NCBI RefSeq assembly: GCF_000010625.1
Contig: NC_010296.1
Location: 3,240,001 to 3,272,000, forward strand
Direction: 5' to 3'
DNA length: 32,000 bases
Source: Microcystis aeruginosa NIES-843
GTDB taxonomy: Bacteria > Cyanobacteriota > Cyanobacteriia > Cyanobacteriales > Microcystaceae
Positions within the stretch are counted from its first letter, which is position 1. The number at the start of each line of letters is the position of its first letter. Positions 1 to 32,000 of this stretch are shown here, piece by piece. Below the pieces are notes generated by a model. That model was not told the origin of the DNA. It worked only from the letters and a program-made list of their open reading frames with translations, and did no database searches. The translations under genes and the position numbers were made by a program.

Positions 1-432
1 TTCGCAGACAAAATTGAATCCTATTTCGTCGAACACCAGCTAGATTATACCGGCGCGGTGATCTATGAGGTAGTGTTAGCAGATCAGGCGATGGCAGAGG
101 AGTTGTATGAATCGATTCAGGAGGAGGAAATCAGCTTTCAGGAAGTAGCGCATCGCTATATCGAGGATGTGGAATTACGACGCAAGGGAGGTTATCGCGG
201 TACTGTTTACCGTAAGGATTTACGACCGAATCTTTCGGCCGCAATTTTCGCCTCGGATTCTTCTCGATTGTTGAAACCGCTGCAAGGCGATCGAGGTTTT
301 CACCTGATTTTTGTCGAGGAAATCCTTAAACCAAAATTAACCGAGGAGTTGGCTCTGAAAATCGGTGTTGATTTGTTTAACGGCTGGGTAAAGGAGAAGA
401 TTCAAGAGATAGAATACGAGTTTAGTAATTAA
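1..432 (+). CDS. PpiC/parvulin-type peptidyl-prolyl cis-trans isomerase, C-terminal part (5' end lies upstream of the window)
   Basis: Frame 1 is open from base 1 (FADKIESYFVEHQLDYTGAV...) into the listed ORF 58..432. It has a rotamase-like block ISFQEVAHRYIED...GGYRGTVYRKDL...GDRGFHLIFVEEI. Stop TAA at 430-432. Confidence 0.7.
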   Translation, partial: FADKIESYFVEHQLDYTGAVIYEVVLADQAMAEELYESIQEEEISFQEVAHRYIEDVELRRKGGYRGTVYRKDLRPNLSAAIFASDSSRLLKPLQGDRGFHLIFVEEILKPKLTEELALKIGVDLFNGWVKEKIQEIEYEFSN

Positions 433-439
433 TTGTGGA

Positions 440-462
440 CGGGGTGGGTAATACTCACCCCG
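440..462 (+). other. GC-rich stem-loop immediately after the PPIase stop codon
   Basis: Arms cggggtgggt / actcaccccg (one mismatch) around a 3-nt loop. There is no T-run, so terminator function is uncertain. It is copied with the PPIase tail at 3258-3280 and 4487-4509. Confidence 0.35.
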
Positions 463-489
463 CAAACATAGTAAGGGAAGATAAGAGTT

Positions 490-687
490 ATGGAATGTGT
501 GATCTGTAAACAAGGCACGACTCGATCGGGTTTCGTAACTGTTACTTTAGAGAGAGATGATTGTATCGTGATTCTAAAACAAGTCCCCGCAGATGTCTGT
601 CAGAATTGCGGGGAGTATTATTTAAGTGAATCCGTAACGGCAGAGGTTTTACAGAATGCTGATCGCCTATTTTGTAGGTTGGGTTGA
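490..687 (+). pseudogene. YgiT/MqsA-N-terminal-type zinc-finger protein, diverged copy with its C-terminus replaced by a repeat/IS insertion
   Basis: MECVICKQG...CQNCGEYY (CxxC...CxxC) aligns with the 74-aa copies at 3308 and 4537 as far as ...AEVLQ. After about 662 the sequence runs into the hairpin repeat (…DRLFCRLG*) in place of AEDAVNKGAEVEIIRYVA. Confidence 0.55.
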
Positions 688-720
688 CAACGGAAACCCA
701 ACATCATCCCCCTATTATTC
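674..720. repeat. REP-like hairpin repeat (GGTTGGGTT-N9-AACCCAAC plus tail catccccctattattc)
   Basis: A near-identical copy lies at 7787-7833 and a related copy at 6901-6945. A second hairpin of the same family lies at 731-760 (gtgttgggtt gcacttcgttt aacccaacc). Confidence 0.8.
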
Positions 721-789
721 TTCATGTTTTGTGTTGGGTTGCACTTCGTTTAACCCAACCTTGTATCTTGAGAAGTAGGCAACCCGTCC

Positions 790-1005
790 CAACCTAGGTA
801 AAAAATACCGCTTTGTAGCTTGGGTGCCTATATTCTGAAAAAGGGCGTGGACATCCAGTTCAACCGAGGTGCTTGACACCGTTGGGTAGCCACCGGAGCC
901 ACGCCGTCATCCCGATGAGACAAGCTCGAACAATCGCTGGAGGATTAACCTCGTATTCGCAAGGACGAGTTACCAAAGGGACAAAATAACTTAACCCCAG
1001 CATAA
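790..1005 (+). ncRNA. Candidate IS110 bridge/guide RNA in the 5' non-coding leader of the transposase
   Basis: About 290 nt of GC-rich non-coding sequence lies upstream of the ATG at 1009. A long-range stem ggcgtgg(845-851)...ccacgcc encloses a large loop, and a further hairpin is cctcgt...acgag. The call is by analogy to IS110/IS621 bridge RNAs only. Confidence 0.25.
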
Positions 1006-1008
1006 ACG

Positions 1009-1945
<937 letters not shown>

Positions 1946-2249
1946 TCCAGTTTTCCGAACAATTTCATCGCTGACAAAACGGATGACTGGTGCCGTTACT
2001 TTGTCTTGCCTATTTGGGGTACAAAAGATTTTCTTTATTCCCCTTGACTTTTAAGACAATCGCTACGGATACGGATTATTTTACTATAAAATTAATACAA
2101 TATGGATTAATAAAATACCAATAATCCGATTATTATTGAGTGAGTTTATTAAGCCTAAAAACCAACAAAGCGATTTTTAATACATACACTTTTAAAAATT
2201 CCTGAATCTATTCATTAACAGGATCCCCAGTTAATTAAAAAAATAAATA

Positions 2250-2475
2250 GTGCTTGCTGAATAATGGTAAAACCCTTTTAAAATAAGGCTTTTGACCTGT
2301 TAAAATCCGATGTTCATGCTGCGAAAATAGGATTGTGACCTTCAAAAACTTGGCATTATCCTTCTTGTGGTACGCAAGCTAGTACAAAAAGGAGGGCAAC
2401 AAAGCCTGAAACGACCGACGACCGGCTACTGAATCCTGACTCCTAACCCCACCAACAAACTTTTTCAGCAAACCC
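2250..2475. mobile_element. 226-bp MITE-like insertion present only in the first spacer copy
   Basis: It is absent from the homologous positions in the two other units (…aaaaataaata|actcaatt…). It is flanked by direct TAAATA (2244-2249 and 2476-2481). Imperfect terminal inverted repeats: gtgcttgctgaa / ttcagcaaaccc. Confidence 0.6.
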
Positions 2476-2635
2476 TAAATAACTCAATTAAGTTAGCTTG
2501 GTTGGTTCTCTTTGCTTCCAACAAGACAGGTTCAGAGTTTTTTGTACATAAATTACTCATTTTTGTTTCTTTAAATAGCTTGGAAGCCCGTTGTTTAATC
2601 GGTTTTGATGATGTTTTTGCAAAAAATAGTCTTTC

Positions 2636-2670
2636 AAAAAGAACATAAATAACTAAATTATGTTCTTTTT
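2636..2670. promoter_or_regulatory. Perfect 12-bp inverted repeat (aaaaagaacata-N11-tatgttcttttt) about 100 nt upstream of each peptide gene
   Basis: Seen at 2636-2670, 3865-3899 and 5094-5128. It could be an operator or an AT-rich terminator for the upstream zf gene. Confidence 0.35.
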
Positions 2671-2771
2671 GTTCGATTTTGATAGTTGATCTGGTGTTGA
2701 AAAATTGTTATGGTTTTCTTGAATCAATAATTTGATTCATTCATTTAGCGAAAATTTGGAGAATACATCTC

Positions 2772-2930
2772 ATGGCTAACATCAAAATCAACGAGCTCAA
2801 AAACACGGTGACTGACGAAATTATCGAGCTTCGCACCGATGCCGCTAACGACAGTCCAGAAAGCATCACCGCTTTTAAAACTTTACGTCAAGTTGCGGGC
2901 GGTACTATGGCTGCCAATTTTTTTTATTAG
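2772..2930 (+). CDS. GG-leader small peptide, copy 1 (52 aa; tail TMAANFFY)
   Basis: Not in the ORF track (<60 aa). GGAGA lies 9 nt upstream of the ATG. Sequence: MANIKINELKNTVTDEIIELRTDAANDSPESITAFKTLRQVAGG-TMAANFFY*. Hydrophobic residues at -4 and -7 relative to GG. Confidence 0.6.
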   Translation: MANIKINELKNTVTDEIIELRTDAANDSPESITAFKTLRQVAGGTMAANFFY

Positions 2931-2998
2931 TTTAAGTTTATTGTTGATTCCCTCGACTAATCCATTCGTTGTTCTTCGCTCGAAATAACTAATGATTT
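2931..2998 (-). pseudogene. ISL3-family transposase C-terminal remnant
   Basis: The reverse strand reads ...QIISYFERRTTNGLVEGINNKLKLIK(K/R), matching the NG.VEG.NNK.K.IKR block of ISL3 transposases. The fragment is only about 25 codons. A second copy lies at 4160-4227. Confidence 0.6.
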
Positions 2999-3186
2999 GG
3001 TTCTTCGTTACTTGGTATGGTTCGATCAGGGGGCATAAATCGGCTAAATCCTTATCTGGCAAGAGACTTAATTGATTAGCTCGTTCTAGATTGAAAACAA
3101 TTGGCAAAAATCGAAGCAATGTCTTTCTATATAAGGGTTTCACTCCTTATAACTCCCGTCCATTGCATAACACAAACCGAAGAACC
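2999..3186 (-). mobile_element. 188-bp ISL3-derived MITE
   Basis: Terminal inverted repeats ggttcttcg...cgaagaacc. The GGCTCTTCG-type terminus is typical of ISL3-family IRs. Same element at 4228-4415, 7834-8021 and 22128-22315. The internal MKPLYRK... ORF is a property of the element. Confidence 0.85.
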
Positions 3187-3250
3187 CGATTTGTTTAACG
3201 CCTGGGTAAAGGAGAAAATTCAGGAAATAGAATACGAGTTAAGTAATTAA
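3187..3250 (+). pseudogene. Fragment of the PPIase gene 3' end (last ~20 codons)
   Basis: gatttgtttaacgcctgggtaaaggagaaaattcaggaaatagaatacgagttaagtaattaa matches 371-432 (…DLFNGWVKEKIQEIEYE..SN*) with a few substitutions. There is no upstream coding continuation because the MITE abuts it. Confidence 0.85.
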
Positions 3251-3307
3251 TTGTGGACGGGGTGGGTTATGCTCACCCCGCAAACATAGTAAGGGAAGAT
3301 AAGAGTT

Positions 3308-3532
3308 ATGGAATGTGTGATCTGTAAACACGGCACGACTCGATCGGATTTTGTTACCGTTACTTTGGAGAGAGATAATTTTATCGTGATTCTAAAACAA
3401 GTCCCTGCGGATATCTGTCAAAATTGCGGGGAGTATTATCTAAGCGAGTCGGTTACGGCAGAGGTTTTACAGAAGGCCGAGGACGCGGTTAATAAAGGTG
3501 CGGAAGTAGAGATTATTCGCTATGTCGCTTAA
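3308..3532 (+). CDS. YgiT/MqsA-N-terminal-type zinc-finger protein (74 aa)
   Basis: CxxC (CVIC) ... CxxC (CQNC) zinc ribbon followed by GEYYLSE, the pattern of YgiT-type zinc-finger domains. No HTH domain follows. Identical copy at 4537..4761. Confidence 0.75.
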   Translation: MECVICKHGTTRSDFVTVTLERDNFIVILKQVPADICQNCGEYYLSESVTAEVLQKAEDAVNKGAEVEIIRYVA

Positions 3533-4000
3533 GTACAATATAAAACTATAAAATTAATACAATATGGATTAATAAAATACCAATAATCCGATTATTATTG
3601 AGTGAGTTTATTAAGCCTAAAAACAAACAAAGGTATTTTTAATACATACACTTTTAAAAATCTCTGAATTTATTTATTAACAGAATTCCCAGTTAATTAA
3701 AAAATAAATAACTCAATTAAGTTGGCTTGGTTGGTTCTCTTTGCTTCCAACAAGACAGGTTCAGAGTTTTTTGTACATAAATTACTCATTTTTGTTTCTT
3801 TAAATAGCTTGGAAGCCCGTTGTTTAATCGGTTTTGATGATGTTTTTGCAAAAAATAGTCTTTCAAAAAGAACATAAATAACTAAATTATGTTCTTTTTG
3901 TTCGATTTTGATAGTTGATCTGGTGTTGAAAAATTGTTATGGTTTTCTTGAATCAATAATTTGATTCATTCATTTAGCGAAAATTTGGAGAATACATCTC

Positions 4001-4159
4001 ATGGCTAACATCAAAATCAACGAGCTCAAAAACACGGTGACTGACGAAATTATCGAGCTTCGCACCGATGCCGCTAACGACAGTCCAGAAAGCATCACCG
4101 CTTTTAAAACTTTACGTCAAGTTGCGGGCGGTACTATTGGTGCCACTTCTTTTTATTAG
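4001..4159 (+). CDS. GG-leader small peptide, copy 2 (52 aa; tail TIGATSFY)
   Basis: Leader and SD are identical to copy 1. Tail codons are act att ggt gcc act tct ttt tat tag. Confidence 0.6.
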   Translation: MANIKINELKNTVTDEIIELRTDAANDSPESITAFKTLRQVAGGTIGATSFY

Positions 4160-4227
4160 TTTAAGTTTATTGTTGATTCCCTCGACTAATCCATTCGTTG
4201 TTCTTCGCTCGAAATAACTAATGATTT
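4160..4227 (-). pseudogene. ISL3-family transposase C-terminal remnant (copy 2)
   Basis: Same sequence as 2931-2998. The reverse strand reads ...NGLVEGINNKLKLIKR. Confidence 0.6.
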
Positions 4228-4415
4228 GGTTCTTCGTTACTTGGTATGGTTCGATCAGGGGGCATAAATCGGCTAAATCCTTATCTGGCAAGAGACTTAA
4301 TTGATTAGCTCGTTCTAGATTGAAAACAATTGGCAAAAATCGAAGCAATGTCTTTCTATATAAGGGTTTCACTCCTTATAACTCCCGTCCATTGCATAAC
4401 ACAAACCGAAGAACC
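4228..4415 (-). mobile_element. 188-bp ISL3-derived MITE (copy in repeat unit 2)
   Basis: Identical to 2999-3186. Confidence 0.85.
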
Positions 4416-4479
4416 CGATTTGTTTAACGCCTGGGTAAAGGAGAAAATTCAGGAAATAGAATACGAGTTAAGTAATTAA
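4416..4479 (+). pseudogene. Fragment of the PPIase gene 3' end (copy 2)
   Basis: Identical to 3187-3250. Confidence 0.85.
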
Positions 4480-4536
4480 TTGTGGACGGGGTGGGTTATG
4501 CTCACCCCGCAAACATAGTAAGGGAAGATAAGAGTT

Positions 4537-4761
4537 ATGGAATGTGTGATCTGTAAACACGGCACGACTCGATCGGATTTTGTTACCGTTACTTTGGAGA
4601 GAGATAATTTTATCGTGATTCTAAAACAAGTCCCTGCGGATATCTGTCAAAATTGCGGGGAGTATTATCTAAGCGAGTCGGTTACGGCAGAGGTTTTACA
4701 GAAGGCCGAGGACGCGGTTAATAAAGGTGCGGAAGTAGAGATTATTCGCTATGTCGCTTAA
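4537..4761 (+). CDS. YgiT/MqsA-N-terminal-type zinc-finger protein (74 aa), second identical copy
   Basis: Identical protein to 3308..3532. Confidence 0.75.
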   Translation: MECVICKHGTTRSDFVTVTLERDNFIVILKQVPADICQNCGEYYLSESVTAEVLQKAEDAVNKGAEVEIIRYVA

Positions 4762-5229
4762 GTACAATATAAAACTATAAAATTAATACAATATGGATTA
4801 ATAAAATACCAATAATCCGATTATTATTGAGTGAGTTTATTAAGCCTAAAAACAAACAAAGGTATTTTTAATACATACACTTTTAAAAATCTCTGAATTT
4901 ATTTATTAACAGAATTCCCAGTTAATTAAAAAATAAATAACTCAATTAAGTTGGCTTGGTTGGTTCTCTTTGCTTCCAACAAGACAGGTTCAGAGTTTTT
5001 TGTACATAAATTACTCATTTTTGTTTCTTTAAATAGCTTGGAAGCCCGTTGTTTAATCGGTTTTGATGATGTTTTTGTAAAAAATAGTCTTTCAAAAAGA
5101 ACATAAATAACTAAATTATGTTCTTTTTGTTCGATTTTGATAGTTGATCTGGTGTTGAAAAATTGTTATGGTTTTCTTGAATCAATAATTTGATTCATTC
5201 ATTTAGCGAAAATTTGGAGAATACATCTC

Positions 5230-5385
5230 ATGGCTAACATCAAAATCAACGAGCTCAAAAACACGGTGACTGACGAAATTATCGAGCTTCGCACCGATGC
5301 CGCCAACGACAGTCAAGAAAGCATTACCGCTTTTAAAACTTTACGTCAAGTAATGGGCGGTCGTGGTCAGTGGCGTCCGAGATAA
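5230..5385 (+). CDS. GG-leader small peptide, copy 3 (51 aa; tail RGQWRPR), in native 3' context
   Basis: Sequence: MANIKINELKNTVTDEIIELRTDAANDSQESITAFKTLRQVMGG-RGQWRPR*. Same GGAGA SD. Stop TAA at 5383-5385. Not in the ORF track. Confidence 0.65.
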   Translation: MANIKINELKNTVTDEIIELRTDAANDSQESITAFKTLRQVMGGRGQWRPR

Positions 5386-5521
5386 TAACAAAATACAGAG
5401 ATTGATCGGTATTTTATCGTTCTCTCTTTTTGATTTCTACGATAGTTCAACAAGTCAAGATACTCCGTTGACTATCGTGGAAATACTAACCAGACAAAGA
5501 TCGCATTTTTCGAGAATATGT

Positions 5522-6880
5522 ATGCTATTTTTAAACGATCTTCCCATTCCTTGGAGTCATCGCCCCTATTTCGATCTTAGTCCCTATCAATCCGGAGCTT
5601 GGCATATTCAAGGAATTGACTATAGCTATCGAAACCTCGTCTCCGAAGTACAAAATGTTGGTACGTCTCTTTCCGTGAACCCAGTTACTCTCGTTCACCC
5701 AGCTTCTTTTCGAGAACAATTAATTCGTGAGACTGGTCTTTTTCAATACTCGATTAAAAATCCTCTCGCTCTCCCCGATGAGTTGAGAACCGAGCGCTGG
5801 AGAGTTCTTTGCTCGCATTTAGTTCATTATCGGGAACTTTCACCCACTACTCAACTGGAAACAATTAATTTATTATCGAGTTTATGCTTTCATGAAGCGA
5901 TTCTTAAATATGTTACTGCGAGTACCGATGAAGACATCACGAGAGATTCCACGATCGCTAAATTAGCTTATAGTCGGGCGATGTCTAAAATCCTCTGTCA
6001 AGAAAGTATTGGCACATCGGAAAATCTTGAAGATTTAAAGCAGCTCGTTCAACACGCTTCTAAAGAAAGCTTCGTGGTTTTCGGGGCGGCCGTAGAACTA
6101 ATCGTTTTACACGCTACTGTATTTCGAGATCTAGCCGCGGTCGCTCATTGGCGAGAAGTGGCAAGCGGAGCGCTCGATCACCTCGAACCTTCCCTCGATC
6201 ATTTCGAGTTCAAACGTTTAACCAGTTTTTACCACCGCGCGGCTGTTTTCGCTCCACTTCTGCTGGGTGAGCGGCAAACAGTTGTCCGTGAAATGGATAT
6301 CTGCCAATCTCTAGCGGAAGAGCTGATCCGCGAGTGCAAAAATGAGACGGAACGAATTTCCGCCCATGACAATCTAACGACGGTTTTCGAGAGCCGAACG
6401 AAAGAAGCCCTCTGGTTGGGTGATATCGATCTCGCCGGAGAGAGAGCGAAGAAAATGGTAGAACTGGAACCTCTCTACTCTCACTATCGCCTACAACTAG
6501 GGGAAGTCTTACTAAAACAAAATAAATTTGAAGAGGCGGCGAAAATCTATCGCTCCGCCACTAGACTCGGCCCGCCTGGAATGGCGATCGCTTGGTTTAT
6601 GGCTGGGCAATGTCACGAACGATTAGGAGAGATAGACATCGCCTGTGATTGCTATCTAGCCTCCGTACAGATGGATGAACTAGCTATCTCCGCCGTGGAG
6701 AAAATTAACAAATTAGCTCCCCGTTTAGGTAACTCGATGCTGACAGATTGGAGTACCGCGCGTCTAGAACAATTACGGGAACAACAGCGAGGTATCGTCT
6801 CTAAAACGAAAACTTCCTATATTCCTGAAGCCGCTTCTGCACTGAAATTAGCGGGTGAACGCGAACTCTCTCAAATTTAA
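5522..6880 (+). CDS. All-helical TPR-containing protein of unknown function (start uncertain: the ORF is open from 5363; candidates are TTG 5402, GTG 5477, ATG 5522)
   Basis: Long ORF with coherent composition. C-terminal TPR-like repeats: AKKMVELEPLYSHYRLQLGEVLLKQNKFEEAAKIYRSATRLGPPGMAIAWFMAGQCHERLGEIDIACDCYLASVQMD. I recognise no catalytic motif or HTH. Confidence 0.7.
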   Translation: MLFLNDLPIPWSHRPYFDLSPYQSGAWHIQGIDYSYRNLVSEVQNVGTSLSVNPVTLVHPASFREQLIRETGLFQYSIKNPLALPDELRTERWRVLCSHLVHYRELSPTTQLETINLLSSLCFHEAILKYVTASTDEDITRDSTIAKLAYSRAMSKILCQESIGTSENLEDLKQLVQHASKESFVVFGAAVELIVLHATVFRDLAAVAHWREVASGALDHLEPSLDHFEFKRLTSFYHRAAVFAPLLLGERQTVVREMDICQSLAEELIRECKNETERISAHDNLTTVFESRTKEALWLGDIDLAGERAKKMVELEPLYSHYRLQLGEVLLKQNKFEEAAKIYRSATRLGPPGMAIAWFMAGQCHERLGEIDIACDCYLASVQMDELAISAVEKINKLAPRLGNSMLTDWSTARLEQLREQQRGIVSKTKTSYIPEAASALKLAGERELSQI

Positions 6881-6900
6881 ATCAAGGCGATCGCCGATCT

Positions 6901-6945
6901 GGTAGGTTGGGTTGACGCAAGGAAACCCAACAATTCCCCTAAAAC
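6901..6945. repeat. REP-like hairpin repeat (ggttgggtt gacgcaagg aaacccaac)
   Basis: Same family as 674-720 and 7787-7833. It lies 20 nt after the TPR gene stop and may double as its terminator hairpin. Confidence 0.7.
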
Positions 6946-7143
6946 TTACCGAAAACTCAATTAGGCAAAATCGTCTTACCACAGAAGTGATGCAAGAAAC
7001 TCAGATAGAGTTTGTTCGCTCCTATATTGATGCGGGTGAGTGTGGACTGACCCTGCTAAATAGACCTCTCCAATAATTGTCAAAATAAGAGATGAAGCCC
7101 TGACTAAGAGCTTATCAAAAATCTTTTCTGGAGAGGTATAATA

Positions 7144-7491
7144 GTGAAGAATCAACAGTTGGTAGCCACTAAGGCTGTTGATAAAGTGGATGATGTGACT
7201 AATGTGAATGACCCATATAATATTGCCAAACAAGGGGGTAAGCACTCTGGATTCTATAACGAATATGCCAAAAAGCCAGACTCTCAAATCCGAAAAGGAA
7301 TTGAATCTATAAACAAGCAAATTTCTGAACATCAAAAAAAGATTGAAGCTCCCCAAAAATTTATACCTGATTTTGATAATCTTGATCCTAGACAGCAAAA
7401 AGCTCTTCCCGATAAATGGCAAAGTGACATAAATCGGCAGAGCGAGCAAAAGACTATACTAGAAGGCCTACTCAAGGAGAGAGGACTATGA
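7144..7491 (+). CDS. Hypothetical charged 115-aa protein (possible orphan toxin-like module)
   Basis: GTG start preceded by GGAGAGG. Hydrophilic, helical sequence ...QGGKHSGFYNEYAKKPDSQIRKGIESINKQISEHQKKI...LDPRQQKALPDKWQSDINRQSEQ. It is preferred over the low-complexity antisense ORF 6976..7449. ATGA overlap with the next gene. Confidence 0.55.
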   Translation: MKNQQLVATKAVDKVDDVTNVNDPYNIAKQGGKHSGFYNEYAKKPDSQIRKGIESINKQISEHQKKIEAPQKFIPDFDNLDPRQQKALPDKWQSDINRQSEQKTILEGLLKERGL

Positions 7492-7730
7492 ATACAGAAT
7501 CTGTTAACTTTATCAAAGATCATGCACTTATTCTCAAAGAAAAGTACAATGAATCCCTCGCAAAAATTAACGAAGCTGACATAAAAGGAGAGGACTCTTC
7601 TTTCTATAAAGGACAAAGCCTTGCTTATTATGATGCTCTTGATTTGATCAAGTCTCAGGTAGAAGCATTTGGTTACAACTCGAAGGAAGTCAACCTGGTT
7701 GTTCCTGAATTTGGCAAACAAGCAACTTAG
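7488..7730 (+). CDS. Hypothetical acidic 80-aa protein (possible cognate immunity/antitoxin)
   Basis: ATG 7488 overlaps the upstream TGA (ATGA), indicating translational coupling. Small acidic helical protein. Confidence 0.55.
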   Translation: MNTESVNFIKDHALILKEKYNESLAKINEADIKGEDSSFYKGQSLAYYDALDLIKSQVEAFGYNSKEVNLVVPEFGKQAT

Positions 7731-7786
7731 CTATTAAGGTATCAGGTGCGATGCCGAAGGCACTGCGTAGCAGTACGCCTATCTTG

Positions 7787-7833
7787 CAAGGTTGGATTGA
7801 CAACGGAAACCCAACATCATCCCCCTATTATTC
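7787..7833. repeat. REP-like hairpin repeat
   Basis: caaggttggattgacaacggaaacccaacatcatccccctattattc is near-identical to 674-720 and ends at the same base, directly abutting a MITE. Confidence 0.8.
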
Positions 7834-8021
7834 GGCTCTTCGTTACTTGGTATGGTTCGATAGGGGGGCATAAATCGACTAAATCCTTATCTGGCAAGAG
7901 ATTTAATTGATTAGTTCGCTCTAGATCAAAAACAATTGGCAAAAATCGAAGCAATGTCTTTCTATATAAGGGTTTCATCCCTTATAACCTCCGTCCATTG
8001 CATAACACAAACCGAAGAGCC
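7834..8021 (-). mobile_element. 188-bp ISL3-derived MITE
   Basis: TIRs ggctcttcg...cgaagagcc. The interior is homologous to the copies at 2999, 4228 and 22128, with scattered substitutions. Confidence 0.85.
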
Positions 8022-8156
8022 GGATTAAGCCGCCATCACTACTACCGAATCACCACCAAGTGTTTGTCAATGTGACATTTTGGGCGCAAGCATTGCGTCC
8101 CCACTCATCCTTAGCGTAGGATTACTGGTTACTGATTACCGATCACCGATCACTGA

Positions 8157-8423
8157 TTAGAGAATACCCGCATTAGAAAGACCGAGAACCAGTCCCGCAC
8201 CGAGAATATGGCCAAAACTCATGGTAGCCAATAATTCCGGCAGACCGAAGCTTTTTTTCGAGGCTAACTGCGGCAAGGGTAAAGCAGGGCCGGCCCCAGT
8301 ATTTTGGATGGCAAAATAACCGATAGCGAACGCTACTAGGTTAGCTAACGTCATGGTAATGCCGACGGATAAATTCCAGGGAATGGTTTGAGCGGTGGCG
8401 AAAAGTAAGGCGGAAGAGATCAT
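8157..8423 (-). CDS. psaK: Photosystem I reaction centre subunit PsaK
   Basis: 88 aa with two hydrophobic helices and the C-terminal signature SFGHILGAG..LGL.N.G.L typical of PsaK. Confidence 0.85.
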   Translation of the reverse strand: MISSALLFATAQTIPWNLSVGITMTLANLVAFAIGYFAIQNTGAGPALPLPQLASKKSFGLPELLATMSFGHILGAGLVLGLSNAGIL

Positions 8424-8543
8424 TTGCGCTCCAGTCTTGATAAGATTTTGTTAATCACAGGGAATTATAAAAAGCTCTTGACCCGAAACCGCTTTTTGTT
8501 TGAATACTTAACAGTTTTTGTAACGTTTTGTGAATAAGATTAA

Positions 8544-9182
8544 ATGCGAATTAAAATTTGCGGCATTACCCAACCGGACCAAGGACGAGCGATCGCTACT
8601 TGCGGAGCTACGGCTTTAGGTTTTATCCTCGTACCTAGTTCGCCTCGTTACGTCAAAATCGAGCAAATTAACGCTATTACCGCCGCAATACCCGACAAAA
8701 TTGATTTTATCGGTGTTTTTGCCGACGAGCAACCGGAAATTATTCAGCAGATAATTGTTAAAACCCCCTTGACAAGTGTGCAGTTACATGGTAAAGAATC
8801 TCCCGAATATTGCCAAAGGTTGCGGCAATTATTACCCGACCGGGAAATTATCAAAGCTTTGCGGATCAAAGACAGAGAAAGTTGGGAAAAGTCGGCAATT
8901 TACTTCAATAGCGTCGATACTTTACTTTTAGATGCCTACCATCCCCAATTGCTCGGCGGTACGGGACATACCTTAGACTGGCAAGCCTTAGCCAGTTTTT
9001 CGCCCCCCTTGCCCTGGTTTCTGGCCGGAGGACTCAACCCCGATAATATTAGTGAAGCTTTAACTCGGCTGCACCCCCAGGGTATTGATGTCTCTAGCGG
9101 CGTTGAGCGATCGCCTGGTGATAAAGACCTCAAAAAAGTCGCCCTCTTGCTAGAGCGACTGCAAAAATTCAGGGATCAGTGA
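8544..9182 (+). CDS. trpF: N-(5'-phosphoribosyl)anthranilate isomerase
   Basis: MRIKICGIT..., ...VQLHGKES..., ...LLDAY...GGTGHTLDW..., ...[10 protein letters not shown]..., [14 protein letters not shown] match the TrpF family pattern. Confidence 0.9.
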
Positions 9183-9192
9183 TCAGTTAGAA

Positions 9193-9296
9193 GGTTTTGG
9201 GTTTTAGGGTGTTGGGGTTTTAGGGTTTTAGGGTTTTAGTTGAATTCCCCCATTTCCCCATTTCCCCATGTCCCCATTTCCCCATGTCCCCATCTC
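9193..9296. repeat. Two adjacent octamer microsatellites: (GGGTTTTA)n then (TCCCCATN)n
   Basis: gggttttagggtgttggggttttagggttttagggttttag followed by tccccatt tccccatt tccccatg tccccatt tccccatg tccccatc. They lie between convergent trpF and folE. Confidence 0.85.
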
Positions 9297-9301
9297 CGGG
9301 A

Positions 9302-10000
9302 CTAGAAGAAATTGGGTTTATGACGGATCAGGTTAAGATACTCCTCGCGGGTTTTTTGCTCGTCTTGGAAGACTCCTAACATGGCGCTGGTGACAGTCCA
9401 GGATCCCGGTTTCTGCACCCCGCGCATTACCATGCACATATGAGTTGCTTCCATGACGACGGCAACCCCTTGGGGGTCGAGAATTTCTTGAATCGCTTCG
9501 GCAATCTGACGGGTGAGGCGCTCTTGGACCTGTAAACGACGGGAATACATTTCCACAATGCGGGCCAATTTACTTAATCCGACCACCTTTTGGTTAGGAA
9601 TATAGGCAACGTGGGCCCGCCCCATGAAGGGTAACATATGATGTTCACAGAGACTAAAAAAGTCAATATCGCGCACTAATACCATCTCATTATGACCTTC
9701 ATCGAAGATCGCACCATTAACGAGGGTTTCTAGGGATTGTTGATAGCCTTGGGTGAGAAACTGCATCGCTTCGGCCACCCGTTTGGGGGTTTTTAATAAA
9801 CCTTCTCTTTCGGGATCTTCCCCCACCGAGATCAGGATATTTCTGACCGCATCCATCATCTGTTCTTTGTTTTCGTCGGAAGTTGGATGAATTTGAGCGG
9901 TTTTGCCATTGTGGGTGTTGCGATCGGGGCGAGTGGTCACGCGTGCTTGAATAGCGTCGGTTAAATTACCGTTTAAACCGTTAGAAGAAGCTATGGTCAT
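9302..10000 (-). CDS. folE: GTP cyclohydrolase I (FolE type)
   Basis: ...[37 protein letters not shown]...RLQVQERLT...HMCMVMRGV... The start is set at MTIASS (ATG 10000), because the longer ORF to 10066 overlaps the upstream SDR gene. Confidence 0.9.
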
Positions 10001-10049
10001 AATGAAGAGGCCTGTAGGCGAATTGATTGATAAATAGAAGTATTTCGGG

Positions 10050-10778
10050 TTATAATGCCCCCGCACTGGGCATAATGGTCATCGTTTCCACTACGGCCTG
10101 TTTGGGCAGTAACACCGCTTGCAGAATGGCCTGAGCGATGATATCCGGGGTTAACATGGCCGAGCGATCGAAATCTGCTTTGACGCTATCGCTGTCCCAG
10201 ATGGGAGTATTGACAGCCCCGGGGATGATAATCGTGATGCGAATGGCGTTAGCCCGCTCCTCGATCGCTAAAATGCGAGAAAATGCCACTAATCCCGCTT
10301 TGCTGACACTATAGGCCCCCCAATCAGGGAAGAAATTATCGGCGGCGATCGAGGAAACGTTAACGATCGTGCCTCCCCCCTGTTGACGCATGGCAGGTAA
10401 AATTCCTTGCACACACTGATAAACACTGGTTAAATTGAGATCGATCACCCGCTGCCAGTCTGACAAAGGTGTGTCGGCCAAGGAGTTGGTGTAACCCATG
10501 CCAGCATTATTGATCAGGATATCGATCGGTCCGGATTCTTGGGCGATTTTAGCGATACTAGGAGCTACTTCCGGGATATCTGCCAAATCTAAGGGGTAAG
10601 CTTGGGCTGATACGCCTAAATCTGCCGCCATTCCCGCCACGGTTGCCAATCTTTGCTGATCGCGACCGATTAAAACCAGATTAATTCCCGCCTTGGCGAA
10701 AGCGAGGGCGGTTTCTTTGCCGATGCCGCTACTGGCTCCGGTGATCAGCGCTCGCTGTTGACGAATAACAGAGTTCAT
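10050..10778 (-). CDS. Short-chain dehydrogenase/reductase (SDR) family oxidoreductase
   Basis: TGASSGIGK cofactor motif, NNAG, and YSVSKAG catalytic Y..K. It lies immediately upstream of folE on the same strand. Confidence 0.85.
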
Positions 10779-11123
10779 GGTATAATCTGAAATCTCTTAA
10801 TTCTTGGTAGTTAGGGCAAAATTTTGGCGGTTGGGGGAACCCTAGAAAAGTTTAAGGGAGTTGGGTTGGATCGGAGCAATTTTTCTCGCACCAAAACTGC
10901 TGCGGCCACCCCAGGCGGGGGGAAGCATTGACTATCAGGTAGGTTCAAGATTAAGAATCGTTACAAAATTTTACCTAGCCAATTATAGCACTGTTAAGTC
11001 AGGGATCACTAATTTTTGTGTATATTCAGATAGATATCTAACCAGGGAGAGAAAAAAGCGGCCTGGTGGGCGAGAATTCTTGAGGCTGTCTTTGTCGAAA
11101 ACTCCCTCCCTCCGCGCTGAAAA

Positions 11124-12029
11124 CTACTCACCAGAGGAGATGGCAGCGGTGGGTTGAGTGCGATTGACAATCACCACTCGATCGCCGATAACGGGACTTC
11201 TAGCGAGGAGACTTCCCTCGTTATCCCTCATTTCCAAGCGGCGAAAATCGAGACTTTGGCAACGTTGAAAAACCGAATTAGCCAATTTATCCTGTTGTGA
11301 TGCCTCCAGACTATACCAATTATCGCCCAAAATAACTACTAGACGACTAGCCAAAAAATCCGCTTCTACGGTAGAAATAATACCGGCGGGATAACGAGTA
11401 GTTAAATCGGTAATTTCCTCTTGAATGGCTGCGACTAAACTTTGTTCGGGAGTTAATCGCGGTTTTGCTTTGGTAATCGGGACGGGAATCGGTGCCTCTG
11501 GTGCGATTAATTCTGGGGGAGTTTCGATAATTTCCCCGGCTGCCGGGGAAGGACTAGAGACAACTTCAGGCATATTTTCGGCAATTTCCGCAGGATTTTT
11601 CGGTAAACTGACCACAGCTACTAATAGGATAGTGACTAAACTTCCTGTTAACAAGCCGGTAATTAACCAATCGGGAATTTTTTCGCTAATTCCCCCCGGT
11701 AAAAGTCGGCGAATTTTGCTCAAAATCGTCGTCCACCACCCTTCCACCTGCTCGAAATCAGGTAAAATATCGTCGATTCCCTCCGCTGCTTCGATTGGAG
11801 AATCTGGGGTTAAACTTTGCTCAACTTCTGCGAATTCATCTGGTTTTAAAGCAGCGGCTAACTGTTGCGTTGAGTTAAGAAGATTATCAACAGCAACTTT
11901 TGGGGGTAACACTGTCCCCGTTCCCGTGTTAAGTTGGGAAACGATCGAATTTAACTGCTCGATCGCCTCTTGTAGTCGGATCACTGTTTCTGCTTGGCTG
12001 AAATTCTCTCGCTCATTTGGTTGAGTCAT
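11124..12029 (-). CDS. Hypothetical protein with a central transmembrane segment
   Basis: 301-aa ORF with a hydrophobic stretch, ITGLLTGSLVTILLVAVVSL. The antisense ORF 11425..12024 is low complexity and was rejected. Confidence 0.6.
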   Translation of the reverse strand: MTQPNERENFSQAETVIRLQEAIEQLNSIVSQLNTGTGTVLPPKVAVDNLLNSTQQLAAALKPDEFAEVEQSLTPDSPIEAAEGIDDILPDFEQVEGWWTTILSKIRRLLPGGISEKIPDWLITGLLTGSLVTILLVAVVSLPKNPAEIAENMPEVVSSPSPAAGEIIETPPELIAPEAPIPVPITKAKPRLTPEQSLVAAIQEEITDLTTRYPAGIISTVEADFLASRLVVILGDNWYSLEASQQDKLANSVFQRCQSLDFRRLEMRDNEGSLLARSPVIGDRVVIVNRTQPTAAISSGE

Positions 12030-12077
12030 AATTAATTCTTCTTAACCCGCTGCCATTCTTTTTCAAAATATCATTCT

Positions 12078-12485
12078 ATGCGCCGTTTTCTCGGTTTTTT
12101 AACCAGTATTTTCCTTGTCTTCCTGACCGCTTGTGGTAGTGTCACTCCCCCGCAAGAATTTGCCCCTGACGGAGAAATCGTCGCCAAAGCCCTTTTATTA
12201 CAATTTCGTCACACATCCGATCGCCTTAGTCAATCTTTACAGATCGATGATCCGCAGGTAAAAATTGCTAAAATTAATGTCACCAGTCTGGAACCGCTTT
12301 ATGTGGGCAATTTACCCGTTTATCACTTGCAGGGAGATTACGATCTAACTCTACAATTGCCCCATCAAAAAGATACCAAACAACACAACAATTTTGATCT
12401 TTATTTACAAAGACAGATCGAGGGGAAAACTTGGCGTTTACTGGAAGAAGTTGCCTCACAATGGCGCAGCTATTTAGTGAAATAA
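12078..12485 (+). CDS. Hypothetical lipoprotein
   Basis: The signal peptide ends in the lipobox LTAC (MRRFLGFLTSIFLVFLTAC|GS). Confidence 0.6.
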   Translation: MRRFLGFLTSIFLVFLTACGSVTPPQEFAPDGEIVAKALLLQFRHTSDRLSQSLQIDDPQVKIAKINVTSLEPLYVGNLPVYHLQGDYDLTLQLPHQKDTKQHNNFDLYLQRQIEGKTWRLLEEVASQWRSYLVK

Positions 12486-12565
12486 CCGGAAAAAGCCAGG
12501 GGATTTTGCTAAGTAGCTGGTTATAATTAAATTGAAGATAGATTTTGGGTTCGATCCCCCCTGCC

Positions 12566-12758
12566 CCCCTTGATAAGGGGGGTGCCGATAGGCGGGGGGA
12601 TCTACCCTTGATAAGGGGGGTGCCGATAGGCGGGGGGATCTACCCTTGATAAGGGGGGTGCCGATAGGCGGGGGGATCTACCCTTGATAAGGGGGGTGCC
12701 GATAGGCGGGGGGATCTACCCTTGATAAGGGGGGTGCCGATAGGCGGGGGGATCTACC
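12566..12758. repeat. 38-bp tandem repeat, 5 contiguous copies
   Basis: Unit cccttgataaggggggtgccgataggcggggggatcta. The tgataa landmark recurs at 12571, 12609, 12647, 12685 and 12723. There are no spacers between units. Confidence 0.9.
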
Positions 12759-12796
12759 TTAGCAATGACAATCCTCAAAGGGAAAATTTAGCGATT

Positions 12797-13156
12797 ATGA
12801 TTACCTGTCCTCGTTGTCAGCACAAGGTCGATAGTCAAGCCTTGCAATGTCCCTACTGTTTGAATATTTTCAAGGCCTATGGTCATCCCGGCATGACCCT
12901 GCATCAAGCTGTCACCAGCGAGTTTTTGTGTGAGACTTGTCTTTATCATGGCGATGATAGCTGTAATTTTCCCCAACGTCCCTACGCTACCAGTTGCACT
13001 TTATACAAAAATAGCCAAATAATAGCCGAAAAAATTCCTCCTCTCCCTCTCCCTAGGATGTTGAAAAATTGGTGTCTCAGGAATAAGGGATTATTGCTAT
13101 TATTAACCATGATTTTGGGCAGTATTGCCCTGGCTTTTATAAACTCACGTCGTTAA
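12797..13156 (+). CDS. Zinc-ribbon protein with a C-terminal transmembrane anchor
   Basis: MITCPRCQHKV...CPYC...CETC... and C-terminal LLLLLTMILGSIALAFI. The listed ORF start at 12722 lies inside the tandem repeat, so ATG 12797 is preferred. Confidence 0.55.
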   Translation: MITCPRCQHKVDSQALQCPYCLNIFKAYGHPGMTLHQAVTSEFLCETCLYHGDDSCNFPQRPYATSCTLYKNSQIIAEKIPPLPLPRMLKNWCLRNKGLLLLLTMILGSIALAFINSRR

Positions 13157-15134
13157 TTTTTTTGCTGGCGATCAAGCCTTGATATAAATCTAGATCGAAC
13201 CAGAAAGTTGTGCCAATTCCCACTTCACTAATCAAATTAATTTGACTATAGTGTTTTTCGATAATATTTTTAACGATCGATAATCCTAATCCCGTCCCTT
13301 CTAGGGTATGAACGCGATTTTCTACCCGATAGAAGCGATCGAATATGGCACTTTGATCCTCGGCATCGATGCCAATACCAGTATCGGATACTTCCACGCG
13401 AATTTTGGGAGTTTCTTGGGGATTATCTCTGCTTATTTTATAGGCACGAATCACCACTTTACCGCCAGCAGGAGTAAATTTTAGGGAGTTACCGACTAGA
13501 TTAGTTAATACCTGTAAAAGTAGATCATAATGACCTAAAATTGGTAGTAAATTGGCTTCAATTTCCGAGCTTAATTCTAGTCCTTTATCCCTAGCATTGA
13601 GTTGATAAGTTCTTAGGGTTTGTTCGATTAATTGTCCGATATCGATCGCATCTAAGTTATAGTTACGGGAGGATTCTAACCGAGAAAGATCGAGAACATC
13701 ATTAACCAAACGAGTTAAGCGATCGGTTTCATGATTAGCGGTTTCTAAAAACTCTCTTTTTTCTGTATCGCTGAGATCCTCACCAAATTCTGTCAGGGTT
13801 TCAATAAAAGATTTGATGTTAAACAAAGGGGTTCTTAACTCATGGGAAACATTGCTGATAAATTGACTTTTTGCCTCATTTAATTCTGTTTCTCTAGTGA
13901 TATCCTGTAGCGTCATGGCAATTCCCCGGACATTCTCCCGATGCTGATCGAATACCTGAGTTAACAAAAGGCGAATTGTCCGGGTTTTCGGGTTAGTTAA
14001 AGATAATCTAAATTCTGCTGGGGAATAGTTATTATTTTCCTGATCAATAACAGCATTTTTAGGATGATGATTTTGATTAGCCGATTCTTCTGGCTGGAGG
14101 GTTTCTCCTGCCGCAATTTGATAGAGAGGTTTAGTTAGTCTAACCGTTAACTCCGAAGGAAAAAGATGTAGAACATTTTGACCGATAATTTCCCGATCTT
14201 CCCAGCCAAATATTTCCCGAGCTGCGGGATTAATTAATAATAATTGAAAATTAGTATCTAAGAGAATTGCTCCATCAGCAATAGTGGACATTAACGTATC
14301 TAATTTGGCTTTTTCGGCGGTCATTTCTTCGATATTTTGTTCTTCGTATCGTTCTAACTTTTCCGCCATTTCATTAAAACTGAGAATTAATTCCCCTAAC
14401 TCTCCTCCCAGGGGTAAATCAACGCGCTGCTTAAAATTTCCTGCTGCAATATTTTTGACCCCGACTAATAACTCCTTGATCGGTTTGGTGATAGTTAAAG
14501 CATTAAAAACCGCCCCCAGAATCACCATGGCCCAAATCGAGACAAAAACGGCAATAGTCACATCACGGGTTAGATTAGAAGAAGCGACCACAATAGCGTT
14601 AGGATTGATCCCGATCGCTAATACTCCCAAATATTTGCCCTCATGATTTAAGGGAACAAAGACATCGGTTACTTCACCGTCGGGGGTTTTATGCTGACGG
14701 ATGAGGGGAGTTTCCCCATTTTCGCCATAATTTTCCGGTAATTGAATGCGACGCTCAATCGTCAGGGAGTTCTTAACTTCGGCGGTAGAATAGGGAATGC
14801 CGAAAAATATTTGACCCTCCTCGTTAGCGTAGATCAAATAACGCACACTGGAGGTACTACTATAAAAACGGGCTGAAAAACGGGCTAAATCGGTTAAATT
14901 GTCCTCAGCAATCAGAGGGGAGACATTAGCGGCTAATAACAGCCCTAAATCCCGGCCAAAACGGGTATCATTGAGACGGACATCCTGCTGGATCGTGTTA
15001 ACCGCCCAAAAGGTTAAACCACTCATCAACAAAGAAACGGCTAAAGTAGCCGCAGCCATTAATTTAGTTTGGAGGGTGAATTCAGACCACCAACGGGCGA
15101 TCGCTTCTCGGAGAATGGGCAGAAAATTAAACAC
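13137..15134 (-). CDS. nblS: Membrane sensor histidine kinase with two TM segments, HAMP, PAS, HisKA and HATPase domains (NblS/Hik33 type)
   Basis: N-terminus ...ILREAIARWWSEFTLQTKLMAAATL..FWAVNTIQ.D.RLNDTRFGRDLGLLLAANV, then ITKPIKELL (HAMP), AEKAKLDTLMSTIADGAILLD (PAS), H-box SHELRTPL, and G-boxes DTGIGI / GTGLGLSIV. Length and layout match Hik33/NblS as I recall them. Confidence 0.75.
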   Translation of the reverse strand: MFNFLPILREAIARWWSEFTLQTKLMAAATLAVSLLMSGLTFWAVNTIQQDVRLNDTRFGRDLGLLLAANVSPLIAEDNLTDLARFSARFYSSTSSVRYLIYANEEGQIFFGIPYSTAEVKNSLTIERRIQLPENYGENGETPLIRQHKTPDGEVTDVFVPLNHEGKYLGVLAIGINPNAIVVASSNLTRDVTIAVFVSIWAMVILGAVFNALTITKPIKELLVGVKNIAAGNFKQRVDLPLGGELGELILSFNEMAEKLERYEEQNIEEMTAEKAKLDTLMSTIADGAILLDTNFQLLLINPAAREIFGWEDREIIGQNVLHLFPSELTVRLTKPLYQIAAGETLQPEESANQNHHPKNAVIDQENNNYSPAEFRLSLTNPKTRTIRLLLTQVFDQHRENVRGIAMTLQDITRETELNEAKSQFISNVSHELRTPLFNIKSFIETLTEFGEDLSDTEKREFLETANHETDRLTRLVNDVLDLSRLESSRNYNLDAIDIGQLIEQTLRTYQLNARDKGLELSSEIEANLLPILGHYDLLLQVLTNLVGNSLKFTPAGGKVVIRAYKISRDNPQETPKIRVEVSDTGIGIDAEDQSAIFDRFYRVENRVHTLEGTGLGLSIVKNIIEKHYSQINLISEVGIGTTFWFDLDLYQGLIASKKINDVSL

Positions 15135-15248
15135 GGTTAGGCAGCATTAATCGGTGTTCTTGAGGAGTCTATCGCTCAAATCGCGGGTTAACACGATCAT
15201 CTTAACTCATTATTAAGCTGGTAGCGGTTAAGCTGGCAGTAATCTCAT

Positions 15249-15596
15249 CTAAGTCTCCGAGAAAGTCAAGAAATGCCCAAAAGCGCCAAGAGTTCTAATT
15301 TTAGCTACCCCCGGTACCTCTGTGGTGTAAATACTGAACACACCTAAATTTTGCCGTTGACTAGAGGTTTCGATCGCTGGTTTTAAGATTTGATTTTTGA
15401 TCACATTTCTGGCTGCCACTGGCAAAGAATCGATCGAGCCACAGAGACTGATTTTCTCGCAAGCGATTTTGTCGGCATGAGCGAGGAGTTTTTCCGAGGC
15501 GTATTCGCTGTAAAGTTCTTGGGGTGGATTGGTAAATCCCATAATCCCCGCTACCACCCCCAAGGCGATCGCTCCCTTGAAGAAATTACCCCCCAT
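15249..15596 (-). CDS. Hypothetical N-terminally membrane-anchored protein
   Basis: 115-aa ORF with N-terminal helix GAIALGVVAGIMGF. It has the conserved-cyanobacterial look (possibly DUF4359, not verifiable here). Confidence 0.5.
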   Translation of the reverse strand: MGGNFFKGAIALGVVAGIMGFTNPPQELYSEYASEKLLAHADKIACEKISLCGSIDSLPVAARNVIKNQILKPAIETSSQRQNLGVFSIYTTEVPGVAKIRTLGAFGHFLTFSET

Positions 15597-15671
15597 AGCT
15601 ACTTAGCTCCTTGATTTTGTCTTCTCCACTCTATTTTGACAAGACATTTGCGATCTGGCTAGGGAGCGGCG

Positions 15672-15851
15672 TTAACTTCTTAAACCAATACCGGGTGCAT
15701 AGCACTCTAGTACATTTCCCGTCAGACTGCAGCTAATTAACAGATAATCACAGTGAGAACAGGCGGTGCTAACGAGATGGTGTTCTAAAATATGCTGTCT
15801 TTCGGCAAAATTTCCACAATTAGGACAGCGCACTTGTTGCAGGGTGATCAT
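15672..15851 (-). CDS. Small zinc-ribbon protein
   Basis: MITLQQVRCPNCG....CSHC. An alternative ATG lies at 15863. Confidence 0.45.
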   Translation of the reverse strand: MITLQQVRCPNCGNFAERQHILEHHLVSTACSHCDYLLISCSLTGNVLECYAPGIGLRS

Positions 15852-16136
15852 AGCAAACCTCATTAATTAGTTATCTTCTGTATATCAAGCTAGTTTTTCT
15901 TGATCCCAATCGGTTTAAGTCTATTTTTTCCTTGATCCCCATTATGGAGTCGATCATCTGATCTTGCTAGTAATTTTTACTAAACTTTGCAATTTTTCTG
16001 GAAAATTTTAATAATTTCTTTCTGGTGTTTTTTACCTTGATCGGATAGGTATCGGTAATTTTGGGGAAGAGAAAACCAGAAAGTGAACTATTGATCCCTT
16101 ACTGCTATAATTACGGCTGAGATTATTGATTATCCT

Positions 16137-17270
16137 ATGAAGTACGCTCTGGTTCACGAGTGGTTAACCCCAAAGGCGACGGGGGGATCGGAATTAGTGG
16201 TTAAGGAGATTTTACAATGTCTAGAGGCGGATTTATACGCTTTGATCGATTTTGAGTCCACTAATCCCGATAGTTATCTCTATGGTCGCTCGATCGGGAC
16301 AACTTTTCTGCAAAATTTCCCGAAAGCGAGCAATGGCGTACAAAAATACTTACCTTTTCTTCCCCTAGCGATCGAGCAGTTAAATTTAGAGGATTATGAT
16401 GTAATTTTATCCTCCTCCCATTGTGTGGCTAAAGGGGTTTTAATACGACCGGATCAGGTTCACATTTGTTATTGTCACACTCCGATGCGTTATGCTTGGG
16501 ATTTAACTTTTGACTATCTGGCTAATAGTAAGTTAGGACAGGGATTACCCGGTATTTTCACCCGTTATCTTTTGCATGGGTTGCGTCAGTGGGATGTGAT
16601 TTCTGCTAATCGTGTGGACTATTTTCTGGCTAATTCCCACCACACCGCTAGACGAATTTGGCGCTGTTATCGACGGGAGGCAAAAGTTATTTATCCTCCC
16701 GTACAAATCGAGCGTTTTCCCTACCAAGAGAAAAAAGAAGATTTTTATTTAGTAGTTTCTCGTTTGGTTAGTTATAAAAAAGTCCCTTTAATTGTGGAAG
16801 CATTTAATCGATTGGGATTACCTTTAATAGTTATTGGAGATGGTCCACAGATGGCTTTAATTCGTCAGTTAGCAAGGGATAATATTCAGATTTTAGGGGC
16901 AGTGTCCGATCAAATGGTAGCAGAATATATGTCGAAAGCAAAAGCGTTTATTTATGCTGCTTGTGAGGATTTTGGTATTGCTTTAGTGGAAGCGCAAGCT
17001 TGTGGCACTCCCGTGATTGCATTTGCCGCTGGAGGTGCTTTAGAAACCGTGCGGGATCTGCGGGAAAATTCTCTCCAGGGAACAGGATTACTTTTTGGGG
17101 AACAAAATCCCCAATCTTTGGTAGAAGCGGTTAAATATTTTGTTGATCACGGTGATAAAATTGCTCCAGAAAATTGTCGGCAACAGGCTAATAAATTTAC
17201 TCCTGAAATCTTTCAAAGTAACTATAGTTTATTTGTCGAGGAACATTCAATCTCTAAAATTTATTGCTAA
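16137..17270 (+). CDS. Glycosyltransferase family 4 (GT-B, group 1)
   Basis: C-terminal E(x7)E region EDFGIALVEAQACGTPVIAFAAGGALETV, with overall GT4 length and layout. Confidence 0.8.
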   Translation: MKYALVHEWLTPKATGGSELVVKEILQCLEADLYALIDFESTNPDSYLYGRSIGTTFLQNFPKASNGVQKYLPFLPLAIEQLNLEDYDVILSSSHCVAKGVLIRPDQVHICYCHTPMRYAWDLTFDYLANSKLGQGLPGIFTRYLLHGLRQWDVISANRVDYFLANSHHTARRIWRCYRREAKVIYPPVQIERFPYQEKKEDFYLVVSRLVSYKKVPLIVEAFNRLGLPLIVIGDGPQMALIRQLARDNIQILGAVSDQMVAEYMSKAKAFIYAACEDFGIALVEAQACGTPVIAFAAGGALETVRDLRENSLQGTGLLFGEQNPQSLVEAVKYFVDHGDKIAPENCRQQANKFTPEIFQSNYSLFVEEHSISKIYC

Positions 17271-17518
17271 GTTTAATTAGAGCAGTTATCTTAAGGGAGA
17301 GCTAGAAAGTTTTTGTTTTAGGGAGTCAGTCATTGGTCGTCGATAACAAATTAGGTTACACTTTATCTTGATGAGAAACACTGTATTTCACCAATGGTGG
17401 GGGTGCAGCCAATCGGCCCAAAATGTAATATTATGGATATTTCTCTAAAGTTGAGAGCTAGCCAACGCTGATAGCTTACCGTGGTGATTGTGATGAAAGA
17501 AAAGCGAGGATTATAGCC

Positions 17519-18718
17519 GTGCCTTGGAATCGAATTAATAAATGGGTAGAAAAACGCTCTTTAGTGGCCTTAGAATCAGCTTATCAGAGAGCACTGAAAA
17601 TTAAAGCGATCGAAGATAAACATTTTGGGGGACAAAAAATTTCCCCGGCTGCCCTGGGAGGAAAAAGTGTTTATGATTACTTTCAAAGTACCCTAGAGCG
17701 AGAATTATTACAGATACGTTTCGATTTAACTCAAGTGCGTCTGGGTAATTTTATCAATCCGCAAACTAACCCAGAAAATAATAACATCTTAGAGACTTTA
17801 AAGGCGATCGAGGATATTATCGGTAAATATCGCCTAGATTTAGGGGAATTGCTGCCCCCATTACCGAATAATCAAACCCCAAATCTGCCTAATACCAATC
17901 TCACTGGTGATAACCCCAGGGATAAAGATAACCAGATAATTTCTCCTGCAACCAGTAATAAATTTTTTAACTTCCAGCAAGAATTAACCCCAGAATACGA
18001 ACAAACCGTTATTAAACAACTCCGTACCCTGCGACAACAGCAACGTATTGCTATTCGTTTTATCCTGATTATTATTTTAGTTCCTCTCTTGGTGCAGGTT
18101 ATTAGTAGGAACTTTATTTTTAGCCCTGTTTTAAACTATTTTGGTGTGGATAGAGCGAAAATATCAGAAGTTTATATTTCTCAGGAAATTGGCGAAAAAT
18201 ATCTCAGGGAATTTGCTCGACTTCAAGAAATTGAAGAAATCAAGCAGGTTTTAGGAGTAGTAAAAGCAGGGCATGAATCAGAAGAAAATTTTCGGGAACA
18301 GGTCGAGGAATTATTCAGAGAAGCGGGTTATGAAAGTCAAGATGGTTGGAAAAACTTACTCTCCGATATCACTGGATTAATAGCCTTTATTGCGATCTTA
18401 ATTTTTGGTCGTCAACAATTGGCAATTACGCGAGCTTATGTTAGTCGTTATTTTCTCAGCTTAAATGATATAACCAAAGCCTTTATCTTTATTCTCTTTA
18501 CCGATATATTTGTTGGGTTTCACTCGGCGGAGGGTTGGACGGTAATCTTAGAAACTTTGTTCCGGCACTTTGGTTGGCGCGAGAATATTACATTTATTAG
18601 CTTGTTTGTGGCCACGGTTCCCGTTATCCTAGATACCATCTTTAAACTATTAATATTTAATTATCTGACTCGTAAATCTCCCACCGCCGCAACTATCCTA
18701 GAAAAAATGAACCAGTAA
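17519..18718 (+). CDS. pxcA: Proton-extrusion protein PxcA (CemA family)
   Basis: The C-terminal block ...FVGFHSAEGWTVILETLFRHFGW...VATVPVILDTIFKLLIFNYLTRKSPTAA matches the CemA signature (GFHS..GW...PVILDTIFKYWIF.YLNR.SPS). GTG start. Confidence 0.8.
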   Translation: MPWNRINKWVEKRSLVALESAYQRALKIKAIEDKHFGGQKISPAALGGKSVYDYFQSTLERELLQIRFDLTQVRLGNFINPQTNPENNNILETLKAIEDIIGKYRLDLGELLPPLPNNQTPNLPNTNLTGDNPRDKDNQIISPATSNKFFNFQQELTPEYEQTVIKQLRTLRQQQRIAIRFILIIILVPLLVQVISRNFIFSPVLNYFGVDRAKISEVYISQEIGEKYLREFARLQEIEEIKQVLGVVKAGHESEENFREQVEELFREAGYESQDGWKNLLSDITGLIAFIAILIFGRQQLAITRAYVSRYFLSLNDITKAFIFILFTDIFVGFHSAEGWTVILETLFRHFGWRENITFISLFVATVPVILDTIFKLLIFNYLTRKSPTAATILEKMNQ

Positions 18719-18724
18719 CGCCCT

Positions 18725-21700
18725 ATGATCCTTAGTATTGCCGATACCTTCATTAAAAGACCCGTTCTGACCACGGTTTGCTCGATTTTAATCGTTTTGA
18801 TCGGAGCGATCGCTGTTCCCTTTTTACCCCTAGAAAAACTGCCCCAGTTGGCATTTATTCAGGTAGCGGTAAATGCCAACTATTTGGGAACCGATGCCAA
18901 AACCGTACAGGATAACGTTACCACGGTACTCGATCGCCAGATTAACGGGACAGAACAGATTGTTTATATGCAGTCCCAGAGTACCAACACCGGACAAAGT
19001 ACGGTGAATGTCTTTTTCCCGGTGGAAATGGATCGTAACATTGCCCAAGTCTTGGTACAAAACCGTGTCAGTACTGCGGCCGCTAGTTTACCTGAAGAAG
19101 TGAACCGGCAGGGGGTGACAACCAATACCCAATCCCCCAGCGTTACCCTTGCCTACGGGATTTCCGCCAAACCGGACGAAAAGGGCAATTATCCCTACGA
19201 TACGGTCTTTTTAAGTAACTTTGTCGATCGGGTCATCGATGCCGAGATTCGCCGGATCGAGGGGGTTGGTAGTACAACAATCATCGGGGAGAGGGAATAC
19301 GCCCTACGTTTTTGGCTTAATCCCGATGCTTTAGCCGCTAGGGGCGTATCGGCGGAACAAGTAGTACAGGCGATCCGAGAACAGAATATTCAGGTGGGTG
19401 CGGGGACAATTGGCGGTGATCCCAGTCCCGAAGAGCAGCAATTCCAGATCGCCATTCGCGCCGTTGGTAGGGTGGCCACCGGGGAGGAAGCGGAAAATAT
19501 TGTCGTCAAAGTCGGGGAAAATGGCGATTTAATCCGAATTAAAGACGTAGGACGCGCAGAAATCGGAGCCGAAAGCTACAGTACCGCCGCCTATTTCGAC
19601 AAATCCCCCGCCGTTGTCTATATCGTCTATCAGTTACCCGGTTCCAACGCTTGGAATACTGCCAAACTGGTAAAAGAAAAAATGGCGGAACTAGAACCAA
19701 GTTTCCCCCCGGGGTTAAATATCGCCATTACCCTCGATAATACGGCTTTTGTCGCCGCTTCCCTGGAAGAAGCCTTTAGCACTCTGGTTGAGGCGATTTT
19801 ACTGGTTATTCTCGTCATTTTTATCTTCCTTCAGGATTGGCGCACCACGATCATTCCGGCGATCGCTATTCCCGTATCTTTGATCGGAACCATGGCCGTC
19901 GCCCTGGCTTTAGGCTATTCTCTCAATAACCTCTCCTTGTTTGCCGTCATTCTGGCCACCGGTTTAGTGGTGGACGACGGCATCGTGATCGTAGAAGCGG
20001 TATCGGAAAAATTACGGCAGGGAATGCGGCCATTTCAAGCTGCCCTCGATGCCATGGGCGAGTTAACCTCGGCGGTGATTGCTAGTTCTCTTGTACTGCT
20101 GGCAGTTTTTATTCCCGTCACCTTCTTCCCCGGTACGGTGGGGATCGTTTATCGACAATTTGCCGTCATCATCTCCGCTTCAATTATCATCTCCACCTTT
20201 AACGCCCTCAGTTTTTCCCCCACCATGTCGGCGATTATCATGAAAGCGCCCCAACGCACCCGCGGCCCCTTGGGACTGTTTTTCGAGGGCTTTAATCGGG
20301 GTTTCAACGCAGTTAAAGAAGGCTATCGACGCTCGATCGAATTTCTGATCCGCATCCGTTTTTTAGTGTTACCCTTCTTTATCGCCGCCCTCTTTCTCAC
20401 AGCTTGGAGTTATAGCACCACTCCCCAGGGTTTTATCCCCGAAGAAGACCAAGGTTATGCCTTCGTTTTGGTGCAAGCACCCCCCGGGGTTTCCCTGCGC
20501 TACACCGACCAGGTTATCCGTCAGATTAACGAAGAAATTCTCGACGGTATCGAAGAAATCGAACACTTTGTCGGTATGGCGGGCTTTAGTTTTGCCGGAA
20601 GTGGCAGCAACCAAGGGCTATTTTTTGTCAAGTTAAAAGAATGGTCGGAACGGCCCGGGGAAGATAAGTCGGTTTTCGGGGTTCTGCGGAAAATTAACCA
20701 ACAATTAGCCACTAAAGTCCCAGATGCTCGCGCTTTCGCCGTTAATGCGCCCCCCGTGGATGGATTAAGTTCTACCGGCGGTTTCGAGTTATTTATCCAA
20801 AACCGCGCTTCTTTCCCCATGGACGCTTTGATTGCCAACGCTAATAAAGTCATGGCCGAGGCCCGAACAAGACCGGAATTATCGGGAATTTTCACCCAAT
20901 TTACCACCGACACGCCGATGCTGGAACTTTCCATCAATCGCAACCAGCTACAGGCGCAAAACGTCGATATGCAGGCCGTTTTCGGTACCCTGCAAACCTA
21001 TCTCGGTTCCAACTTCGTCAATCAATTCGTCTTAGGCGATCGCTTGTATCGAGTCTTTGCCCAAGCAGAAGCGGATTATCGCTCTAATCCTGAAGATATT
21101 AACCGTCTTTACGTCCGTTCCCGTACCGGGGCCAATATTCCCCTATCGGGTTTGGTTAGCGTCAAACGCTTCACCTATCCACCGATTATCACTAACTTTA
21201 ACCTCTATCCCTCGATTAACGTTCAGGGTAGTCCCGCCCCCGGTTTTAGTACGGGACAGGCGATCGCAGTGATGGAAGATGTTTGTCGGAAAGTCCTGCA
21301 GCCCGGTTTCGGTTACGCTTGGACGGGTACAGCTTTCCAAGAAAAAACTTCCGCCGGGGCTGCCCCAGTTATCTTCGGATTAGCCTTTATCGTGGTTTTC
21401 CTCGTCCTCGCGGCCCAGTACGAAAGCTACATTGACCCGATTATCATCATGATTACCGTTCCCCTAGCGATCCTAGGTGCCATGGGGGCCTTACTGTTGC
21501 GGGCGAATTTCCTACAAGTGGGTAGTCTGTTCCCGGCGGTGAATAATAATATCTATGCTCAGGTGGCTTTGGTCATGTTGATCGGTTTAGCGGCTAAAAA
21601 TGCCATCTTGATCGTGGAATTCGCTAACCAGTCCCGTACTTTGGGTTTAAGTATTCCCGATGCGGCAGCCCGGGCCTCGACGGAACGCTTAAGACCGATT

Positions 21701-22027
21701 CTGATGACGGCTATTTCCGGTTTAGTCGGTTTCTTGCCCTTGGTTATCGCTTCCGGCGCCGGAGCGATGAGTCGTTGGTCTCTGGGAACTGCAATCCTAG
21801 GCGGTTATCTGATTTCCACGGTGTTGAGTTTATTTCTCGTCCCGGTGTTGTATGTGCTGATCAAACAGTTCGAGGCCCGATTCCTCTCCTCGAAACCCCC
21901 GAAAAGTGGCGGTTCTGGCGGCAAAAAAACCCCTTCTCTCGATGGGGAAAGGAATACATCAGAAACCCCCATAGAAGAAGGGGCCATTTCCTCTTTGAAA
22001 ATCTCTCCTCAGTCCCCGAATGACTAG
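18725..22027 (+). CDS. RND-family efflux transporter permease (AcrB/HAE1-like)
   Basis: 1100 aa. N-terminus FIKRPVLTTV..., a 12-TM layout with two large periplasmic loops, and motifs such as ...ATGLVVDDGIVIVE... and ...GLAAKNAILIVEFAN... Confidence 0.9.
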   Translation: MILSIADTFIKRPVLTTVCSILIVLIGAIAVPFLPLEKLPQLAFIQVAVNANYLGTDAKTVQDNVTTVLDRQINGTEQIVYMQSQSTNTGQSTVNVFFPVEMDRNIAQVLVQNRVSTAAASLPEEVNRQGVTTNTQSPSVTLAYGISAKPDEKGNYPYDTVFLSNFVDRVIDAEIRRIEGVGSTTIIGEREYALRFWLNPDALAARGVSAEQVVQAIREQNIQVGAGTIGGDPSPEEQQFQIAIRAVGRVATGEEAENIVVKVGENGDLIRIKDVGRAEIGAESYSTAAYFDKSPAVVYIVYQLPGSNAWNTAKLVKEKMAELEPSFPPGLNIAITLDNTAFVAASLEEAFSTLVEAILLVILVIFIFLQDWRTTIIPAIAIPVSLIGTMAVALALGYSLNNLSLFAVILATGLVVDDGIVIVEAVSEKLRQGMRPFQAALDAMGELTSAVIASSLVLLAVFIPVTFFPGTVGIVYRQFAVIISASIIISTFNALSFSPTMSAIIMKAPQRTRGPLGLFFEGFNRGFNAVKEGYRRSIEFLIRIRFLVLPFFIAALFLTAWSYSTTPQGFIPEEDQGYAFVLVQAPPGVSLRYTDQVIRQINEEILDGIEEIEHFVGMAGFSFAGSGSNQGLFFVKLKEWSERPGEDKSVFGVLRKINQQLATKVPDARAFAVNAPPVDGLSSTGGFELFIQNRASFPMDALIANANKVMAEARTRPELSGIFTQFTTDTPMLELSINRNQLQAQNVDMQAVFGTLQTYLGSNFVNQFVLGDRLYRVFAQAEADYRSNPEDINRLYVRSRTGANIPLSGLVSVKRFTYPPIITNFNLYPSINVQGSPAPGFSTGQAIAVMEDVCRKVLQPGFGYAWTGTAFQEKTSAGAAPVIFGLAFIVVFLVLAAQYESYIDPIIIMITVPLAILGAMGALLLRANFLQVGSLFPAVNNNIYAQVALVMLIGLAAKNAILIVEFANQSRTLGLSIPDAAARASTERLRPILMTAISGLVGFLPLVIASGAGAMSRWSLGTAILGGYLISTVLSLFLVPVLYVLIKQFEARFLSSKPPKSGGSGGKKTPSLDGERNTSETPIEEGAISSLKISPQSPND

Positions 22028-22122
22028 GGTGTTAGGAGTCAGGAGACAGGAGCCGGTCGTCAGGAGTCAGGAGTCAGTAGTCAGGAGTCAGTAGTCAGTA
22101 GTCAGTAGTCAGTAGTCAGGAG
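22028..22122. repeat. Heptanucleotide (STRR-like) array AGTCAGG/AGTCAGT
   Basis: ggagtcaggagtcaggagtcagtagtcaggagtcagtagtcagtagtcagtagtcagtagtcagg, directly after the RND stop codon. Confidence 0.9.
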
Positions 22123-22127
22123 ATTAT

Positions 22128-22315
22128 GGTTCTTCGGTTTGTGTTATGCAATGGACGGGAGTTATAAGGGATGAAACCCTTATATAGAAAGACATTGCTT
22201 CGATTTTTGCCAATTGTTTTCAATCTAGAACGAGCTAATCAATTAAGTCTCTTGCCAGATAAGGATTTAGCCTATTTATGCCCCCTGATCGAACCATACC
22301 AAGTAACGAAGAACC
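22128..22315 (+). mobile_element. 188-bp ISL3-derived MITE with an 8-bp target-site duplication
   Basis: TIRs ggttcttcgg...cgaagaacc. It is flanked on both sides by GAGATTAT (22120-22127 and 22316-22323), and an 8-bp duplication is the ISL3-family size. Confidence 0.9.
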
Positions 22316-22338
22316 GAGATTATTTTTATTTATTCTTC

Positions 22339-22459
22339 CTACACCCCACACCCTACACCCTACACCCTACACCCCACACCCCACTTCCCCACACCCCACA
22401 CCCCACACCCCACACCCCACACCCCACACCCCACACCCCACACCCCACACCCCACACCC
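22339..22459. repeat. Heptanucleotide array (CCCCACA)n, array A
   Basis: It begins with variant units (ccctaca x3, ccccaca x2, cttcccc), then perfect ccccaca units. It ends exactly at the group II intron 3' end. Confidence 0.9.
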
Positions 22460-23244
22460 GTTACAGTAGAGCAGGAAGTCGCCTTCCCACCCCCTGCTTC
22501 AAAACCGGACTTACGACTTTCGCCGTATCCGGCTCCTGAGTAACTAGGCTACTGTCATTAGTAGAATAATAATGGGAATTATTATTTCCTTGTCTATTCA
22601 ACCCTCTTGGCTGTATCCCCACCAGACAAGATTGTTGGTTTTAGGGCGTATATGACCGTTGATTGTTGCTTAGACTTCCTAGTTACCCGTCCTTTGTCAG
22701 CATATCTTTGATATTACTCAAAGCCTTGGCTTTTAAGGACATCCTCTCCCTCTATTGACTTGCGGATGGTTTCCTACTGCCCCGAACGGGCAGAGTCAAT
22801 CAGGGTTACTTCGTTCCCTATAACCATTGGTTGAACCCTTAGGATGATACTGTCCACAACAGAGTAACGGGAATGCCTTACTGATAGTGGTATGAGCTAT
22901 CAGCCCCAACTCTGTTAACTTTTGTTTCGAGCCTGTCAGCCTTTTGGCTCGTGGGTGTTGACGATGGTTAATTCGTATCTTCGCCCCAGGGCTATCCATA
23001 GGTTCTGGCTCAACGGGTTTCTGATTTAGGCTATCAGATACCGCTTTTTTTTCCTCGCTCACTACCTCAGATGTACCAAGTCTAAAGCAGCAGGAAATGC
23101 CGTCACTCTAGGCATCTAGAGGACAGGACTAAGGTTATTACTAACCCGCACCTGTAGGGTTATAAAGTTATCAAGGTACTACATTTACCAAGCGGCTAAT
23201 CCTCTAAACGTCTTACTGTCTAGTTTCTAGCCAACGAATCGCAC
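22460..23244 (-). mobile_element. ORF-less group II intron (about 785 nt)
   Basis: The reverse strand starts GUGCGAUUCG (5' consensus GUGYG). Domain V lies at 22502-22535: GAGCCGGAUACGGC-GAAA-GUCGUAAGUCCGGUUU, i.e. 34 nt with the AGC triad, a GNRA loop and a 2-nt bulge. A domain-VI-like hairpin follows and the intron ends ...CUACUGUAAC. Joining the flanks restores an uninterrupted GGGGUGU repeat. No RT ORF is present. Confidence 0.8.
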
Positions 23245-23470
23245 CACACCCCACACCCTACACCCTACACCCCACACCCCACTTCCCCACACCCCACACC
23301 CCACACCCCACACCCCACACCCCACACCCCACACCCCACACCCCACACCCCACACCCCACACCCCACACCCCACACCCCACACCCCACACCCCACACCCC
23401 ACACCCCACACCCCACACCCCACACCCCACACCCCACACCCCACACCCCACACCCCACACCCCACACCCC
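23245..23470. repeat. Heptanucleotide array (CCCCACA)n, array B (about 32 units)
   Basis: It has the same variant head as array A (ccctaca, ccccaca, cttcccc), then a long perfect run. It ends 20 nt before the antiporter ATG. Confidence 0.9.
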
Positions 23471-23490
23471 ATCTCTGATAACTGAAAATA

Positions 23491-25056
23491 ATGAGTCTAG
23501 AATCTACTGCTAACGAGGCGATCGCTCATAATTTAGAGCAATTCCTGCTAGTTTTGACCATTTCCTTGAGTGTCGCCACTTTATCGAGAACCGTTGCCTT
23601 CCTCCGCAAAATTCCCTACACCCTGCTGTTAGTTATTGTCGGTATGGGTTTAGCTTTTTTAGATTTGCGTCTAGTTAATCTTTCCCCGGAATTAATTCTG
23701 GAAATTTTTCTGCCTCCCCTCCTTTTTGAAGCCGCTTGGAATATTCCTTGGGCTAAATTAAAGGAATATTGGGTTACTATCGTCCTTTTTGCCGTTATCG
23801 GGGTGATTATCTCCGTTTTGGGAGTCGCCTATCCCCTACATATTTTTGCCAATTTACCCCTATCGATCGCTTTTCTCTTGGGTGCTGCCCTAGCTGCCAC
23901 CGATCCCGTCTCTGTAATTGCCCTATTTAAAGAATTGGGGGCCAGTAAAAAACTGACGATCCTGATGGAAGGGGAAAGTCTCTTTAATGATGGGGTCGCT
24001 GTGGTCGCTTTCGTCCTCTTGGTGGGGATTCCCTTGGGAGTCGATACCTTTTCCGTCCCCGTGACGATCGCTCGTTTCTGCACCTTTGTGGGGATTGGCA
24101 TCGGTGTGGGTTGCGTGATCGGTTTCGGCATTTCCTACCTTACCCAACGCTTCGATCTGCCTTTTGTGGAACAGTCTCTCACCCTAGTTTCTGCCTATGG
24201 AACCTATCTCGTCACGGAAAAATTAGGCGGATCCGGTGTGATTGGGGTGGTAATTGTCGGGATTATTCTCGGTAATCTCGGTTCGCGCATTGGTATGAGT
24301 CCCCGCACGCGCCTAGTAGTTAGCGAATTTTGGGAATTTATCGCCTTTTTTGTCAATTCCATCATCTTTTTACTGATCGGTGATCAAACTCGTTTTGAGA
24401 GTCTCGGCAGTCACTTAACCGGGATTTTAATAGCGATCGCCGCTATGGTGGTTTCCCGTCTGTTCTCAATTTTTGGACTAGGGGGAATTAGTAACCTAAT
24501 TACGGGTAATAGGATCAGTTTCAAGGAAAGAACGGTGTTATGGTGGGGAGGATTGCGCGGTTCGGTTTCGATCGCCCTAGCGTTAAGTGTTCCCACGTCT
24601 ATCCCCTACCGTCAAGAAATTATTGACGTGGTTTTTGGGGTGGTTTTATTTACTTTATTGGTGCAAGGATTATCTATACAATGGCTGTTAAATGCCCTCA
24701 ATCTTATCGGTGATCAACCGATTCGGAGCGAATATTCGGCCTTAATTGCTCGTCAGATTGCCTTAACTAGGGTGTCTAATTATCTGCAACAACCAGAACG
24801 TTTTCCCGATATCGATCCCGAATTTTATCGCGACAAAAAAACTCTGGTGGAAGGACAATTAAAGTCCTTGCGGGATCAGTTGCAAAAATTACTACAGGAA
24901 CATCCACAATTAAAAGATGTGGTGGCCGAACAATTTCAAGATACTTTACTTGATATCGAAGCTAATACCTACGCAGAATTAATTCGAGCCGGTCGTTTAA
25001 ATGAAAATCTCGTTCCCCTTTTAGTGGAGGTAGAAGAAGAAAAAGAGATGGTTTAA
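23491..25056 (+). CDS. Na+/H+ (cation:proton) antiporter, CPA1/NhaP type with a C-terminal cytoplasmic domain
   Basis: Multi-TM protein with the ...LGAALAATDPVSV... and ...ESLFNDGVAVV... motifs typical of NhaP/NhaS1-type exchangers. Confidence 0.85.
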   Translation: MSLESTANEAIAHNLEQFLLVLTISLSVATLSRTVAFLRKIPYTLLLVIVGMGLAFLDLRLVNLSPELILEIFLPPLLFEAAWNIPWAKLKEYWVTIVLFAVIGVIISVLGVAYPLHIFANLPLSIAFLLGAALAATDPVSVIALFKELGASKKLTILMEGESLFNDGVAVVAFVLLVGIPLGVDTFSVPVTIARFCTFVGIGIGVGCVIGFGISYLTQRFDLPFVEQSLTLVSAYGTYLVTEKLGGSGVIGVVIVGIILGNLGSRIGMSPRTRLVVSEFWEFIAFFVNSIIFLLIGDQTRFESLGSHLTGILIAIAAMVVSRLFSIFGLGGISNLITGNRISFKERTVLWWGGLRGSVSIALALSVPTSIPYRQEIIDVVFGVVLFTLLVQGLSIQWLLNALNLIGDQPIRSEYSALIARQIALTRVSNYLQQPERFPDIDPEFYRDKKTLVEGQLKSLRDQLQKLLQEHPQLKDVVAEQFQDTLLDIEANTYAELIRAGRLNENLVPLLVEVEEEKEMV

Positions 25057-25074
25057 TGATCAAGTCATGGAAAA

Positions 25075-25824
25075 TCAAAGAATTTTTGCTAAAAATTGCT
25101 GAGTTCGATCGGATTGGGGATGATTAAAAAATTCTGCTGGGGGGGCAATTTCCAAAATTAAACCCTGATCCATAAATACCACTCGATCGGCCACTTCTCG
25201 CGCGAATCCTACCTCGTGGGTGACACAAACCATGGTCATCCCCGATTTGGCTAAACTTTGCATCGTTTCCAAGACTTCTCGCACCATTTCTGGGTCTAAA
25301 GCTGAGGTGGGTTCATCGAATAACATCACCTTCGGCTGCATAGCTAAAGCGCGAACGATTGCCACCCGCTGCTGTTGTCCTCCCGATAACTGAGGGGGAT
25401 ATTTAAGTGCTTGTTCGAGAATACCAACTTTTTCGAGGAGTTTTCTCGCTATTTCCTCCGCTTGCGCTTTTTTCCAACCGCGCACCCACATCGGACCAAG
25501 GGTGACATTATCTAATACTGTCAGATGGGGAAAGAGGTTAAATTGTTGAAAAACCATGCCAACTTCCTGACGGATTGCCTCGATATTTTTCAGGTTGTGG
25601 GACACAGTTATTCCGTCAATAATAATGCGGCCTTTTTGATAGGATTCTAACCCGTTAAAAGTGCGGATAAAGGTGGATTTTCCCGAACCGGACGGCCCCA
25701 TAATCACGACAACTTCCTGTTTATTAACGGTGAGATTGACTCCCCGCAAAGCATGAAAGCGGTTATCGTACCATTTTTCCACCGCTTCGGCAATTATAAT
25801 CGGTTCACTGTTGTGAGATTCCAT
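25075..25824 (-). CDS. Polar amino-acid ABC transporter ATP-binding protein (GlnQ/BgtA-like)
   Basis: Walker [10 protein letters not shown], signature [15 protein letters not shown], Walker [13 protein letters not shown]-loop VTHE. Confidence 0.9.
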
Positions 25825-25836
25825 ATTTTTGAGAGT

Positions 25837-26286
25837 TTATTGATTGTCTGTATCGGGAAACCACTGTTTCTCAAGAATTTGTGTCAGAGAGTAGGGGCAA
25901 ATTATCGGTAAATTTTTTAATCCTGTCTTTTTTTCGGCAATTAAGCGGGCATTTTCATAGATATTGTCTAACTCTAGTTCTAGAAATTTGCTTAAATCGG
26001 TGGTGAGCTTATCTTCTAATTGTACTCGAAAAGTGATAATCTCTGCCGCCCAATGATTACTATTTATTTCTCTTTCTGTTGTCCAAAATTGATAGATTAG
26101 GAGATGGATTATTATCGATAAAATTAAACTTTTAACAGTAGTTTTTTCGCTTCGTCCCCAAGCTGCCAACTCCTCGATTAAATGTTCGTAATCTACCCGA
26201 TCAAACTGACGATTTTTTAATAACTCGATCGTCTCGCTTAACCAGCGATCGTACTCCCGTTCATAAAGCTGTTCTAAAGCAAGCAT
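25837..26286 (-). CDS. DUF29-family protein
   Basis: LYEREYDRWLSETIELLKNRQFDRVDYEHLIEEL...GRSEK matches the DUF29 N-terminal pattern (LYE.D...W...QA.LL+....+.+D..NLIEE+E.+GRSE+). Confidence 0.7.
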   Translation of the reverse strand: MLALEQLYEREYDRWLSETIELLKNRQFDRVDYEHLIEELAAWGRSEKTTVKSLILSIIIHLLIYQFWTTEREINSNHWAAEIITFRVQLEDKLTTDLSKFLELELDNIYENARLIAEKKTGLKNLPIICPYSLTQILEKQWFPDTDNQ

Positions 26287-26484
26287 TGTCTTTGATCAAA
26301 TGGCGACATGATTAAAAATAACCCGTACCTAGGAATGATAGCATAAAAGATACGGTTGATTAGTGTAAATATTTTTGAATTAATGATGATGACAGTCAAA
26401 AATGCTTGACCCTTAGGTAAAAAAAAGGTTAAATTATGGTTAGGCTGAGAACATGATCCACACATCCTAGATAATGAGGCTATC

Positions 26485-27573
26485 ATGGAAATCGATAAAC
26501 TCAAAGAAATTGCCCAAAAAGTTGAAACCTCTCGTTCTCAAATCCAAAACGAACAGGCAACCAAAACAGCTTTTATTATGCCTTTTTTGCAAGCATGGGG
26601 TTACGATGTGTTCAATCCCATGGAAGTTCATCCCGAATATAGTGCCGATTTAACTGGATTAAAAGGGGAAAAAGTAGATTATGCTATTTGTTTGGACAAT
26701 CAACCGATTATTTTGATGGAATGTAAAAGCTGTCATCAAAATCTTGAGCATCCTAAACATAGTTCCCAACTGCATCGATATTTTAATGCAACTGGAGCTA
26801 ACTTTGGAGTTTTAACTAATGGAATTATCTATCGGTTTTATACGGATATCGTCAAGGATAATATCATGGACAATAAGCCATTTTTTGAGTTTAACATTCT
26901 CGACTTTGACGACTCTTCTGTTAACGAATTAAAACGTTTTTCTAAATCTAGCTTTAATTCTGACGAACTAGAAGAGGTTGCTCGCAATTTATTGTACACA
27001 AAAGAAGTTAAAAAAGTGATTGCCCAGCAATTAAATGATCCTTCCCCCGAATTTGTTAAGTTTTTTGTTAGTCATGTGTATTCTGGAGTGAGAACTGCAT
27101 TGGTTGTTGAAAAATTCACAGAAATTATTAAGCATTCTCTCAAAGAGTATATCAATGATATCATCAAAAAAACTGGACAAAATCCTCCTGATACACCAGC
27201 AGGAGAAGATCCTCCACCAGAAGAACCAGAGGAACATGGAATTAATCCCGAAAAACTGGAAGTATTTTACATTATTAAATCAATTCTACGGGAAGAAATC
27301 AATACCGCACGGATTCAATACAAAGACACTAGAAGTTATTTTGGTATCAACTTAGATGGAAAAGTAACCAAAACAGTCTGTCGTCTGTGGTTCAAAAAAA
27401 CTGGCAAGAAATCAATCAGTATTCCCGATAACGTCGAAACTGGTAAAGAAGCAAACACAAATATAGACAGTCTTGATGAAATTTATGGATTGGCTGAATT
27501 TCTGAAATCTCGTATCCGCTATCTGACTAAAGATAATTATAAAAGGAAGTCAGAACAAACGGAAAGTATCTAA
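26485..27573 (+). CDS. Stand-alone HsdR-N-terminal-like PD-(D/E)xK nuclease-domain protein
   Basis: ...TKTAFIMPFLQAWGYDV...KVDYAICLDNQPIILMECK...GVLTNGIIYRFY resembles the type I restriction R-subunit N-terminal (HSDR_N) fold with a D...ExK motif. No helicase or methylase partner is seen. Confidence 0.6.
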   Translation: MEIDKLKEIAQKVETSRSQIQNEQATKTAFIMPFLQAWGYDVFNPMEVHPEYSADLTGLKGEKVDYAICLDNQPIILMECKSCHQNLEHPKHSSQLHRYFNATGANFGVLTNGIIYRFYTDIVKDNIMDNKPFFEFNILDFDDSSVNELKRFSKSSFNSDELEEVARNLLYTKEVKKVIAQQLNDPSPEFVKFFVSHVYSGVRTALVVEKFTEIIKHSLKEYINDIIKKTGQNPPDTPAGEDPPPEEPEEHGINPEKLEVFYIIKSILREEINTARIQYKDTRSYFGINLDGKVTKTVCRLWFKKTGKKSISIPDNVETGKEANTNIDSLDEIYGLAEFLKSRIRYLTKDNYKRKSEQTESI

Positions 27574-27582
27574 AATAATTAG

Positions 27583-27614
27583 CCCCTATCTCTTTAATGA
27601 CCGATAGGGGTTTT
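27583..27614 (+). terminator. Rho-independent terminator
   Basis: cccctatc-N12-gatagggg followed by tttt, 10 nt after the stop codon at 27573. Confidence 0.7.
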
Positions 27615-27682
27615 CAATGATATAATTTTTAGTAATCGCTGATTATGGTTGTAAAATTTTATCTAGGGATAGAAAGTTACGG

Positions 27683-29284
27683 TTAGGGACTTCCAGAGAA
27701 TAAAATACCCAACAAAAAAATAGAAAAGTGTTTTTTTGAAAAAGTAATTATTTTTGTCTAGGAAAACAAAGAGTCTCCCATTACAACCTATTTTTCCGAA
27801 AAAATAGGCAGCACAAACTCTTATACTTCCGAGCTTTTTCGAGTATAACAAGGACAAGTTAAAGAATCAAAGACAGTTTTTAGCTAACCATCTTAGTTAA
27901 CTACAAACTAGGTCTTATCATAATAGATATCAATAAACCATTGTCCCAAATCGGGAAAGTCTTGATTCGTTGATTCTGTGAGACGTTCGATTTTTTCTTC
28001 GATTTTTTCCATGGCTTTTTTAGTAAGCTTTACTCCTTTTTCATAAGTTTCAGTAATCAACTTAACAATCGGGTGTTTTCCTTTCCAAGTCATAGTTTGG
28101 GCGAATTTCAAAGCCGTTTCGATTTCATCTAAAATACTCCCATTCCAAGGGTTTTCTAACACAGCCCAGGTTCGTTCAATAGGATTATATTTACTATGGT
28201 AAGGGGGATAGTAAGCTAAACGTATATTAACTTGATATTTTTGGGAAAACTCAACTATACGTTTCATGAACTGAGTTCGTCTCGAATTATTTTCTGGTCC
28301 ATTATCTTGATTAATTATCAAAGTTTTAATTTTCTCAAAACGAGATTTTTCCGACTCCCAGAAATCTTCTAATATATCAACAATAAAGTCACTGGTGACT
28401 GTGGAGGCAGTGAAATACAAAAACAACTCATCAAATTCTGGAATAAATATTCCGTAAGGGGTTAGGGTTGTTTTCGGATTAAAATCATGATCGTTTGTTT
28501 CGACAGTTATTCTATTCTTACCTCCTCGATCAAATAGTCCAATATTAACACGGGCTTTGGCATCCAAACTAAGACGTAACATCGTAGGGTCTTCATCCGC
28601 TTCCCGATTAATGTTAGCTAATTCCTCAAAGATTGCCTCGGTTTCTGGAATTTTTTTTGAGGTAAAACTTTAGCGACTCTTTTCAGACGATAACCTAAGT
28701 TATTTAATTTAACCCGAATAGTTTCCTCGCTCGGTAAATCCTCATCACTGTACCCATATTTAGAGATTAATTGCTTTCGGACTTCGGCCGCACTCAGTCT
28801 CACATAAAGCCTTTGGCTTTTAAAACTTGGGTCAGTTTGGCTTTGAGAATCCACTAAACTTTTGATGTTTTCCAATAGAAAAGGTAAATGTTCTTCTGCT
28901 TTTTTCCGCCCCTTAGCTGAATGATTATCAACACAAATAATACCTCTTTTTAGTTCTTTAATTCCTTTACGAATAGTAGTTCGATTCCAGCCTAACTCCT
29001 GTGCAGCAAGGGTTTGTCCCCCATAGCCTAATTCTAAGACTGTTTGGGCCATGAATCTTCTTTTAGCTGCACCTTTTAATTGAAGTGCAGTTTCACTGAG
29101 CAATTTCTTGAGGGAATCAGTTAATTCCATATACACTTACAAAGAAAAACTTGATTAATAATGTACAGGATTAATTCTACTACAAAATTGGAAGGAGGAG
29201 GCAACCATCGACCCCTACCTCCTACACTCCGAGAATGATTATTATTCTTGAGCATGAATAGTTTATTTTTTGGAAGTCCCTTAA
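27683..29284 (-). mobile_element. ISAzo13-like (IS630-superfamily DDE) insertion sequence, about 1.6 kb
   Basis: Inverted ends ttagggacttccagagaat (27683...) and attttttggaagtcccttaa (...29284). It encloses the split transposase. Confidence 0.65.
27908..29136 (-). pseudogene. ISAzo13-like transposase in two frames, with the shift at an A8 run (plus-strand T8 at 28652-28659)
   Basis: ORF 28618..29136 (HTH-like N-terminus ...GGQTLAAQELGWNRTTIRKGIKEL...) ends ...LPQKKFQKPRQ*. The -1 frame continues KKIPETEAIFEELANINREADEDPTMLRLSLDAKA... into ORF 27908..28582 (DDE domain: INQDNGPEN, YNPIER). Confidence 0.7.
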
Positions 29285-29469
29285 TAAGTGGTCAGGCAAA
29301 GGAGACAGGATATCCGAACATTATAGTAAAAGTTTTCTCTCCAGTTAAGGTCAAAAAATTCTAGCTGGGAGTTATCGAAGTGTAATTAAGCTTGACACAG
29401 TCAAATTAAGGTGTTACCATATTGGGCATGATTTGTGCAGATGTTAAAATTTTTGTTGTGCGGTAGTCT

Positions 29470-30534
29470 ATGAATTTAACAAATTTACCAATGTCTCTTG
29501 ATGAGGTGCCTTTACCTAGTTCTTTGCCGCCAGTTATTTTAATAGTTTTTACTCGTCCCGATCTACTCAAGGAAGTTTTAAAGGGTTTAACCCAACAGAC
29601 TCTATTTCCTCATCAGATCATTGCCTATGTGGATGGAGCAAGAAATGAACTTGATCTACCCCTGATTGATCAAACAATTGCTTTACTGCAAGAGTTCTCT
29701 AGTAAAATTCCAGTAGATATAAGGTTACGGTCACAAAATTTGGGCTGTGATCAAAATGTCATTTTGTCCTTGACAGAAGTCCTATCCACTTATGAATCTG
29801 TTGTTTACTTGGAAGATGATAACTTTCCCAATCCATATTTTTATGATAGGATGTGCCGTCTATTAGAGGCATACCGTGAACATAAAAAAATCTTTTCGAT
29901 TAGCGGATATGCAGCCTTTCCAGAGCAAGCATATCATTTGATCGAAGAGGATTTTGCTCTTTCTCGTAGAGTTTTTTCTTGGGGATTCGGTATCTGGGCC
30001 GATCGCTGGAATGATATCGCTCTCATCAATCAGCCAAAACAATATAATCCTTTTGGAAAATTCTATAATATACCCGCCACCGTGCAAACAAAAATGACTA
30101 TAATAAACCAGTTCTGGCTAGAGAGAAATGAGCAAACTGACTGGGTTATTACTCTTACTCTTGCATCTTTGTATCAAAATCGGGTTCACCTTATTCCCAA
30201 AACTTCTTTGATCTATAATATAGGTTTTGGACACCCAGAATCTAAAACCTATAAAGGGAAAGAAGCATCATGGGTAAACTCTGCCTATAGTTCCTCATTC
30301 CGCCCCAATAGCTTACCTAGCAGTCTTGAGTTAATTGACCTTTTAAAAAATGAGATTAGTGGCATAGAATTGGCGCATTACCTGTATCGCAAGGGTATTG
30401 CTATTAATTTAGAAGCACTATTTTACTACCTAAAAAAATATCGTGACATTCAAAGTCGCCTAGAATTTGTGAAGCTATTTATGGCTCACTCTCCCTTTAG
30501 TTTGAAAAGAATTCGCCTTCGCCTAGGTTTATAG
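29470..30534 (+). CDS. GT-A fold glycosyltransferase, GnT-I (GT13)-like with an EDD motif
   Basis: N-terminal PVILIVFTRPDLLKEVLKGL...IIAYVDG and VVYLEDDNFPNPYFYDRM recall the GnT-I pattern (...IACDR...; EDDLEVAPDFFEYF). Confidence 0.5.
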   Translation: MNLTNLPMSLDEVPLPSSLPPVILIVFTRPDLLKEVLKGLTQQTLFPHQIIAYVDGARNELDLPLIDQTIALLQEFSSKIPVDIRLRSQNLGCDQNVILSLTEVLSTYESVVYLEDDNFPNPYFYDRMCRLLEAYREHKKIFSISGYAAFPEQAYHLIEEDFALSRRVFSWGFGIWADRWNDIALINQPKQYNPFGKFYNIPATVQTKMTIINQFWLERNEQTDWVITLTLASLYQNRVHLIPKTSLIYNIGFGHPESKTYKGKEASWVNSAYSSSFRPNSLPSSLELIDLLKNEISGIELAHYLYRKGIAINLEALFYYLKKYRDIQSRLEFVKLFMAHSPFSLKRIRLRLGL

Positions 30535-30558
30535 TTTAGTAGATACTTAATAGAAAAT

Positions 30559-31518
30559 ATGAATAGCTCTAGAAAATTTCTGATTTGTAAAGGTTCCTCT
30601 GGCATGGGAAACCGAATTCTGGCCGCCTGTGGTGCAATAATCTATAGTGAAATTAGTAATCGCCAGTTAGTTATTGATTGGCGGGATAATACTTATTGTC
30701 ATGACGATATCAACTCCTTCCCTCTATTTTTTAACTGTCCAAAGACCGTTTCAGTAGAATCTATACCTGATACCAAGTCTGTCTATCCTGAGATATGGAT
30801 TGATAAGTTAGATCAATCTTTTGGTGGACTAAGAAAAGATTTAAGGATTTCGGATCAATCTATGTCGGTTGAATTATCTAGAACAAATTATGAGAGTGAG
30901 ATTCTGGTTTTCTGTGCCTATACTCATAAAATCAACCAGATGAGACAACTTTTTCATGGGAAGTTCGATTACTTGGCAAAAATGGATGATCGTACTATTA
31001 TCAAACAGGTATTAAACTCTCATCTAAGCCTGAAACCTGAAATTATTCAGTCTATCGAAGATTTCCGATCATCTTACTTTGGAGTGAATACCCTAGGCGT
31101 TCATGTCAGATACACAGACATGAAGATTCCTTTAGATAAGCTAATTACTAATACTAAAAAAATCAACAAAAACAATAAATTTAACAGCATTTTCTTGGCT
31201 ACAGATTCTCAAGAAGTTGTTGAAAAATTTCAAGAGGAGTTCCCAAATATTATCACCACACCAAAATGGTTTCCACCATCGGGAGAAAGAATGCACCAGA
31301 ACTGGGATCAATGTCCTGATCGCGTTCAAAATGGCATAGAAGCATTAATGGATATGTATTTGTTAGCCAGTTGTAATGATTTGATTTTTTCTTCACAGTC
31401 CTCCTTTGGTTTAGTGGCATCAATCCTAAGTAAAGCCAGTAAACAACATCTCCACGATGTGAATTCTTCTTCATTCATTGAAAAAGTAAAAGCGAAAATT
31501 AGAGGTATTGCCAAATAG
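30559..31518 (+). CDS. NodZ-family (GT23-like) alpha-1,6-fucosyltransferase homologue
   Basis: It aligns by eye with rhizobial NodZ: KFLICKGSSGMGNRI...RQLVIDWRDNTYC (NodZ RFVISRRRTGFGDCL...RTLVIDWRGSCY), LGVHVRYTD (IGVHVRHGN), IFLATDSQEVVEKF (VFLCTDSAQVLDQV), GIEALMDMYLLASC (GASALIDMYLLARC). Confidence 0.75.
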   Translation: MNSSRKFLICKGSSGMGNRILAACGAIIYSEISNRQLVIDWRDNTYCHDDINSFPLFFNCPKTVSVESIPDTKSVYPEIWIDKLDQSFGGLRKDLRISDQSMSVELSRTNYESEILVFCAYTHKINQMRQLFHGKFDYLAKMDDRTIIKQVLNSHLSLKPEIIQSIEDFRSSYFGVNTLGVHVRYTDMKIPLDKLITNTKKINKNNKFNSIFLATDSQEVVEKFQEEFPNIITTPKWFPPSGERMHQNWDQCPDRVQNGIEALMDMYLLASCNDLIFSSQSSFGLVASILSKASKQHLHDVNSSSFIEKVKAKIRGIAK

Positions 31519-31591
31519 TTTGTACGAGCAATTAACCCGAACCAACCTTAATGATGTCTATGCCATGGCAAACTTGGGGAGTTACCAACTA

Positions 31592-32000
31592 ATGCTTAAT
31601 TCTCTCAATCGCCTTTTCTCGCCTTTAGTATCTAGCGTTTTACATACCATAATTATCTCCGGTTGTCAAGGTGCAAATGTATTAACTTCGGCGAATAATT
31701 CCCAGAGAAATCAATGGCAAAAAGTGACCGTAATCGAGGGTTTAGAGCATCCTTGGTCGATGGTTTGGCTACCTAACGGGGAAATCCTCATCACAGAGCG
31801 CCCCGGTCGTTTAAGAGTAGTTAGAGAGGGCAAATTAGACCCAAAAGCCATCGCTGGAGTTCCCGAAGTTTTTGCCGTCGGACAAGGAGGACTGCTCGAT
31901 GTGGCAATTCATCCCCAATTTGCCCAAAATCGCTGGATTTATCTAACTTATGCCCACGGAGACCAGGAGGCTAATCGTACCCGCGTCGCTCGTGCGGTTT
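31592..32000 (+). CDS. PQQ-dependent sugar (glucose/sorbosone) dehydrogenase-like lipoprotein, N-terminal part (3' end outside window)
   Basis: The ORF is open to the window end. Lipobox IISGC. ...GLEHPWSMVWLPNGEILITERPGRLRVV...VFAVGQGGLLDVAIHPQF..NRWIYLTYA is typical of the GSDH/YliI family. An alternative ATG lies at 31565. Confidence 0.8.
   Translation, partial: MLNSLNRLFSPLVSSVLHTIIISGCQGANVLTSANNSQRNQWQKVTVIEGLEHPWSMVWLPNGEILITERPGRLRVVREGKLDPKAIAGVPEVFAVGQGGLLDVAIHPQFAQNRWIYLTYAHGDQEANRTRVARAV

Follow-up and report, generated by a model that had tools for sequence, protein, structure and literature searches.

A tandem array of leader peptide genes in Microcystis aeruginosa NIES-843, probably homogenised around an older two-allele core block

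The four amino-acid changes that set apart two otherwise near-identical 1.2-kb repeats in Microcystis aeruginosa NIES-843 are best read as an older, two-allele block of 12 nt in the core of a double-glycine (GG) leader peptide gene, around which a tandem precursor array has probably been homogenised. The block exists in two states with no intermediates, both alleles occur on common flanks, the units are mosaic and the core is of chimeric origin, all of which can be seen directly in the sequences compared here. The repeats lie in the 32,000-nt stretch of DNA that was analysed (the window), in which the following features bear on the argument.

1..432, plus strand: 3' part of a PpiC/SurA-type PPIase gene, inside which the window begins
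2476..3704, plus strand: tandem unit 1, from the offset-1229 comparison and repeat families D1-D4
3705..4933, plus strand: tandem unit 2, the same as unit 1 except at 5 sites
4934..~5361, plus strand: partial unit 3, with promoter and leader as in units 1 and 2, ending just past the GG codons
2772..2930, plus strand: precursor 1, 52 aa, leader MANIKINELKNTVTDEIIELRTDAANDSPESITAFKTLRQVAGG and core TMAANFFY
4001..4159, plus strand: precursor 2, 52 aa, leader as in precursor 1 and core TIGATSFY
5230..5385, plus strand: precursor 3, 51 aa, core RGQWRPR, the MAE_35960 of NIES-843
2909..2920, plus strand: dimorphic 12-nt block of unit 1, haplotype G-C-A-T
4138..4149, plus strand: dimorphic 12-nt block of unit 2, haplotype T-G-C-C
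2913..2996 and, in unit 2, 4142-4225, minus strand: ISL3 transposase C-terminal fragment (..IISYFERRTTNGLVEGINNKLKLIK[K/R][I/S]G; Pfam PF01610, NCBIfam NF033550)
2992..3191, 4221-4420 and 7827-8026, plus strand, and 22128-22331, inverted, minus strand: MITE of ~200 nt
3188..3250, plus strand: duplicate of the 3' end of the PPIase gene (its last ~60 nt), ~91% identical to 370-432
3308..3532 and 4537-4761, plus strand: YgiT-type zinc-finger gene, 74 aa, with a variant at 490-687
5519..6880, plus strand: gene for a TPR solenoid protein, conserved and always behind the terminal precursor

Comparison of the sequence with itself at an offset of 1229 identified five positions at which 2476-3704 and 3705-4933 are not identical: 2495 (A in unit 1, G in unit 2), 2909 (G/T), 2911 (C/G), 2917 (A/C) and 2920 (T/C), whose counterparts in unit 2 are 3724 for the first and 4138, 4140, 4146 and 4149 for the other four. 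These four fall in codons 46, 47, 49 and 50 of the 52-codon ORFs 2772-2930 and 4001-4159, where unit 1 and unit 2 read atg/att (M/I), gct/ggt (A/G), aat/act (N/T) and ttt/tct (F/S). The probability of finding at least four of five differences within a 12-nt span is 1.35e-5 when the five are placed at random on 1229 sites (2,000,000 simulations); the clustering is real and non-random. The original prediction, made by eye, had described near-identical 1229-bp units with a single other difference (2495 against 3724) and four amino-acid-changing substitutions within 12 nt, and the exact alignment, the count of four differences out of five within those 12 nt and the codons of both ORFs bear this out.

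Each full unit runs from a promoter and spacer through the precursor gene, an 84-nt minus-strand fragment of an ISL3 transposase C-terminus, the ~200-nt MITE, the PPIase-tail copy and the zinc-finger gene to an AT-rich spacer, and the PPIase-tail copy at 3188-3250 marks the junction of the tandem duplication. Unit 3 differs from unit 2 at 3849, 4075, 4086 and 4096, and beyond the GG codons the two sequences diverge. The G at 3724 of unit 2 is common to unit 3 (G4953) and unit 1 has A2495; rightwards from 3849, unit 2 agrees with unit 1 and not with unit 3. A segment of 233 nt (2243-2475) precedes unit 1, as it does the second and third precursors of a related contig (L013), and is absent from units 2 and 3, which have this deletion in common. 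Judged by these markers, unit 2 looks like a hybrid whose left end is of the unit 3 type and whose right part is of the unit 1 type.

Further repeats and mobile elements were observed in the window. A 37-nt near-palindrome, CAAAAAGAACATAAATAACTAAATTATGTTCTTTTTG, stands at 2635-2671, 3864-3900 and 5093-5129, ~100 nt upstream of each precursor start, and could be an operator or form a hairpin in the precursor transcript. In a contig from another sample (L008), a precursor unit is joined via the MITE to window sequence in inverted order (22087 to 12761), an arrangement suggesting that ~19 kb was inverted by way of the MITE in a related strain, unless the assembler passed from one copy of the repeat to another. 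The first YgiT zinc-finger gene (490-687) encodes 65 aa with a C-terminus unlike that of the 74-aa repeat copies; its homology to them stops at ~662, where a 45-nt hairpin-containing element (676-720) is inserted, of which a further copy is found at 7789-7833 and a partial copy at 6904-6948. Between this gene and the spacer lies an IS110-family element (762-2069) with a frameshift-split transposase (ORFs 1009-1710 and 1490-1945), and its site is empty in the related contigs L001 and L013, where window positions 761 and 2070 are contiguous. An orphan group II intron domain V/VI on the minus strand (22460-22537; RF00029, 55 bits, E = 2e-8) has heptamer repeat arrays around it (22034-22122, 22341-22459 and 23244-23471), and a perfect 38-nt tandem repeat, CCCTTGATAAGGGGGGTGCCGATAGGCGGGGGGATCTA, at 12567-12758 (5.1 copies, 100% identity) overlaps the start of ORF 12722-13156.

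The leader of all three precursors reads MANIKINELKNTVTDEIIELRTDAANDS(P/Q)ESITAFKTLRQV(A/M)GG and is followed by TMAANFFY, TIGATSFY or RGQWRPR (computed [M+H]+ 964.423, 859.420 and 955.533), giving predicted mature peptides of only 7-8 residues. It ends in ...AFKTLRQVAGG, with V at -4 and L at -7, as a double-glycine leader does, and the GG is invariant in 17 family members. The homologues all come from Microcystis and combine a nearly invariant leader (90-100% identical) with short cores that cannot be aligned, among them CCRWCCC.., RCRWPQIC, AAAAKWTVKW.. and RLCCWRYTF. Canonical cores of the family hold Trp and often Cys (consensus GGxCxW), whereas TMAANFFY and TIGATSFY have neither, and the cores of terminal units vary widely and stepwise, in contrast to the two-allele, ISL3-linked core. 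MAE_35960 has been listed as a group II bacteriocin precursor of 51 aa at AP009552 3245230..3245385 with a mass of 5817.57 Da (PMC3140520), and ORF 5230-5385 is identified with it by coordinate digits, length and computed mass (5817.53 against 5817.57), which places the window at about 3,240,001-3,272,000 of the NIES-843 genome. It is the single precursor entry for NIES-843 in that 2011 catalogue (PMC3140520), from which the two 52-aa ISL3-linked genes appear to be missing (PMC3140520); a literature search for MAE_35940-35970 gave no main-text match. Precursors 1 and 2 are accessory copies in this array of GG-leader peptide genes. Public versions of the precursors with 62 aa (P0002, P0023 and P0024; loci L002-L004), ending in ..FYQFKFIVDSLD, were set aside as a gene-calling artefact: the DNA has the same TAG stop, which the code used reads as Gln, so that these calls are not read-through alleles.

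The order of genes in syntenic loci (L006, L013 and L014) is a cNMP-binding/C39-peptidase ABC transporter, HlyD and a PpiC/SurA-type PPIase, followed downstream by the YgiT zinc finger, one or more precursors and a TPR protein of ~450 aa, and the end of the PPIase in the window is 94-96% identical to that of these loci. The C39-peptidase ABC protein (872 aa, with cNMP-binding, C39 and ABC domains) and HlyD (484 aa) lie outside the window, in the syntenic Microcystis loci, and the three precursors are predicted to be GG-leader peptides for C39-peptidase ABC export, with cleavage and secretion putative. No tailoring enzyme (LanM, YcaO, rSAM, P450 or similar) was found in the window or in L006 and L013, and only the PpiC-type rotamase, the YgiT zinc finger and the all-alpha TPR protein stand beside the precursors. 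An AF2 model of the TPR protein is an all-alpha solenoid (pLDDT 88.9) for which Foldseek returned generic TPR matches only (designed CTPR, OGT, APC/C, IFIT5 and LGN), with RNPP receptors not among the top structural matches, and the protein has no HTH Pfam match and no recognisable DNA-binding or phosphatase domain. An RNPP-type peptide receptor is not supported by these generic fold matches and the absence of an HTH or phosphatase effector domain, and sequence searches likewise pointed to nothing more specific than generic TPR proteins. A precursor-plus-TPR cassette beside C39-ABC/HlyD is also present in Chlorogloeopsis and in Nostoc, where the leader belongs to this family and the core is LATRKACWCVQHVF. 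Between strains, variation in the terminal precursor goes with variation in the TPR gene that follows it (5230-6880; L006, L009, L013, L037 and L038), the terminal types being RGQWRPR, RCRWLTR, AAAAKW.. and a divergent MAEIKINQ.. leader with a TPR gene beyond the reach of blastn, which hints at a possible co-evolving cassette of peptide and partner.

Alignment shows the core of precursors 1 and 2 to be a chimera, made by fusion of the GG leader to an antisense ISL3 transposase remnant. In precursor 1, codons 48-52 and the TAG stop come from the antisense strand of the ISL3 fragment, and the tail is laid out as GG, three codons (T-M-A or T-I-G) and A-x-x-F-Y-stop, the last part being antisense to G-(S/I)-(R/K)-K-I-L. 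The minus-strand ORF 2883-3143 reads ..IKKIG in unit 1 and ..IISYFERRTTNGLVEGINNKLKLIKRSG in unit 2, Microcystis ISL3 transposases read ..IISYFERRTTNGVVEGINNKLKLIKRRGYGFRNF.. at the corresponding end, and DNA homology with an ISL3 copy of M. flos-aquae (L007) spans TTTTATTAG up to the GCC at 2913-2915. The variable sites 2917 and 2920 are inside this ISL3-derived part, and 2909 and 2911 are in the 9 nt between the GG codons and the junction. At 4146 and 4149 the C of unit 2 is the ancestral state of ISL3 (the Arg that is invariant in the IKR motif), whereas unit 1 has the derived bases; TIGATSFY is nearer the ISL3 ancestor than TMAANFFY. Given that the tail is without the Trp/Cys motif of the usual family cores, the function of the chimeric peptide is uncertain, and it may be a decaying by-product of rearrangement.

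Both tails are established in the wider population. The survey comprised 39 ISL3-linked units on 37 sequences, namely the window and 36 contigs, drawn from ENA and JGI metagenomes, Logan (one contig) and NCBI MAGs and retrieved by exact-protein look-ups; a metagenome scan with a gapped pattern in which the tail was left free gave one contig (L005) and a scan of a genome collection by leader alignment gave one locus (L006), so the population data are those of the exact-protein look-ups. Among these units, many of which share a lake or a time series and are not independent, two tail haplotypes and no others were found: G-C-A-T (ACTATGGCTGCCAATTTTTTT, TMAANFFY) in 18 of 39 and T-G-C-C (ACTATTGGTGCCACTTCTTTT, TIGATSFY) in the other 21, with no intermediate haplotype among the 39. 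The two cores are likewise those of the protein cluster, whose leaders vary as L9/I9, L20/F20 and P29/Q29. Independent public assemblies contain both haplotypes in identical form, which excludes sequencing error in the NIES-843 record as their source. Two further points of the original prediction hold: the search of other strains that it proposed recovers either tail in public assemblies, and a cluster of this kind is indeed not neutral drift after a recent duplication, both tails being pre-existing, population-wide alleles.

The tails are not tied to their surroundings. Each is found on several flank backgrounds, and the NIES-843-type flank, a 'type-1' upstream flank and a third flank carry either tail. 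All four gametes are present for the block against 2828, 2796 and 2495 on the left and against 3607 on the right; many between-allele pairs show 0 differences across 456-479 nt of flank, and mean flank divergence is 2.8% between and 2.1% within alleles, against 33% inside the block. Two contigs of 3099 nt from sister samples, L009 and L023, are set apart by the four sites and one other only, and their terminal precursor and TPR gene are of a quite different kind. Within genomes, units resemble each other. The tandem units of L013, L014 and L016 (period 1509), both TIGATSFY, have the lineage-specific leader variants 2846C, 2857A and 2867T in common, and the identity of the L013 units is limited to a tract of 639 nt, with 9 and 8 differences at its borders, and is a conversion tract. 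The window units likewise have 2558C, 2712G and 2796C in common, and the L9/I9 state of the leader is uniform within a genome and differs between genomes. Paralogues that have variants in common within a genome, together with mosaic tracts, are what concerted evolution leaves behind. The NIES-843 record is the only sequence in the survey with the two alleles in tandem, and hence the only one to phase the array; short-read assemblies break or collapse at the array.

Tandem paralogues generally evolve in concert, through gene conversion and unequal crossing-over, and may retain islands of divergence; the array is best read in these terms. The 1.2-kb units would have been duplicated and then homogenised by unequal crossing-over and by gene conversion between units, with homologous recombination between strains also evening them out. 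The 12-nt block would be an older dimorphism, either left unconverted or re-imported by a short recombination tract, and recombination has uncoupled the pre-existing tail alleles from their flanks and would shuffle them among units and strains. Unequal crossing-over between unit 1 and unit 3 would yield a hybrid like unit 2 and would thereby explain the fifth difference (2495 against 3724). The product of such a crossover would start with the tail of unit 1, so that the second tail needs either import or an older two-tail array: a short tract from a near-identical relative might have brought the other allele after a recent duplication, or the flanks of an older two-tail array, or of older paralogues, might have been homogenised around the block. 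Both are recombination and not new mutation. We infer this order of events for NIES-843, and also that the block escapes homogenisation either through selection for two peptides or through rejection of heteroduplexes with four mismatches. Gene conversion from another paralogue, as in the original prediction, comes close to the data, which add the uncoupling of tails from flanks by recombination.

It is conceivable that the four changes are instead new point mutations that followed a very recent duplication, driven by positive selection or by targeted hypermutation such as a DGR. The identical flanks and the highly non-random cluster would suit such an origin; however, both haplotypes occur unchanged in other lineages on different flanks, and this is the least probable of the readings considered. 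A DGR is not supported: there is no reverse-transcriptase ORF in the 32 kb, in which only the orphan group II intron fragment was met with (no RT domain among the 19 window ORFs scanned against Pfam, those at ~8-22 kb being identified by synteny or by reading), no template copy at <=5 mismatches in the window, changes (G/T, C/G, A/C and T/C) that are not adenine-specific, and two haplotypes only in 39 units. The targeted diversification put forward in the original prediction likewise finds no support in the 32-kb window or in the 39 units. Donors of conversion were also sought. Inside the window, searches with both 21-mers on both strands at <=5 mismatches matched themselves only. An AAAAKW-type core (L006: gct gct gct gcc aaa tgg) was rejected as the sole cause, since its gctgccaa match explains only 2911 and 2917 and needs a tract of ~9 nt. 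An ISL3 copy (reverse complement gcc tct ccg ttt tat tag) was rejected as a donor too; its agreement with unit 2 at 2917 and 2920 does not extend to the adjacent bases, and the two sites are better read as retained ancestral states. The pair of tails might, finally, be an artefact, a single unit or a mixture of strains having been misassembled as two units that differ in tail. Assembly of tandem 1.2-kb repeats is difficult, and L009 and L023 show assemblers choosing one tail or the other. Nevertheless, coordinates and precursor alike agree with the complete NIES-843 record AP009552, from a genome which we take to be clone-finished, tandem ISL3-linked pairs have been assembled independently in three JGI metagenomes, and unit 2 has a marker of its own (G3724, common to unit 3) as well as the common deletion junction. 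Misassembly is thus very improbable.

With recombination around an older dimorphism as the preferred reading, the persistence of the block might be due to selection for two peptides or be neutral, two readings that are ranked about equal, with effects at the RNA level ranked low. It is possible, if unlikely, that one complex multi-nucleotide mutation made the second allele once and that the block has since persisted neutrally, its four mismatches in 12 nt stopping or rejecting conversion tracts with no need for peptide selection; such an account bears on how the block arose and why it lasts, and can stand beside the recombination described above. It would account for the lack of intermediates in 39 units, for three of four changes being transversions and for there being just two alleles, as against the wide stepwise variation of terminal-unit cores; the chimeric cores, without the W/C motif, may be non-functional, one lineage has lost the dimorphism and has TIGATSFY twice, and four nonsynonymous changes out of four are not unusual by chance if, on a rough estimate, about three quarters of random changes are nonsynonymous. 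On the other hand, the L013 conversion tract crossed the block region, though the units there were perhaps already identical at the block, and both alleles are at intermediate frequency on several backgrounds, which also fits balancing selection. The proposal that diversifying or balancing selection on the 8-residue peptides keeps two variants and favours genomes with both is doubtful, though worth retaining. The core has 4 nonsynonymous and 0 synonymous changes against 3 and 5 in the leader, the leader of the family is almost invariant and its cores unalignable, both alleles are common (18:21) on several backgrounds, and both are together in NIES-843; but Fisher's test gives p = 0.07 only, there are two alleles only, the cores arose by accidental fusion to antisense ISL3 and have no canonical W/C, neither a modifying enzyme nor a receptor dedicated to the tails was identified, with generic matches for the adjoining TPR protein, and one lineage has the identical allele twice. 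The diversifying selection on the tail suggested in the original prediction is one possible reading, weakened by the tail being an antisense-transposase chimera without the usual Trp/Cys motif. Selection on RNA is improbable. It would require that the block lie in a terminator- or attenuator-like hairpin with a U-run and that the alleles differ in termination strength, and terminator-like hairpins are indeed present just before the stop at 2898-2925 (8 U, unit 1) and 4130-4154 (interrupted U-run, unit 2). A terminator scan picks just these two sites in the region (GGCGGTACTATGGCTGCC+AATTTTTTTT in unit 1 and GGTACTATTGGTGCC+ACTTCTTTTT in unit 2), with hairpins of -9.3 and -6.7 kcal/mol, both alleles fit the simple consensus of an intrinsic terminator, and the two ISL3-side changes make the U-run of unit 1 longer. 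Yet the number of such sites is that expected after shuffling (2 found, 2.4 expected), the stability of the 16 haplotypes is set by site 2911 alone with no compensatory valley behind the missing intermediates, and termination at the U-run would precede the TAG stop and give a non-stop mRNA. Compensatory evolution of the RNA was rejected after folding of all 16 haplotypes, which revealed no stability valley.

The locus can be compared with several known systems. Cyanobacterial double-glycine bacteriocin clusters of groups I and II (Wang, Fewer and Sivonen, PMC3140520) and the small-secreted-protein system EbfG/PteB of Synechococcus elongatus (PMC4997328) have the same short GG-leader precursors, which adjoin HlyD, a SurA/PpiC rotamase and a C39-peptidase ABC transporter of the long type that includes a cNMP-binding domain (PMC3140520, PMC4997328); in Microcystis, unlike in these systems, the mature peptides are predicted at just 7-8 residues. 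Prochlorosins (ProcA) and cyanobactin patE-type cassettes (PMC4663559, PMC2890512; PMC10783134) also combine near-invariant leader and flank DNA with sharply different cores and have several precursor genes per genome, and the conserved leader and highly variable core across paralogues and strains by which they are known are found here; the Microcystis locus, in contrast, is without a lanthionine synthetase, heterocyclase or other tailoring enzyme, and its ISL3-linked core has two alleles and no large library. With concerted evolution the array has in common the within-genome variants, the sharp-edged tracts of identity, the four gametes on both sides and the hybrid unit 2, whereas the retained island is here 12 nt only and sits at the junction of the leader-transposase fusion. 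Recruitment of coding sequence from a transposable-element remnant is matched by the five core codons and stop that are antisense to an ISL3 C-terminal fragment. Pherotypes, such as those of ComC/CSP or PlcR-PapR, are discrete allele classes of peptide signals, with counterparts among bacteriocins, and they resemble the present case in having few, sharply distinct alleles across lineages, recombining flanks and a TPR gene beside a short-peptide gene; the Microcystis TPR protein, however, is without a recognisable DNA-binding or phosphatase domain and its role as a receptor is putative. It is rather improbable that the tails are functional secreted peptides from an antisense transposase that form a balanced, pherotype-like pair, possibly read by the TPR protein. 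If true, this would be a signalling or kin-discrimination polymorphism in a bloom-forming cyanobacterium and the de novo birth of a bioactive core.

In summary, the array is a tidy but fairly unremarkable instance of a variable tail behind a conserved leader, and it offers a view, at single-nucleotide level, of how an array of precursor peptides evolves: recombination would keep promoter, leader and flanks uniform and reshuffle discrete core alleles among units and strains, and a new core can arise when the leader is joined to DNA of other origin, in this instance an IS fragment in antisense. Two unlisted precursor genes, with exact masses, are added to a catalogued Microcystis locus. If the peptides are inactive, the block cautions that repeats can differ by a cluster of nonsynonymous changes without selection being at work; if they are active, its two forms would give access to interactions between strains in blooms.

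Follow-up and report, generated by a model that had tools for sequence, protein, structure and literature searches.

A strain-specific pair of a GG-leader peptide and a TPR-family protein in Microcystis, with a possible role of the protein as a core-specific peptide clamp

In the window analysed here, a stretch of 32,000 nucleotides from Microcystis aeruginosa NIES-843, a gene for a short GG-leader peptide lies just upstream of a gene for a TPR-family protein, which raises the question of what this protein does for the product of its neighbour. A preliminary description of the locus had offered two answers, namely a peptide/receptor pair following RRNPP-like logic, or a TPR protein that recognises the leader for a modifying enzyme. 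From sequence comparisons and structure models we propose, with a probability of roughly 0.4, that the 452-aa protein may be a non-catalytic, core-specific peptide clamp for the product of the upstream gene. All features given below are located on the + strand.

The intact precursor ORF (5230..5385) encodes 51 aa, and its translation gives a 44-aa leader ending in GG, MANIKINELKNTVTDEIIELRTDAANDSQESITAFKTLRQVMGG, followed by the core RGQWRPR. The leader (5230..5361, ending ...FKTLRQVMGG) is near-invariant among Microcystis strains, with 93–98% identity between alleles, while the core with its stop codon (5362..5385) is hypervariable between strains, with Trp being kept. For the unmodified RGQWRPR an [M+H]+ of 955.533 was computed, and the values for four further cores are 1061.513, 995.444, 1656.995 and 1492.548; RCRWPQIC, CCRWTVEV and AAAAKWTVKWKVAVK are examples of non-cognate cores. 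An intergenic spacer of 136 nt (5386..5521), itself part of the hypervariable cassette, separates the two genes without overlap, and a scan of 4900–7200 revealed no promoter or terminator signals above shuffled background, the spacer included. The TPR-family gene follows at 5522..6880. As described earlier, its ORF is open from 5363 (GTG, 505 aa), but the true start is the ATG at 5522, resulting in 452 aa, since the database protein and all of the about 100 homologues begin there. An identical TPR protein is found in Microcystis aeruginosa PCC 9809, in record AP019314.1 and as accession BAG03419.1, and six other Microcystis contigs carry the same or a near-identical peptide gene upstream of an identical TPR gene.

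The precursor region is strongly rearranged, featuring a tandem triplication and IS remnants. A repeat unit of 1229 bp starts at 2476, 3705 and 4934 (2476..5233; repeat families D1–D4 with 1229-nt spacing) and comprises the peptide promoter and leader, an ISL3-like remnant, a 3' fragment of the rotamase gene and an ORF for an MqsA-like zinc finger. Two truncated precursor copies within it, at 2772..2930 and 4001..4159, retain an intact leader and a cut core, the first being interrupted after GG-TMAA by the IS remnant. In both copies, homology to an intact allele (AAAAKW...) stops about five codons into the core, at the ISL3-like remnant, leaving 5230..5385 as the only copy with native 3' context, as had been noted before.

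Adjacency of the peptide and TPR genes is conserved across genera and phyla. In 21/21 cyanobacterial species genomes found, a GG-leader peptide gene is located just upstream of the TPR gene, at a ratio of one to one. Among 27 distinct cores, 26 contain Trp, where 4.3 would be expected and at least 26 were reached in 0/200,000 simulations; ATLHKSSLL is the sole Trp-less cyanobacterial core. In all 22 proteobacterial-type loci the upstream partner is a protein of about 135 aa without Trp, ending ..A-x-F-G; its tail has Phe in place of Trp. Two YcaO-TfuA loci encode homologous precursors ending ..CW, and in the YcaO-TfuA operons the TPR homologue is placed between precursor and YcaO-TfuA. Among the neighbours of relatives in other phyla are YcaO-TfuA, a flavin Trp halogenase, a vanadium haloperoxidase-like protein and an MFS pump, and for one relative a fusion with a PP-loop ATPase is found, in three independent contigs. 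In total, the TPR family comprises about 580 clusters at 50% identity in six or more phyla, and among the best 150 relatives about 14 are recurring tandem duplications with no domain other than TPR. Long relatives were also considered as Rosetta-stone fusions and rejected, with nine of the ten scanned showing TPR only in both halves, as for tandem duplications; a single one (P0206) carries an enzyme domain.

Comparison of alleles among Microcystis strains allowed us to locate the variation. Exporter genes and flanking ORFs are 90–100% identical and the leader 93–98%, while a hypervariable cassette is made up of the core and approximately the first 260 residues of the TPR protein, each core type being accompanied by a single N-domain allele. 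Versus the most diverged allele (locus L061), the peptidase-containing ABC transporter (PCAT), HlyD, rotamase and downstream ORFs are 98–100% identical, the leader 93% and the TPR protein 68%. Divergence sets in at the first codon of the core and ends at about codon 258 of the TPR gene. Between alleles, nucleotide identity of the N-domain is 42–68% versus 97–100% in the flanks, and amino-acid identity amounts to 50% in the N-domain versus 93% C-terminally. Where two strains share a core, their N-domains are 95–96% identical; where the cores differ, the value is 49–85%. The C-terminal part is 89–98% identical in either case. The TPR gene is the only co-varying gene near the core, and the joint variation of core and N-domain alleles across strains, named earlier as a check on the pairing, is borne out. 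The precursor part that varies along with the protein is the core and not the leader, which leaves the suggestion of leader recognition for a modifying enzyme half right at best: the cyanobacterial clusters encode no modifying enzyme, but relatives elsewhere adjoin or are fused to such enzymes.

We found no sign of recent positive selection (N-domain dN/dS 0.13–0.29). Between the alleles that are furthest apart, synonymous sites have reached saturation, indicating that the alleles are old rather than fast-evolving. Near-identical flanks around deeply diverged, discrete alleles constitute a signature of self/non-self systems such as pherotypes or toxin-immunity pairs. The comparison strongly supports a specific peptide/partner pair and points to a kind of pair not yet described in cyanobacteria. 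Mere adjacency by accident in a heavily rearranged, IS-rich region, as the tandem triplication and IS remnants might suggest, is effectively refuted and extremely improbable, given synteny in 21/21 cyanobacterial genomes plus other phyla and a co-variation boundary exactly at the core start.

The TPR protein can be divided into two parts. The N-terminal domain (approximately residues 1–260, 5522..6301) is a helical-repeat domain, allele-specific and co-varying with the core. The conserved C-terminal part (6302..6880) holds three canonical TPRs (approximately residues 288–400, nt 6383–6721), followed by a low-confidence tail, and carries the family-invariant motifs ESRTKEALWLGD and GPPGxAIAWFMAGQC. 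The expectation of an all-helical protein of 450–500 aa with TPR repeats in its C-terminal third was confirmed: the AlphaFold2 model of the 452 aa is all-helical (pLDDT 90.3, pTM 0.88; N-domain pLDDT 91.1), and Pfam places TPR_2, TPR_16 and TPR_8 in the C-terminal third alone. Tandem 34-residue helix-turn-helix repeats, the hallmark of the TPR superfamily, are present three times within residues ~288–400, and the match in the PDB profile search is limited to these three TPRs (positions 292–400). In Foldseek, the chain outside of them aligns to TPR solenoids with low TM-score, and the whole protein retrieves generic TPR solenoids, among them the peptide binders PEX5 and LGN. The N-domain alone gave no significant fold match (best E-value 0.07), its weak best matches being peptide-binding helical cradles, e.g. 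14-3-3.

In agreement with the preliminary description, neither a catalytic nor a DNA-binding family was detected by Pfam, NCBIfam, PDB profile search or Foldseek, and no structure or HMM search assigned the protein to a well-known unrelated family. NCBIfam contains no family for the TPR protein, the three precursor types or the ~135-aa partner; there is no curated model for the TPR family, and the databases searched and the accessible portion of the full-text literature yielded no curated family, solved structure or paper on the protein. An assignment as SARP/BTAD activator was rejected, with BTAD reaching only E = 0.095 and Pfam finding no DNA-binding domain and no OmpR-type winged helix. 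The TPR_2 gene MAE_55030, induced according to the accessible part of PMC3720943, cannot be equated with the TPR gene 5522..6880. A membrane or secreted location was likewise discarded: helix 183–201 is hydrophobic (Kyte-Doolittle 2.0), but the homologue consensus is charged there and the model packs the helix into the solenoid. We therefore treat the protein as presumably soluble and cytoplasmic.

Of the export genes, the window contains only the 3' part of a PpiC-type rotamase ('SurA') gene at 1..432 (Pfam Rotamase 1.8e-10; 99% identical to the rotamase of locus L005), while the window begins downstream of the genes for the cNMP-C39-ABC transporter (PCAT) and HlyD. Loci L005, L006 and L061 show the cluster in full, and there cNMP-C39-ABC transporter, HlyD, SurA-like rotamase and GG-leader precursor correspond to group I of Wang et al. 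2011, the export route being GG leader plus PCAT. Minimal clusters consist of precursor, TPR gene, PCAT and HlyD only. In the accessible part of Wang et al. (PMC3140520), cyanobacterial GG-leader clusters of groups I–III are annotated 'bacteriocin', and the likeness extends to both their type A (long cNMP-C39-ABC, HlyD and SurA-like rotamase) and type B (short PCAT and HlyD), each with a GG-leader precursor. The accessible text of this paper and of the follow-up PMC4558948 makes no mention of a TPR gene, a Trp rule or an allele cassette, and most clusters of this type differ in having no TPR gene.

The annotation as 'bacteriocin' (PMC3140520) speaks for a bacteriocin-immunity pair, in which the cationic Trp-/Cys-rich cores would be antimicrobial and the TPR protein would be an immunity factor sequestering them in the producer. 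The order of toxin gene and immunity gene, with a variable block that covers the end of the toxin gene and reaches into the following one between conserved export flanks, is typical of polymorphic toxin/immunity loci. Moreover, the cores RGQWRPR and AAAAKWTVKWKVAVK resemble Arg/Lys-Trp antimicrobial motifs. However, known class II immunity proteins do not look like a soluble protein of 452 aa whose C-terminal half is conserved in at least six phyla. The protein stays in the cytoplasm, while the peptide leaves the cell through both membranes, and relatives are found beside ~135-aa partners that do not resemble toxins, as well as within YcaO-TfuA operons. We regard immunity as unlikely.

We favour a peptide clamp that would bind the unprocessed precursor in the cytoplasm and hold, neutralise or present it. 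The invariant groove of the three C-terminal TPRs would hold Trp or another aromatic near the free C-terminal end of the ligand, and the variable ~260-residue N-domain would read the rest of the hypervariable core, so that each strain would possess a matched core/N-domain cassette. In cyanobacteria, the precursor would pass on to the GG-leader peptidase/ABC exporter with HlyD, and in other phyla to YcaO-TfuA, halogenases or the fused PP-loop ATPase. The clamp probably acts as a dimer, as judged from the recurrent tandem-duplicated TPR-only relatives. We infer the physical binding, the assignment of protein parts to peptide parts and the escort role from the conserved order of small precursor gene and TPR-family gene, the Trp rule in 26/27 cores and the comparison of core and N-domain alleles in Microcystis. 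The missing enzyme signature and the peptide binders among the Foldseek neighbours (PEX5, LGN and, weakly, 14-3-3) are in line with such a function, and the YcaO-TfuA and halogenase neighbours as well as the PP-loop fusion fit a substrate-holding module. One peptide gene per TPR gene likewise argues for a clamp, unlike promiscuous RiPP enzymes, which serve many precursors. On the other hand, the PCAT exporters known so far work without a chaperone, and the TPR protein is missing from many PCAT/HlyD/rotamase sets of cyanobacteria, e.g. the second set in locus L013. A dedicated 452-aa escort for a core of 7 residues is hard to account for, and both the Trp-less core ATLHKSSLL and the Phe in proteobacterial tails tell against the clamp.

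A further point against the clamp comes from the homologue alignment, in which the polar residues E290, S291, R292, K294, E295, Y343, Q363, C364 and D385 are strictly invariant across phyla at an overall identity of 25–30%, a string which would also suit an active site. The TPR protein could thus be a new class-defining RiPP maturase with ComQ/ComX-like logic, modifying the core Trp (or a neighbouring Cys or Lys) before PCAT cleavage and export; the variable N-domain would shape the pocket for the substrate, and the polar residues kept invariant in the TPR part would form the active site. The minimal clusters of precursor, TPR gene, PCAT and HlyD have the layout of a one-enzyme RiPP pathway, and a constant precursor and TPR protein with varying tailoring enzymes (YcaO-TfuA, halogenases, PP-loop) is the usual look of a RiPP class. 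Still, the protein is a TPR-like solenoid throughout, in which neither a catalytic fold of a known kind nor a cofactor motif or a pattern of metal ligands was detected, and its N-domain has no structural neighbour among enzymes. In addition, RiPP enzymes as a rule recognise the leader and accept varied cores, which makes the tight co-variation with the core atypical, and the ~135-aa proteobacterial partners contain no Trp to be modified. Taken together, we consider a maturase less likely than the clamp.

If the clamp is set aside, the locus might tentatively, with less than an even chance, be taken as a strain-specific recognition pair which co-diversifies as discrete alleles, is carried by Microcystis and many other cyanobacteria, and whose TPR family is either a new Trp-directed RiPP maturase or a new HTH-less intracellular receptor. 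If the receptor version is true, it would give cyanobacteria their first system of peptide pherotypes or kin recognition. In a Microcystis bloom many strains occur together, and how interactions between strains are controlled is an open question on which this locus bears; synthetic peptides of 7–15 residues applied to strains of known allele provide a testable handle on it. Be it scaffold, enzyme or receptor, the TPR family marks a class of peptide clusters absent from the curated models and from the accessible parts of the papers searched.

Among known systems, the closest logic for a maturase is that of comQXP of Bacillus subtilis, where ComQ is a polyprenyl-synthase homologue prenylating the Trp of ComX. 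The precursor described here likewise is short (~55 aa in the ComX comparison), its conserved leader being followed by a few hypervariable C-terminal core residues that keep one Trp. The all-helical protein encoded beside it differs between alleles together with the core, both occurring as discrete old alleles between conserved flanks. In contrast to ComQ, the partner is a TPR-like solenoid and not a polyprenyl synthase: the alignment shows no conserved DDxxD column, and neither Pfam nor Foldseek of the whole protein and of the N-domain returned a polyprenyl or terpene synthase. The gene order is reversed, export proceeds via GG leader and PCAT, and no polymorphic ComP-type kinase is adjacent.

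With the RRNPP systems (Rap-Phr, NprR-NprX, PlcR-PapR, Rgg-SHP, ComR-ComS, AimR-AimP) the locus shares a cytoplasmic TPR-type protein beside a short secreted peptide, a TPR-type helical-repeat domain (Pfam TPRs, all-helical AlphaFold2 model) and specificity classes, where one N-domain allele per core type parallels the PlcR-PapR pherotypes. Trp is important in some RRNPP pheromones, e.g. ComS, and Rap proteins likewise contain no HTH. A Rap-like intracellular receptor in a quorum-sensing pherotype system would bind the exported and re-imported core by its N-domain, altering the way in which the conserved TPR part interacts with an unchanging partner in the cell, and the alleles would be signalling groups as in PlcR-PapR and ComQXP. 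A sole co-varying gene near the core is required of a receptor with polymorphic signals, the alleles are old and maintained as discrete types, and cyclic-nucleotide links exist in the cNMP-binding domain on PCAT and the adenylate-cyclase-STAND protein beside proteobacterial relatives. However, no effector domain was found: Pfam and NCBIfam detect no HTH family, and the N-domain model has no significant PDB neighbour; a three-helix bundle of the Rap type seems unlikely. Rap, NprR, PlcR, PrgX, Rgg and AimR are absent from the best 60 PDB profile matches, the best 50 Foldseek matches in the PDB and the best 50 in the viral library, the latter, in which AimR-like receptors were sought, giving generic TPR and Sel1 proteins only. 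With the peptide gene upstream, the gene order is the reverse of that in Rap-Phr, NprR-NprX and PlcR-PapR; export uses GG leader and PCAT and not Sec or PptAB; hosts are Gram-negative; and no Opp-type importer gene is linked to the pair. Homologues located between precursor and YcaO-TfuA within biosynthetic operons, and one PP-loop fusion, are odd for a receptor. Thus, the specific pair proposed in the preliminary description is strongly supported, its membership in the RRNPP family is not supported, and a receptor function seems improbable.

Two further comparisons concern the clamp. Class II chaperones of type III secretion systems (LcrH/SycD/IpgC) are dimeric modules of three TPRs which, in the cytoplasm, keep an extended peptide from their secretion substrate bound, and the LcrH/SycD family provides the only NCBIfam matches of the TPR protein, which at 23.7–35.7 bits versus a cut-off of 104.8 stay below threshold and do not amount to membership. 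These chaperones have ~160 aa and serve the T3SS, of which no genes are found nearby, whereas the TPR protein has an additional 260-aa specificity domain and a PCAT/RiPP context. RRE (PqqD-like) domains and other precursor-binding scaffolds are similarly encoded beside the precursor and adjoin, or are fused with, diverse modifying enzymes. While an RRE has a small winged-helix fold and binds to the leader, the protein presented here is built as a TPR solenoid, and its variable part follows the core.

The precursor gene at 5230..5385 encodes 51 aa (leader MANIKINELKNTVTDEIIELRTDAANDSQESITAFKTLRQVMGG, core RGQWRPR) and is followed at 5522..6880 by the gene of the 452-aa TPR-family protein, which starts at ATG 5522. 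The product of the latter shows 100% identity with a 'conserved hypothetical protein' of M. aeruginosa PCC 9809 and is found under accession BAG03419.1 and also in record AP019314.1. Although the long reading frame extends upstream to GTG 5363, every homologue begins at the position of ATG 5522, so that the two genes do not overlap and lie 136 nt apart. With ORFs, peptide copies and gene start examined, the preliminary description of this pair proved right in all checkable points. A synteny scan with one genome per prokaryotic species yielded 50 loci, 21 of them cyanobacterial (Nostoc, Desmonostoc, Anabaena, Anabaenopsis, Crocosphaera, Coleofasciculus, Moorena, Calothrix, Chlorogloeopsis and others), and a GG-leader peptide gene was observed upstream on the same strand, 150–770 nt away, in all 21. 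Chance adjacency of the two genes is excluded.

Most of these cyanobacterial loci carry the peptidase-containing ABC transporter (PCAT) and HlyD within 10 kb, and two cluster types could be distinguished. Type A combines the long PCAT with the rotamase, and its leader follows the pattern MA[NE]IKI...AFxxLRGG; in type B the TPR gene is immediately followed by a short PCAT and HlyD, and the leader ends in ...ELSFEAMETISGG. In sister contigs of Microcystis, the full cluster consists of a cNMP-binding/C39-peptidase/ABC transporter, HlyD and a PpiC rotamase, followed by precursor and TPR gene, sometimes with an MqsA-like zinc-finger gene between rotamase and precursor; the window start falls inside the rotamase gene. 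The export set is already known, corresponding to the 'group I' putative bacteriocin cluster of Wang et al. 2011 (PMC3140520); neither that paper nor a follow-up survey (PMC4558948) mentions the TPR gene. In Desmonostoc muscorum (L001:2554-7077) the peptide/TPR pair is located just downstream of an array comprising eight or more further GG-leader peptide genes, some of Nif11 type, and a radical SAM enzyme; a single PCAT/HlyD/rotamase set, encoded on the opposite strand, apparently serves them all.

Upstream of the intact precursor lies a tandem array of a 1229-bp unit (2476-5233, units from 2476, 3705 and 4934), each unit containing peptide promoter and leader, an ISL3-like transposase remnant, a 3' fragment of the rotamase gene and an MqsA-like zinc-finger ORF. 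The two additional peptide copies inside the repeat, at 2772..2930 and 4001..4159, align with the intact M. novacekii allele for about 5 codons into the core and then, right before its Lys-Trp, enter the ISL3-like remnant (minus strand, 2883..3143 and 4112..4372). The repetition has thus left two IS-truncated precursor pseudogenes. A third ISL3-like remnant is found at 7817..7978, and an IS110-family (DEDD) transposase in the first repeat region is apparently frameshift-split into two overlapping ORFs (1009..1710 and 1490..1945). The MqsA/YgiT-type antitoxin-like ORF of 74 aa is present in three copies, one of them truncated (3308..3532, 4537..4761 and 490..687), and the window contains no toxin partner for it. 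In L063 and L067, two other Microcystis contigs, the ORF is immediately preceded by a DUF4258 gene; the DUF4258 and MqsA-like genes suggest a toxin–antitoxin pair inserted between rotamase and precursor. Directly downstream of the TPR gene, two small overlapping ORFs of 115 and 80 aa (7144..7491 and 7488..7730), without a Pfam or NCBIfam family, are 98–100% conserved in other Microcystis strains regardless of the peptide/TPR allele; they are missing from some allele contexts (L063, L065).

In Microcystis the leader is almost invariant and the core wholly different between strains, with types including RGQWRPR, RCRWPQIC, CCRWTVEV, CCSWNQCCKPSSF, CCRWCCC..., CCCWCIVIIVV and AAAAKWTVKWKVAVK, all of which have Trp at position 4 or 6. 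Trp is present in 26 of the 27 distinct cyanobacterial cores and makes up 8.4% of their residues, while the background frequency predicts about 4.3 Trp-containing cores and 26 were reached in none of 200,000 simulations. The residue before it is mostly Lys or Cys, and in short cores the Trp lies 4–6 residues from the C-terminus. The sole exception, ATLHKSSLL of Chlorogloeopsis (L003/L028:7645-7791), breaks this rule with no explanation to cover it, since TPR gene, PCAT and HlyD are intact at this locus. One Microcystis precursor, P0126, retains the first 32 leader residues and continues into a Pro-rich, Trp-free tail ending in ..GGGGKKPTTKPKPVLVPVPFPPTCPPPPPCPPPDQQK, and may have arisen by recombination with another peptide family.

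Comparison of the alleles of PCC 9809 (core RGQWRPR) and Microcystis M048S1 (core CCSWNQCCKPSSF) revealed where the variation is confined. Amino-acid identity amounts to 98.5% for PCAT, 98.1% for HlyD, 98.8% for the rotamase, 98–100% for the two ORFs downstream of the TPR gene and 93% for the leader, but to 68% for the TPR protein. At the nucleotide level, identity is 97–100% as far as the last leader codon, drops to 42–68% from the first core codon to approximately TPR codon 258, and returns to 87–96% in the TPR-repeat part and 100% downstream. Over five core types, the N-domain is 95–96% identical among strains with the same core and 49–85% identical among strains with different cores, while the C-terminal part is 89–98% identical in all comparisons. 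Core, spacer and N-domain constitute one hypervariable cassette, whose extent is strong indirect evidence, from sequence comparison, that the N-domain contacts the core and not the leader. Recognition of the leader on behalf of a modifying enzyme, as considered in the preliminary description, is contradicted, since it is the core that co-varies. Between the most distant alleles, substitutions at synonymous sites have reached saturation, and dN/dS stays below 0.3; the alleles are therefore old and discrete within homogenised flanks, a pattern also displayed by comQXP, agr and toxin–immunity loci. The co-variation would equally be predicted if the TPR protein were a Rap-like receptor or an immunity protein.

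Pfam detects only TPR repeats, all within the C-terminal third of the protein, and NCBIfam holds no family for it, the best matches being sub-threshold TPR similarities, e.g. to LcrH/SycD. The AlphaFold2 model, built from a 49-sequence alignment, is all-helical and confident (pLDDT 90.3, pTM 0.88). In a profile search against all PDB sequences positions 292-400 alone matched, as three canonical TPRs, and Foldseek against the PDB with the whole model returned generic TPR solenoids (designed consensus TPR proteins, OGT, APC subunits, PEX5, LGN, IFIT5), none with a TM-score above 0.48. No RRNPP receptor was among the best 50 of these matches, and no AimR-like protein was among the best 50 from the viral library. 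Residues 1-274, modelled on their own (pLDDT 91.1), gave no significant match (lowest E = 0.07), with peptide-binding helical cradles such as 14-3-3 as the highest-ranking weak matches; given the lack of significant matches, the structure searches provide no sign of a known enzyme fold, a polyprenyl synthase or an HTH. The earlier interpretation is thus supported in part: the pair is real, with neither assignment to a known unrelated family nor loss of synteny, while RRNPP membership fails on effector domain, homology and export route. In the family alignment, strictly invariant residues cluster in the first and third TPRs (ESRTKEALWLGD and GPPGxAIAWFMAGQC), together with R239 and M258. The enzyme-like invariance of polar residues, along with minimal four-gene clusters, would suit a new Trp-directed maturase following ComQ/ComX logic, which we rank second and consider rather doubtful.

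When 1.84 billion representative proteins were scanned in full with the HMM, 577 clusters fell into the family (E < 1e-30), most of them 400–450 aa long. Outside cyanobacteria, too, a small gene immediately precedes the TPR relative, but the third-party genes differ. Vulcanimicrobiota and Nannocystaceae possess homologous precursors (54% identical), with ..VLCW and ..AMCW as their C-termini, and downstream of these the TPR relative, YcaO and TfuA (L035:9-4618, L036:9525-13795), an arrangement that looks like an undescribed, putatively thioamide-type RiPP cluster with C-terminal Cys-Trp. A Blastocatellia operon (L033:1374-9148) has the gene order flavin Trp halogenase, TPR relative, YcaO, TfuA, amidohydrolase and O-methyltransferase; no precursor gene was found at this locus. 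Both a Rap-like receptor and an immunity protein fit poorly with relatives inside such YcaO–TfuA operons, and we regard the former as improbable and the latter as no likelier. In 22 of 22 Bradyrhizobium-type loci (L039-L060, e.g. L048:6140-12552; Bradyrhizobium, Roseobacter, Methylomirabilota and others), the TPR relative is preceded by a weakly DUF4760-like protein of ~135 aa with a conserved C-terminal tail ..A-x-F-G (..GGMHA[LRK]FG or ..CALFG). An MFS transporter (pump) gene follows the relative, and a zinc-ribbon/adenylate-cyclase/AAA_16/TPR giant (~1110 aa) usually lies upstream; in many loci it is instead on the opposite flank or lacking. Components linked to cyclic nucleotides recur, in this giant and in the cNMP-binding domain of the cyanobacterial PCAT.

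About 14 of the best 150 relatives have chains of 740–900 aa, and 9 of 10 long relatives scanned with Pfam showed TPR repeats alone in each half, which is what tandem duplication would produce; a Chloroflexota relative did likewise. Variants of an E-[ST]-R-x-K-E motif are kept in both halves of the duplicated proteins P0128, P0129, P0134 and P0135. The recurrence of whole-protein duplications in several lineages argues for a dimer as the probable working unit. At L032:8594-11272 a duplicated gene is followed by an M3-like peptidase. P0206 (805 aa), in contrast to these duplications, is a real fusion, seen in three independent assemblies (L069:1055-6231, L070, L071), with a PP-loop ATP pyrophosphatase (SGGKDS motif; WbuX-like at 1e-24, LarE-like at 2e-8) N-terminal to the TPR-family domain. 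Its locus has a homologue of the 135-aa protein upstream and, downstream, a 310-aa unknown protein and then, two genes downstream, a vanadium-haloperoxidase-like gene, a second halogenating enzyme adjoining the family.

All data fit a specific physical pairing of the upstream product with the TPR protein. We rank first, at a probability of roughly 0.4, a non-catalytic clamp or escort, which would hold or neutralise the precursor, or present it to the next component, since no enzyme fold is detectable, the family adjoins, and is once fused with, several unrelated modifying enzymes, and its tandem duplication resembles a dimeric scaffold. Our literature searches turned up no account of the TPR family, the Trp rule or the allele cassette; conceptually, the cassette falls within the known theme of a polymorphic peptide plus cognate partner, while a TPR protein that proved to be a maturase or receptor would represent a new class. 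In the proposed clamp, the variable N-domain would read the variable core and the invariant TPR groove would grip an invariant feature, the most obvious candidate being the aromatic residue close to the free C-terminus. TPR clamps in Hop and PEX5 bind C-terminal peptides, and the groove binding that we infer for the TPR protein would resemble theirs.
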